Numbered from the stretch's first letter, positions 1 to 64,000 are shown. The stretch is DNA of 64,000 nucleotides from Curvularia clavata (GCA_023920165.1 CP089280.1:620001-684000); one strand, 5' to 3'. Notes: generated by a model not told the origin, from the sequence alone. A program made the numbers and translations.

Positions 1-937
1 GAACAACCTGGAAATCTTCTCCCGTTACCGACTTCGCCCACGCGTCCTTCGTGACATTACCAACGTCGGAGCGTCCCTGCCAACAACCATCCTTGGCCAC
101 AACTTCTCGGCTCCTTTCTTTATCTCACCATGTGCTCGTGGTGGATATGCAAACCCAGAAGGCGAGCTGGGCCTGGTCAAGGGCGCTGCTGACGCCAACA
201 TCCTATACATGGCGTCGCTCTTCTCATCCAAGAGCATCGACGACATCTACGCCGCCCGCGGTAACGGCTCACAGCAGGTCCTCTTCCAGCAGGTTTACCT
301 GACTAGTGACATGGACGCGACTCAGAAGCTCTTCCGCAAGATTGAGCAGCTGGGCTCCAAGGCCATTGTTCTGACTGTTGACTCTCCTGGCGATGGTGTC
401 AGGCACCGTGCTGCACGCTACGGTGTCGGATCTGCAGATCCTGAGCTCAGTCTTCTGACCTGGGATCTCTACCACAAGCTCTCCAATATGACCTCACTTC
501 CTATTATTCCTAAGGGTATCCAAACCGTTGAGGACGCCCGCGAGGCCGTCAAGCAGGGTGTCAAGGCCATTTTCCTCTCCAACCACGGCGGTCGTCAGTC
601 CGATACTTCGCCCTCTGCCCTCCAGGTCGCGCTCGAGATTCACCAAGAGGACCCCGAAATCTTCAAGCAAATCGAGGTTTACGCCGACGGTGGTGTACGC
701 TACGGCACTGATATCCTGAAGCTCCTTGCTCTTGGCGTCAGGGCCGTTGGTGTCGGCCGGCCCTTCATGTTTGCCAACATCTACGGCGCCGAGGGTGTCT
801 CAAGGGCCGCTGAGCTGCTCAAGTACGAGCTTCTGAACGATGCAGCCAACGTCGGTATCCCTGACCTCAAGAAGATTGGTCCCGAGTACGTCAGCTGGAA
901 GTCCGCCAACCCCTGGGTTGGTAACAGCGAGCTTTAG
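1..937 (+). CDS. FMN-dependent alpha-hydroxy acid dehydrogenase (flavocytochrome b2/glycolate oxidase family), 5'-truncated by the window edge
   Basis: Frame is open from nt 2 (NNLEIFSRYRLRPRVLRD...APFFISP) into ORF 209..937; motifs LTVD, PKGIQ, SNHGGRQ (catalytic His), DGGVRYGTD, GRPF. Confidence 0.93.
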   Translation, partial: NNLEIFSRYRLRPRVLRDITNVGASLPTTILGHNFSAPFFISPCARGGYANPEGELGLVKGAADANILYMASLFSSKSIDDIYAARGNGSQQVLFQQVYLTSDMDATQKLFRKIEQLGSKAIVLTVDSPGDGVRHRAARYGVGSADPELSLLTWDLYHKLSNMTSLPIIPKGIQTVEDAREAVKQGVKAIFLSNHGGRQSDTSPSALQVALEIHQEDPEIFKQIEVYADGGVRYGTDILKLLALGVRAVGVGRPFMFANIYGAEGVSRAAELLKYELLNDAANVGIPDLKKIGPEYVSWKSANPWVGNSEL

Positions 938-3682
938 ATGAGGCGCATTGTCCCGTTCTTTGAGAGCAAAATACCCCTTTATTTCTTTACTGTATATACT
1001 TCCCTGTTCTTTGTATAGATAGTTTCCATCTAGATGTATAAACAATCTTTCTGCCATTTCGAATGTCCTGTAAATTTTGTTCTAACGGTGATCATGTCAT
1101 CTCATTTCACGGGAAGGATCCGTGCTGAGTATCACACAAATTGTAGTGAACGCGCTAAAGATTGGCATGGGCGCTCTCCAGTGACGCAATGTTGTACAAA
1201 AATTACGTGCATGTTCCAGGGGTACCTGGATATCTCTTAGAAGGCTCGCTCTAACTACAAAAGTTCGCGCTAAGACTTTGTGGGGCATGATTATGCAACA
1301 ATGGGATTGTACCAACTCGGAAGGTCATGGCTGTCTCTTTCTTGATATGGACTACTACTGTGGATTCATGATCCGCGTTATCTGGTCACGAAGCACTTGT
1401 TGTTAGCTATCCGCAATAATCAGGATTCTGGGTCACACAAACGACCGAGCATGCCCACGAAGGTGACTCTTCGCTCAGCTCGTCAGTACAACCGTCGCAT
1501 AGTCGAAAATGACACCCAAAAATCGTTCAAAATAGAAATCTGGATACTGAATCACTAGTAGAAATCAGGAAACCACTACCTGTAATAATGAAATCAAGAA
1601 AGTGGATAGAGAAGGCAGGCAATTTGAGTCTCGAGTGCTTGTAACAACGTGATATATAGGGTTATTACAAGGTTGACTACAGAGAACAAGTCAATGTCTT
1701 CGAGCCTAATTGTTGGTCACGAGTACAACTATGATATGTCTCAAAATGGAGAAACTTGAGTATGAGGTGACTTTCCTTCCCCTGAACTCATTCCAACAAT
1801 AGGCACTGCACGACCTGTCACGCGGACCATATCCCCTGATCTAAGAACTGGTGGTTGTGAAAGATGTGATAACTCAGAACACAGTTCATAGCGTCTGTGT
1901 CTTTAGGGCATATGCACCCAACGTGAGCTGCTGGCATCCCCGGTAAGATGTAAAGTTCCGTCCGATGGTGGCGTGCAGCATTCACTACTTCGAACTGCAT
2001 CCAGCCCAGCTGAAGCTGACTGACCAATCCGAGAATTTCCCACAGCCCCACTTTTGTTGAACAGTTTCAGCTGCGAGTATTTCTATATTCTTAAGATGAA
2101 CAGGCAAATAGGTCAACGAAGGCTCTCTTCACACAACTGGAAGATGTCGCAAAGGTTCGATCATATTTCGGCATTCCAGAATCTACACTATAGAGATCCA
2201 ACCGCTTCGTCAGCATTCCCTTGCGCTTATAATTCGGTGAACGTATAGTTCCTTATGATGGACTTGACTATTTTCCAAGCTTGTTGATCCTTGTGATGGC
2301 TTAGTTGACTGACTTCATGCAGTTTCTAGCTAGTCTAGAATATTGAGGGCCAGCGGCTGGCTTCCTCAGCTCGTGATTACGACGCTTCGTGAATGCTTAT
2401 ATGGCAACAACTATTGCTCTTGTAAACGGAAATGCACATGAATGCCAATCATGCTGCTGAATGCTGTTCATTGTTCGGCCAAAGATCACTTTCAAAGATT
2501 TCATGGCTTTTAGAAATAGCGGGATGCAGCCTTTTTCGTCTTTCAATAAAATTGGTACTGCTAGTCGCCACGATGCGTGGAAGAAGAACATTCTTAGTCT
2601 AGGTGGCTATTTCCTGTGTTCTTATTTTGCAATTTCACTTGTTCAAGCTGAAGCCACAGACTGATATGGCAGCACACTTGCCTGATTGTCGGAAGCTGAG
2701 AATTACTGGTGATTTAATGACGAAGGAGGTATTGACGTGCAGCTGGACGGATGGAAGCTCAATGGCTGGATGACTAAGGATCCAGGCAGGAAGACACTTG
2801 AGACAATCAAAAATGGTTTCTACCGGTGGGCAATCCAATGAGAAAATTGACACAATTTTCAATAGTGTGCCTTTGAGCTAGTAGCGTATGGTCAAAAAAA
2901 AAGGATTGGAGATAGATCTCGCTGAAAACACTACTCTTTGGCAACTTACCAATACAGGTGCAAGAACATGGACTATCGTGAGCGAGTATACGACGCGTTG
3001 ACTTCATTCGATAGGTACCGGTGGACTCATTCCAGAGAAGCAAATGCTGATTCACTCAGAGAACGTGAATACTGTAAGCGTGACAGACACACACCCTCAC
3101 AGGGACGTTGACACCTTACAATTCAGGGAAGAAGCGGTTGAGTTTGTTTCAATACCGGTCGTTTCTCAATTAGCTTTTTGGAAATATATTTTTTTGGTTA
3201 ACGTTCTTTGTTCTTCATCATCGCCTGCAACTTTGTGGAAGCGCACTAAAATGTCTCGGAAACAATATTTGGACCAGCAAAACTCTCAAACTGCGTCGAT
3301 CACAAGAGATTTTCTTGACATCAGGTATCTTTACAGTTGTGGGATAAAGCTATAACTCAGCTTTAAGTCTCTCTAAATAACATCTTCAGCCTTGTCAAAG
3401 GCCATCGACAGGCATTGTCTCAGCCGCACCTCAGCTGCAGCCTTCTGCTGAACCTAGCCAATCGTACTGCAGTGGCACCCATAATGTGTCAACCCCATGG
3501 TTTCGCCCCACGATTGCTAGTCAGTCTGGAACAGCCAGGCTTCTAGGTTCCTATGCGTATCGTGCGCGAGCTTCCTCGTTTTCTTGCAATGACGGCGGCA
3601 CAATAGCGCAACACAAGCAGCATAGTAACGTCCATCAACAAGTAAGGACCTACCACGAGGCATCCACAAGTGTAATATCCAA

Positions 3683-4752
3683 ATGCCGCCAGCGCTGCAG
3701 CATCCAGCGCTGGCGCAGTCTGCCAAATCTTTTATCCAGGTTCCTCAAGTAAGCTATTGAGTATCATTGACGAAAAGAATCAAGTATCGTCTACTAACTC
3801 CAGCAGCGCCTTTTAGCAGCCATTGAGCACATCCTCATCACGATAGCAACTCTACCATACTACCGCCTCTACCACTTCAACACCCTTGATCCAATCCGAA
3901 AACTCGCCCAGCTCGCATCCACACCATCGGATTCTGAAAAAGTTCACCGTGCGCTCTCATCATGGCGCGAGCGAAAACTGCGAGAACTACAATTCACCAC
4001 CATTTCGGTAAGCGGCCCTGCGATTACATCTACCCACCACCACCACTTCCCCTTTCCTTTTGTATTACCTAAAAGAGAAAATTGATTCCACAAATGGGAC
4101 GATTAATTTATAACTCCAGTGCACCGTCCTCGCCGCCGCCGTCATCGGCGCCTTCTCCTGGACCACCATCGCAGACGCCTACTGGCTAACGCACGGCTTC
4201 TGGCACATGAGCCTGATCCTCGCCATCCTCGGCATCTTGCTCTCCGCATCTGAAGTAACTGTGCTAGATCTACTCGGTCCACTAACACTCCCGCCACCCT
4301 CGCATGCACAAGCTCTGTCAACCATCGACGGCATGGTAGATAGGTACCGGCCACTGCTACTGTCACCTACAACATCGGCTTCTGGCGGACAGCACTATGT
4401 CCCGAGACGCAAAATGGTTTTTACGTGGCAGGCGCCGGTTATGTTTATGTCGTATTCTGTCTGCGCCTTTTTGGGTGGTTTGACGATCTTGGTGTGCACG
4501 CCGTTTATACGACACGAGCGGGAGTGGGGGAGTGGACACAATGTACGTATCCCCCTTGTGATCTAGCACCATATTATGCAAAAATGTGGCAGAGGGAGTT
4601 TGCTAACGTCGATGTAGATTGCGGTCATGTATCTTACTGCATTTGTAGGGGGTGTGACAGCTTTTGCGTTTTGCTCATTTTGGGTGTATCATTATGTGGA
4701 TGTGGGGCATGATGACTGTAATCACAATGCGAATGGCGGAACTGGGCCTTAG
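3683..4752 (+). CDS. Multi-pass membrane protein of unknown function; 5' end uncertain
   Basis: Spliced frame ...WRERKLRELQFTTIS | CTVLAAAVIGAFSW...MSLILAILGILLS...WQAPVMFMSYS...GHN | IAVMYLTAF...; GT..CTAAC..AG introns at ~3749-3803, ~4008-4119 and ~4543-4617. Start codon not resolved. Confidence 0.7.
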
Positions 4753-5073
4753 GTTATGTTCTCGAATGCATCGATGGGAAACTGCATTTGGCGTTCATAG
4801 ACTAGACACAAAATTGCTATCCGCAAACTTAACACCTGACCAGATTCACATTTGCTTCTCGGCATAAAACTTGAATAGTTTTCTTTGTCCTATTATTTAG
4901 GATATTTTGCTACAGGAATATGCATTACGACTCATTGTCGTCTTAAACTAAAAATATGAACATGAAGAATAGTAGCCCATCATACTAGGCGCTCGGCTCC
5001 CCAGAAAAAAAACGCCAAATCGCTCATCCATAACCATCGTATCAACATCACTTTCATCAACAACAACACTCGT

Positions 5074-6630
5074 TTAGTTAAGTCCAACAGCAATGGCAGC
5101 AAGAGCCCAGTCCATGAAACCAGCATTGGTGTCCAGGATGTTCTGGTTGAACTCAGTGAGGGTGGGGTAAAAGTTTGTGGCATAGCCGAATTCCATGGTG
5201 ACTAAAGCATGCAGAATTAGTATCGAAGTAATATTTGCAAGCTGGAAAGAGTTGAAAACTTACAGCCATGGACCTTGTTGGCACCAGACTTGGCGTACAC
5301 ACGGCTGGCTGCGTAGTCGTCTGAGGCACCGGATGTAGCGTAGAGACCAACCGACTGCATGGACGAGTACGAACGTCCACCTACTGCGGCCACTGTGAAA
5401 AAAGGGGTTAGTCTTCGTTGTGTATGAACGAATGATAGATAACTTACTAGCAGCAGCCGTCTTGGAAGCAACGGACTTGATGTTGGAGGCATCGGCCGAG
5501 GGAATGTACTCCTTGTAAGTGGAGTCACCAATACGGCCTCGCTTTCCGTCGTAGGCGCTGTTAAGGAAGTTCATGGCGGTGTTTGTGCTCTGGAGCTCGT
5601 CATCACCCCAGTTGTACAGGATGTCTCCGGTGGCCGAGTGGATGTCCATGAACCAGCGGATCTTAGGGAAGCTGTCGTAGATGCTCACGTGGTTCTTAGT
5701 CTCGGACTCAGAGGCAGCAGCAGTGCCGTAGAAAGCTTCCGAGCTGGGCGAGCGGGAGGCAGGGGAGGTTGAGGGGTCAAAGAACTTGGGGAAGTTCCAG
5801 AGGAAGTCAAAGTTACGGTTGATATCAACACCAACAGAAGCACCGCTTGAGCCAGATTTGGTGTTGCGGTTCTTGCGCCAGAGCGAGCCGGAGGACTGGT
5901 CATAGGCGACTCCGTCAGGGTTGACAAGAGGGAAGAAGACAATACCAGCGGCGAGGACACTCTTGACTTGGGCGTTGGTGTATGTCTTTCGGCCGTATGT
6001 GAGACCGGTTCCGGCCTTGTTTGCAGCAAGCAAGTCGGAAATCCAGTAGATGAGCTGATCTGGGCCACCACGCTCACGTGCGTGCATACCAGCACTGAGA
6101 TAAAGCTTGTACTGGGACTTGTCTGTGCCGGCGCCAACGTATCCAGCGGTTTGTGTCGCACCCTGGAAAGTCTTGTATGGCAGAGTGATGGTGCTGATAC
6201 CGTAACCATTGACGAGACCCTTGATAGCCGAGTTGATCTCGTTGACGTTCATGATGGAGCTGATAGTTGATCCTGAGGCTTTGGTACCGAGACCAGATGG
6301 GGTAACAGCGCCACCCTGCCATCGGTCGCCAGAGCCAATAGGCGCATCGGCAGCCCTCTTGCTAAGGTCTCGTCGATGAAGAGTGATCTCATTCGAGTTC
6401 TCGTATTCCTTGGTCAGGTGGGCAATTTGCTCCTCCGTCAGTAGAGCGTGGAGCTCAAAGTGGCCATCCTGGTGTGGAACGGCCTTTGGTCGGCAGCCCA
6501 AATCGTATGTGCCGTTGTTCACGATATCCAAAAAGTGGTTGGGCGTGGGTGCTTTGAAATGAACTGGAAGAAGACTTCCAAGTACAGTTGTACTCTGGAG
6601 TATCAACGCTGAAGCGAGAGCGTACTTCAT
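5074..6630 (-). CDS. Secreted zinc carboxypeptidase, family M14 (carboxypeptidase A/B-like)
   Basis: Signal peptide MKYALASALIL, KR-ending propeptide, motifs HARE, NPDG, RKNR, DINRN, DIHS. Two 3' introns (~5449-5395, ~5263-5202) restore GFTMEFG (catalytic Glu) and the stop at 5074. Confidence 0.92.
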
Positions 6631-7630
6631 TTTGAAATCGGTCCTTTTCTTACTAAAGAAAAAGCGAGAGTGTATGACAGACAAAGGATGAAGTGTACCT
6701 CTTCAGTGCTGAATTTGGTAGCAAAGAAGCCGCCTTTTACACCTCTTCGGCCTCCGCCTTACTATGATCGACCTTCTTGTAACGGTTGTGATATCACACC
6801 CCCAGGCTTAGTCCGTCTGCATGTTGATGGGGTGGTAAGCCCGTGATTGGCCCGCGATGTGAATTGGTTTCGGGCGCTAGTATCATCTCCTTCTTCTTCT
6901 GTCTCTCCTCCGCAGAAACCCCTGATGCACCTGCCCGGGAGGATCAAGTAGATCCTGTAGAGCGTCGTGACTAGGGCTGAGCTGGCCCTTGTGAGCTGCC
7001 TCGTTTGATAAGATAAATTGGAGCGCGACGAAAAGCAAGTGTTTTGGGGCAAAGCTTGAACTCGGAAGCGCAGCTGCCAATGCACACCGGTTATCTGCGA
7101 CTTGGCACTCCAATGTGGTAATAGAATGGTCGAGCAGCATTTCCAGATTCATGCAATGTTGCCGCCGGCATGGTCAACCTGATAAGTCATGCTGTAGGAG
7201 ACGATGAAGACAGAAGGTACGGAGTAGATATCAGTGGGTGAGAGGTGCCCCCTATCGTCATCTCGGAGTCGTAAACAGCTCCGCCCCCTCAGGGGCACTT
7301 GAAACATGATTTCTTTTGTTCAACATGCCAGCTCAAGGGATGCTGATGACGTGCAGCCATAGGGTCAGGTGGGCGAGTCGTGAAGCGCCATTCCAAGGTC
7401 TTGGACTGATCGCTGCCAAGACTGTCCACGTGTCCGGCTTCGCAGCGGAGAAAATCGCCCAGCGACTGCACCTGCGCAAATAGGAAACACCGCAAACTCG
7501 CGCCAAGACTGCTCTGAACATGGACATGGTTCATTCAATACATACATACAACTCATAACATCATGACCTGGATATCGTCAAATCGTGTGCACCATCTCAT
7601 CGTCTAGCGCGTGTCCTCCCAATGCAAAGT

Positions 7631-10600
7631 CTAAGAATCAAAAATCGCCCCGTACGCCGGTATCCCTCTCTTCTCCATGTCGAAGACTATCTGTCTAGTA
7701 AAGCGCTTGTTGCTAATCACTAGCACCGCTTCTGCCCCGCTCTCTTTGTAAAGTTTATATGTCAACAGACTCATATCTGGCTTTCCAGACATGCGTGTGT
7801 TGTGAATGACGGCCTTTGGGTCTCTCTGGAGCACGTCCTCGACCATGGCCTTTCCGAACGTCGCCTCGTGGTTGGGTGCTGTCCAGAGAATGCGCATGGC
7901 AATGTGCTTGTAGGGGAAAATAGAAAGGCACGGGCCGATGCCGGATCCAGTCGCTACAACAACCACGCTCTTGAATAGTGTTGCAATCCGCAGGACTCCG
8001 GACGTCGGGATCCCTCGTCTCCAAACGTGCGTTGGCGCACTGTCGATCATGTGACCTGTGAAATCTCCAGCCCGGCTGACAATGACTGAGTAGCCATCAT
8101 TCGGTCCATTGGTGATCGTAGCAAAGCCATGGAAGTCTCCTAGTGGGTGTTGCGCAAGACGGATACCTTTACCGGGACCGAGGTTGGAGTTGAAGTGTAG
8201 CCGGACAGCATGAGACGAGAGAACTTCGGGTATGACCGCAACCCGTCGGAGGAACAGCCAGGGGAAGATGATTGCACAGGTAGCGACTGTTATGAGCCAC
8301 AGCGAAGAGCTCTTCACAAAGGCCTCTGAAGCTGACAGCCCAATTGGACGGGCCATCTCCGCGGTCGAAAGGCCGATGAGTACCCAGTAGAGAATAAGCA
8401 CTGTCCACCCACCAAAGCGATGCAGACCCTCCCACAAGTCGTGGTACCGGTTCCGGAGGTATGGGTGCGACATCGCGGTCATCGTAAGTAATAAGAACAT
8501 GATAAAGTACGACAAGATCACCGGCGCCAACGAGATGGCTCTCTCATTGGCATCCTTGGCCAGCTCCAGGCTCGCACCAACAACAAAGATGATGAACCAT
8601 ATGAGCGCGGCGATTGCGCATCCTACATGAATGCCACCGATGTGGAAAACATTTGCGCAGATGCACCGTATCCTAAGCGGTACCCAGGTGGGGACCGATG
8701 AAAAAACTTTGAACAACAGATTGATGACTGGCTCTGAACGTATCAGGATCGCAGCGCAGAGGTTTGCTGCAGTGGCATCTGCGACTGAGGAGAGAGGGTA
8801 TGTCTTGTTCTTGATGTTGTCGTAGAGAAGCCAGCATGCGACTCCGATGTTGGTCAGGACGACCGGAAGAAGCAGCCAGCGGTATGCAATCATGCCGCGG
8901 TGCCGTACCCAGGCTTGTGTCCGCGATTGCTTGGGCTGTGGTAGTGCAGTCAATGTCTCGTACGGCTCAGGGCTTTCGCTTCCTGAGCGACGCTCGATAC
9001 TCTTGGCCAGGAATCCCTTTTCAAGATCCAGATCCTGTGAAAGCGCTCGTGGGCTGTCGTGCACAATGGCGGCAAGAGGAGCCTCGATTTTCTTGGGTTC
9101 GTCGTAGACATCGACGCCAGAGTCGACTCGTGCATGTCCCTTTTTGGTCGACTCGACCTCTGCTTTGGCGGTGCTTGTTTCTGCGGCGAGCGCCGTAAGC
9201 TGCGCCTTGTCGACTTTGCCGTTGGGGTTCAACGGAACGTCATCAACACGGATCCATCGTTCTGGGACGGAATAGTAGGGTAGTTGTTTTCGGAGGTAGG
9301 TGTCAATCTCCTTCTCATCGACTGGGACGGAAGAAGCGTAGAAGCCGTGAAGGACTCCGTCGATAATTAAAGATGCGCCTCGGGTGACCCCAGGGAATTG
9401 CTGTTATACAGTGTTAGCAACAGTGATGGATATAGAGTAGACACTGCTTACCTCGATGACGGTAGTAATGCCGTCGAGTTCCACGCGGAAGCCCTACAAA
9501 AGTCAATACCACTTCCTGAGCAACGATTGAAGTGCTAGACGTACCTTGATCTTTACCTGGTCATCCATTCGCCCGAATGAGTCCAGCGAGCCATCAGCTC
9601 GCCAGCAGACAATATTGCCAAAGTTGTACATCATGGAGCTGATTCATCATTAGCGCATTCTGTAAGAGCAGGAAGGTTGCTTACCCATCGTTCGCAAACT
9701 TGTCGAGCTGGAACTTCTCTGCGGTAGTCAAGGGCAGGTTGATATAGCCTTTCGCCACACCTCTACCCCCGACCCACAATGTTCCTTTCTCTCCTACTGG
9801 TACCGGCTTACCCTGGTCATCGAGAACATAACATCTTGTGTTTGGAAGTGGCCGACCGATCGACAAGTGCTCACCCTTGACATGGCGATGTGAGGATAGC
9901 AAGAAGGTTTCAGTGGAACCAAGCAGATTGTAGAAGTCCCTTTCCTGGGCCCATTCATCAGCGAGACTGAAGGTTCGTTAGTATGAGCTCGGTTTCTCGC
10001 GCAGGTAATACACTCACGCTTGCGGGCATGCTTCTCCTGCTACAGCGATCGTCTTGATGTTTGGATAATTCCGTTGGTCGTACTTGGAGAGGATGGAGGG
10101 AGTGCATATTAACGTGTCGATCTGCACCGCTAGTTAGCTTGACGTTGGCTAGTAGACGCGACTATCTCAACTGACCTGTTTCAGGGTCGCATTCCAGTCG
10201 GATCCCCGGAGGTATAGTGTTCCGCCATTAATCAAACAACCCAACATCTCCCATGCTCCTAGATATGTTTAGCATAACGATTAAACATGATTTCAAGCGT
10301 TGTCTGACTTACCCATGGCGAAGGAGATGCTCAGAACCTGCCCAACCTTCGAGCCAACGGTGATGCCCAATTTTCCAGGCTCTGAGAGGAGGGCACTAGT
10401 CTTAGTACCGTGTCTAACATCGACACCTTTCGGAACGCCAGTGCTTCCTTCAAAGATTGTCAGCGGGAGATCAACACCAAACATCTAGCCTCACATACCT
10501 GATGTGTACATGGCATAAACACCATCCTCAGCAGTGACTTGGATGTTCGGCCTGAATGGAGAGTAGAAGGCTCCAGTGTTCATGTTCAACTCCAGGACGA

Positions 10601-11081
10601 GAGCCTCTGGGCTCGCAAACTGTTTGACTCGATCCCAGTATCTAGGAAGGCACAAAATGAATCGCGATTCTGTGTCCTCGAAGATATGTTTGAGTGCTTG
10701 ATCAGAGGCAACACCGCCATCGATTGGAACATATTGGCAGCCGGCTTTGAGGATTGCCAGGAAGCCAATGAGCATCTCTATCGACCTTTGGACGACGAGA
10801 CATACTCTTTGCCTTGGGCGAAGCCCTGAGCCAATGAGATGATGTGCGAGACGGTTGGCTGCGAGGTCCAGTTGGAGGTAGGTGATGCTTTGGCCTTCGT
10901 GGACAGCGGCTACTACTGCCGGGTGTTCATCGACAATTCGTTCGAAGGCTTCGTGTACGGTCGCGGGCGAGAAGGATAGTGTTGGGCCGGACCCGAACGA
11001 AGAGATCAAGGTTTGATCTTCAAGAGATAGATCCGACATACCGTGAAACATGTTTGGCTCCTGCATGTTACCAGCACGCAA
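7631..11081 (-). CDS. TmpL/NPS12-like NRPS-like protein: adenylation domain, ~6 TM ferric-reductase-like domain and FAD/NAD(P)-binding domain, with no thiolation or condensation domain
   Basis: A-domain motifs ILKAGCQYVPID, YTSGSTGVPKGV, GSTET, IGRPLPN, FGRMDDQVKIKGFRVEL and NGKVDK spread over ~7 introns, followed by TM helices, HRFGGW, FHGFATI, VATGSGIGP and GAIFDS*. Confidence 0.85.
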
Positions 11082-14000
11082 TGAGATTATGATGTGCAGA
11101 AGTAGGGGGAAAGTCTCTTAAATCCTGGTAGACTAAGCAGACTATATCTATGTCAATAAAACGCGTGATCAAGGCGCAAGCTCAGCAGATGGCGGGATGC
11201 GGTGTAGTAGCGCATGTCAAAAAACGGTGCGATATGCGCTTATTCGCCCATGACTTAGAGAAATACATTATGTAGCAAAAATACCGAATACCGCTATCTG
11301 GTCTAGTGAGTCTTGACGGACGCCGCGTGGCTGCATCTCGGCTCTCCCGTGTTGCATGCTTCATCAGTGCGTGATTTCGATCCCACTGTTTGCTCAAGGC
11401 GTAGCGCTGATTTGCCAGATCTTCCCATTCAATTCACATGTGGATGTACCTCCATATCTCGGTCGGGCCAGAGCGGGGTCCTCAAACAGGGTCGTGGCTG
11501 GTTCACTGTCACGACCTGCAGTTGTGTGTCTGCACGATCATGTCTCCGTGCCGCCCCAGACTCGTTGACGATCGAGCATGCGGCTGGATATACCAGATTA
11601 GGATACAAGTATTGAATAGAAATCTAGTCGATACTCGTCAAGATACTATTCTTTTTCTTTCGTGTCAAGTGGAGCGTAGGTGATCTGCAAGATTTCGAGC
11701 TATCACACTTGGGAATGGCTACCGAGGCACTGGAAAGTCCATAGCTGATGCATGCTACTGACCACCTTTGCACAACTATGCATTCTCATGTCATGGGTTC
11801 GCCATAGAATCCGGGAAACTGTTCCGGATGTGTGGACAGCTGGCCGATCTTGTGGAGAAGTCGTATATAGACCTAGCAAAGATTGCCCGATTGCCGACAC
11901 CTAACTGGTGACTTGTTGACAGTATTTTTCTAAGCCCAGCAATATCATATACAAGTCCGATTGGCTGTTAAAAATGCGGCGTACGCTAGGTGGCGAGAAT
12001 ACAGTCCACGATGTTGGCTTCCGAATACAGGAGATGGACCGACTGGGATGGTGGGTTAAACTGGGAGACGGAGCACTATGGTGCACCATGCACACTGGCT
12101 CGTTGTAACTGGAAGCCTTGCCGACTGGCCTAGTTTAGCCAAGCGCAGTACCGTTTCTAGAGGAGAGTATAGCGACAAAGTGCTAGATGATTTGCTTAAT
12201 GCTGGGAAAGATACCCACCCAAGGCCTGGATGAGACTGACTTGACTACACTATCAGACGATGTAACTTCCATGGACAGCTTTAGCCAGCGTTCTCGTCGA
12301 CCCCGCCGCGAAGTTTGGCCGTCGAAGGACACTCGGTAAAGCCACTGCGTCGTAGGAGCGTGGCCTGAAGCCAGTGAAATGTTTTCACCCGCTCGGCACG
12401 GCTCGCTTGCTACCAACTGGTCCATTCAAGCGGCAGTAGTTCCCCGATACTGTCGGCTTGTCGGGTCAGATAGGTGTGCATACGGCTGGCGGGTTTCCAG
12501 AAATTCTGTCATGGCTGATTCACCTTGTAGCCAGCGCCTCATTTTCTGTGATGAGCAGTTTAGGAAAGACATTGACAAGCGAGGCTGACTTGACTGATGC
12601 TGGGTAAGCCGTGTGGATGTGTGGAGAGGGTCAGCTCGAGGGCGAGTAGCGCTTGACCGGCAGGAGCCTGCTTGCTGCGCTGGCCATGCAGCTCAAGCAT
12701 AGTGCCTGGTCAACACGAAGTCTTCCGTCTTGGAGCAACGCCAATGGCGACAGCCGTGTGCGCGACAAGATTTAGAGCTTCGGCGTCCGGAAGTGGCTTG
12801 AGTTAGCGCCGGTGGATGCTGCCGGTGGGTGAGTCTAAACTAGAAGCGTGGAAAGAATGCTGCTACGGGATGGTGGAGCGGGTCGACGGTGCAATAGAAG
12901 GAGAGAACGCCTCGTGGCGCGTCTGGACACGAAGGCCGTGACCGGGGCCAGGCCCAGCATATTGTCGACCATGGATTCTGTACCAGGGCGGCGATGGTGT
13001 CGAAGAAACTGCTGGGAGCAGCGCAGCGGGCAATTTTTTTGGACGGGGCCAAGCTCGGCAGGGTCCTGGCAAGACACGTGTAGTGGGCGCCGATCGAATA
13101 CGTCCTTCTGAAGATCTGCAAATCCCGCAATATCCACTAGTTCGCATCAAGCCTCACTACCTCTCTAGACACGGCCAGCCACTTTCACTCCTCAGCCGAC
13201 GCCCGCTGGCGCCGAGTAGCTGGCGTCTACTAGCTGGCCGACACATCGTACCATCACCCGCTATGTCTGACTTGCTATCAGCCTGTCTGATATCGCATCT
13301 TTGTCCACATGCAATCACCATCTCCGAACTGGCACACCTGCTCTCTTGTGTGCATCCTTCACCCAGCAGTCTTCTGGGCCCACATATCTACCTCTCAAAG
13401 CGTCAGCTGAAAATCCTTTCTTCCATTTACAGCAGTGCCCCATTGCCCAAATAGTCGGTGAAGTCGACAGCCACTCACGTGACGGCCAGTCTCCCGCATG
13501 GGTCCATCTTCAACTACCTCTGACTTGGGCGAATCCAGTGGCTCCGCCGTGCAGGGTACCATTACCCCGCTTTAGTGTGCACACCTAGAACATGCGGCTC
13601 TTGGTATGAACTTTATCTTCTCTTGCTGTTTTCCCAGCCACCTCGCACCAACGGCGAAGGACAACTCAGCTCCCACCTGGCTCGACGAGTCAGCATGACA
13701 CGCTTCTCATGCTCGCGCTTGACGCAACTCTAGGTTATTGCGACATCTAGACGCGCTCATGATGGAACCTCGCTTATAGCCCATGTGAGGGTAGTCTTGG
13801 ATATGCCGGATCTACAAGCCTATTCCAATTCGAGACGTTGGAATTCTCGTCAATGTCATCACCTCCACATCTGCAGGCTGCCAGTACATAGTATGCGTCC
13901 CCATCACGACGTGGGTCATAACAAGCAACTCGAGTCGAGGCGACGTGGGCCGTTGTTGCGCGTCCTTGCAGCAATTGCCGACGCCACCAGATGGATGAGT

Positions 14001-14984
14001 GGTGATGTTCCTTGCATCCTACAACCCTCCCGGTTTCTGTTCGGCGGTACTCGTACACGTATCGTGAATCCTACACTGGCCAAAACCAGAAAGTGCCCCA
14101 GGGCCTCGATGTTCGGGACGGGTGATTAGCCAATTGAGGACCCTGGTCTTTATCCTTCCCGCATACAGTCTGGTAATCGCCGACTTCGTAGCCCCCAGAT
14201 ACAATAGTTCATCAGCAGCCACTGAAGTCTCTTACTGGCTTGCAGTCCATGATGTAGAGATAGCAGTGTCTTCTGCCATCAGTAATCAGCCAGCCCCATG
14301 CGATCCGGATGCGCGCGGACTCCGTATTGAGCGCTCAAATAGGATAATTCCCCATTCTATTCCAGAACATTGTGACGGTGGTTGTTGTCTTGCCCGCTCT
14401 GATGGCATATGTATACCCAAGTCTCTTTTTTTTATGGCCCTCTTTTCGTCGGTTGCATTTGGTGCTTTGAAGAATCTGCGACGGACACAAAGCCGTCTCT
14501 TCCTAAGGCCGAATCTCCACCTTGGAGAGGATCGCTAGAATTCTCGCCCTATGGGAATCAATTGCACCATGCATGCGGTGGGGCGTCTTCCGCTTGTGGA
14601 CGATCTTCGTAGCAACTGACCAGCATTCTCGATTGTATGGAAAAGAAATGGTGTGCTGTCGAAAGTGTGAAAAAGAAGTGTCGGTCGTAGCTGTCGCTCA
14701 AGCACACCTATTCGTAAGCGTGGGGGTGAACGTCGTCCACTGCTGCACGTGCGGGTGAGAACGGCACATGCACGCCACGAATGCACACGAAAATTTCTTT
14801 TTCCGCGAAGGTTACATGGCGGAACGGCCCAGTTGTGTTTCTTTAGTAACTCGAGGGACTAGCAGAGGGAAGAATTCCATCCCATGTGATCATGTCGAGG
14901 CCGTAATCCAAGACATTTCGTGACTGAGCAGGCCCAGGTTCTTGCTTCACACCATAACCCATCATCTTCGACACAAGATCGTCT

Positions 14985-16028
14985 CTAAACTACTTTGAAC
15001 TTGAATGGATCCGAGACATCAAGAAGCATGTGCTCACTGGTTCCTCTCCATCTCGCTTCTTTTTCTTTTTCTTCGCCAGCCAGTAACTCTTCTTTTGTTC
15101 CCCTCCTCCAGTTCGAGAAGGCCTCAAACAGTTTTTTGCTAATCCTTGCTGTGTAAGATTGGCCACTTTCAAGCTCCTCCAGTTCGCCACCACTTGAAGT
15201 CTTCTTGTCAAGCTTTCTCAGCCAAAACCTCCTTCCAAAGGGTACATTGGGAATGAGCTCCTCGAACATGTCATCCGAAGGGAATGACTCACTACCTTCG
15301 AAACAGCCTATACCATAGGGCCATTCCGCCTTTTCCCCTTGCTCGTTAACAATATACGCGATTTCTTCTAAGCCATGTAGCTCCTTTAGTGGCGTCTTAT
15401 GCAAACACACTGTAACAACCTTTTCGTCATGCGACACAACCTGGAGTGTGAACCCAAAGCATGGCTCGCCGCTCAGATGACATGTATCCGCCGTTGACGA
15501 CAGTGATATGGACAGCTGCAGTGGAGTTGCAGCACTATCAAGTACATTGAGTTTGATTGGTCTTGGCAACAAGCGCACTGGCAGTCGCTCGGGAGAGTTT
15601 TGTCGATCTTTTCCACGAAATGCCCATGGGAATTCCCTGTCATCCCGCCAACGGATATGATATTTGTGACCTGGTGTGAGGAGTTGCGTCCAGAAATCTC
15701 TATGGAAATCAATCTTCAGGTCGAACCATCGGTTCCGTGCTCCGGCTTCGACGAGTAATTTACCAGTTTTCTCATCAACCGAAGGTACGAGGACATTTTC
15801 GTTTGTGTCCACATCAAGAAGGTCAACGAGACCTCCTTGCAACGCGAGTGAAAGACTGAAAGTTTCTGTCGATGCATCGTAGCCTGGAATAACTAGCGTA
15901 GCTGCATGCGAGACGTCATGCATCTGAATTTGTAAGGTAGGTGTGGTGCCTGAAAAGCCTTTGTTGCGAAGCTGAAGAGAAAGACTGCCATTAAGGTACA
16001 ACGATATGGCAGGACCATTGTCGGCCAT
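14985..16028 (-). CDS. Hypothetical protein (347 aa), possibly two tandem copies of one domain
   Basis: Single long ORF with protein-like composition; similar motifs LTPGHKYHI..W..G and LESGQSYTA..W..G in the two halves. Confidence 0.7.
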   Translation of the reverse strand: MADNGPAISLYLNGSLSLQLRNKGFSGTTPTLQIQMHDVSHAATLVIPGYDASTETFSLSLALQGGLVDLLDVDTNENVLVPSVDEKTGKLLVEAGARNRWFDLKIDFHRDFWTQLLTPGHKYHIRWRDDREFPWAFRGKDRQNSPERLPVRLLPRPIKLNVLDSAATPLQLSISLSSTADTCHLSGEPCFGFTLQVVSHDEKVVTVCLHKTPLKELHGLEEIAYIVNEQGEKAEWPYGIGCFEGSESFPSDDMFEELIPNVPFGRRFWLRKLDKKTSSGGELEELESGQSYTARISKKLFEAFSNWRRGTKEELLAGEEKEKEARWRGTSEHMLLDVSDPFKFKVV

Positions 16029-16907
16029 GTTTTATGATGCTTTGATGTATGCTCATCTACTTGATCGATGTTGAGATTTATCGAAATGTTTCGCTTGCTG
16101 ATGGGCAAAAGTGAATCAAAGGCTTCCTATGTGGCTGCGACAGCTTGACGCGGCAAGGCTGTACGAAAGTCGATTCTTTAGCGAGCTATGTCACATGCAA
16201 CTTACTGTCTCACCCGTTGCGGAAGAGGAAGAAACCTATAAACCCCTTGTTGACAACCTCAATTGAGGCGCAAGGCAGACATCAAACCTCACATGGTACG
16301 ACGTTTGTTTTTGCGATGATCTCAGCCACCGAGGCGATCAAAGCCTCAATACGGAAACCAAGAGTTTGCGACAAGTTTTCCCCTCATGACTACTGTGGGA
16401 TATCAGTGCCGTGTTTAAGGTTTGCGATGCTACAGTGAAAATGCATCTGTTGAAGATCTTTGCCACAATTCGCTCTTACCAATGTATGCAAGCATCCTGT
16501 AGCATATCGGAATCCGCCAATTATTGAAACTTCTGGCCCTGTTCGTCACAACTCATCACATACAGTCCCAGTTACATCCTTGCGTGCTTTTCAAAGCCAC
16601 ATCCTATGCTTGAACTGCACACAGAAGGGATCCTAGCCAGACAAATGATTGTCTAACTTTTTTCAGCTACCGTAGTGACTGCCCATTTATGCTGCGGCGT
16701 TCATGAACTGTACATGTTATGGCCTGTGGGTAGCTTAGCCTCCTATTGTCATTGCCTTTCGGACTGTTCTTTGGAGGTCTAGTCTTGCGCAAGAAAACAT
16801 TCGCAAAGGCGCGTATTGCAAACCATTTTCAGGTTGTCACACTAGCACTAACTGATTGCCGTCGCAACACCCTCTCAAAACGTAAACATCCTTTGATCCC
16901 CATAACT

Positions 16908-18566
16908 TCACAACTCAAGTTTAAAACCCCCATTACATCCCCTCTGAAACAAGCCCTCAGGATCAACCTCTCGACTGACCCTCCGGAGAAAATTGAAATT
17001 CTCTTGCCCATACCCACCAAACGGCTTCTGCCACTTTGCGCAGTAGTTCAAGTACCGATATCTATGCATTGTTCCCTTTTCCCTGGCAAAAGCATCTATT
17101 TGCTCAATCGCCTCTCTAGTGATATCCCGCACTACCTCATCGTCCTTATTCAAGGCCCAATTAACTGTGAAACTGACAACCACTAACGGCTCGTCATCAC
17201 CTTCGTCTAGTCCCATCGGGTTGGCGTCGCCCCTGCGCATCCAGCATGGCAGCAATGGCTGAACTACGAGAGTCCAGCTCATTCCCTTGATGTTATGCCG
17301 CTTGATCTTCTTTATAGCATCGCGATACGCTATGTGCGCTGCGAACAACGTGTCTTTGTCGTTCTTTACCGTTGTTGTAGCAAACTCCTGACGGCGTTGC
17401 GGAGGATTCACAGCATTCAGCTCATCCGTTGCGTCGCTTAAGGTCCTCACTTTGCACGTACTCCAGACACGCCATATATTTTTGAAGCTGGAATTGAGCC
17501 AATTAGCTGGCCATTTTGAGTTCGTGACATCAGGCGATGTTTGCACAATGTTCACGGCGACAACTTGGATGCCGAGAGCCTGGAGGTAAGTAAAGCAAGC
17601 CAACGGACCAGCGCCCTGAGGATCAAATTGTGGGTCTAGTCCACTGGAACCGGGTCGCGCAACAACGGAGTGAAATGCAGAGAGAATCTTTGGAGCTTGC
17701 CAACCCAGGTAGTAGACAAAGCCGCTCCATATGTGTGTGCATGGAAAAGTGCGAGCAGTGAAGCGTGTTACGATACCAAAGTTGTTCCCTCCGCCTTTTA
17801 GTGCGCGCCAAAGATCTGGATTGTTTTGCTCCGATGCCGTGACAACAGATCCATCTGCAAGCACAATCTCGTATTCGATAATGTTGCTGCAAACAAACCC
17901 ATGCTGAGGTGAGAAGAACGACAGACCTCCACCAAGTGCCAGTCCCGCCACACCAACAGCCGAGTTTCGTCCGCCTACGACAGCAACACCATCTTTCTCT
18001 AGGGTTGAATAAACATCGATCCACCGGCAACCTGCACCAATCACAGTACTCTTCTTGTCTTCAGCAAGGACAACTTGTTTGAAGAGGCTGAGATCAATCA
18101 GTACCCCACCTGCGATACTTGACGCGCCCTCCACAGCGGAGTGGCCTCCTCCTCGAACCGCAAAAACAGGTTCCAGGTCCTCTTTCGACTCCCCAGATTG
18201 CTGGATCCGTCGATCAAACTCCTGTCTTAATATCTTGACGGCTTGCACCAACTCCCAGACATTACGTGGTCGCACCACACACGATGGCTGAGCTTCGCAT
18301 GCTTTCCGGTCCCAATACGCATTCGTAGATGTTAGAAACTCTTCGGGACTATCGGGTGTGATGACAATGTGCGGAATAGTCGCGACGAGTCTGTTTCGCA
18401 ATTGGCGTGCAGACGCACTCAAACCGTCATTGGACCTTATGCGACCGGGCTTTTCGGCGTGTGCCTCACGCTCAAGTTGAGATGTGTGTTCGGCCAGGCG
18501 CTTCCGCACATACACAGAGGCGAGGAGAATTGCAATGCAGGTGTATGCGACCCATGAGAGTGCCAT
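16908..18566 (-). CDS. FAD-linked oxidoreductase (berberine-bridge-enzyme/VAO family) with N-terminal membrane anchor
   Basis: RGGGH covalent-FAD motif, GVAGLALGGG, DLWRALKGGGNNFGIVT, YLNY, DPEGLFQ..GGFKL; start taken at MALSWVAY. Confidence 0.92.
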   Translation of the reverse strand: MALSWVAYTCIAILLASVYVRKRLAEHTSQLEREAHAEKPGRIRSNDGLSASARQLRNRLVATIPHIVITPDSPEEFLTSTNAYWDRKACEAQPSCVVRPRNVWELVQAVKILRQEFDRRIQQSGESKEDLEPVFAVRGGGHSAVEGASSIAGGVLIDLSLFKQVVLAEDKKSTVIGAGCRWIDVYSTLEKDGVAVVGGRNSAVGVAGLALGGGLSFFSPQHGFVCSNIIEYEIVLADGSVVTASEQNNPDLWRALKGGGNNFGIVTRFTARTFPCTHIWSGFVYYLGWQAPKILSAFHSVVARPGSSGLDPQFDPQGAGPLACFTYLQALGIQVVAVNIVQTSPDVTNSKWPANWLNSSFKNIWRVWSTCKVRTLSDATDELNAVNPPQRRQEFATTTVKNDKDTLFAAHIAYRDAIKKIKRHNIKGMSWTLVVQPLLPCWMRRGDANPMGLDEGDDEPLVVVSFTVNWALNKDDEVVRDITREAIEQIDAFAREKGTMHRYRYLNYCAKWQKPFGGYGQENFNFLRRVSREVDPEGLFQRGCNGGFKLEL

Positions 18567-19123
18567 TGTTAAGAAAAAGCTGAATTGAGGTTTGGAATTG
18601 TAGTTCGCTCGGAAACAGTATGTGTAGACGTCATGTATCAACCCCAGTCACTAAGCTTGGCAAGTGTCGGCCTAGCGCACGCTGTGCAACGACAGGGGAA
18701 AAGAAAAAATAAATTAAATCCAGGGCATCATATGAATATGGCTCAATTCACTGTGAAAGCCTTGAGGCGGGGCGTGTTGTCGGTCGGCGGAATCCGCAAG
18801 GGTTGCCAGCAGCTAGAAAATGTCCGGTGAGACTGTTCAATTATGGTGCATAAGTCTATGCGTACCCTGGAATTCGTGTGTTCTTCTAAGTACAAGATTA
18901 AACCTATTAAACGACGCAATTGCAACATAGACGTAGAAAGAGTGCCTCGTGACACCACATGAATTGCGCAGCTCTACCTTCCACATCTTGAGCTCGTTAA
19001 AGACCAAGCTTTCTTTCATCGACGAGGAAGCATGAGCGGAGCAAGTCATATGGTCCGGTGTATCTTAAGCGTCGGAAAAAAAACCCCCAAAAGCCGGTAA
19101 ACCCCCTAGCCTTTGTAACTCAA

Positions 19124-22100
19124 TCATATTCCAGCTTCCGGACACCATTTCTTGACCCATTGATCAAGCACTTTTGGCCCCAATGGTTTCGTCAGAAACT
19201 CATCTGCACCGGCCTCTTCTGCATTCTTGCGATCATTGGGTGAATCTTGTCCGGTTATGATGAACAACACGCTTTTCTCCCATCCATTTTCATCCTCCAT
19301 TTGTCGGATCTGCCGAGTCGCGTCGATGCCATCGCATTCGGGCATTTGTAAATCCATTAGGACCAGTTCAAACGCTTGTGCAGGTACATCCTTTTGCAGC
19401 AGAGCATCATATTTATTTACTACTGCCTCCGAGAAGATCTTGACAGCTTGTCGCCCATCTTTTGCTGTCCGATATGGAAAGCCGCGTCGTTCGCAGTACA
19501 TCTCTAATATACGGAGATTAACAGTGTTGTCATCGACCAGCAGTGTCCATGGTTTTTTCGGATCTGCGCCTGGTTTGCTAGCAAGTAATGAAGGATCAGA
19601 TCCTATCGCTAGATTTTGTAGTGATTCTGCAAGCTGTCTTTGCGTCTGTTTGGGAATTTTAGGGCTTCGTTTTCCAGATTTTACAGCGCGGGGAGTCGTG
19701 TTTTGAACTGCCGATAGGAGCTTAGGCGCAATAACAACCTCGGGAAATGAACTGTCTCGGAGATCTACGATGGATTGTTGAGCCTCTACCAAAATTGTTG
19801 CAACAAGCTCCATTGCTTGCAATAGTTGCTCGGTCAAAAATGGCCCTTGGATATACACAGCATTGTTTTGTCGTCTGACCCGTTCATTTTCAAAGTCGGG
19901 GAAAGTCGCGTGTTCAGGTACTAGGCAAATGATAACCTGCTCGGTGCCGACACTAGCCAACTGTTGGTAAAATTGAGCAAGGTCGGAATTGTAATCTATG
20001 ACTACAAGGCTCTCGCTCTTTTCTTTTGACTCCAGCCAACCGGCATTTGAAAGCCAATGACTGAAGTAATTCCCGAGGGAAGGCATTGCGGATGCTGACG
20101 CGAGGCGGTAGAACTTCTGTGGGAATGAGGTTTGTCCTTCTTGGGTAGGGCAAAGTGGTGAAATCGAACTCGCGCAGATGGGGTTGTTGAAAACAGCCCT
20201 AGCATGTGAACCTGCATCATGCTTTGGAGACAACATCGAAACTTCTCCATCCAGAAGGGCTGCAGCTTTACAGGCTATGGTCAGACCTAACGCACATTCG
20301 GCAGTGGTCAGATCATCCTTTCCATAGACATCGGTCAGTGTTTCGTAGTGAGACTTGGCTGAGTCGATCCCACTGTGATAGATGTCCACCGCCAGGAACT
20401 GGTAATCATCGTCGACTGTCAACGTTACTGCTACAACACCACCGGCAGACTGTTGTGTGGCATGCACTACGAGCGGTTGGATACAGTCCAGGAAAACTCG
20501 CAGATCTGTCACCAGCATATCGCATCTTTTCGGGAAACGATGCGAAATTATGATAGATGGCCTAATCGACAGATCATCGGGCAATCTCACCAGGACCTCG
20601 TGGAGAAGAGCGGTTTCAATGCCCGCGATTCTGTGAAGCGTCATGACTCGCTCTGCCTGCGCAATCTCGGCCCACTGATTCAGTTTGATGAGACTGTTCA
20701 CGGTCGAGATGAGTTCTCTGGCTGAGGTCTTGATCGTTTGCACGTAAGTGTAGAGATCCAATTGTTCTGTTTCTGGGCCTCCACTGCGCGTACATGCAGC
20801 AGACGGAGGGATAGCATTATGTGCCTTGATAGCTTCAGTCAAAAGCTCTGCAGAGCCGAGAATACCGTGTATCGGCGTTCGCAGTTGATGTGTGATACCT
20901 CGGAGGAAGGACTCCTTGGTCGCAAGTGCTTCTTGAAGTGCACGACTTTGCCAGTATCGGCATAAGATCATCTGCGTTTTGAATTGGTGGTTAGCAGTTG
21001 CTATATATATGATTTGTCTTCGATTGCTACGTACAGCACATGTTTGCACGAACCAGGAATCCACATCGTCAAAGACTCTTTTCAAGTCATTGCAGGCTAC
21101 GACAAGGAATGTCGGCACGCATTGACTGGCGCATTTTACTGCAACCGCGCGTACTGGCCGAGACGCTGTCATGTCAAGATGGTTTAGCTGTTTTATGGCA
21201 TAGTCGAAATATTCGGTATCTTCCCACAGCCCTTGCTCAAGGTCGCCAGTAGAAAAGGCCGTATCGCTCTCGAACGAAATGCTGCCATCTTTCGTTCGTT
21301 TGATAGTCACTTCCATACTTGGATATATCTCTTGGAGCATCTTTGGAATTTCTTCCTCCATGTTGGCGTGCTCATCACAGAGCCGTTGAGCGTCGCAGAT
21401 TAGCTCCAACATGCGCCTGCGTTCCTTTTGACGTCTAGCTCTCGCACTGTGAACAATGTCGGAGACAATAGCATCTGCAAGGCGTACTAGGGCCTGCTGC
21501 ACAGTTGGAGCGAGTCGCTCTTGAGGGGAGTTTGAAGCAACACACAGGGAACCAAAAGCCACATGCTGTCCAAATTCGGTCTCGAATTTCAGTGGTACGC
21601 CAGCGTACGATCGTAATCCTCCTATTTCAACATGAGGCGACTTTTCGAAACGCCAGTCAGCGGCCATGTTATGCAAGGCGAATAAGCTCTACGATCATTA
21701 GCCACCAAACATGTAGGGATCAACGGTTACCCACGTCTGGTTTTTGGTTGATGGTGTGGGCACAAGTACTTTCGCGGCGCGGTAAGATGGCGAGTGGGAG
21801 ATTTGCAGTAACCAGACGGGTATAGGTATTGTGGCTTAATAGGCCAGCAATAGCAAATTCCCACCCAACTATTTCACTAGCAAGAAGGACCTTTTCTTGC
21901 AAACGGGACATGAGCTCTTGATCCTCCAATACCCCACGGGTATAGTAATAGAGCATAGTTAGTCTCAGTCTCTCATTCCGCGACAGGACCGGGAAGAGGT
22001 AGCGGCCAGAATGGGATGAACGAGGACATTGCGCCTTGATGGGAACAGGCGCAGCGGCGTAAACATCGCTTCTGCTCGGATACACAGACTCGAGTTCTTC

Positions 22101-22262
22101 TTCGGTCCAGGCATCAAGTGGAATATCGGCATGTTCGGGGTCCAAGATGGGAGCAGTAGTGGTAGGGCGGTCGGCTAAAACTGGCGCAGCATGTCTGGAT
22201 GTCAGAACAGCCGCGTCAGCCTTTGGAAAGAAAGCAGCACGCTGAACGGCCACAGAAGGCAT
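19124..22262 (-). CDS. Hybrid histidine-kinase-like protein (GAF-HisKA-degenerate HATPase-receiver)
   Basis: GAF (PRRESTCAHT..DWRFEKSPHV..YAGVPL..GSLCV), H-box THQLRTPIHGILG, receiver VDDN..LMDLQMP..ITG..KP; introns ~21735-21691 and 21034-20972. Confidence 0.88.
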
Positions 22263-23903
22263 CGAGTTGTTTGCAACACGTCGTTTTGCTCAGCATTGAG
22301 GATACAACAGTGCTAAACGGTATGCATAGGACGGGCGGGGATCACTGCGGAAACTAGTTGCTCTCAGCGTTGGCGCAACTCGAGTCGGACCGGAAGGTTG
22401 GGGATGAAAATAACGTGATAAAGCGCTTGCAACGCTCGTTGCAGTCGAGAACTGAGATTGCGATAGCTGATGTAGCATGTCGAAATCTGTTTCTGCACTT
22501 GGGTTCTTTTCCCTGCACGCGCGGAATATCGGCAGTTGTTCCATGTTCAGCCCCGAAGCCGAGGGCAATCGATCGATGTCGCTGCAGTCTGAGTCTGCAT
22601 CGCCGATGGAATCTTCGAACGGGTACAGCAGCCAGCAATAGCGTCGATCGGAGAAGAAAGTGGCTGAAGTTACAGGTATCGCAAAAGAAACTCGGGTCGC
22701 GGGATTTTCCGTTTCGTCCTATTGGCTGCTGATTGTCTCATCTGATTTACGTTGTCTGCACTATGGTGATATTGACCCGTTACCCTGTTCAGGCTCATGG
22801 TAAACCGCACCATGGCGATTCCTCGAACATGTTAGCTGCACCATTGATCATCTATGGGGTAGTCGCACGGGCCAATTCACATACTGCCGGCTAACTGGCC
22901 GAGGTGCAGGTGAGCCGGCAGCTATCAGGGTGTGAAGAACCGTTGCGGCTCGAGAACGCCAGCTTCTACTAAATATCTACTATAGTTAACAAGAGCTCGG
23001 AAACTTCCACGATATAGCCTTCCTTTGGACAGGAGAAATTAGCCTCCGCTTGGTCTGCAGCGTCCCCTGCTCCCAAACTTGACTCTCTTGAAGGAATCTC
23101 AAAAAAACGTCTGACCCTGTCACCCTCGTGTCATATCCAGCTGCCAAGCGGTCCAGATTCGCAGCGAAAGAACTGTATTGCTGGGGACATATAGATTGGC
23201 CCATTCTTCCAATCTGTATGCAGCAGGGAATCGGACGATATCTGGGGAATCGGCCTTATGAACCTCTCATCCTGCTGACACGGACGTCGTGCCCTGTTTT
23301 CATCGAGCCATGTTCTGGGTGCGCTGGATCGAATGAGTTGCATTCTCGATCTGTATGAGTGACTGGCAACATTTGTGTCATGTTCTGGACTCGCGCTCCC
23401 ATTCATGGGCTGATTGTGTAGAGTTAGCAAGTAATGCCCCATGTGCATAATGATCCTCCTGCTCTGTTGCGTTCTAGTGTACTTCCTATGATGACCGTCC
23501 CCATGCAGGCCATGCAAATTCGCCAGGTTTTACCATTGATTTGGCATATTCCTCTCCAAAATAGAGGGTGTCGTGTTCTTCCTCAAGCTCTGTCGAGTGA
23601 AGCGCGGATCTGACAAAAACCATAACAGTACAATGTGTACACTGATTCAAATGACCTTGTACAGGATGATTGCTTCTTCAGTTTGAGCTCGGGGGTCCAG
23701 AGAGGATGCACGTGCTCATTATCTACACAATGAATAGCAAACTTGCTGTACAACATACACGAGGAGAACACAATGAGACCATACACAGTGGCAGGAAAGG
23801 GAATTTAAGTATTTTCTGTAGATAATTTCTATTTCAACATACTTTAACCCTAACTACGACTTTCTCAACTTTCGAAGATACATTCGATAAAACAAACCTC
23901 GCC

Positions 23904-25922
23904 ATGTCTTACCGTGAAGTAGAAGATGAAGTTGACTTTGGCGACGACGAGTTGAACACGGCCCGTCAGGTCATCCCAAAAGTACAAACTACTCACCAAG
24001 AGGACAGCAGTATGAAAGATAGATCTTTGGCCGAGTATCGGGTACAAAAAAACTATGAATCGGACTCTCAGGATGGAGGCAGTCAGAAGGGATGTTACCC
24101 CGGCTATGATGCGGAACCTGAGGTGACCGGCAATGAGTCTCCGTCATCGAATGCGAGCAATGTGGGTGACGCATTCTACGAAGAGTTTGTCGACTACGAA
24201 GCATACGCTCAAGCTCAGGATGCCAGTGCTGGACACCTACCATCCGATGAGGGGGGTTCCAACAACAACGACATGGACGATCCTGAGGAAGGAAGCGACT
24301 CTGAATCAGACTCTCAGGATGGAAGCATTAGACATCCGCCATCCGATGTGAGTGGCTCTGACGAAAACATGCTCGGCGCTTCAGAGCATCGCGGCAATCC
24401 TGAGGATGCCGAAGACGCCCATGATTCCGACTCTCAGAATACCAGCGTCCGATATCCGCCGTCTGACTCCGACGAAGACATGCTCACCTCCTCACAGCGT
24501 TTTGATGGTCATGAGAATGCAGATCTCGACAATGAATTGTATGAACTTGCACGGCCTCCATCTCCTATGAGCACTGATGCCGAGGTTGAAGACATTGAGA
24601 TGAATGAGACAGCTTCAGGACAAGTAGCTACGTCTTTCCATTCCGAAATGTCTGAAGTAGAGACATATCCAGTCATGTCTGACGACCTGTCTGAGACAGC
24701 TGCACAGCGAGTCCAACTTCTCACTCTTAAAAGCCGAATCTCTCCATTTGACCGCATTCCATCATCACCGCCACAAACCGCATACAAAGCAAGAGCAAAC
24801 CCCAAATTTGTGATTGATTTCGGTGTTGATACAAACGACCTAGCGCCTCTAAAGCCCGACACAGATATGTCTGAAGCTCCCCTACAGCCCGCACCACCGA
24901 AGACCCAGAACACCATGGAGTATCAATCAGAGCTTGAGCCTGCTCTCCGTAGCCCCAAAGAAGCGTGTGGGATCACCAACCCTGCGTCACAAGCCAACCA
25001 GGACGTTCAGATAGACGTACCAGCAGACACCAAGACTGCAACTTTGGCAGTACAAGTTCCCTCATTCTCACCGACATTCAACTTTGACTTCAAGAAGTCC
25101 CCTACCATTACCTTTCCGGCCTTACAAAGCTTCAATCCTCGCGCTTGGAACACTCCTTTCAACTTCTCGCCAGAAGAACCCGTCGGAGAGCCCCAGCGTT
25201 CAGTTCCTACAGACGAAGCTGGATCCTCTGAGAAAGAAAGGTGCGTCGAAGAGCAGAACTCACCAGAACCCAAGCTCTCTCACCCCAGCAGCTACAAAGA
25301 CGCCGGCGCCCAAATCAGTCGTGCTACATCATCTGCCCAGACCCAAACTCCTCAAGAGTGGGTCGCCACGGATACCTCGCGCGAGGCTGAGCGGAAACGC
25401 AAACTCCTCGCTGCCATGGAGGGGTTTGCCGAGCGAGAAGCAGCCTGGCAGGACAAAAGCGACGCTTTCACTGCCAAATTTGAAGCATACTTTGAGCAGT
25501 TGAAAGCCGAGCGGGCAGAGCGCGTTGCCCGACATGCCAAAAGCCGAGCGGAGCGTGCCAAACGGCATGCTGAAATGGACGCGCGCCATGCTGAATGGAA
25601 GAGGACTCAAGCGGAGCGGGATGAGCGGTTGCTCAAGGCGCAAGAAGAACTGGTTCATTGTGTGGTCAGGGGCCACGCGCGCATGGTAGCCCATCTGGCT
25701 AGATGCGAGGCCTTTTATGCCAAGATAGATGGCTATCAGCCACCGGATTTCTTGGACGAGCGTATCAAGGAGCTTTTGGCTCGTCCTTTGGGTAGATCAG
25801 AGGATGTTCAGAAGATAGTGGATGAGGCGGAAGCTGCTGTCGCTGAGTGGAACGCCCGCTATGAGGCCCACGTAGCCAAGGTTCAGGCTCTTGGTGAAAA
25901 GATCAAGGCCGTCAAGCTATGA
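23904..25922 (+). CDS. Hypothetical acidic, disordered protein with C-terminal coiled coil (672 aa)
   Basis: 2-kb uninterrupted ORF; D/E/S-rich N-terminus with internal repeats and an A/E/R-rich helical C-terminus. Confidence 0.75.
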   Translation: MSYREVEDEVDFGDDELNTARQVIPKVQTTHQEDSSMKDRSLAEYRVQKNYESDSQDGGSQKGCYPGYDAEPEVTGNESPSSNASNVGDAFYEEFVDYEAYAQAQDASAGHLPSDEGGSNNNDMDDPEEGSDSESDSQDGSIRHPPSDVSGSDENMLGASEHRGNPEDAEDAHDSDSQNTSVRYPPSDSDEDMLTSSQRFDGHENADLDNELYELARPPSPMSTDAEVEDIEMNETASGQVATSFHSEMSEVETYPVMSDDLSETAAQRVQLLTLKSRISPFDRIPSSPPQTAYKARANPKFVIDFGVDTNDLAPLKPDTDMSEAPLQPAPPKTQNTMEYQSELEPALRSPKEACGITNPASQANQDVQIDVPADTKTATLAVQVPSFSPTFNFDFKKSPTITFPALQSFNPRAWNTPFNFSPEEPVGEPQRSVPTDEAGSSEKERCVEEQNSPEPKLSHPSSYKDAGAQISRATSSAQTQTPQEWVATDTSREAERKRKLLAAMEGFAEREAAWQDKSDAFTAKFEAYFEQLKAERAERVARHAKSRAERAKRHAEMDARHAEWKRTQAERDERLLKAQEELVHCVVRGHARMVAHLARCEAFYAKIDGYQPPDFLDERIKELLARPLGRSEDVQKIVDEAEAAVAEWNARYEAHVAKVQALGEKIKAVKL

Positions 25923-26139
25923 TTCTTTTAGAGAAGGGAGGAGAAGGGAGCGTTGTGACATGTACGAGGCTGACAGAGCCGGTCTTCAAAGCAAATGTGT
26001 AGGATGTCGTGTAGTTAATTGAGATTTTCATCATTGAGTACATCTATGCGTCTGAAAGTCTAGCCGTGCTATGTATCCAACATTCCATAATACATTGTAT
26101 TTGCCCCAATCTTCTCTATTTTAGAAAAGCCAAGCCAAA

Positions 26140-28388
26140 TCAGGACTGCTTCTGTTGTGCCGCCTTCTCCAATCTTTCCACCTCCTCGTCAATCCGCTTG
26201 AAGCTCCAGTTCTTGTAAAATGGTGGGTACAAGAAGGGCCTCAGGTCAAAGCGATTGTCATCTGGCGAGTAAGCCTCGGCATGGTAGCTGGGAGTCATGG
26301 TCGTCATCTTGTGGCGATTGATGGCGTAGTAGTGGAAGAACCGCTTGACCTTTTCAGCAACTTGCCGAGGCGTGTACTCGTCAGACCACTCATGTGAAAG
26401 GCGAAGCCAGGTGCCGTAGGGACCGAGTTTCATCTCCTTGCGGCATTTTCCAAAGACCCCGAGTTCTTTATAGGTCATTCCCATGTCTACCTCGTCGCTT
26501 TGTGCATAGCCTTCGGTCAGAGGTTCAAGCTCGGCTGTTGGCGTCGCATCCAGGAACTCGCCAAGAATGGGAAGCTCGAACTCCTTTTGCGCGTAGGCAA
26601 TGAAACGTTTAAGATCAGTCTTGGAAATTGAGCCGATTGGATTGAGATCTGCACTGCTGCAATCATACTTGGTGAGATAGCCACGGAGACACTCGTCGAC
26701 ATTTCCTGAAGCTAGGACAAGGAGACTGCCGCCATTGGGCCTCTCTCGAGCGATAGGCAGCATTTGCGCAAAGTAGTAAGAAGACACGAGCCTCGTTCGG
26801 GCTTGGATATTCTGCAGTGCAAGATTCTCTGCAGGCTGGCCGCCATGGGCCCTGAAGCGTGGTGTGAAACCAGTGGCTTTTGTCAGTAGATTCTTCTGGG
26901 TCTCATAGATGTCGTCAATGTCCGCTTCGAGGTGATAACATCCAATGTTCTCAGCCAGCCTCTTGGCACGACTTCTTGTCTCTTTGCTGGACTGCTGCGA
27001 CATTCCCATGAAGACGGTGTGGAGTATGCCATTGCATATTTGTTGTGGGTTTTCTGGCAGCCAGCCCTCAGGGTGGTAGGGGCCTACAATGCGACGAACA
27101 TCGGCAATGACTTGTTCATTCCCATCCAGCACAGCCTGGTAGACCAACCGACACATTGAGAAGACCAGAGTTGCTGTGGCACAGCTGTCGATGCCGCCAC
27201 TCAAAGGCAACATGAAGCCAGCCTGACCTGATCGGCGTAGATAATCCCACATCCAACATGCAGGACCCAGGGCAATCTCTTCTTCGGGAATGTGAAAGCG
27301 CGGCGCTTGAGCTGGGGTGGGTCGGTGGTCAGGGTCGAAGTCTCCGGTCGAAGATGAGAGCCGCAGGTTCGCACGGAACTGCTCGTATCGCGGAGCTGAC
27401 ACTGCTTGCAGGCCTCGAGAGGGCGCGGTGCGGTAGGACCAGATTTCTTCGAGGTCAATGGTGGCAGTGATGACCTCGACATCTTGCAGGGAGAACTGTG
27501 ATCCCTGTGCGCGGATGGAGCCATTGACAAGAATCATGGCGCAGCCGTCATAGTATAGACGATCACCGTCACAGCCTTGTTGGTTGGCGTACAGGTAGCC
27601 GCCGCCACATTTGGCCGTCGCTTCTCGGATCAAGTCAATGCGAGTGTCGAGCTTTCGGAGTTCATGGTGGGAGCCGGAGCTGTTGATGATGATGTCGCAT
27701 CCTGCCAGAGATAGGGCAATGTGTGGACTCATGGGGGTAAAGAGTTCCTCGCACGTCTCATATCCCAGCTTGCAGTCCAAGGCACTGATGATGCCGTCAC
27801 CGAAGGGCACGAAGTGGCTCTCTTGCAATGCCAAGGCTTCTTGGGGGAGTTCGAGCAGCTCATACTTTTCGACCTGCTGGGGTCGGTTCCAGGGGATAAA
27901 GTAGCGGCCTTCACGATAGTTGCCGCCCGAGGCCAGGCTCATCTTTGGGCGGATCAAGAGAATCTGGCCAGACAGGATGATGATGCGGGCATTGTACAGG
28001 TTCCCGGCCTGGCGCACGGGCATGCCGACATCGATGATGATGTCGTCGAGCGAGCGGTCAAGCAGCAGGAGGCCCAGCTGCTCCCAGCTGTGGCGGATGC
28101 TGTCCTGCTCGAGAAAGTGGTCAAGCAGGCCATAGCCGCAGATCTCCAGCTCGGACCCGGCGCGGTAGGTGCAGCCCTGCTCTGGACGGGGATCAGCAGG
28201 CGGGCCGGGGGCAGGGCGGGGGCATACCTTTAGCAATACGGATGCTCTGCTTGATGCGCTCCAAGTTGCCCTCCCAATCCAACTGACCGTGTTAGCGCGG
28301 CCGTGGATGGCGACTACGGCTGGGGGATCACGGGACGTACGGCCCATTGGTTCAGCGAGCAGGTGGCGAGCTTCACGAGGCGGCCCAT
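26140..28388 (-). CDS. QNS1: Glutamine-dependent NAD+ synthetase
   Basis: MGRLVKLATCSLNQWA | LDWEGN.. | ..ELEICGYG (two 5' introns); nitrilase-fold residues in RPK and TCEELF, SGSHHELRKL; synthetase motifs LSGGIDS, LQNIQAR, YLTKYDCSSAD, PTAELEP. Confidence 0.97.
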
Positions 28389-28725
28389 GGTGGGATCAGC
28401 AGCGGGGCGTGGATAGGCGGTGGCTGAGGGTATCGTGTAGTGTATGTATGTACAACGGGATGGAAGAGGTAAGCGGGATGAGGCTGTTGTTGGAGGGGTC
28501 GAGGGGCACAACAGGGTGGGGCAAGCACGGAGGCAAGGCGAGGAAGGTGCATCTCAGGGTCCACAGCACGGAACGCTGATTGACCACTCCTCAGCGGTGC
28601 ATCGCGCCCAACGGCCCAAACTGCAGCCCGCGTCTGCTAGCGTCCAACTGCGTGGCTGGCCGCACATGGGTCCAAGAGGCTGTTCTCCACAAAAACCTCT
28701 CGCTCTCTCCTACACGCCCGCCCCA

Positions 28726-31700
28726 ATGTCGGATTCCTACGACCAGGCCCTTGGCCGATCCCAGGCCCGCAGGCGTAGGCGAATTGACCATGGCGAGCTG
28801 GCCAAGGAGCGCGAAAAGGCCTTTTACCGGTTTGTCACGCTCCCACCGCCCCGGACCGCCGCCTACACGACCGGGCGAGACTCAGTCAAGTGAATGAATT
28901 GGTGCTGATACAGTCCATGGCCAGCTACTATCCCCGCCCCGGCTTCCAGCGCCCTCCTACCGACGGGCCTGCCAGCAGCCGCCACTCGTCGCCGTCGCCG
29001 TCGCCCGCCTCGCATTCGCAGACACCCCCGAGCACCCCTCCCCCCTCGCTCGACTATGTTCCAAAGGCCTCCGACGATAAGGCCTTGACGGCCTTTGCCC
29101 AGCTCGGAGCCTTGCGCCTGAACGCCCGCCGCTGCCTTATCTCCTTCTTCGACCGCAAGGACTGCTTCCTCCTCGCTGAAGCCACCAAGACGCTGTCATT
29201 GGACACTGGCGAGGCCGAGTTTGACGACGACCGCCTATGCTTTGGCACCACCATATTCCCCAAGGAGCAGAGCCTGTGCAACTACACCGTCAATCTCGCC
29301 CCAAAATACACGACGCTGCCTCTGGACGACCCGAGCGACCTCCCCTCACTCGTTGTCAATGACCTGAGCCAAGATCCGCGGTTTTGCGACTTTCCCTTCG
29401 TCAAGGGCCCGCCCTACTCGCGTTTCTATGCCGGCGTCCCGATCCGCAGTCCTACGGGCCACAGCATCGGCACCTACTGCGTCCTCGACGAGAAGCCGCG
29501 CGATGGAGTGACGCCTCACCAGCTTGCTTTTCTGAAGAGCATGGCAGGTACCGTCATGCGTCATCTCGAGAGGACGAGGGCAGCCGAAGACCACCGCAGG
29601 GCCAAGATCATGGTCAAGAGTTTGGGCTCCTTTGCTGAGGGCAAGAGCGGACTGGAGAATTGGGCTCAGGATCCCTGGGACAACGATCAATCTGAATCTT
29701 GGTCGGACCAGCCAGATGCTATCGCTTCCCAGCGGCAGCGCCCTTCTGCAACTACGCCTACGGAACAAGAGCCACCTGCGCTTAATGGGCACAGTCACAT
29801 GGATTTCCAACCCGTTGGTCCGTTGAACGAGAAAGCACCGCCTGCCCAGCCACTGCCACACACGCCGAGCTCACCTACAACTAAGCTTACCGCTACCTTG
29901 GAGCCTAGCCAAATGGTTGAGCCCGTCCGTCCAGACATGACCACCACAACGTCATCCGCTTCAACAAAGGGCCTAGCAAACCTTGAACAGAAGGACAGGG
30001 CAGCCCCAGAGCTCAGAGCTCACTTCACTCGTGCAGCCAACATGATTGTGGATTCGACAGAGGCAGAGGGTGTTGCTTTTTTCGATGCCAAGATCAGTAC
30101 CTTTGGCGGTCTGGTTGACGATGACTTCGATCCGGATCAACTTCCCGAACCGGACAAGCCGTGCGACATTCTCGGCGCTGCCCTGTGTAAGACCGATCGC
30201 GATACCAAACCTTTTTCAAACACGGGCGAATGTATCTCGGAGAGTGTGTTGCGACACCTTCTTCGACTCTATCCACACGGTCAGATTTTCCACCTCGATC
30301 ATGATTCCGCTACCCCTTCAATCAACTCCCCTTCGACTGGTTTGGACGAGTTTGAGTCTTCTGATGGGTTCCCATTCGGCACCCCTCGCAAAGCCGAGTC
30401 CTCTAGAAGTTTAGATGATGAGGCGTACCTGAGAAGAGTCTTTCCTACTGCACGAAGCCTAATCTTGTACCCCCTGTGGGACCCGCACCGCGAACGATGG
30501 TTTGCGACTGCCGTCATATGGAGCTCCGAGCCCAAGAGAATCTTTACAACAGAGCAAGAGCTCAGCTACTTAGCGGCGTTCAGCAACTTTGTCATGGCCG
30601 AGGTTGCTCGTCTCGACACAAAGTTAGCCGATGCTGCAAAGGCCGATTTCATCTCGTCCATCAGTCACGAACTTCGTTCTCCTTTGGTATGCGTCTAGCC
30701 GTGGAAAAGAAACCTCTGTAGTAGCCAAGCTAATTACTATCTCCAGCACGGTATACTTGGAATGACAGATCTTCTGAAGGACTCTTCTCTCGACGGCCAG
30801 CAGGTGTCCCACGTCGCAACAATCGAGACCTGTGGTAAAACATTGTTGGAGACCATCAATCATGTATGCTTGACCCTCCCAAAAGTATATCTCAATGCTA
30901 ACCGCCATCCGAGGTCCTCGATTTTGCAAAGATCAACAACCTGACGCGCGGTGTCTCAAAACGACAGAAGAAACGCACTCAGAGCGCCAAGCACATCATC
31001 AGTCCTGGCCGGGCTCATACCAACGACATCATGACACTCATTAATGATGTCGATATGAGCATACTGACAGAAGACGTCGTCGAGAGCGTATTTGCTGGCT
31101 ACACATATGCAAAGACATCTGCTCAGACATACGAACTCAGCACATCCAAGGCAAACAATCGGCCCATCTCCATCATTCTCGACATCAACCATAGCGACAA
31201 TTACGTCTTCCGCACTCAACCCGGTGCTTGGCGACGTGTGATTATGAACCTGTTTGGAAACAGCCTCAAGTACACCCCTGGTGGCTACATCAAAGTAAAG
31301 CTTGAAGTGAAGCGAAAGCCTGAGCATGAAGACGAGACTTGTGAATTTAGGTTCTCGGTTACAGACTCTGGCATTGGCATGTCGGAGGATTACATCAACA
31401 ATAGGCTCTTCCATTCTTTTGCCCAGGAAAACCCATTGAGCCAGGGTACTGGCTTGGGTCTTTCAATTGTCAAGCAAATTGTCGAGTCTCTTGGAGGAGA
31501 GGTGGAAGTGCGAAGTGAGAAGGATCGGGGTACCAAATTCTCAGTCACATGTCCGCTGAAGGAGTCACGAATGTCCCCAAGCTTCGGTGCCACTGTCCCA
31601 GAGACTGAGAAAGATACAAACTTGCTGGAAGTTTCCAAGCGCACCAAGGGCTTAAAAGTGCGCTTTGATGGTTTCAATGAAGCAGAGGAGTATTTCGTCA

Positions 31701-32842
31701 AAGACCTTAAGAACAAGAACGCTTCAAAACTGTGTCTCAAGGCATTGGTCAGTCTCTGTGCTGATTGGTTTGGCATGGAGCGCTTCGAGGAAGGCGGCGA
31801 CACTTTGCAACCAGACATGATTATTGCTACTGAGAACTGCGCAAAAGAGCTGCGCACCCAATACAGCCAGTCCCCCAGCAAGATTGCTGCAACCCCAGTC
31901 ATTGTCGTGTGTCAGGGTGCAGCAGCCGCACAATCAACTACAGCCATCACTGTCCCGGGCATCATCTTCGAATGTATCAGCCAACCAGTAGGCCCACACA
32001 AGATGGCAAAAGCGCTCTCATCCTGTCTCAGTCGACACGCCAAACAAATCGCCACGCAAAAAACCACCAGCGACCCGGTCCTTTCCCGAGTTACCGAACT
32101 TCACCTCAGAGATGACGCTCCTCCTAAATATTCTGATCGGCTGCACATTCCAGGGCCCCTTCGGCCACCGCTTACCAGCGCCAGTAGTGCTCCTGAGATA
32201 CGTTCGGCTAATTGTAGTCCTATAAAGCCGTCCAAGTATGCAAAGCCAAGTCGGGCCCTACGATGTCTTTGCGTCGATGACAACCCCATCAATCTTCGTC
32301 TCCTCCGAACCTTTGTCGACAAACTCGGCCACGAGCACAGTCTTGCCACACACGGTCAGGAGGCTCTGGAAGCCTACAAAACTGCCTGCAACGAAGAAGA
32401 GTCTCGCTTTGACGTTGTGCTCATGGATATCAACATGCCTGTCATGGACGGGCTTGAAGCAACCCGTCAAATCCGTGCCCATGAAATTCGATCCAATCTC
32501 CCCAAGGTTACCATCATCGCGCTCACTGGCGTCGCCGATGCTGATATACAACAAGAAGCAAATTCCAGTGGCATCAATCTCTTCCTCATTAAGCCAGTGC
32601 GCCTGGCTGACCTCGAAGTCATTCTCAAGGGCGTTGTTACCGGACAGGACAAGGCGAATCTGGAACTAGAGGCCGAGAAGGAGAGACTCAAGCTTGCCGA
32701 GGCCAACGCAATTCTCAACATGGATAGTACAAACGAGAAGACGAGGAGTGTCAATGTGGGCATGGCAGTCGGCAAAGGCCAAGAAGAAACGCAGAAGTTG
32801 ACCAAGGCACACGAGCATAGCAAGAGCGTATCCATCGGTTGA
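28726..32842 (+). CDS. GAF-containing hybrid histidine kinase (GAF-HisKA-HATPase-receiver)
   Basis: N-terminal REKAFYR|YYP, GAF (FYAGVPI..IGTYCVLDEKPR), SHELRSPL|HGILG, N-box NLFGNSLKYT, DSGIGM, GTGLGLSI, receiver DDNPIN..LMDINMP..KP; introns ~28830-28924, ~30687-30746, ~30864-30913. Confidence 0.93.
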
Positions 32843-34146
32843 TAAGAGGGACGCGGTACGAAACGAGTATAGCACTTCAACGCATGGGAATCTCTAGGTA
32901 CTCGATACTGGCCCTTGCTGCATAGAACGCAGTGTGGCCTCATTTACCCTTTGCGGATTCAGCACTTGGCGCATTCACTGCACAACATGCCCACCCACCT
33001 CAATGCATTTTCGCATTCAGTCCTGCACTCGGAAGAGGAAAGCACTCAACGACGCCTACGACCCAAGCAGAAGAACTTCATAATGAGCGAGCAAGGAAAG
33101 GGCCTAAAAGGAAAGCATTGCTCCACCAGTTGCCTAGTCATGAGAGCGGGAGACAAGACCAGCATAACCCTATTTCTCCGGTTGTCTCCCCTCATTTCTT
33201 GCTTTTGCTTTCCCAAGTTCTCCTCTTTCCCTTCTGCATGTTCTTTCATGTTTTTTTTTCTCTCTACATCATAGACACCCCCGGTATCACTACCACTCTT
33301 ATTTTCTAAAAGAGCACGGCATTTTGGTCGTCACGCATATGTGCATGCATGCGTATATGCAGCCCATGGAAAACCATGGAAAGCACAAAAGCTAAAACCA
33401 GTAAAAAAAATTTAGAAGTCTAAGATAGCACTCTCCCTCTTTCTCAAAGGGGTGAGGGGGCTGCGAAAGAAAAGGACTCATGACAGTACAATGATGAGGT
33501 ATGAATGGCATGATTCAACTTATATTTCTGATCTTTTGCACGTATGCATGGTTTCCTTGCTCTTCCTCCTTCTTGCTCCCTTGTGGTTTTCCCCTCACTT
33601 CTTCTCTCCTAGAAGAAAACCACGCCACAGCGACACAAGACGAGTGAATGAAGCCCGTGGGCAGGGAAGAGGAGTACTTGTGCACGCATGTCGTTTTTTT
33701 CTTTCTCATTCTTCCTCTGGTGTTTATACCCTTTCATCTATCTGCTTGTCCATTCTTCATCGCGCAAGGCATTCCGCATGCATGGCGTTTCTGCAAGCAA
33801 TTTTGTTTCTTGGCTGATCAGATTTCTCTCTCGCGCACGCTTAGTGTTGATGAGTATTCGCTACGTGAGTCTGGTTAAGAGTTCTCTGAGAGCAGGGTGA
33901 GGAGGAAATAGGGATGGAGAGGTGCAACTTGGTTTGAGTGGTATGGAGATCTGAGGTTGCAAATATGCGGTTCTTTGAATGTATATAGTTACGAAATCGA
34001 ACAATGTATGCATGATAAAAGGAATAATGCAAATTGATCGTGCGAAGTGACATTGGCTGATTACGGGTATTGTGTCGTTGTGTGTAAGAGAAGGGTGCTT
34101 ATGAATGCGTTCATCCAACGTCGATAAGTAAACACGATTTAGAATA

Positions 34147-34292
34147 ACCTCCTCCCCCACGCAGCGATAGGAACAACAGATACTTTGACTTTGTGCCAGT
34201 TTCATACTTTCTCTAGAGCGTGGTCGAGGTGAAGAATCTTACTGCATCATTAATAGCTAATTCTCTACGTATCTCCTAGTCTGTGTCCAAAA
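34147..34292 (+). repeat. Left inverted repeat
   Basis: Core 34166-34193 GATAGGAACAACAGATACTTTGACTTTG matches the reverse complement of 39181-39208 at 27/28; ungapped similarity continues inward (CTTTCTCTA, AAGAATC and ATTCTCTA blocks). Confidence 0.85.
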
Positions 34293-34589
34293 CTTTACAT
34301 CAAATGCATTGCTGTATTGCTACATTTGCGCTGAACGTCTATCAACTATGTGGCACAACATCAGCAACAACCAAGCAATCTTAGCTTCTTACTTGCTAAA
34401 AATTATTGTTACATTATCTTCGCTTGTGTACTCCCACGTACCCCTTAGACATAGCTCGGCGCAAACACCTCTAGCGCTTCGCATACCTCTTGCACTAAGT
34501 AGCTTAGTATTAGAGGAGATAATAGTTGTTGATAAAGTATAGTTAAAGTCTGTAGATTTAAGATAGTAAGAAGAAATACAGTTATGATA

Positions 34590-37500
34590 TCACGTGCTAT
34601 AGCTATCAAATCTACTCTGCATACAAGCTAATACATGCTCAGACGCCTGTCGAAATGGATGAGTAGCTGCCATTGTTGTCCGTTGTACCTTGACCACATG
34701 CTCTAGCAGCTCTACCGCCTCTTCTATCTGCCCATTAGCATAATACGCACGAGCAAGCTCGTGCTGCGATGCCAGCCGAGAAGGGTGAGTCTCTGCCAGC
34801 GTAGTCTCCCACATCTTGACAACGTGCTCTAGCAGCTCTACCGCCTCTTCTGTCTGCCTATTAGCACTATACGCACGAGCAAGGGCGTGCTGTGATGCCA
34901 GCTGGTCTGGATGAGTTTCTACCAGCGTAGTCTTCTCAATCTTAACAACGTGCTCTAGCAGCTCTATTGCCTTCTTAGTCTGCCTAGTAGCACTATACGC
35001 ACTAGCAAGGGCGTGCTGTGATGCCAGCCGGTCTGGGTGCGTCTCTGCCAGCGTAGTCTTATGCACCTTGACGACGTGCTCTAGCAGCTCTATCGCCTCC
35101 TTGGTCTGCCCATTAGCACTATACGCATTAGCAAGGGCGTGCTCCGATGCCAGCCGGTTTGGGTGAGTCTCTGCCAGCGTAGTCTCCTCAACCTTAACGA
35201 CGTGCTCTAGCAGTTCTATCGCCTCATTCGTCTGCCCATTAGCATTATACGCACTAGCAAGCTCGTACTGCGATATCAGCCGGTTTTGGTGAGTCTCTGC
35301 CAGCGTAGTCTCCTCAACCTTAACGACGTGCTCTAGCAGTTCTATCGCCTCATTCGTCTGCCCATTAGCATTATACGCACTAGCAAGCTCGTACTGCGAT
35401 ATCAGCCGGTTTTGGTGAGTCTCTGCCAGCGTAGTCTCCTCAACCTTAACGACGTGCTCTAGCAGTTCTATCGCCTCATTCGTCTGCCCATTAGCATTAT
35501 ACGCACTAGCAAGCTCGTACTGCGATATCAGCCGGTTTTGGTGAGTCTCTGCCAGCGTAGTCTCCTCAACCTTAACGACGTGCTCTAGCAGTTCTATCGC
35601 CTCATTCGTCTGCCCATTAGTGTTATACGCACTAGCAAGGGCGTGCTCCGATGCCAGCCGGTTTGGGTGAGTCTCTGCCAGCGTAGTCTCCCACACCTTG
35701 ACGACGTGCTCTAGCAGTTCTACCGCCTGTCTAACATGGCCCACGTATTCTAGATTTCTTGCTGTAAGATCCCATATCCGCATGTATTCTCGTGTCGGAT
35801 CTAACGGAGTAATTCCAAGAACCTTGAAGATGCCCTTTAGTAATGACTCTAGCTTCTTGTCTTCCCTCATCCTGTTCAACGCCTGTCCACACTCTAGCAA
35901 GATAGGCAGTATCTTCCTCGGCGGGCCAAATAAAAAGATCTCTTCAACACTGGGCAACAGAAACGACTGTAGATGCGGCCGCAGCTGCCTCTCGTATATC
36001 TGCCACGTCATTGACTCACTAAATGATAGTGCAAAAATGCATCCTGCGGTCACCCACGCTGCTTGCTGCTGCTTCTGATCTAGCCTGTCTTTTGCCCACG
36101 CGTGCGCTAGTGGATGCATCGACAGTCCGTCTAGGTCGTCTAAGCGGTATCTTGTCACCAGAGAGAGCGATATAAGCAGAGCGCAGGCTCTGTTGAGCCG
36201 GTAGTCGTCCCACTCGTCTGCTTGTTGGTCAATGAACTCTGGCAGCTGAGACACGTGCCATAGTCCAAGAGTGCCCATCTCGTCAGCCTGGCCGTCTTGG
36301 GTCTCAACCACATCTCGAGCAGCTTTCCACGCCTCTAGAAAGACGTCGAGTGGCAGCACACTTGAGTGTAGCATAGAAAGAACCCTAAGCAAGTCAAGCG
36401 CGTCTTGGCCTACCTCGTCCTCAGAATCGGCCAGGACCCCAACAGACGCTTCGAACGTTGCGTAAATATGTCGATACCGTGATTGTTGCTGCGTAGGATA
36501 GTGCTTAAGTAGTCGCTTACGCAGCCGTTTGTACTTCTCCGCGTACTGGTCTAGCCGACAGTATCCTTCTGCAATATACGCCCCCGCCTGAATCAGCGCA
36601 AGCGTGTGTGACCCTAGTAGCTGCACGATAGCCTTTGCCTGCTCTCTGCGAGCCTGCCAAACCTCTTGTGGCACTCGAGCGGCCTTGAGCAAAAGCTGTA
36701 TCGAATCCTCTTCTTCTAGACCTTCGAGCGCTTCTGGAGGCAGCGTGCTATACTGGCTGCACTCAGGCACACGCGATGTCATGATCACTGTGCCTTGCGC
36801 CCCAGACGGAACGTATGTTGAATAGTTGAACGTTGGGTTGTCAGCGTTGTCTAGGATCAGCAGCCAGCAGTCAGGCGTATTGGCGAGCGCGTGGAGTGAT
36901 TCCTCAACGCTCTCTTCAGACGACCCGAGCGCCTTTGCGATAGCCAAGAAGCCGCTTTTGGCTGTTGATGGACTGTCGACGTCTACCCAGAACACACCCC
37001 AGAAGCTATTCGCTGTTAGCAAACACGATTATATCCAGCACAGCGAAGCTGCAACGCACTCTTCTCGCACTAGACTCGCCACCCTGAGGCATACCTCGCT
37101 CTTGCCTATGCCGCCTATGCCCGTGATGACTAGTCGCTTCTGCTTAGGTGTGCCTGGCTCGTTGTTGCGCAATGCGCTCTGGATCCGAGGAACAAGCTCT
37201 GATCGCCCAGTGAATAGATTATTAACTAGACGAGGTACTATCCAGTGTACGTTTTTGGCTACATATAGTTTAGCACTAGTACACGTAATAGTCAATAGAC
37301 AATACCTACGCGTATAACGTTGTGCAATACAGCGTTCAGCATACTTCTATGTAAGTTTAGCAGGTTTACTGCACCACAAGCGCAAAATAACACGTACGTT
37401 GATAACTCCTGCAAATGACCGCTCTGCTCTATCTATACAGCGTTAGCACTAGCTTGCTCTACATATTAGGCAAAGTCTTCAATGTACACACTCTGCTTCT

Positions 37501-38639
37501 GCTGTAGATTCACAACACAGTCCCGCACCCGAAACTTCTGCGCCTGGTGTTGTAGATACTCGCCCGTCACCGCTTCTATCCTACCCTGCTCCTTATACTC
37601 GGCGAGCCTGACCTCCTGCAGCCCCTGGTCAACGTTAAAGCGGAAGTATCGCTTCTCATCGTAGTGCTTCGCCCATCGCGCAATAAACTTTCTCTCTGTC
37701 TCCTCTGTCTCGGTCGCAATCCCAACTAGGCTCTTCGATAGGAACTTGGCTATATTGTCCTCTAGCGCCTTCTTACCTGGGTGGCCTGTGCCGATAGAGA
37801 TGAAGCACTTGACTAGCGGCTTCAGTTCGCCTGTATTAGGATTCCAGATATTGGCCGCCTCGCCTTCTACCTCGTCAACAGGGTTATTAGCGCCCAGCGC
37901 GCCGTCCACAAAGTGTCGCGCCCCAATCGAGACAGGGTCGAAGAAGCCCGTCGCCGCCGACGTCGCAAGGGCTGCCTGGCAGATAGTCATAGGTATCTCG
38001 CCTTCGTCAGCCAGCGTATAGCTTCTTAGGCGTGTGACCCCGGTAGTCTCTGTTGCCGTCGCACAGACGAACCTTATGCTGTGTTAGTGGGAAGCCATGC
38101 ACCTGCGCACCTAGGTAGTATACTTACGTGTGACACCCACGCTTCTTACCATCGTTGAAGGCATCTGCTGGGGAGGCATCCGTCTTAGAGATTACATGTT
38201 CGATAGCACTCTTCAGCTTCGCTGAGTCAAACCGCGCCTTCACTTTGCCGCTCCAGCCAACAGGAAGCCAGCTAGACTTCTCCTCAAACACCGTCTTCAT
38301 TAGTTCGCTATACGCTGCGATGCATGCATCTACGTTCATTTCTAGCCGGCCTAGCATGATAGCAATAAGTCTGTCACGTCAGTCGCGTCTGGCCGGCATA
38401 CAGTCTTCTACCTACCCGCCTGTACTCGTGCCGCCGATAAGATCAAACACCTCGCACGGCTTCACGTTAGGAAGACCGGCATTCTGACGTTCGTGGTTGA
38501 GTCGGGTCATCAGGCCTTTCAGGATGTACAGTGTCGACAGGCCGCGCACGCCGCCGCCGTCGAGGGACAGCAGACACAGGCCGGTGGTGTTGAGCGGGTT
38601 AGGCTCGCCGCCGTGCTGGGTCGTGACGCTCTGCGCCAT
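34590..38639 (-). CDS. Fungal NLR: patatin-like phospholipase, NB-ARC and TPR repeats (1244 aa predicted, 7 exons)
   Basis: Exons 38639-38416, 38370-38128, 38072-37492, 37432-37398, 37346-37310, 37258-37060 and 37005-34590 join in frame (3735 nt). Patatin DGGGVRG, GTSTG, DGA; Walker A GIGGIGKS; Walker B LLILDNAD; SMHPLAH; 42-aa TPRs. Confidence 0.9.
34593..35708 (-). repeat. 126-bp tandem array encoding 42-aa TPR units (8 full plus 1 partial)
   Basis: Unit consensus HVVKxxxTTLAETHxxRLxSxxxLAxAYxANGQTxEAIELLE; units 2-4 (35582-35205) are identical at the DNA level. Confidence 0.97.
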
Positions 38640-38752
38640 GGCGGTGTCTTACGGCGAGATGAGCTTGTTGGTAGTGGAGCGTGTCAAGTCAGATCAACGG
38701 CGGATGCATAGCGAGTGTCCATGGTGGGCGAGGGGCCTTTCTGTAGGTTAGT

Positions 38753-38788
38753 AACAAGGCTGGCAACAAGGCTGGCAACAAGGCTGGC
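38753..38788 (+). repeat. 12-bp tandem repeat (AACAAGGCTGGC)x3 upstream of the NLR start
   Basis: Read directly: aacaaggctggc aacaaggctggc aacaaggctggc. Confidence 0.9.
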
Positions 38789-39081
38789 GGCTGAGCTGCG
38801 GACTGGGCTGCAGGCCAAGAGGTATAGGATGTAGGCCATGCAGCAGGCAGCACAAATGGCACTCCGCCAGTAGTGCTGCGAAGCGCCGAGGCGTGCAGAC
38901 TAAATTTGTAACGACCGTGTGTTAGCTTCAGGCATTGCCGCATCTACCCTACTCTAAGGGGCTTTATTTCGCTAACTAAAGAAAGGTTCAGAACAAATTG
39001 TGGGAACGGCTGGGGGCGAGTGGGCGCGTCTGGGGCAGCCCTGCTGGCGGGGCACGCTCTGCGGCTTGTAATGCGATGTTC

Positions 39082-39245
39082 TTCCGGATGTAGATCGTAA
39101 GATAGCTAGAGAATCGCTTATAGCTAGAGCTCTATGATTCTTGACTATGAATATCTTATAGAGAAAGAGCAAAGCTAAAGCAAAGTCAAAGTACCTGTTG
39201 TTCCTATCACGACACAGGGGTCTTTCGCTACATAGGAGGCGAGGT
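39082..39245 (-). repeat. Right inverted repeat, with an extra ~18-bp degenerate tandem duplication at ~39207-39224
   Basis: Reverse complement reads ACCTCGCCTCCTATGTAGCGA-AAGACCCCTGTGTCGT-GATAGGAACAACAGGTACTTTGACTTTG..., aligning to the left repeat. Confidence 0.85.
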
Positions 39246-39484
39246 TACATTGTAAAAGTACTCTTTTTCATAATTGCTACTCTGCATCTACGAAAAATCA
39301 CATGCATCGAAGAAAGTGAGTTATCAAGGGGAAAAAATATATATGCTGCGGTGAGATATATGCTACCTATTCCAGTCCAAGACATAAAGAACACTTTCGC
39401 TGGTTGGATTTCAAAACTCAACAATATTCAATCTAATTTGCCAAAAAAAAAACCCCCCTCCTTTGGGAGAGAGACATGCTGCGT

Positions 39485-40719
39485 CTAAGCACCTCGGGTC
39501 ATCGCATCGTGCTTGGCCTGAGCCATCAAGTGGCCAACTCCAGGCCCTATGATAGCAAACATCTCAAAAACCACAACGTGGACAATGACGATGACAAGAC
39601 CGGTCAGGATGAAAAAGTTCTTGATAAAAAGCTTGATAAGACGACGACGGGCCTCCCAGTTGAAAGACCTCCAGGCGTCGAGGAAGCCAACGACACCGGT
39701 TCCGCCCATCATCTTGCTGACAACCTTTCCACCAAAAGTACGGTCAAAGGGGACGATGGCGTCTTGGTCCTCGGGAAGAATAGAGGCCTCGACGCGGGCT
39801 AGGGTGACCATAGCAGGCAGGCAGAGGAAGAGATAGCAGGAGATGGCGAAGACGATAACGGCAAGGACGCGAGCGATGTTACCGATCTTCTCGGCACAGC
39901 TGACGGGCTCCCACTGCTTAGACGCATCCGACTCCTTGGTGAAGCCGAGGAGCTTGACCACGCCAACGAGAAGGTACATGCTGATGTGTGGCATGGCCGA
40001 GGCGATGGCGGCGGGAACGGCAAGGGTCTTCCAGTGGCTCTTGTTAGGGATGCGCTTCCAAAAGGACTGCTCAGTCGGCATTCCAACAACCTTGTGTGTC
40101 CATGCGGCGTGGACGCGGGCAAGGAGCGCACCAGTGAGGGCAGCGCTCAAGATAGTCTGGCCGGGGATGAAATCGAAAACGCCGCTGAAGAAGGCAAAGG
40201 CAAGGGTGCTGAGGAAGTGGTACAAGATGTAGACGCGGTATCCCCGGAAGCGGGCGAAGCGGCCGCCGTTGTCGACAAGATGACGGATAGTGGCGCGGAT
40301 GGACGAGGTGATGGGCTTCTGGTTGACGAGCTCGATCGTGGGGCCGGTCTCGAGGAGAGTCTCCTTCTCGCCTTCCTTGACCGATGGCTCATGGGTAGAG
40401 GAGGTAACGGTGATGGCGGCCGTAGGAGACTCAACCATGCACAGGGATACGATGACGTGGTTGAGCATGTACGACATCTAGTAGCACGTTGTCAGTACAT
40501 GATCTCGTTGATGCAATGGTGCAAGGCTGAACAGGGAGTACTCACGAGACTGAACCCAAGCATACCGACCACGAAGGTCAGGTAGACGATTACAACGCCC
40601 CAAGTAGGGACCTCGACTCTGTCGCCTTCACCATGCTGGATAGACACAGCGCGCTTGACAAAGGTTGCTGCATGCGGGTGCGATACAGCGCGACGGGCGA
40701 GCTCAACGAGCATGGTCAT
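39485..40719 (-). CDS. Fungal multi-pass membrane protein of unknown function
   Basis: Exon 40719-40546, intron GTGAGT..TAG (40545-40478), exon 40477-39485; motifs PITSSIRATIRHL..GGRFARFRG and LARVEASILPEDQDAIVPFDRTFGG; several TM segments. Confidence 0.85.
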
Positions 40720-41700
40720 GATGCCTGCTCACTATGCCGAAATGGCAGCAATAAGACTCGTGGATTCGAACGAAAGTTATCAGAGTACGTGTAAGAAAGC
40801 CAAGAACAAATGAGAAAAGGTGTCAACAATGTACTGATGGAAGAGAAGTTAGTATTGAAGGACCGTGTTATAGAATAGGCTGCAGCGTAATAACCAGGAG
40901 GAGGCGAAGTCGCCCAGCGCCAAGTGGCTGTGCTGATACTGACGCAACCAGTGGATGGCCTAGTGCACGGACCAGGGCGTTCCGCTTAGCCGCTGATCTA
41001 TTCTTGGGCTTGCCTCTTCTCGGTGTAGACGACGGATGGTGCTCGGCATGCCTGTGTACATCCTCCTGATCTAGGCTGCATGGGCGTCCTTGAGGACACA
41101 GTTGAGAAGACAAACTGGGCAATTCCTACGAGGGTGCTGAGTGTGCATCCGCCAGCCCGCCCGCCACCGCGTCGCAGGTGAGACAAGGTCAGCACTATCC
41201 GCGTCCAATACATCTAGGTATTATGTCTACCAAGCGGGGCACTAGGAGGGGCAGTCCATGCCATACGCCTGGCTTTCGAGCATCACCATCACACACAACG
41301 CCTCAGCTTTCCAAATGCGAACATAGGTAAAAGACAATTTTGATTACAACTCCCATGTTGCCATGACTACTCCACCGAAACCTGACCCAAAAGGAGACAA
41401 GGCCGTTAGAAAAAAAAACAGATGAATGCAGAGGGGATACTGGAGCCGCTAGACTAGAAACACGAAGAAAACAAGGGGCTTAAGAAAGGGGATACACAGC
41501 GGCCAGCGTGGTTTCCAATTTCCGGGCTTTTCGAATATCGGAACTGACATTGACATTCTATACACGCTCACAGTCATCGAATGATGAGTGTACGCGACAG
41601 ATTGCTCGTGGTGTGTTCAAAGGTTGGATTTGTGCAAGGTGCAGAAGTAGGCATTCGACACACAAGCCGCTCAGTCGAGGTTAGGCCAAAGTCAATTCGC

Positions 41701-43163
41701 TTAGTGAGCAGCCTGGGCAACGGGCTCATCCTCCTCTTCCGAAGACGACTCCTCAATAGGCTCGTGCTTGGGAACAGCGGGGAAAGCCTGCTTCTTGACT
41801 TCTGGCGAAGTAGAGCGTCCACGGTATTGGTTGACGGTCTCTTGGGCCTTGGCGGTAGCTTGTTGTGTGTAGCCCTGGACAGTCTTCATGGCTTTTCCAG
41901 CATGCTGGTTGGCAAGGCCCTTGACCTGCTGAGCCTGCTCGTTGGCAATGTGGTAGCCCTTCTCCAGCTGAGCATCAATGACATCCTTGTTCTTGATGTA
42001 GATGAGGGGACCGAGGAAGGTAATGACGGTCGAGATCAGAGCCAAGCCCCAGAGAGGAACAAACTTGATAAGGAAGTAGGAGAGGAGGGATGCGAAGAAG
42101 GCCTGGGCAGGATAAGTCAGTCAACATGTACAGTGCAGTGGCACGGAGAGCCTCTAGGCGCCGACTTACCGCAACGGTGACATAGACGTTCTCGGCAAAG
42201 ACGATTCGCTGAGACTCGATGACGAAGAAGTTAATGAGCTGCTCAAAGTCATCCATCAGGCGCTCAAGCGAGGCCTTGGGGATGGTGAAGTATTGTCGCG
42301 GCCTAAACTGCGAGGTGAGGCCACGTCCGATGGTCAGCTGGCCAGCGATCTCGGCAGTCGCAGTCGCACCAAGGACCATGTACGACGTCTTGAAGATGTA
42401 GCGGATCAGGTTTAGGTATCGTGCGGCAAAGATGAAGACGATGGTGCTGGCAAAGGCAATACCGGTGGCGCGGGGGTTCTTCCAGCTCAAGAGGCGGTAG
42501 AACATGCTGTGGTAGTCTGCTGGCGGTCAGTGGTAGGCTCCCAATGAGGGGCTCGTGGAGCACTTGCGAGTGAGATTCTGGCCAGTGGCCGTCTTCTGCT
42601 CAGGAATGGTCTTTGAGTTTGCGAGGTCAGCAAACTCATCGCGCGTCTTTGCGCCCTCGGCCTTGACGTTCTGAGCCACGGGTCCTGTGGAATTTAGCTA
42701 CGGGTCGTGTGCGGACATTCTCGGAGTCTGTGTTGGGAGTCAGCTGGTTTCTGGCGCTGTTGAGGGTGCGAGTGCGGGGCTCCAATACGTACCTTACCGT
42801 TCATGACGGTGTTTTTGACGTTTTGCACGCTGGGGTGGTTGCTGGCGGCGTTGAGGGCGCTTGAAGCTGCTTTGTGGGTGTAAGTTTAGGAATTCGGATG
42901 TGGTGCGGGCCGCAGATAAGACTGCGTGGTATAGCGTTAGCTTGCGTCTCGGCAAATGGTCGAGGACCTCGTAATATGCCACTCACCCTACTTTCGTAAA
43001 GACCGTCCCTTGCCTTTGCTGCACCGTTCTGAATGTTGTGGTCTGCGTTGCCGTTGGGCTGCGGGGCCGATTCAGACTGCATCTGCGATAGCTTCTGGTT
43101 GACAGGCGTCGACAGGTCGATATCCGTGCTGCTCAGCTCAACACGTGGGGCTTCTCCGGACAT
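41701..43163 (-). CDS. RTN1: Reticulon-like ER-shaping protein (Rtn1/Cwl1/RtnA-like)
   Basis: Reticulon domain FYRLLSWKNPRATGIAF..LINFFVIESQRIVFAEN..PLIYIKNKDVIDAQL; exons 43163-42992, 42869(or 42866)-42798, 42684-42170, 42102-41701. Confidence 0.9.
42685..42991 (-). other. Two predicted [D5,6] spliceosomal twin introns (42991-42870 and 42797-42685)
   Basis: GTAGG|GTGAGT..GCTAAC..CAG|T..CTAAAC..AG and GTAAG|GTACGT..GCTGAC..CAG|A..GCTAAA..CAG. Each has two donors, two branch points and two acceptors; both internal introns are 65 nt. Confidence 0.8.
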
Positions 43164-45528
43164 TACTTGAGGGAATATGCGGTTTCAGGCAGGTATCGAT
43201 CAGTGCAGGTGAAAAAAGGGGGATGTGTAGAGTACAAAGAGGGCACAAGGGAGTTGGGGTGGTTTTGTTCTGGGACTGTCGTGTGCGCAGTTTGGTGGGC
43301 GTTCACCAAAACGTCATTGCTCCACCAAAGGTCTGGCTGTGATTTGTTTCCGCGGGCATGCACGACATGGCGCGCAGCTTTTCCAGGTTTCACTCAAAGT
43401 CACTCGTCATTGCTATGGAGAGACAGGCAACGCACGCAGCCGCTGGCTTTGCACTTTGCTGGATATTTGCGTGTGGGCAGGTGAGGGTGAGTGACCGAAG
43501 TTGCTCACGTGCCCGGCCCAAGCCCGCACGGGTTTCACATGTGAAAGAGACGCCGGTGCGTGTCTTCTCTCCCTGTGCATGACGCGGTGGCATACCTTGG
43601 ACACATGACGTTTCCCAGGCAGACATTGCCACACGCCTGACCCCCTTGGCAACATGTCTTGTGTTTTTTGTTGATTTGTTTGTTGGTCAGTCGAGGCTAG
43701 AGAGCCCGTTTGACGTTTGGAGACGATTGTGCTAACCCGTCCTCTTCTTTGCCAGGTACCGTGCAAGTCCCCTGCGCAGATCGCCAGGTCGCCGTCACCT
43801 GCTGTGCATGCAGTGCCTGTTGTGCCATGTCTGTACTTATGTACTTTGCATACTACTGGTGTACCGTGTCAATATTGACGCCGGCAGAGTCATGTCTGCA
43901 CCTGTTTTGGGCGCCCTCTTCTTGACTCAGCCTGCACTCGAAACATCGGACATCAACCCCCACTTGGCGACGGCCCTCATCACAACAGGCCACGCTTGCT
44001 ATCGCTGATACGTCGACGGCAGCCAGCTGCGAGAGGAAGGTGTTGGCCGAGATAGTGTCGAGAGATATGTACTCAGGGGGCTCCCGAAGCAGCCAACAGG
44101 CTGGCACACAGGCACGTCTGTCCACAGAAGCCCCGACATGCCCTCAGCAACAGCCCAGGCGAGTGCGAGAAGATGGGTTTCGGCATTGGCTTTTCGTATC
44201 GCTGCGCGCCGAAAGGACTGATTACCGCCGATAAAATAGGCCGCATACGGTGCCCAGGGCTGCAGATGGACATGAAGCAGGTGCGAACACCAAAGGCGGG
44301 GGCAGGGTCTGGAAACAGGCAGGCGCACAGGGCAGGCCTTACCACGCGACTGCCCCGAGGTGGGGGGTGCTTTCCTCAGGCGCCAACCCCGGCCGGCGCC
44401 GCAGCCACCGCCGTCGCTGGCGTGCAGCTTTCATTGTATGTTGCGATGCTGCTTGGGATAAAAATGGCCACCATGGCGACAAGACGGACCTTGATGTACA
44501 CTCGACCATCCGCCTATTGTGTAGCCGCCTGGCCCTCTTCCTGGAACCCGGGTTTTGTCCAAGACGCCAATGGAGGTACGTCGCGGCCAATGTGGTGAGG
44601 AGCACAGTAGCCGGTGTGACGGCCCCCCTCAGAGCCAATACTCGACCGAGCCTCCAGACGGTAACCGGCCGCCGTCTTCAGGTCGGAGGCGTGTTTGGCA
44701 CCCCGCCTCCACGTCAATGTGCTCCCCTCGCCCGCTGTCGACAGGCTGGCTGGACCAACAAGCGCCATGGCGCGAGGCATACATATACCCAGTAGCATCA
44801 TGCACGTCGACACAGGGATGATATAAACACCGACACCTCGCCCTCCCTCTCGGAACACACGAAAACGCGAGGCGCCGCGAAACGAGACCAGACGACTCGA
44901 GTCGAGACAGCTCGAGGCCTGGCGGGTGCTGACAGCACCACCCAGCCTCACCCATTTCTCCTTGCCGTGCCACGCGGAGCAAACGCCTATCAGCACCCAC
45001 CAGGATCGGGATCCAAGCTGAGTGGGGGACCACATTGGCATTGCACGGCAATCTCCTCTGTGGCCGCCTTCACCCATCGACGCGGCCTGTAGTGACTTTG
45101 TGGCGCACCTCCGAATCCTGGCCAAGTTCTGCCGTTGCGATAACGACCCACTCATTCGCACTGCGCCTGCTTGGGTTATCACGCACACCTCCGACCGTCA
45201 GCCCGTCATCTGCCGCTCATCGCCTGCCTGACCTTCTTCTTCACTCTCGTCCTCATCCTCTCCGCCTTGTCGACCTGTTTCCGACGTTGCCTTTAGACTT
45301 GCTCCTCCAACCTGCACCCTCGACATAGACGTCCACGCCGCGCTTCCGGGACCTCGGTACACCACCAGCGTCACCCGGAATAGCGAAATGGTCCATGCGC
45401 CTCCAGCCCACAATCCTGCATCCGTCACCGCTATCGCTGTCCCCCATAGCCGACACTGAGCACGCGACATTCCAAGCAGCTCCCCCCTCTGCGGAGGCGA
45501 GAGTCTGTACGGACTGCTCCACAGCGAA

Positions 45529-47228
45529 ATGATCATACCGCGTAGTCTTTATGGCCCTTCCGCCCCAGAGCCCCGAACCCGCCTGGCCAACAACCCCACT
45601 CTTTTGTACAGTTGGTGGTGCACTGTCTTCTCCGCCGTCATCATAGGTATCCGCCTTTCTGGCCGCTACATTCGCAATGAACGCCTCTTCCGCGAGGACA
45701 AGGTCATGGCTCTCAGCATCTTTCCTCTGTTTGCGCGCATGGGTTTTGTCCACGTTGTCTTGATCTATGGCACCAACAATGTCGACACGACAAACTTGAC
45801 CGACCCCGTCAAAATCCGCCACCGTGAGATTGGTTCGCAGATGGTCCTTGCGGCGAGGATCTTCTACGCACTATTGTATGCATACTCGTCCTTTAGCTTG
45901 TACAACACGACTAACCCGTCACTAGTATCTGGTTGGCCAAGTTCACCGTCTCCGAGTTCTTGAAGCGCTTGACCGAGCGATTCTGGAAAAAGGGCTACGA
46001 ATGGGGGTTGCGCTGTATCCGCATCTTCCTTGTCGTCACCTTCTTCATGGTCCTGGTGGCTACGCTGGTCGAATGTCGTCCCATTACTCACTACTGGCAA
46101 GTCATCCCAGATCCAGGACCACAGTGCCGCCAGGGCTATGCCCAACTCCTCACCATGGGCATTGCGGATATTGTCACCGACATTCTCCTAATCGCCTTCC
46201 CTATCCCAATCATTGTATGCTCCAGCATGCCCTTGAAGCGCAAAATGTCCCTAGTAGCTCTCTTTTCCCTATCACTGGGTCTCATCATTGTCACGGGAGC
46301 TCGTATGCCTCTGGTCATTCAAAAAAAGGGCCTCCAACAATTTCGCACCATGTTTGCTTCGTCTGAGATACTCGCTGCTGCCATTGTATCCAACGCCATT
46401 GTTCTGGGATCATTTCTCCGGGATCGAGGTGTCAAGAAATCAAAGTTCAAAGCACCCTCAACCACCGACAGCTCCGAGCGCAGGTCATCGCGTCGCTTCA
46501 CGGACCAGCCTCGTAGCAGTGATGAAGACCTTGCACGATCGCTGGGGTATCGCACCAAGCCCGAGCTTCTTGAGAAATCAGACAGCCTACCCAGGCCAGC
46601 TCCCGTAGCGGATCTCGACCTCTTGCCGCCAACAAGGCAGTCTGGCCCTTTTGCAAACAACAATTGGAGGTTTCCTGATGAAGATACCAGCACGGTTCGT
46701 ATCGAGGATCATTCGCATGTAGCACCCGAAGATGTACGGGACCCGATGCCTAGTCCTCGTGGCGGCAGACGGGTATCGTGGTTCGATGCGGGCGGTCTAC
46801 TGGAGCAACCAGGAGTAACCCCATCGCCTACAGACTCTGTAATTGCGCATGACTTTGCTACCCAACCCAGAAGGGGCTCTAGAGCCTCCAACTCTATCAT
46901 GTCGGCTGGCCGCGCATGCCTCTTACCAGCTCGGAGGAACTCCCGCCTCTCGCAACGATCCGAGGAGCTTGAACTGCCATCACGGCCGACTCAACCGCTG
47001 CAAGACCTGGGCGGGCTGCTCTCAGAAGATCGCGAGCAAGAAGAAGCCCAGTCTACAGTATCTTCAAACCCCAACTCTTCCGTTGTTCCTCCTCGACGTG
47101 GGTCCATGCGGCGAACCTCGACACGCTCAACACAAACAAGCTATGATGTGCCGCCTCTGCAAGATGCTGGAGGGCTACTTTCATCCGCACCCTCTACTGC
47201 ACCCATTCGACGCACCACTACCCACTAG
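45529..47228 (+). CDS. PTH11-like (fungal rhodopsin-domain) 7TM protein without CFEM, with a long disordered C-tail
   Basis: IRLSGRY..REDKVM, IWLAKFTV, ECRPITHYWQ..C, DIVTDILLIAFPIP; intron 45876-45925. Confidence 0.88.
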
Positions 47229-47862
47229 TGCTGTGAAGGGCCCAGCTTACTGAATTCTGGCAAGCTACTTGACGACACCCTTTCCTCTTCTCTGTAATGA
47301 TCCTCATGCTTGATACCCCGGCCTTGTCGGCCTTTTCCTTCACATCCCTTGCATTGCTTCTGCATTTCCACGACATTTCGAGCCTTTCATTTTCATCTAC
47401 ACGATATCCTCCCTTGCTATGTACTGGTGTTTTACGGATCAATGGTCTCATGGGTTACAACGGTTTCACGGGCGTTGCCTCGTGCGGAAGAGAGCAGAAT
47501 CTGGATGGAAATTAGAGCCGCAAGACTCTTGTACAATAGCACCATAATCCTTCGTACTGATCTGCGAAGTATAAATGAAGTTAATATATCCTCGGCTCCT
47601 TGGTCCCAATACCTGCAGCGGACTATATTTGATGGAACCTGGATCGCGCTAAAGCACGAACCCACTACGATTGCCGAAAGCAGGGTTCCGTCCAACTAAA
47701 CGCCCGAAAGCGCGGGAGCTCGCGTATCTGGTTGCCATGTCTTGGCTCTCCAACGGTGCGGAAAAAGCAGTAAAGGTCTTAGCTCGCGCCACTAGTCAAA
47801 AGGTACCAGCACTTCGTAATCCCACGCTGACACACCATCATTGCTTGCAAGCCTATTGGAAA

Positions 47863-49362
47863 ATGAATAGTGATGCCCCCACACTCCAAGAGGTCATCCA
47901 ATTAACCCGCCATGAACTTGCTAGCCCGCAGAACGCTGACCCAATTCGTGAGTGCGGACGCGCTGCGCTGGCGCTGCTCCCCGCGGATCCCGAGCTGGCC
48001 TTGAAACTTGCATATCAGAAACTACACGATGTACCTTACAAAGAGGTCAAGACTTGTTGGCGGAGACTGTATACCGATGCAAGTCTCTGGAAGGTGCTGA
48101 AGTGGGCAGATGACGGAGGAGAGGAAAGGCACAATGACACGTCAAAGAACGATTGGACTGACGAGGTTGTGCGACTTCTAGATATGGCACTCATCTTGAC
48201 CGGTGCACCTGCGAGGGAAGAGCTTGTGGAGTTGTGGTTTGCGGCGCTGGAAGCTATTTTGATCACAGAGCCTCAAGCCGAAGCTGCAAGCCCGGAGCGG
48301 CCAGTAAAACGACTCAAGCTTTCCGAATCCTGTTCATCCACGCAGGTACCAGGAAATTTTCCTGCAGAGCTTCCCGATCCTGCACCCGTTCTTCGATGTC
48401 CCTTGCAACGAAAGAAAGAGCTCAGTCTGGTGGCTTTCCAGAAGAAAGTTGGCGCCGTAGAAACGCACACACCGTGTATCATTGAGGATGCCATACAGCA
48501 TTGGCCAGCGCTCACGGACCGACCATGGAACAAACCAGAGTATCTATTGCGACAGACACTTGGTGGTAGAAGGCTAGTTCCAGTCGAGGTAGGAAAGAGT
48601 TATACTGATGAAGGATGGGGCCAGCGCATCATTACTTTTCGTGAATTCATGGAAACGTATATGCTGGATGGAAAGAGAGATAAATCGGTCTACGAACACA
48701 AAGATGGGACAGTCACTGTGAGCAAGACTAAATCAAATGACAATCCACAACCAGACCAAAACAAGAGTGCAAAGTCGGTAGGCTATCTCGCTCAGCACGA
48801 TCTCTTCGCGCAAATTCCATCTTTAAGATTGGACATCAGCATCCCCGACTACTGCTACTGCGAACCTATCCCGTCTCCTCATCTTACGCATATTAAGCCA
48901 GTCGGGAAGTTAGAAGAACCATTACTCAACGCTTGGTTCGGTCCGGCTGGTACCATCTCCCCATTGCATACAGATCCATACCACAATATCCTCGCCCAGG
49001 TAGTAGGGTACAAGTATGTACGCCTCTACGCACCAGAGGAAACAAAACGACTCTACCCAAGGAGCGTAGACGAATCCGGTGTTGACATGAGCAACACCAG
49101 CCAAGTCGATCTCGACGAAGCCATGGCTCTATTCCCTGCGATTTCCTGCTTCCAACACACGGAGAGTGATTTGGAGACAAACTCAAACACCGAAGACAAA
49201 TTGAAGAAGCGCGAATTTCAAGACCAATTCCCCGAATTTGAAAACGCGCCATATTTCGAGGGTATTTTGGGTCCAGGCGACTGCTTGTATCTTCCGGTGG
49301 GTTGGTGGCATTATGTTCGCAGTCTTACACCGAGTTTTAGCGTAAGCTTTTGGTTCAATTAA
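47863..49362 (+). CDS. JmjC-domain 2-oxoglutarate/Fe(II) oxygenase, JMJD5/KDM8-like
   Basis: VPVEVGKSYTDEGWGQ, GYLAQHDLFAQIP, NAWFGPAGTISPLHTDPYHN (HxD), GWWHYVRSL..SFSVSFW; start taken at MNSDAP. Confidence 0.92.
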   Translation: MNSDAPTLQEVIQLTRHELASPQNADPIRECGRAALALLPADPELALKLAYQKLHDVPYKEVKTCWRRLYTDASLWKVLKWADDGGEERHNDTSKNDWTDEVVRLLDMALILTGAPAREELVELWFAALEAILITEPQAEAASPERPVKRLKLSESCSSTQVPGNFPAELPDPAPVLRCPLQRKKELSLVAFQKKVGAVETHTPCIIEDAIQHWPALTDRPWNKPEYLLRQTLGGRRLVPVEVGKSYTDEGWGQRIITFREFMETYMLDGKRDKSVYEHKDGTVTVSKTKSNDNPQPDQNKSAKSVGYLAQHDLFAQIPSLRLDISIPDYCYCEPIPSPHLTHIKPVGKLEEPLLNAWFGPAGTISPLHTDPYHNILAQVVGYKYVRLYAPEETKRLYPRSVDESGVDMSNTSQVDLDEAMALFPAISCFQHTESDLETNSNTEDKLKKREFQDQFPEFENAPYFEGILGPGDCLYLPVGWWHYVRSLTPSFSVSFWFN

Positions 49363-49749
49363 GTCCGCCCTATACAAACACCTTTCCAGTTACAGTTTCT
49401 GCACATTGCCAAACTGCCACAAACATCAATCGTTTTTTTTCCCCCTCTAAGCGACATTGTGGTCACTCAGAAAGAATGCACCCACATTACCGACATGCAT
49501 TTTCGCCCCCAAAACGTCATCAGGCCCCCGACTTCATATATATGCATAGGTCGCCTCGCCCCTCTCAGAGCTATCTGATTGGGTATCTCTCGTACTCGCG
49601 ACCCGTAGCATAGCCATGCAACAACAGCATTGCGCCCGGTGATCGTCTATTTGCACTCTGCATGAAGCAGTATATGGTGACGGGTGTGGCGCATACTCTG
49701 CCCTGCCCTTCGCGACCTCTACCGTCTAGACCTTGCCCGACTGCTCGCC

Positions 49750-51797
49750 ATGACTTCGCAGGGCGGCACCTCATACACTGCGGTACCCAGGAGAAACTCC
49801 GACAGTAGAATGTCCCTCGATGATATCCCACTCGCGACACGGTTCCAAAGCCATTCAGACCATGAACACAAACATCCACGGGAAAGCATGAGCGACGAAG
49901 ATGAGCCGGATCCTCGGGCGACGAAAGTGACTTCTAATGGGCATGCTGTTTCTCTCACCGACGAACACGAGAAAAAGGGAGACATGAGGGGTGTCCGCCC
50001 TGTGCAATGGAGGATATCTCTCTACACACCGATCGCGATGGTCAGCCTCTTCGTTTCTGGATTGCTCGTCGCCGTCGGCCATCACCTCTTCTACTCGCGC
50101 TTTAATGGAACCCGCGTGCGAGGGCCAAAAGAAGACGGAGCCTCAGAGTACATTTCGCAAGTTTGGATCATTCGATACGGTACTGCGTTTGCTTTTGTGA
50201 CAAAGACGCTACTGGCAGGCTCGATTGTGGTTGCGTACAAGCAGCACATGTGGATTAATCTGCGACACAAGGCTAATTCAGTATCGACAATCGATGCTGT
50301 CTTTGCAGCCACCCATGATTTTTTGGCCTTTTTGAGCCCTTCGTTTTGGACTAGAGCGAAGATTCCAGCGCTGCTGGCGCTGATTGCTTGGTTAGTTCTA
50401 TGCATACATTCAGATCAGAAATGCAGAGCAAGAAACAGCAAGGCTAACGTACTTGAGATAGGTGTCTTCCCCTCGCCGCTCTCGTCACGCCTTCTTCTCT
50501 TACGGTGATTGGAGCTAAACAAGATACTGTTTCACCAACATCGGTTCCAGCACTCAATCTGAACGATTCTGCGTTGTACAGATCTGAAGGTCTTGGTAAT
50601 GCCACCTCGCCCTTGTTGCACCGAACTACTCTCGCAACCGCCATGAGCATGCAGATACTGCCCATGCGACGCATTCTACCCGTCAACGCAAGCTACGAAT
50701 TTGAATTCGAAGGTCCCTCGCTCAAGTGTGAGACAGCGACCGGCGACCGTTTACAGAACATGACCGCTGTTGACAAAGAAACCATCAGGCAGCTCAAGAC
50801 TGCTGCTACTGGCCGAACTTCGGTCGAAGCAGACATGCGATACCTCTCCTTTGCCAGCGACGAAACAGGAATCAGCACTGACAACCTAACGTCCTACGTC
50901 CTCGACTGCATCGTACTTGAATCCTTCAACCCATGCGGGACCAGCAGTCCCGTCCCCACACTCTTCATTCGTATGGGCAACGAAAGCATAACCTGTACGA
51001 CCTACAACACGCACTTCACCGCTCTCTTCGGAGCCATGGGCGCCCTCGACACGCAACCTATTTCCAACGTGCGCCACGAATGGAAAGAACCCTTAAACAC
51101 CGACGTCACCCGCAGCATATTCAAAGCGCTATCCTCCCTGCTAAACGGCTTCTTCGGCACCTACACCTCGAGCGTCGACAGCGACGGCCGCTTCTCCGGC
51201 AAAACCATGATTGCAGATACTGCGCTCCTCGAGCTCCTGCAGCAATCCTTCCCCGCACTACGCAACGACATACCGCAGGAAAAATGGATGCAAACCATTT
51301 CCACGCAGAGCCTCGCGCAGACTGTCGAAGAGCTGTCTCGAAACCAGACCATGAGTCTTTTTAGCATCGAGGCCCTGTGGTTGCCACTGGATACTAAAGA
51401 CAGCAAAACAATGGCAAATGTGCATTACTGGGACGTGTACAATAAATACGAGTATCTGCCACGCAATTTGTGGCTGGCGTACGGTTTCGCCATCGCGTGC
51501 TCTTTTACAGCTGTTCTACTGGGTCTCCGCGCCCTGTGGCTGAACGGCGTCAGTCATGATAATTCCTTCTCGGCGATCATGGCGGTCACGAGGAACAAGT
51601 ACCTCGATCAGCTTACGTGGGGGCATTCGCTGGGTGCGGCGCCCATGGGCGAGGAGATTCTCAAGGCGAGGTTGAAGTTTGGGGTTTTGGAGGGAAGTGA
51701 TGATGGTGATGGGGGAGGAGGAAAGGGTATGTATAGAGCGGGATTTGGCACGGATGATACCGTGGGGAGGTTGAGGAAGTGGCAGGTCGTGTATTGA
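49750..51797 (+). CDS. Fungal membrane glycoprotein of unknown function (TM segments at both ends, lumenal middle domain)
   Basis: GHHLFY, GTAFAF, YKQHMW, F.GPSLKC, VEELSRNQTMSL, LWLAYG, FSAIMAVTRN; intron 50391-50461. Confidence 0.85.
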
Positions 51798-52126
51798 TTG
51801 CTTGCTCTTCTCACATTCTTGGTACACAAGGAGAAATTTGGTAGATGCATGAAAACGAAGTTTTGACTATCTAACTCCTGTGAAAATGCTTGCAGTATAA
51901 AATACATGTCACACGTTGGTCCCCTCATTTCATGCCCCATACTATGTTTCCATCTGGAGTAGGCCATTCTCCCCTTCCATTTCTCATCTGGAGAAAAAAA
52001 ATCCATATACATGTACATTTTGTGTGACTTGGTGCGATTAAGATGTGCGAAACAAAAGAGAAAAAAAAAGTGACTGAGGAATAGCATGTCCACCCCATTA
52101 AAAATCTTCAACTCGTGCGATACTGG

Positions 52127-55100
52127 TTACTCGGCTGGTGCAGCACCACCGCGTCCACCACCTCTTGCCCTCTTGCCACCCCTGGTAGCCCCCTCATTGT
52201 CATCCTCGGCGTTGCGCTTCTGGCCACGACCGGCCTGGGCGCCCTGACCCGTGGGCTGGAATCCAGGAGCACCAGGGTTAAGTCCGCGACCTGGCGAAGC
52301 TTGGTTTTGATTCTGTTGGCCAGCAGCGCCGCGACCGCGACCACCGCCACCGCCACCTCGACCACCACCGCGACCAATCTGCGAAGCACCTGCACCCTGA
52401 TTCTGGCCTTGATTCTGGCCTTGGCCTTGTTGCTGGTTATTTTGTTGGCCACGACCACGGCCACCCGGGACTGGGATACCGGTAGCACCTCCGCGAGGAA
52501 TGTTAGATTGAAGTGCCCCTCGAATGGCTGATGGACCGGTTCCTACACCGTCGCCACGACCACGGCCTTGCTGCTGCTGCTGTTGACCTTGGTTTTGCGC
52601 CACGAAGCCTGGCTGAGGCAGACCCCTACCCATCTGGTTTGCACCTTGCATGAAGGGGTTGAAAGTGTTTCCTTGGCCGGCAGATTGGAGGAACGGGTTC
52701 TGTTGTTGGGGTGCCTGCGTTCCAGCAAAGCTGTGGGCACCATCGACTTGGGGGATGACCGGCGTCGAGGATGCCGCCTGCTGTTGCTGCGCCGGCGTCG
52801 ACGCATTTGGTACTTGGTTCTGAGACTGAGCCTGTACTGCGTCCGACTTTGCGGGAGTGGCCGGTTGGGTTTTGTTGTCAGGCTTGGGCTTCTGAGTGAT
52901 TGCGATCGCATAAACCTTTCCAACCTCCTCGGTGGGCGTCTCCTTTGCAGCTGTCTCAATATAGTTGAACTTGGCTCGGACGAGCGCAAGTTGCGAGTCC
53001 TTGACTCTTGACTTCATCTCGAACGTCTTGCTTATCTGCGCCTCTTTCTCCTGCAGCTTCACCTTCAGCTTTTCTTCCCAAGCAGCGTTGATTGCCTTCA
53101 CATCTTCGCCAGAAGTTGCTTGGGTCGCCTGCTCTGGCTCCTGCTTTACACCAGTGATGCCGTCGATGGCTTTTTGCGTATTGAGTTGTTCGATTTCTTG
53201 ACGCAACTTGGCAATCGTCTCATCTCGGGAAGTGGTCGCTTTCTTGAGATTGTTTTGGATTTGAGACTTGACAACCCTTAGCGCGCCAGAGTTGGTCCTG
53301 AACCATTGAGCAAGTTGGTTATCTGTCACTCTGGGTCTCGGCAGATCCTCTGTGTGGACCATGCCTTCAGGCAAGTCAGCCGGTGCTTCGGAAGTCTCAT
53401 TCGAAGTCGCCATCTGTCTCTCCTGCTGGAGACGCTCAAGTTCGGCTACGTGAGCATCCTTCAATCTGGCAAGTTCTGCGTCGGTTTCTGCCCTGATTGC
53501 CGAGACACGCTCATTAGCCTTCTTTCTCAAATTCTCCAGGTTACCCTCCTTCTTAGCGATTACACCTTCGCGGCCATTGAGTGATGCTTCAAGTTCCTTA
53601 AGCTGTGCCTCACGCTGGTCAAGAGAAGCCTTGATGGCAGCAACTTCGTCGCTATTTTGTGGAGCTTCAGAACCAGCCTTGGCGCTGGCGAGTTGAGCCT
53701 TGAGGTCGTCAATCTCCTGCGACTTTGCAGCAACCTCTTCCTTGAGTTTCTCAATCTCGGCGCGTGTAGCGGAGTCATCGACGTGCTCAGTTGATGTCAC
53801 ATTGGATGCAGCCTGAGCGTCTTGCGGTTCAGATTGGGCTTGGGATAGTTGTTGTCGAAGCTCATCAATAGTTGTGCTCTTCTCGGTCTGTATATACGTC
53901 AGTATCTTGTCCTTGATAAGCCGATTAGACTGACTTACAGTTTCTTTTTGTAGAGTCTCAATGCTGTCGATTTGTGCCGACAACTGGGCTTGGAGGTGAG
54001 ACAACTGTTCAGCCGCGGCAGACCGATTGCTCTCAGCCTCAGCAGCCTTCTGCTGAGCTTCTTCAAGCTGTTTCTGCAGTGCTGAGACCTCTTGTGCCAG
54101 AGCTGCAGAATCTCCTTCAGCGACCTGGCCTTCTTCGTCTCCATTTGCGTCCCCAGCTGGTTGCGAGGATGCCTTTGCTTGAGCTATTGCTTCGTCACGA
54201 GCAGCCTTCACTGCCTGGAGCTCTTCCTGTACAGCTGCGAGCTGCGCTCGTGCTTGTTGCAGTTCTTTCTCTAGCCTTGCAACATGCTCTTGGGATTGTC
54301 CAGCATCCGTATGTGCTGTTTGCGCATTTCCAAGCTGTTGTTTGAGATCTTCAAGCTCTTGCTTCAAGTTCTCAACCGTCTTCTGAGCTTCGTCCCGCTC
54401 TGCAGCGATTGCCTTCATTTCTTCATTCTTCTTACCCATACGCTCATTGTGGATCTTCTGGAACCTCTCCCTTGCGAACTTGACTTCAGCCTCTTTCTCA
54501 CTGACCGCCTTTTCCAACTTAGCAGTGAGATCTGTAATTTGTTCGTTGAGACCAGAGGCTTGCTGCAATGCCTGATCACGCTCGGCCTTGTGATCCTCAA
54601 TTTGTTTCTTGAGATCTTCCAGCTCTTTAGGGTCGATGCGATCATAGCGTTGAAGTACATCCTGGTGGCGCTTCTGCCAGCGGTCACGGTCCTCTTCAAC
54701 AGCCTTAAGATGACCAGCCTTGAGTTCAAGCTCGCCTTCAAGTTCGGTAACACGAACCTGCAGCGGTTCAAGCTCACTCTGAAGGGCCTCCAATGCCTTG
54801 GCTTTTTCAGCAAATGAATTCTGGAGACGGATGTTCTCGCCTCGAAGTGTAGCGTTGCTTTCACGGTAGACATTAAGCTCTTCCAGGTTCTTGTTGAGGT
54901 TGGCAAGACTGGAATTGCTCTGTGAACCCGAAGCCTTGGCTTGTTCTTCGAGCAACTTCTCCCGGGTCTGGTCGAGCTGAGTCTGAGCGTGGGTGAGTTG
55001 TTGCTCCAATCGCTTCGATTCCTGAACCTTGAGATTAAGTTGCACTTCAAGAATCTCTTTCTCGCGGCGGAGATAAGTCTCAATATCCTGAAGGTTGCTC

Positions 55101-58100
55101 GAGCCCGGCTCGGTAGTGCCTGCATCGCCTGCTGCTGCCATTGCACCACGGTTGTTCTTCAAGCTATTGATCTGCTCCTTGTACTCGTCAAACTGCTTGA
55201 GCAATGTCTGGTTGTATTGCTTCAAGTCGTCGTGTCGGCGTTTAGCTTCTGTGAGTTGCTCTTCATATCGGCTTTCTGTCGACTTCCAGTGCTCTTGACT
55301 CTGCTCCAACGTCGTGCGCGCAGCTTCAGCTTGTGTCTTGAACTCCGTGATTTCAGTCTGAAGTTGGTTGTGCTGCTCCCGTAGCTCCCGGAGCTTCTCC
55401 ATGCTCTCGGCGTGCTTCTGGAACTCGTGCTCGTAATCCTTTTGGGCGCGCTCGGCAATATCGGCCTGTGTCTTCACATACTGCATCTGGTTTTCGGCTT
55501 CAGCCTTATAATCAGCCACATCGTTCTTGAGTCGGGTGATCTCCGACTCGAGGGCTTCCTTCTCTTGTCGCAGCACCAAGGTATCCTGCTCATGCTGTCC
55601 TCGGAGTTGGGTAAGTTCAGTGCTGCTAGTGGCAAGCTCAGAAGAGATGTCTTCCACACGCTGCTGTAAGTCTCTAATGGTGGCGTCCTTCTCTTCTTGT
55701 GCCAAGTTGATCTGTTCTTGGAGTCGTTCATGGGCCTCCGCAAAGGTCTGCAGTCTGTTCTCGGCATCCTGTGCAATTTCTTGGAAGCCGGCAATCTGAG
55801 CATTGAGAGCCTCCAGTTCCTCCTCCTTGCGTTCAAGCTTGCGCTTGAGTTCTGCGACCTCTGCAGTAAGCTCCTCTTCACGGTTGGCTGGGTCCTCTTC
55901 CTCGTTCGAACCGTCAGCACGCGAAGCGGAGCGAGGTTGAAGCGCCTGTACACGCTCTTCGGCCAGCTGAAGTTGGTTTTGCAGATCCTTGACACGCTGC
56001 TCGAGTTGTTGGCGAGTTGAATCTGCGGTTGCAGACTTGAGTTCAGCACTGTTGCGCGCGGCAATAAGATCATCGATCCTTCGCTGCGACTCAGTACGCT
56101 CGTAGTCCCGCATCTGTACGACTTTCTTGTGTTCAGCAATTTCGTCTTCTAATTTCCGTTCGGTGGTCTGAAGATCAGCGCGAAGCTTGTCAACAGTGTT
56201 CTGCAGTTCCCGTCGGCTTTCTGCAGTGGCCAATTCAGCTTCATTGCGAAGGCTCTGGATGGAGGAAACCATGTTGCTCAGACGGTCGCGTTCTGTAACC
56301 AACTCTTGGTTCCTCTCCTTGAGGCGTGCTTCGATTGTCGCAGACATCTGCTGGGCGGCTTTGAGCTGAACCATTTCACCCTGCAGGCTTTGGAGTCGAG
56401 CTTCGGCCTCGGCAGCATTCTGAGTAGCCTGTACCAGCCTATCATCCTGCTGAGCCATGGTCGCCTGGATCTTGTTGTAACGCTCCTGCAGAGAGTCCTT
56501 CTCGGATTGGAGCAGCTTGATGCTACCTTCGAGGCGAGCATACCTATCTTGCTCTCGTCGCACCTGCGATTCAAACCGGAGCTTATCACTCTGAAGCTGA
56601 GAGTTGTCCTTTGTGAGCGTATCGACTTGTGATTTGAGCGTAGCGCGGTCCGCAGCGCTCTCCTCCTTGAGCAAGTCAATGTGAGATTGAAGATCCTTGA
56701 TAAGCTTGCTGTATTCCGGAATTTCACGAGACTGAGAGCCGTTCTCGAGTAGCAATGGCGCTCCACCCGCTGGTACCGATTGGGCGAAAATGGAGGTTGA
56801 TTGAGAGTGCGAAGGTAGCTGACTGCGGCCGCCCACAATGCGACTGTACATGTCACGCTCTGTCTTGAGAGTCTGGGAGCGGACGTGGAGGGACTTGATC
56901 TCTTCCTCCTTTTCAGCAACCACAGAGCGCAGACGGTTAAGCTCCTCGACGTCCTTTTGGTATTGTTCGGAAGCCATGCGAGCCTCTTGCTTCTCTTGTT
57001 CATCACCCACTTGTCGAATGGTGCGCAGAAGCTCAGCATTCTGCTGTTGGATCTCTACCACGTTCTTGTAGAGCACAAGGTGCTTGGTAATCATGTTTTG
57101 TGTTGGCGAATCGTCTGGCAACAGATCATCGGGCAATTCATTCTTGTTGACAGTTTCGAGAATGAACCGTTGCTGATCCTCTGGGAGGCTGGCAATGCCG
57201 TTCTCTTCTGCTTCCCGCCTCCACAAAAGCGACCGCAACTGGATCGTTGTGTCTTGGACCTGACGTTGAAGCAGCGCGCACTCATTTTGAACACCTTCGA
57301 GATCACCCATTGCCTTGCGCGAGTCTCGTTGGGCGGCCTCACGCTCCGCAATGGCTTCTTCGAGAAGTGTGGAAATGTCGTTGTTCTGCTCGACAAGCGC
57401 ATCATTCTGGCGACGAAGCTCATCAAATTCTGGCTGGCGGCGTTCGAGCTCTTGGAGCATGTCGTTAAGGATGCTGCTCTGCTCTTCGTGCTTCTCTCGC
57501 ACCTTGCGAAGTTCCTTCTTGAGGTCATTATTTTCAATCAGCAACTGAGTCCTGGATGCATCAGCCTTGAGCTGCGAGCCACCAGGCGAGAAGACAGCAG
57601 GCGATGCAGCCCTGCCCGGTGTACTAAAGCCGCCATTCATGCTCATGCTCATGCCGTGGCGTGGTGTTCCAGGAACGCGAACCGAGCTTCGAAGCTCAGA
57701 GTTGTCACTCCTCAGGGTCTCCACAAGCGTCTCTAGTTCAGCGGTACGAGCTTCAGCTTCCGCAGCCCTGCTACGCTCCAGCTCTACGTCGGCTTGCAGC
57801 TGACCAATCTCGGTGGCAGCATCTTCCTGTACACGCTCGCTGTCTGCCTGTAACTGTTCCAAGCGCTTTTTGGTTATCTCGTTGTTTTGCTGGTGCAACT
57901 CGGCCAGTCGTCGGGCGCTATCCAGTTCGATGCGGAAATTGGCCTCAGCTGTTGACGCGGCATTCTCGAGTTCCTCAATACGCAGGCGGTCCTCCTCAGC
58001 CTTGTTCTTGAGTTCTTCAATGTGCTGTCGTAGTAGTGTTTCGGCGCGACGCAGGGTGTCGATGGTCTCGGAAGCGTCTGCAATTTCACGCTGCAACTGG

Positions 58101-58848
58101 GCGATCTGGGCATTCTTTTCCTTTCGGTACTTGCTGTGGTCGTCGGAGCGGGTCTTCAGTTCGGTGGTATACCAGTCGTTGTTGCTTCGCAGCTGCTCAA
58201 TCTCCTGCTGCAGGTTGGCCTCGCGGAACTTGACGTTAGTAGCATCGCTCTCGAGTGACTGATTCTTCTGCTCCAAGGCGGAGGCCTGCTTGCGCAGCTC
58301 CAACCACTTCTCATGCAGTTCAGACAGCTCCTTTGCGAGGCGGTCGTGTGCAACTGTCTTGGCCTCGTGCATGGCCATGGCGTCGCGATTGTGCGCCTCG
58401 AGTGTCTTGATGCGTGATTCCAGTGCCTGCGTCTCGGTCGTAGAGCTGCTGGCTGTGGCCTGCAGGTTGTGCAGTGCTGTCTCAGCCTCTTGTCGAGCAT
58501 TTTCTGTACAAACATGTTAGTAAAGGTAGCAAAGAGGTGGGTGCAGCTCGTCGTACCTTGTTCAACAAGCTTCTGCTTCAGCTCTTCAGCTTCTTTCTGT
58601 GCCTTTTCTGCGGTGGCCTTCAAGCTTCGTGCGCGTTGCTCGCCGGCCTGGACAGCCGCCTCGAGCTCGACATCAATGCGGATCTTCTCCGACTGGAGGT
58701 CATCGTATGCGCGCGCCTTGGCTTCAATCTGAGTGAGCAGCGTCTGGACTAGCTCTACAGTGGGTTCGGATAGGAGCGACTGCAGCGTCGTTTCTGGGAC
58801 AGAATAGGATGCGGCCAGGTAGCCGACGTCGACTGTTGCCGCCGCCAT
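52127..58848 (-). CDS. MLP1: Nuclear-basket coiled-coil nucleoporin (Mlp1/Mlp2/Nup211/TPR family)
   Basis: ~2200 aa coiled coil with TPR/MLP1-2-type segments (AQKDYEHEFQKHA, YLRREKEILEV, LNVYRESNATLR, DRWQKRHQDVLQRYDRIDP); introns 58556-58504 and 53938-53888; RGG tail with a KR-rich NLS-like segment. Confidence 0.9.
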
Positions 58849-59322
58849 GCTGAGTGAGTGTGTAGTGATCTATCGCACGTCTCGGCGCATCCTCAATCGC
58901 GGTCCAGATGTGGGGGGCAAGGACTGCGAACAAAGAAAAGACGACGATGGACGTGTTGTTTGACGCGAACAAGAAGGCGCCTTGTCGACAAAGTCGCGAG
59001 GCTGCCGACAAGTTCGCGCATGGGCCACGCACACGCTCCTGCATGCGCTCATCTCATAGCGCTAGCATCCTTGTCGCCTTCACTGGCTTTCTCTCCGCTG
59101 CCTGGACCTTCATCTCCAACGCCCTTCACCCCAACGCCTCGCTGTCCGTTTGTCCACGCTCACTACTCATCTCGCCTACTGTCCCGACCCTTGTGCGACT
59201 CTTTAGCTAGACGCTGCACACTTGGCCGCTCTCGCGCTCTTGGCCTCTTAGACCTACTCTCGATCCGCTCGCTATCCCCATCCACCAGGCTTCATCCACA
59301 CGCACCGCCACTGTCTACAGCC

Positions 59323-60181
59323 ATGTCGTTCCTTAAAGCAAACTCCTCCTCTGCTGCGAATGCGCCCTCACCTACGCCATCGACGTCGTCGGCAAGCGGC
59401 TCCAAGCGCAAGCGTCCCGCTGATGGCGCACCTCCAGTCGTCTATTCGCAGCCACAGGACACGGGCACCGGCGAGCACGTCTTCACCCGCCTCACCTATG
59501 TCAACGACTTCTTGCGCGAGCGCAAAGACAAATGGCATAGTTTCGAAGACATTATGGAGTACCTCAACATCCCGCCTGGTCACATCCAGCGTCAGCAGCT
59601 TCGCCAGCTGATGCGTGCTGATAACCAAGGCAACCGGATCTCATGGGACTCACAGGTTCGTAATGCATACGACGTGGCCATCGTCTATTGATGCTAACCT
59701 TGTGTCTTTTTCCATTCAGAACGAGAGGTACAAGTATAAGAGCAAACTGGACATTCACAACGGCGCTCAGCTCAAGGGCCATTTCCAGACCCAGAAGTCT
59801 GCCCTAGGTTTGCAGATCAAGGACTTGAAGGACGGCTGGTCCAACGTGGCTGAAGACATCACCAAAATGGAAGAGAAGAACGAGGTATTGGTGCGACGCG
59901 CCAAAGACGGCGTCCCAAAGACCGTTTGGGCTAATGATCCTTCGCTCATGCTGCCTATGGAACCAGTATTCGCAAAGGCATGGCATTCAGTCCAGGTTCC
60001 TGACAATCCAGATGAGCTGCGCAAGGTGCTGCTCGCCAATAAGATGACGGCCGCCACCCAGGCCAAGGTCATTGTCGCTGCCCCTACGACTAAGAAGAAG
60101 AAGGGTCCTCGTCGCGGCGGCAAGCAGACAAACACCCACATGATTGGTATTCTGAAAGATTTCTCTGGTATGAGGAAGTAA
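59323..60181 (+). CDS. TFA2: Transcription initiation factor TFIIE beta subunit
   Basis: VVYSQPQDTGTG, winged-helix region, GLQIKDLKDGW, FAKAWHSV.VP, KQTNTHM; intron 59656-59719. Confidence 0.93.
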
Positions 60182-61383
60182 ACTGTGATTTTGCATAGCG
60201 CGGCGTTTGGCTCTATTTTTTTTTCTCGGTCACACAGAAGGCCTTTGATGAAGCTTAGTCTGCTTTTTGTTGAACATGTACATTATGCATATGGGTAGGC
60301 TCATGGAGCAGGTAGTTGTAGACTGTGAGAACACGTAGTTGACCAGAGCTCCCAAAAACGGAGCATGCCTATATAAACTACATCCTTATACTTGATTCCC
60401 ATAATACTCCAACACATTGTGCTCACAGCAGCTGCATTTACCCGGCGTCTTCTCATTCGGCCGATGCAAGCGGTTCCGCCGGTGCACGGGGTTACACATT
60501 CCCTGTTACGCGCAACACGTTAGTACCAACCATGCACCGTAACTAATACAATGTAGAATACCTTTACTGTTTCCATCGCCGCCGCCGTTGCCTTTGGGCG
60601 GTTCAGGCCTAGGAATAACACAAGGGCGACTACAACTATCCCACCTACCGTGGAGCACACAAGCACTACGCCACCGATCGGGAAAGCCTGAACGCCGACC
60701 CCTACAATACGAACAGTCATTGCGGCAACAAAGGTCCACGCCTGTCACATCCTTGCCGCCGTCAAGTGTCTTCTCACAACAAGTCCGCGTCTTGTCCATG
60801 AGCTATCTAGTCGACACAATCCTTTTAAATTCACAACAAAATCCAATGTTTGGCTTCCAACTGCTGAAGAGGCCATATATGCTACATCATGCCCTTAAAT
60901 GCGGAAATTTTTAGCCTCCAGCTAGCGTGATCTCGAATGTCCCACCCCAGTGTACAGTTGCTTCTGTAAAAGGTAAAGTTGCGCCAGGCAGACTGTTGGC
61001 CGACCTAGTCTCTTCTGAGCGACGCGTCGCGTCGTTAGCGTACACAGTCCACGCGATATCACGTGCCCGATGGGAGGGGGAACTGAGGCAAGCTTAGTCA
61101 TGTGGGAGTTGAGACAAGCTGACTGGGCTGCCGTGCAGCTGTGAGCAGAATGCTTGGCGGTCGTCTTTACACTTGGTAGGGCTGACAGCCTAAGGTATGC
61201 GAATACTCTCGTTCCTCTAGTTATCCAGCGAAGAACAGCAGAAACTACGCGTCAGTTTCCAAGGAAAAGGCCCAAATGCACGTTTACCAAGTCGGCGTGG
61301 AATCACTTTTTCGAAGATTCAACTTTAATTCCAGAATCACAGCCTGCTAATCGTATACAAATCAACAATCTAAACGACGTTGT

Positions 61384-62935
61384 TCATACTCTCGACGTGG
61401 CCACTGCCGGTAGACCCCTCCCCATCTCCACCAGCATAACCTCATCGTCTTCCTTTGCATACGCTCTACTCTCAATATGAGTCTCCATAGTCTTTGTAAT
61501 CCCCGTGTCAAGACCAAACTTCCTCCAAGAATTCATACTTGGCTTTGAGTTCTTTCGGGCGCTATCCGACACCTTATTCGGCAGATCCGGACCCATGTCG
61601 TTGTAGTTTGCGTAGCGCGAGCTGCCTTGGGTCGAGCCGAAGCAGCTAGGGAAAATGATGGCGAGGAAGCGGCGAAGTGCAGGCATGCAGACGCAGAAAA
61701 TGCTGACAAAGGCTTCCAGGACGGACCAGTACGCTGTAGGCACTGAGTCCCAGGTTGGGTTGGCCGACTTGGCGAATTTGACAAGAGAGCGCAGACGCAC
61801 TATAGATATAACGGTTGTGCTGGTGAAAATTGTAAGTATGCCGACCGTAGAACGAAAAGAAGGAGAAAGGGTGGACTAACAAGATGCCGATGCTGAACAT
61901 CATGATGACATATATTTTGTTTTTCTGGCTCATGGATAACTTTAGCAGTTCTGGCATTGGTAACGCTAGAACCAGAATGTCGAGTAGGATGTTGACAGCG
62001 GCGTGGCATGCTGCGAAAATATGGAAGTTGATGCATGTGCCCTCGTGCTGGCCATCCCAATTGTGCCAAATGTATGATACGGGCGTGCAGTTGAAGACAC
62101 AGCTAAGCGTGAACGCGAGACCATAGGCAACGCAAACCCATATCAAAATGTATGCTCGTTGCCTCAGGGCTCGTCGAGGGAAGATGCGGAGGCAAAAGTA
62201 CAGAAAGGATATCTTTGCGAATGTGAGAGCGATAAAGTAGAAAATCTCGGTAAGCCATGTGAACTTCAAAAAATCAGCGGATTGGTTTAGGCTAATTCAC
62301 TTTCGAGATCATGTCTCTTACCATGATGATACGACTAATCTTTTCAGGGGGTATGGTCCATATGTCTTTTCCAAAGCCATCATACGACATCGGAAACTCG
62401 AGTATGCCCATGGGGAGGGCACTTAATAGTGCGAGGACAGCATGGACGTCATCTATGGCAAAGTTCCTGCCGACAGCGATGCAGCGTGCAAGCACTGCCA
62501 TGATGGCTAGACCTCCCGACACGCCACTCACAATAGGTGTGATTTGCGTGATATCACGGACAGGCCTTCCACACATTGTTTCTGTGGCATTTTGTGCGGC
62601 TGAAAGATGTCAGTTTACTATGGGAGTGAAGGCTAGATAACCTCAACTTACCTAGGGCCTCTACTACAGTACATGACGACAGAACGCACGTTTGAATCGC
62701 TTTTTGCAGTGGCTCATCGGTGCAAATACATGTCATGTTTGTTGGTGCACATACAGTCTGCGCCTTGAGACTGGATTCTAGGCATTTAGCCTGTCATAGG
62801 TCAGTGCTTGTGACCTCTCAACGTGAAAAGCAATATACTACTCACAGCACATTGCGGTATTTGTTGCTGTCCAGACACTACGGTGAACAGAGCAAAAACA
62901 GCACCAACATACTCAGCAATGCCCCGAGGCCTCAT
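61384..62935 (-). CDS. CFEM-domain PTH11-like GPCR
   Basis: Signal peptide MRPRGIAEYVGAVFALFTVVSG; 8-Cys CFEM across three exons (PQCA|AKCL..VC..TCICTD..TCVLSSC..|..MCG); 7TM motifs GFGKDIW, KISFLYFCLRIF, CTPVSYIW, NILLDI, WSVLE..IFCVCMPA; four introns. Confidence 0.92.
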
Positions 62936-64000
62936 AATCAAGTCCTGCAGGTGTCTGTGGATCGGATACAGGTATGTCGAAAGTTTGAAGAATCAGATGA
63001 GATATCGTTTAGAAAACTTATAAATCGCCGAGAGAATCAAGTAAAGCACTTGATCTTTGCTGACTCAAGAAGCTCAAGGAAATATAAGATTTTGAAGAGC
63101 ATCTGGTCATAAAACCGTTGACATAAGCCAAGGGGTTTGTTGCAACGGTTTTCTTGACTCGATCCATCCCCTCACTAAACTGAAACCTAAACAGTCGTAA
63201 TGGCACCGCGGGATCGCTATTTTGCTAGGCATATCCTTGCCTGTCAGTGATATTAAGTTGTGTATGTCTACTCTTCTAGGCATGGCGTTACTACCTGGAA
63301 CTCGTTACTTGGCGCAGGTACAGCTTACTGTGAGACTTCTTATTTTGTATGTAGGCGTAGTATATTGTAAGCTGGGCGCACCGTCGTCAGCCGCAAATCC
63401 TGGAACATTGAAGGTTTCTTGATTGCGAATTGCGTTAGATAAGACTTGTTCCTGACAATGATCGGGAGTCTTCAGCAAGTGCGTATCCCAGCGGGCTGGT
63501 ACTGCGGTCTTTCATATCCGCAGCCTGACTTGTACTCCGATGATCTTCCGCCGATTATCCTAATGGAGGTATGTGTCCGCCTCTGTCATTGTTTTCGCGG
63601 GGGAATGACGAATCCCACTGCGGCTATGCCTGACGGCACTTGGCTCATTGATACGCCGTTCAATGCTGGCTGAGCCGTATGTGCATTTGCTGCAAGTACC
63701 TAGTTACCTTCACTACCTTTTACCAGTTTCAAGTATTCTTCATATTTCAATGTTACAATGCATGCACGCTGTTCATCTTTGGGATCATATCATTGTTCGG
63801 AGAATACGTTAGGGAACAAGATGTTTTTCATGCTTACTCCATAAACGGCCCGTTTATCACGATAGCTACGAGCCCGATCTTTCTAATGGGGAGAGCGGAG
63901 CAGCGGAGCAGCGGCCCCACATCATGGGTATCCACATTTAGTAGCGAGCGGCGCCTGTTTCGCCCAATCATAATCGGAGCTCCGAGAGGATCTTCTATCT

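Follow-up and report, generated by a model that had tools for sequence, protein, structure and literature searches.

An intact patatin-NB-ARC-TPR receptor gene between inverted repeat arms in Curvularia clavata, possibly the relic of a transposase-less cassette

A 64,000-nucleotide stretch of Curvularia clavata DNA (GCA_023920165.1 CP089280.1:620001-684000; hereafter the window) holds, at 34147-39245, one intact NLR gene between two inverted arms that share an outer terminus and belong to one repeat family; no transposase is present. We tentatively read this unit as an old, fixed relic of a transposase-less NLR cassette bounded by terminal inverted repeats (TIRs), of the ToxhAT/ToxTA kind, a reading that we favour while rating it somewhat short of probable. 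The initial annotation had proposed a non-autonomous transposon that mobilises the NLR; the anatomy of that proposal (outward termini, TA on both sides, a whole gene, no transposase) held up, but mobility is not shown, because the search for an empty site revealed none, both arms are degenerate with age, and the TA possibly belongs to the repeat. Nothing here indicates that the unit ever moved, and we treat it as a plausible relic, not as a proven mobile element. Which vehicles account for the patchy, fast-changing NLR repertoires of fungi is debated; those proposed in the available text of PMC13449251 include Starships, introgression and "direct mobilization" by flanking transposable elements (TEs). 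If the reading is correct, no vehicle of this sort would be simpler than a 5-kb cassette with a lone NLR flanked by transposon ends.

The inverted arms and their repeat family

Each arm was compared with the 64-kb window by BLASTN. The 28-nt core of the left arm (34166-34193, plus strand) matched the reverse complement of the right core (39181-39208, minus strand) at 27/28 positions (E 2e-7), and neither arm had any other significant match within the window. Inward of the core the arms agreed at 55/100 ungapped positions in register 0, versus 15-33/100 at the 12 shifted registers (-6 to +6) used as control; local alignment of this inward part scored 18 against 8.5 +/- 1.3 for shuffles (0/1000 as high). 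The outer part, on the terminus side, scored 10 against 7.1 +/- 1.3 and was equalled by 47 of 1000 shuffles, a marginal result. The left outer end reads gaa-TA-ACCTC (34145-34151) and the right one GAGGT-TA-cat (39241-39247), so that the core match, the inward similarity of about 55% and the outer ends are all as initially annotated. The unit therefore has terminal inverted repeats at both ends with the ACCTC terminus in common, and the arms are degenerate (63% identity overall). The TA adjoining the left terminus (34145-34146, no strand assigned) may be a target-site duplication or may belong to the repeat; its counterpart adjoins the right terminus (39246-39247, likewise). A direct repeat of 9-10 bp is not present in the flanks (gatttagaaTA / TAcattgtaaa).

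The extents of the arms were taken from an nhmmer profile of three copies, which gave 34141-34333 (E 1.2e-56) and 39246-39066 (E 2.4e-53), both E values being those of copies built into the profile. The annotated inverted copies are thus real, and their annotated length of ~145 bp was somewhat too short. From BLASTN, alignment and nhmmer together, the left arm is placed at 34147-34333 (plus strand; outer terminus at 34147) and the right arm, its inverted copy, at 39066-39245 (minus strand; outer terminus at 39245). Both are damaged: the left arm is without ~18 nt between terminus and core that the other two copies have, and the right arm has had its inner end cut short or replaced near 39085-39090, where contigs of relatives break at 39084/39091.

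Both arms belong to a single dispersed repeat of ~200 bp, of which a third copy was found in a 6.6-kb unrelated fungal contig (L001); there it is solitary, stands beside unrelated genes without an NLR, and faces the 5' end of a gene. The check for other TIR copies suggested with the initial annotation thus yielded one further copy of the repeat, but no partner for it, whether in the 5 kb outward or the 1.4 kb inward; no inverted pair was reported within the copy itself, and the side inward of it is not TpA-rich. L001 positions 5040-5109 match window positions 39229-39160 at 88.6% over 70 nt; the right core is identical to that of L001 (28/28) and lies inside a ~50-nt block nearly identical there. 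Elsewhere the copies are 55-70% identical, and a core at 27/28 and 28/28 against this background fits a conserved binding site in divergent ends. The arms match each other at 104/165 positions (63%) and L001 at 111/164 (68%) and 125/177 (71%), and so are no closer to each other than either is to L001. All three known copies have the outer terminus YAACC in common, as expected of an element end. At the position aligned to the TA on both sides of the unit, the solitary third copy carries CA; the TA may therefore be repeat sequence and not a duplication.

More diverged copies were sought with the same profile, and none was found in the window or L001 at E below 1. The ~200-bp unit has no terminal inverted repeats of its own (by eye, the inner end ..TTTGCG does not read as the outer YAACC.. 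in reverse complement), and the idea that each arm is a complete MITE was rejected on that ground. No tRNA was found, and the repeat thus has no tRNA-derived SINE head; neither arm nor L001 gave an Rfam match at E up to 1, and consensus folding over ~200 nt was weak (-14.2 and -12.2 kcal/mol on the two strands, covariation term -0.8 or weaker). The sole Rfam signal was a sub-threshold match to sR14 at 33714-33764. A 24-mer of the core had 0 matches in prokaryote genomes. A 20-mer had two in viral contigs (L002 and L003, 33-35% GC), which extended over ~27 nt only with no further similarity to the window and were taken as chance. Six core strings of 14-17 nt were not found printed in the literature, nor did core strings match the text or text-readable supplements of the two ToxhAT papers (PMC6737239, PMC12506042).

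The receptor gene and its surroundings

The gene between the arms (34590-38639, minus strand) has seven exons (38639-38416, 38370-38128, 38072-37492, 37432-37398, 37346-37310, 37258-37060 and 37005-34590) and encodes 1244 aa, the only stop being the terminal one; the checked model is supported by Pfam and by splice joints in transcript-like contigs of run X23, except for the intron 37059-37006, which was predicted from sequence alone. Pfam gave patatin (E 1.3e-8 and 1.8e-7), AAA_16 over a GIGGIGKS P-loop, and TPR_10/TPR_12 (E about 1e-49); PF00931 is carried by homologues, and the best protein matches are in Bipolaris, Alternaria and Curvularia. By its domain order (N-terminal patatin, central P-loop NB-ARC, C-terminal TPR) and intact reading frame, the predicted product is that of a patatin-NB-ARC-TPR fungal NLR. 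It is moreover a "high internal conservation" NLR, with a tandem array of 126-nt TPR units at 34687-35728 (minus strand; 8.3 copies, 91% matches, two units 100% identical). The unit also includes, on the same strand, the 3' non-coding region (34334-34589, without a Pfam match) and the 5' region with promoter (38640-39065), the latter holding a 12-nt x3 tandem repeat at 38753-38788 and a 143-nt stretch, 38921-39063, that contigs of relatives skip. None of the 15 other ORFs inside the unit matched a Pfam family at E up to 0.01. The unit thus carries one intact gene and one only, together with its promoter and 3' region, and lacks a transposase, in agreement with the initial annotation. No sec-9-like partner gene was recognised adjoining the NLR.

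The unit sits, as annotated, between two convergent genes: a phytochrome-like hybrid histidine kinase on the left (28441-33814, plus strand; GAF, HATPase_c, Response_reg) and, on the right, a 330-aa ORF (39488-40477, minus strand) without a Pfam family but covered by spliced transcript-like X23 contigs. The left X23 contig ends at 34039 and the right one starts at 39351. The window is otherwise gene-dense and housekeeping in character, with no third copy of the repeat in its 64 kb. Among the 43 ORFs scanned of the 89 of at least 130 aa, there was no transposase or recombinase, and no DUF3435 captain or other Starship gene.

The unit was also said to be TpA-rich, unlike its neighbours, and it is: 334 TA in 5099 nt (6.55%) versus 3.69% in the remaining window. 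In 2-kb bins the observed/expected ratio of TpA was 1.17, 1.07 and 0.90 for the three that cover the unit and 0.37-0.83 for the other 29. In a first-order composition model the change points came out at 34204 and 39291, some 60 nt or less from the ends of the arms, and no other 5-kb segment of the window deviates as strongly as the unit (delta 0.170; background mean 0.047, maximum 0.147). The TpA-rich island is real, but most of it is NLR coding sequence, and its borders are also close to the ends of the flanking transcripts (34039, 39351). Origin from an L001-like lineage was considered and rejected, as the dinucleotide signature of the island is no closer to L001 (0.112) than are background chunks (mean 0.102). 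One RIP index, TpA/ApT, was on the RIP side of its threshold (1.28; above 0.89), and the second, (CpA+TpG)/(ApC+GpT), was not (1.12; below 1.03). RIP was rejected as the source of arm divergence for lack of direction bias: in the arms, C>T and G>A changes together are about as many as T>C and A>G changes together. Nor was such a bias seen between run X6 and the window.

Contigs of relatives and alternative explanations

We examined contigs of close relatives in four runs (of 23 listed) at a likeness of at least 90%; three of these runs are DNA-like and X23 is transcript-like. The initial annotation had looked to an empty site with a single TA as confirmation of insertion. None of the 14 listed joints, all from close relatives, joined the two flanks directly, and occupied junctions were bridged instead: the right one by contigs in 3/3 DNA-like runs, the left one in 1/3. 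In X3, X5 and X6 a right-flank contig passes through the right arm and leaves the window exactly at its inner edge, 39091. In X6 this flank-plus-arm piece diverges from the window by ~1%, versus 5-8% for the NLR pieces, which argues that the right arm travels with the flank. The left-flank contigs stop at 34066 (X5) and 34075 (X6), and no contig of the four runs covers about 34194-34509 at a likeness of at least 90%; we conclude nothing from either.

In the reading that we favour, a single-gene NLR cassette would have entered the gap between the two convergent housekeeping genes as one block. The cassette would have been carried by a class II element without a transposase, comparable to ToxhAT/ToxTA, with the arms as terminal regions, the 28-50-nt conserved subterminal core as a putative binding site for a transposase acting in trans, and the flanking TA as a presumed target-site duplication; the element would by now be a fixed relic, with decayed arms, the 18-nt deletion on the left, the inner end lost on the right, and junctions common to relatives. 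Consistent with this, both arms face outward and adjoin TA, the family has only two copies in the 64 kb, the composition changes near the arm ends and is at its most deviant over the unit, and a comparable element is on record in the same order, Pleosporales. Against it stand the bridged junctions without evidence of movement, the solitary L001 copy with its CA, arms no more similar to each other than to L001, a right arm that travels with the flank, and a composition island made mostly of NLR coding sequence. The case was also chosen from a very large scan, and, should the family be abundant, a pair of repeats brought together by chance has to be reckoned with.

In the main alternative, which we consider quite possible if rather doubtful, two relic copies of the repeat, independently inserted or rearranged, happen to flank a resident, fast-evolving NLR. 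The odd composition and divergence would then be the NLR's own, through RIP-like mutation arising from its near-identical TPR units or through balancing selection. The third copy is indeed a solitary repeat of ~200 bp without TIRs of its own; the three copies are roughly equidistant; the right arm behaves in three relatives as a module apart from the NLR; and the junctions are fixed in relatives. The TPR array is of the kind this explanation calls for, and in X6 the NLR pieces are 92-95% identical to the window while the flanks are 97.6-99% identical. According to the available text of PMC13449251, such NLRs in Podospora are enriched for TEs in their flanks, for RIP-like mutations and for balancing selection. 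Independent insertion would, however, have to place the only two copies in a 64-kb, TE-free stretch of core genome as outward-facing members of one family with matching termini and TA beside both; the arms show no RIP direction bias and the second RIP index does not fall below its threshold; and the island is asymmetric about the TPR array that should be its source, ending within ~450 nt on the left and reaching 3.4 kb on the right.

A further alternative, which we regard as improbable, gives the 28-50-nt core a host function, as a cis-element (for example a protein-binding boundary or a terminator) or as a segment of an unannotated small RNA; selection would maintain it at several loci, and the arms would act for the convergent genes on either side or insulate the NLR. 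Both within this genome and between genomes, the core is conserved far better than the sequence around it, and each arm begins ~106-108 nt past the end of a flanking gene's transcript-like contig, the relative orientation being alike on the two sides (34039 to 34147; 39351 to 39245). An RNA or terminator fits poorly, however, with the lack of any Rfam match or tRNA, the weak consensus folds, the L001 copy that faces a gene's 5' and not its 3' end, and the lack of RNA-like X23 contigs on either arm. An inverted duplication made at the locus, e.g. by fold-back repair when the NLR integrated, would account for the symmetric arrangement around one gene, but it predicts arms closer to each other than to an external copy; the arms are instead less alike than each is to the copy in another genome, and the repeat exists elsewhere, making this explanation very improbable.

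Comparison with known elements

Pack-MULEs make 9-10-bp target-site duplications and usually carry gene fragments. The unit resembles these and other Pack-TYPE elements of plants in having long inverted ends around host-derived sequence and no transposase; it differs in its complete, intact cargo gene and in the lack of a 9-10-bp direct repeat in its flanks, and on this last point the likeness to Pack-MULEs drawn in the initial annotation fails, ToxhAT/ToxTA being the better analogue.

The gene itself is of the type of PLP-1, a patatin-NB-ARC-TPR NLR reportedly described by Heller et al. in 2018. It shares with PLP-1-type and other "high internal conservation" NLRs, as far as the available text on these goes, the domain order, near-identical TPR units, association with repeats and divergence above that of the flanks (PMC13449251), but has no recognised sec-9-like partner next to it. 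Mobile carriage of NLR genes in Pezizomycotina is ascribed to Starship giant elements in the accessible parts of two papers (PMC13449251, PMC12506042); the unit resembles Starships with NLR and patatin cargo as a candidate for such carriage, but is 5 kb long and not tens to hundreds of kb, and no captain was recognised among the 43 ORFs scanned.

The nearest likeness, drawn from published description only, is to ToxhAT/ToxTA of Bipolaris sorokiniana, Pyrenophora tritici-repentis and Parastagonospora nodorum. According to the available portions of the two reports (PMC6737239, PMC12506042), this class II element is non-autonomous, relying on transposase provided in trans, and makes a TA duplication, and its largest coding sequence is a patatin-TPR NLR; ToxhAT spans 14.3 kb with eight genes, nested transposons and 74-bp TIRs about 92% identical, and its mobility is proven by empty sites with a single TA. 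In common with it, our unit is in Pleosporales, is bounded by TIRs with TA on both sides and no transposase inside, and has a patatin-TPR NLR as cargo; it differs in its size (5.1 kb, one gene), in its ~190-bp arms at 63% identity and in showing no sign of mobility. An NLR cassette between TIRs is therefore of a kind already published in a larger relative, and the idea of an NLR on a TIR element is less new than first thought. It is unlikely, though worth stating, that the unit is a minimal single-gene member of a TA-targeting, transposase-less TIR family that moves whole patatin-type NLR genes within and between Pleosporales genomes; if so, the patatin-TPR gene in ToxhAT would be another member of that cassette family, and the family would be a tangible means, on a small scale, by which fungal NLRs came to be so patchily distributed.

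The inverted arms and the gene between them

We examined the unit at 34147..39245, in which two inverted arms (left, ~34147-34333, plus strand; right, ~39066-39245, minus strand) bracket one patatin-NB-ARC-TPR receptor (NLR) gene. The 28-nt core of the left arm (34166-34193) matched the reverse complement of 39181-39208 at 27/28 positions (E 2e-7), the sole significant match of either arm within the 64-kb window. Inward of the core, ungapped and in register, 55/100 positions were identical, versus 15-33/100 in 12 shifted registers, and the inward local alignment score was matched by 0/1000 shuffles; the core match and the ~55% inward similarity given in the initial annotation were both reproduced. 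The outer ends of both arms read TA|ACCTC, as had been claimed (TA|ACCTC...GAGGT|TA); the left arm lacks ~18 nt between terminus and core, and the outer alignment, taken alone, was marginal (47/1000 shuffles equalled its score).

The single gene within the unit lies on the minus strand, with Pfam matches to Patatin, to AAA_16 over the P-loop GIGGIGKS, and strongly to TPR_10/TPR_12. Its model was drawn from the splice joints of contigs from the transcript-like run X23, a 35-nt micro-exon (37432-37398, minus strand; the 35 letters between two joints of the spliced contig) required for the reading frame, and one intron placed from sequence alone (37059-37006, minus strand; GTGCGT...CTAAC...AG). 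The 7 exons encode 1244 aa with one terminal stop only; these domains and the intact model bear out the claim that the whole gene lies between the arms. Pfam searches of the 15 other ORFs (at least 60 aa) in or touching the unit gave 0 matches, in agreement with its description as transposase-less. The TPR array (34687-35728) holds 8.3 copies of a 126-nt unit with 91% matches. Two of these units, 35266-35391 and 35392-35517, are 100% identical, which points to concerted evolution still under way. The NLR 5' region also has three perfect tandem copies of a 12-nt repeat, at 38753-38788. For the NB-ARC part, the top protein hits came from Bipolaris maydis (81%), Alternaria (76-77%) and Curvularia clavata (74%), all below 90% identity; they put the window within Pleosporales or close to it.

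TA dinucleotides occupy 6.55% of positions within the unit vs 3.69% outside, confirming the claimed TpA-richness, and in composition no other 5-kb segment of the window deviates as much as the unit. A Markov model trained on its interior placed change points at 34204 and 39291, with plateaus 150-300 nt wide that fall also near the flanking transcript ends; NLR coding sequence makes up 4 kb of the unit's 5.1 kb. Its RIP indices were mixed, the first (1.28) passing its threshold and the second (1.12) failing, and no C>T direction bias was seen.

The arm repeat outside the unit and the surrounding genes

Metagenome contigs scanned with a 23-mer from the core yielded a single locus, L001 (JAESFQ010001970.1, 6644 nt), which is fungal (AA9, DUF7730, zf-MYND) and shares no similarity with the window besides the repeat copy. 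This single copy (5023-5227) aligned with both arms inward from a common terminus, YAACC, and its alignment with the left arm extended to ...TTTGCG, giving a repeat unit of ~190-210 nt. Identity over shared columns was 104/165 (63%) for left-right, 111/164 (68%) for left-L001 and 125/177 (71%) for right-L001. Each arm is a copy of one dispersed repeat. In L001, neither the 5 kb outward of the copy nor the 1.4 kb inward of it held a second one; the check for further copies returned one external copy, solitary and without partner. Both window arms have TA at a position where L001 has CA, so that the TA "duplication" may be the repeat's own first two bases, not a target-site duplication.

A small zf-MYND gene ends, at its stop codon, 60 nt short of the L001 copy, which turns its inner end toward the 3' end of that gene; left arm and NLR are arranged in the same way. 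Two IMG/VR contigs (L002 and L003, 6001-6020 in each; 33-35% GC) that share the 20-mer of the core were rejected as unrelated to the unit; they look like a single sequence present in both orientations.

The window carries housekeeping genes (NAD synthase, Mlp1/TPR nucleoporin, TFIIE-beta, reticulon, two hybrid histidine kinases), and the unit does lie between two convergent genes, as initially annotated. Both kinases (19127-21688 and 28441-33814) fall inside a stretch of 15 kb; the second has a GAF domain and looks phytochrome-like. No transposase or Starship captain occurred among the 43 ORFs scanned of the 89 of at least 130 aa, overlapping antisense and shorter frames being left out. A sub-threshold Rfam match at 33714-33764 (minus strand) to C/D-box snoRNA sR14 (18.2 bits vs a gathering score of 38; E 0.18) is probably chance.

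Contigs of relatives at the junctions

Of 23 sequencing runs listed, two look like the source of the window; contigs of four others (X3, X5, X6 and X23) were compared with it. At the right junction, contigs that match the window from 39091 onward cross the right arm and reach into the flank in X3 (to 39594), X5 (to 40112) and X6 (to 43500). The left junction is crossed by one X3 contig, which begins at 33282, passes the left terminus and reaches the core end at 34193. The empty site with a single TA, proposed as a check, was not seen in contigs of the four runs, and 0 listed joints connect both flanks.

In all three right-hand contigs, similarity to the window breaks off exactly at 39091, and the 157-371 letters that precede this point are unlike it. 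In X6, a contig coming from upstream of the NLR omits 38921-39063, agrees with the window over 39064-39084 and is unlike it thereafter; these 143 nt are skipped by contigs of X3, X5 and X6. By this skip and by the divergence where the right arm ends on its inner side (39084-39091), the window strain and its relatives differ in structure. Immediately ahead of 39091 the X6 letters resemble, by eye and not by computation, the inner repeat part of the left arm and L001; the window's right arm is therefore probably truncated. X6 identity to the window was 97.6% in the left flank, 99% in the right arm and flank, and 92-95% in the NLR (35665-38920), and no X6 contig connects NLR pieces to either flank. 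Long-lived alleles kept by balancing selection could explain the NLR divergence, as could a paralogue.

Origin of the unit and known elements

Tentatively, and with rather less than even confidence, we read the unit as the relic of an inverted-repeat-bounded NLR cassette. For a single block are one rare repeat family on both sides, coincident outward termini, TA at each end, a single complete gene, the lack of any other repeat copy or TE in the 64 kb, and a relative already published from the same order, ToxhAT/ToxTA (PMC6737239, PMC12506042). Against it, relatives' contigs gave no sign of movement, the arms are old and lie equally far from L001, whose copy is solitary, the TA is ambiguous, and the right arm acts as a module tied to its flank; moreover, the unit was picked out of a very large scan. 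Only slightly less probable is that the arms are independent relic copies beside a resident NLR. Podospora NLRs with near-identical repeats are reported to be TE-associated, RIP-prone and under balancing selection (PMC13449251), and such properties could alone account for the composition island and the extra divergence. Conservation is far higher in the core, and in a ~50-nt block shared by the right arm and L001, than in the remaining repeat; that the core is a host cis-element or small RNA is unlikely. The arms are less alike than either is to L001, so neither is the other's nearest relative, and an inverted duplication at the locus is very improbable.

Literature searches gave no match to the arm sequence, and for NLRs in small TIR elements only Starship and ToxhAT work was found. 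A TA-flanked, transposase-less TIR element with a patatin NLR in Pleosporales is an already known kind. ToxhAT/ToxTA has 74-bp TIRs, a TA duplication, a transposase needed in trans, empty sites with a single TA, and a patatin-TPR NLR as largest CDS (PMC6737239, PMC12506042). No empty site was seen for the unit; the order, inverted-repeat ends, an adjoining TA (ambiguous in the unit) and patatin-TPR NLR cargo are alike. If the case is real, the unit would be a minimal single-gene member of that kind.
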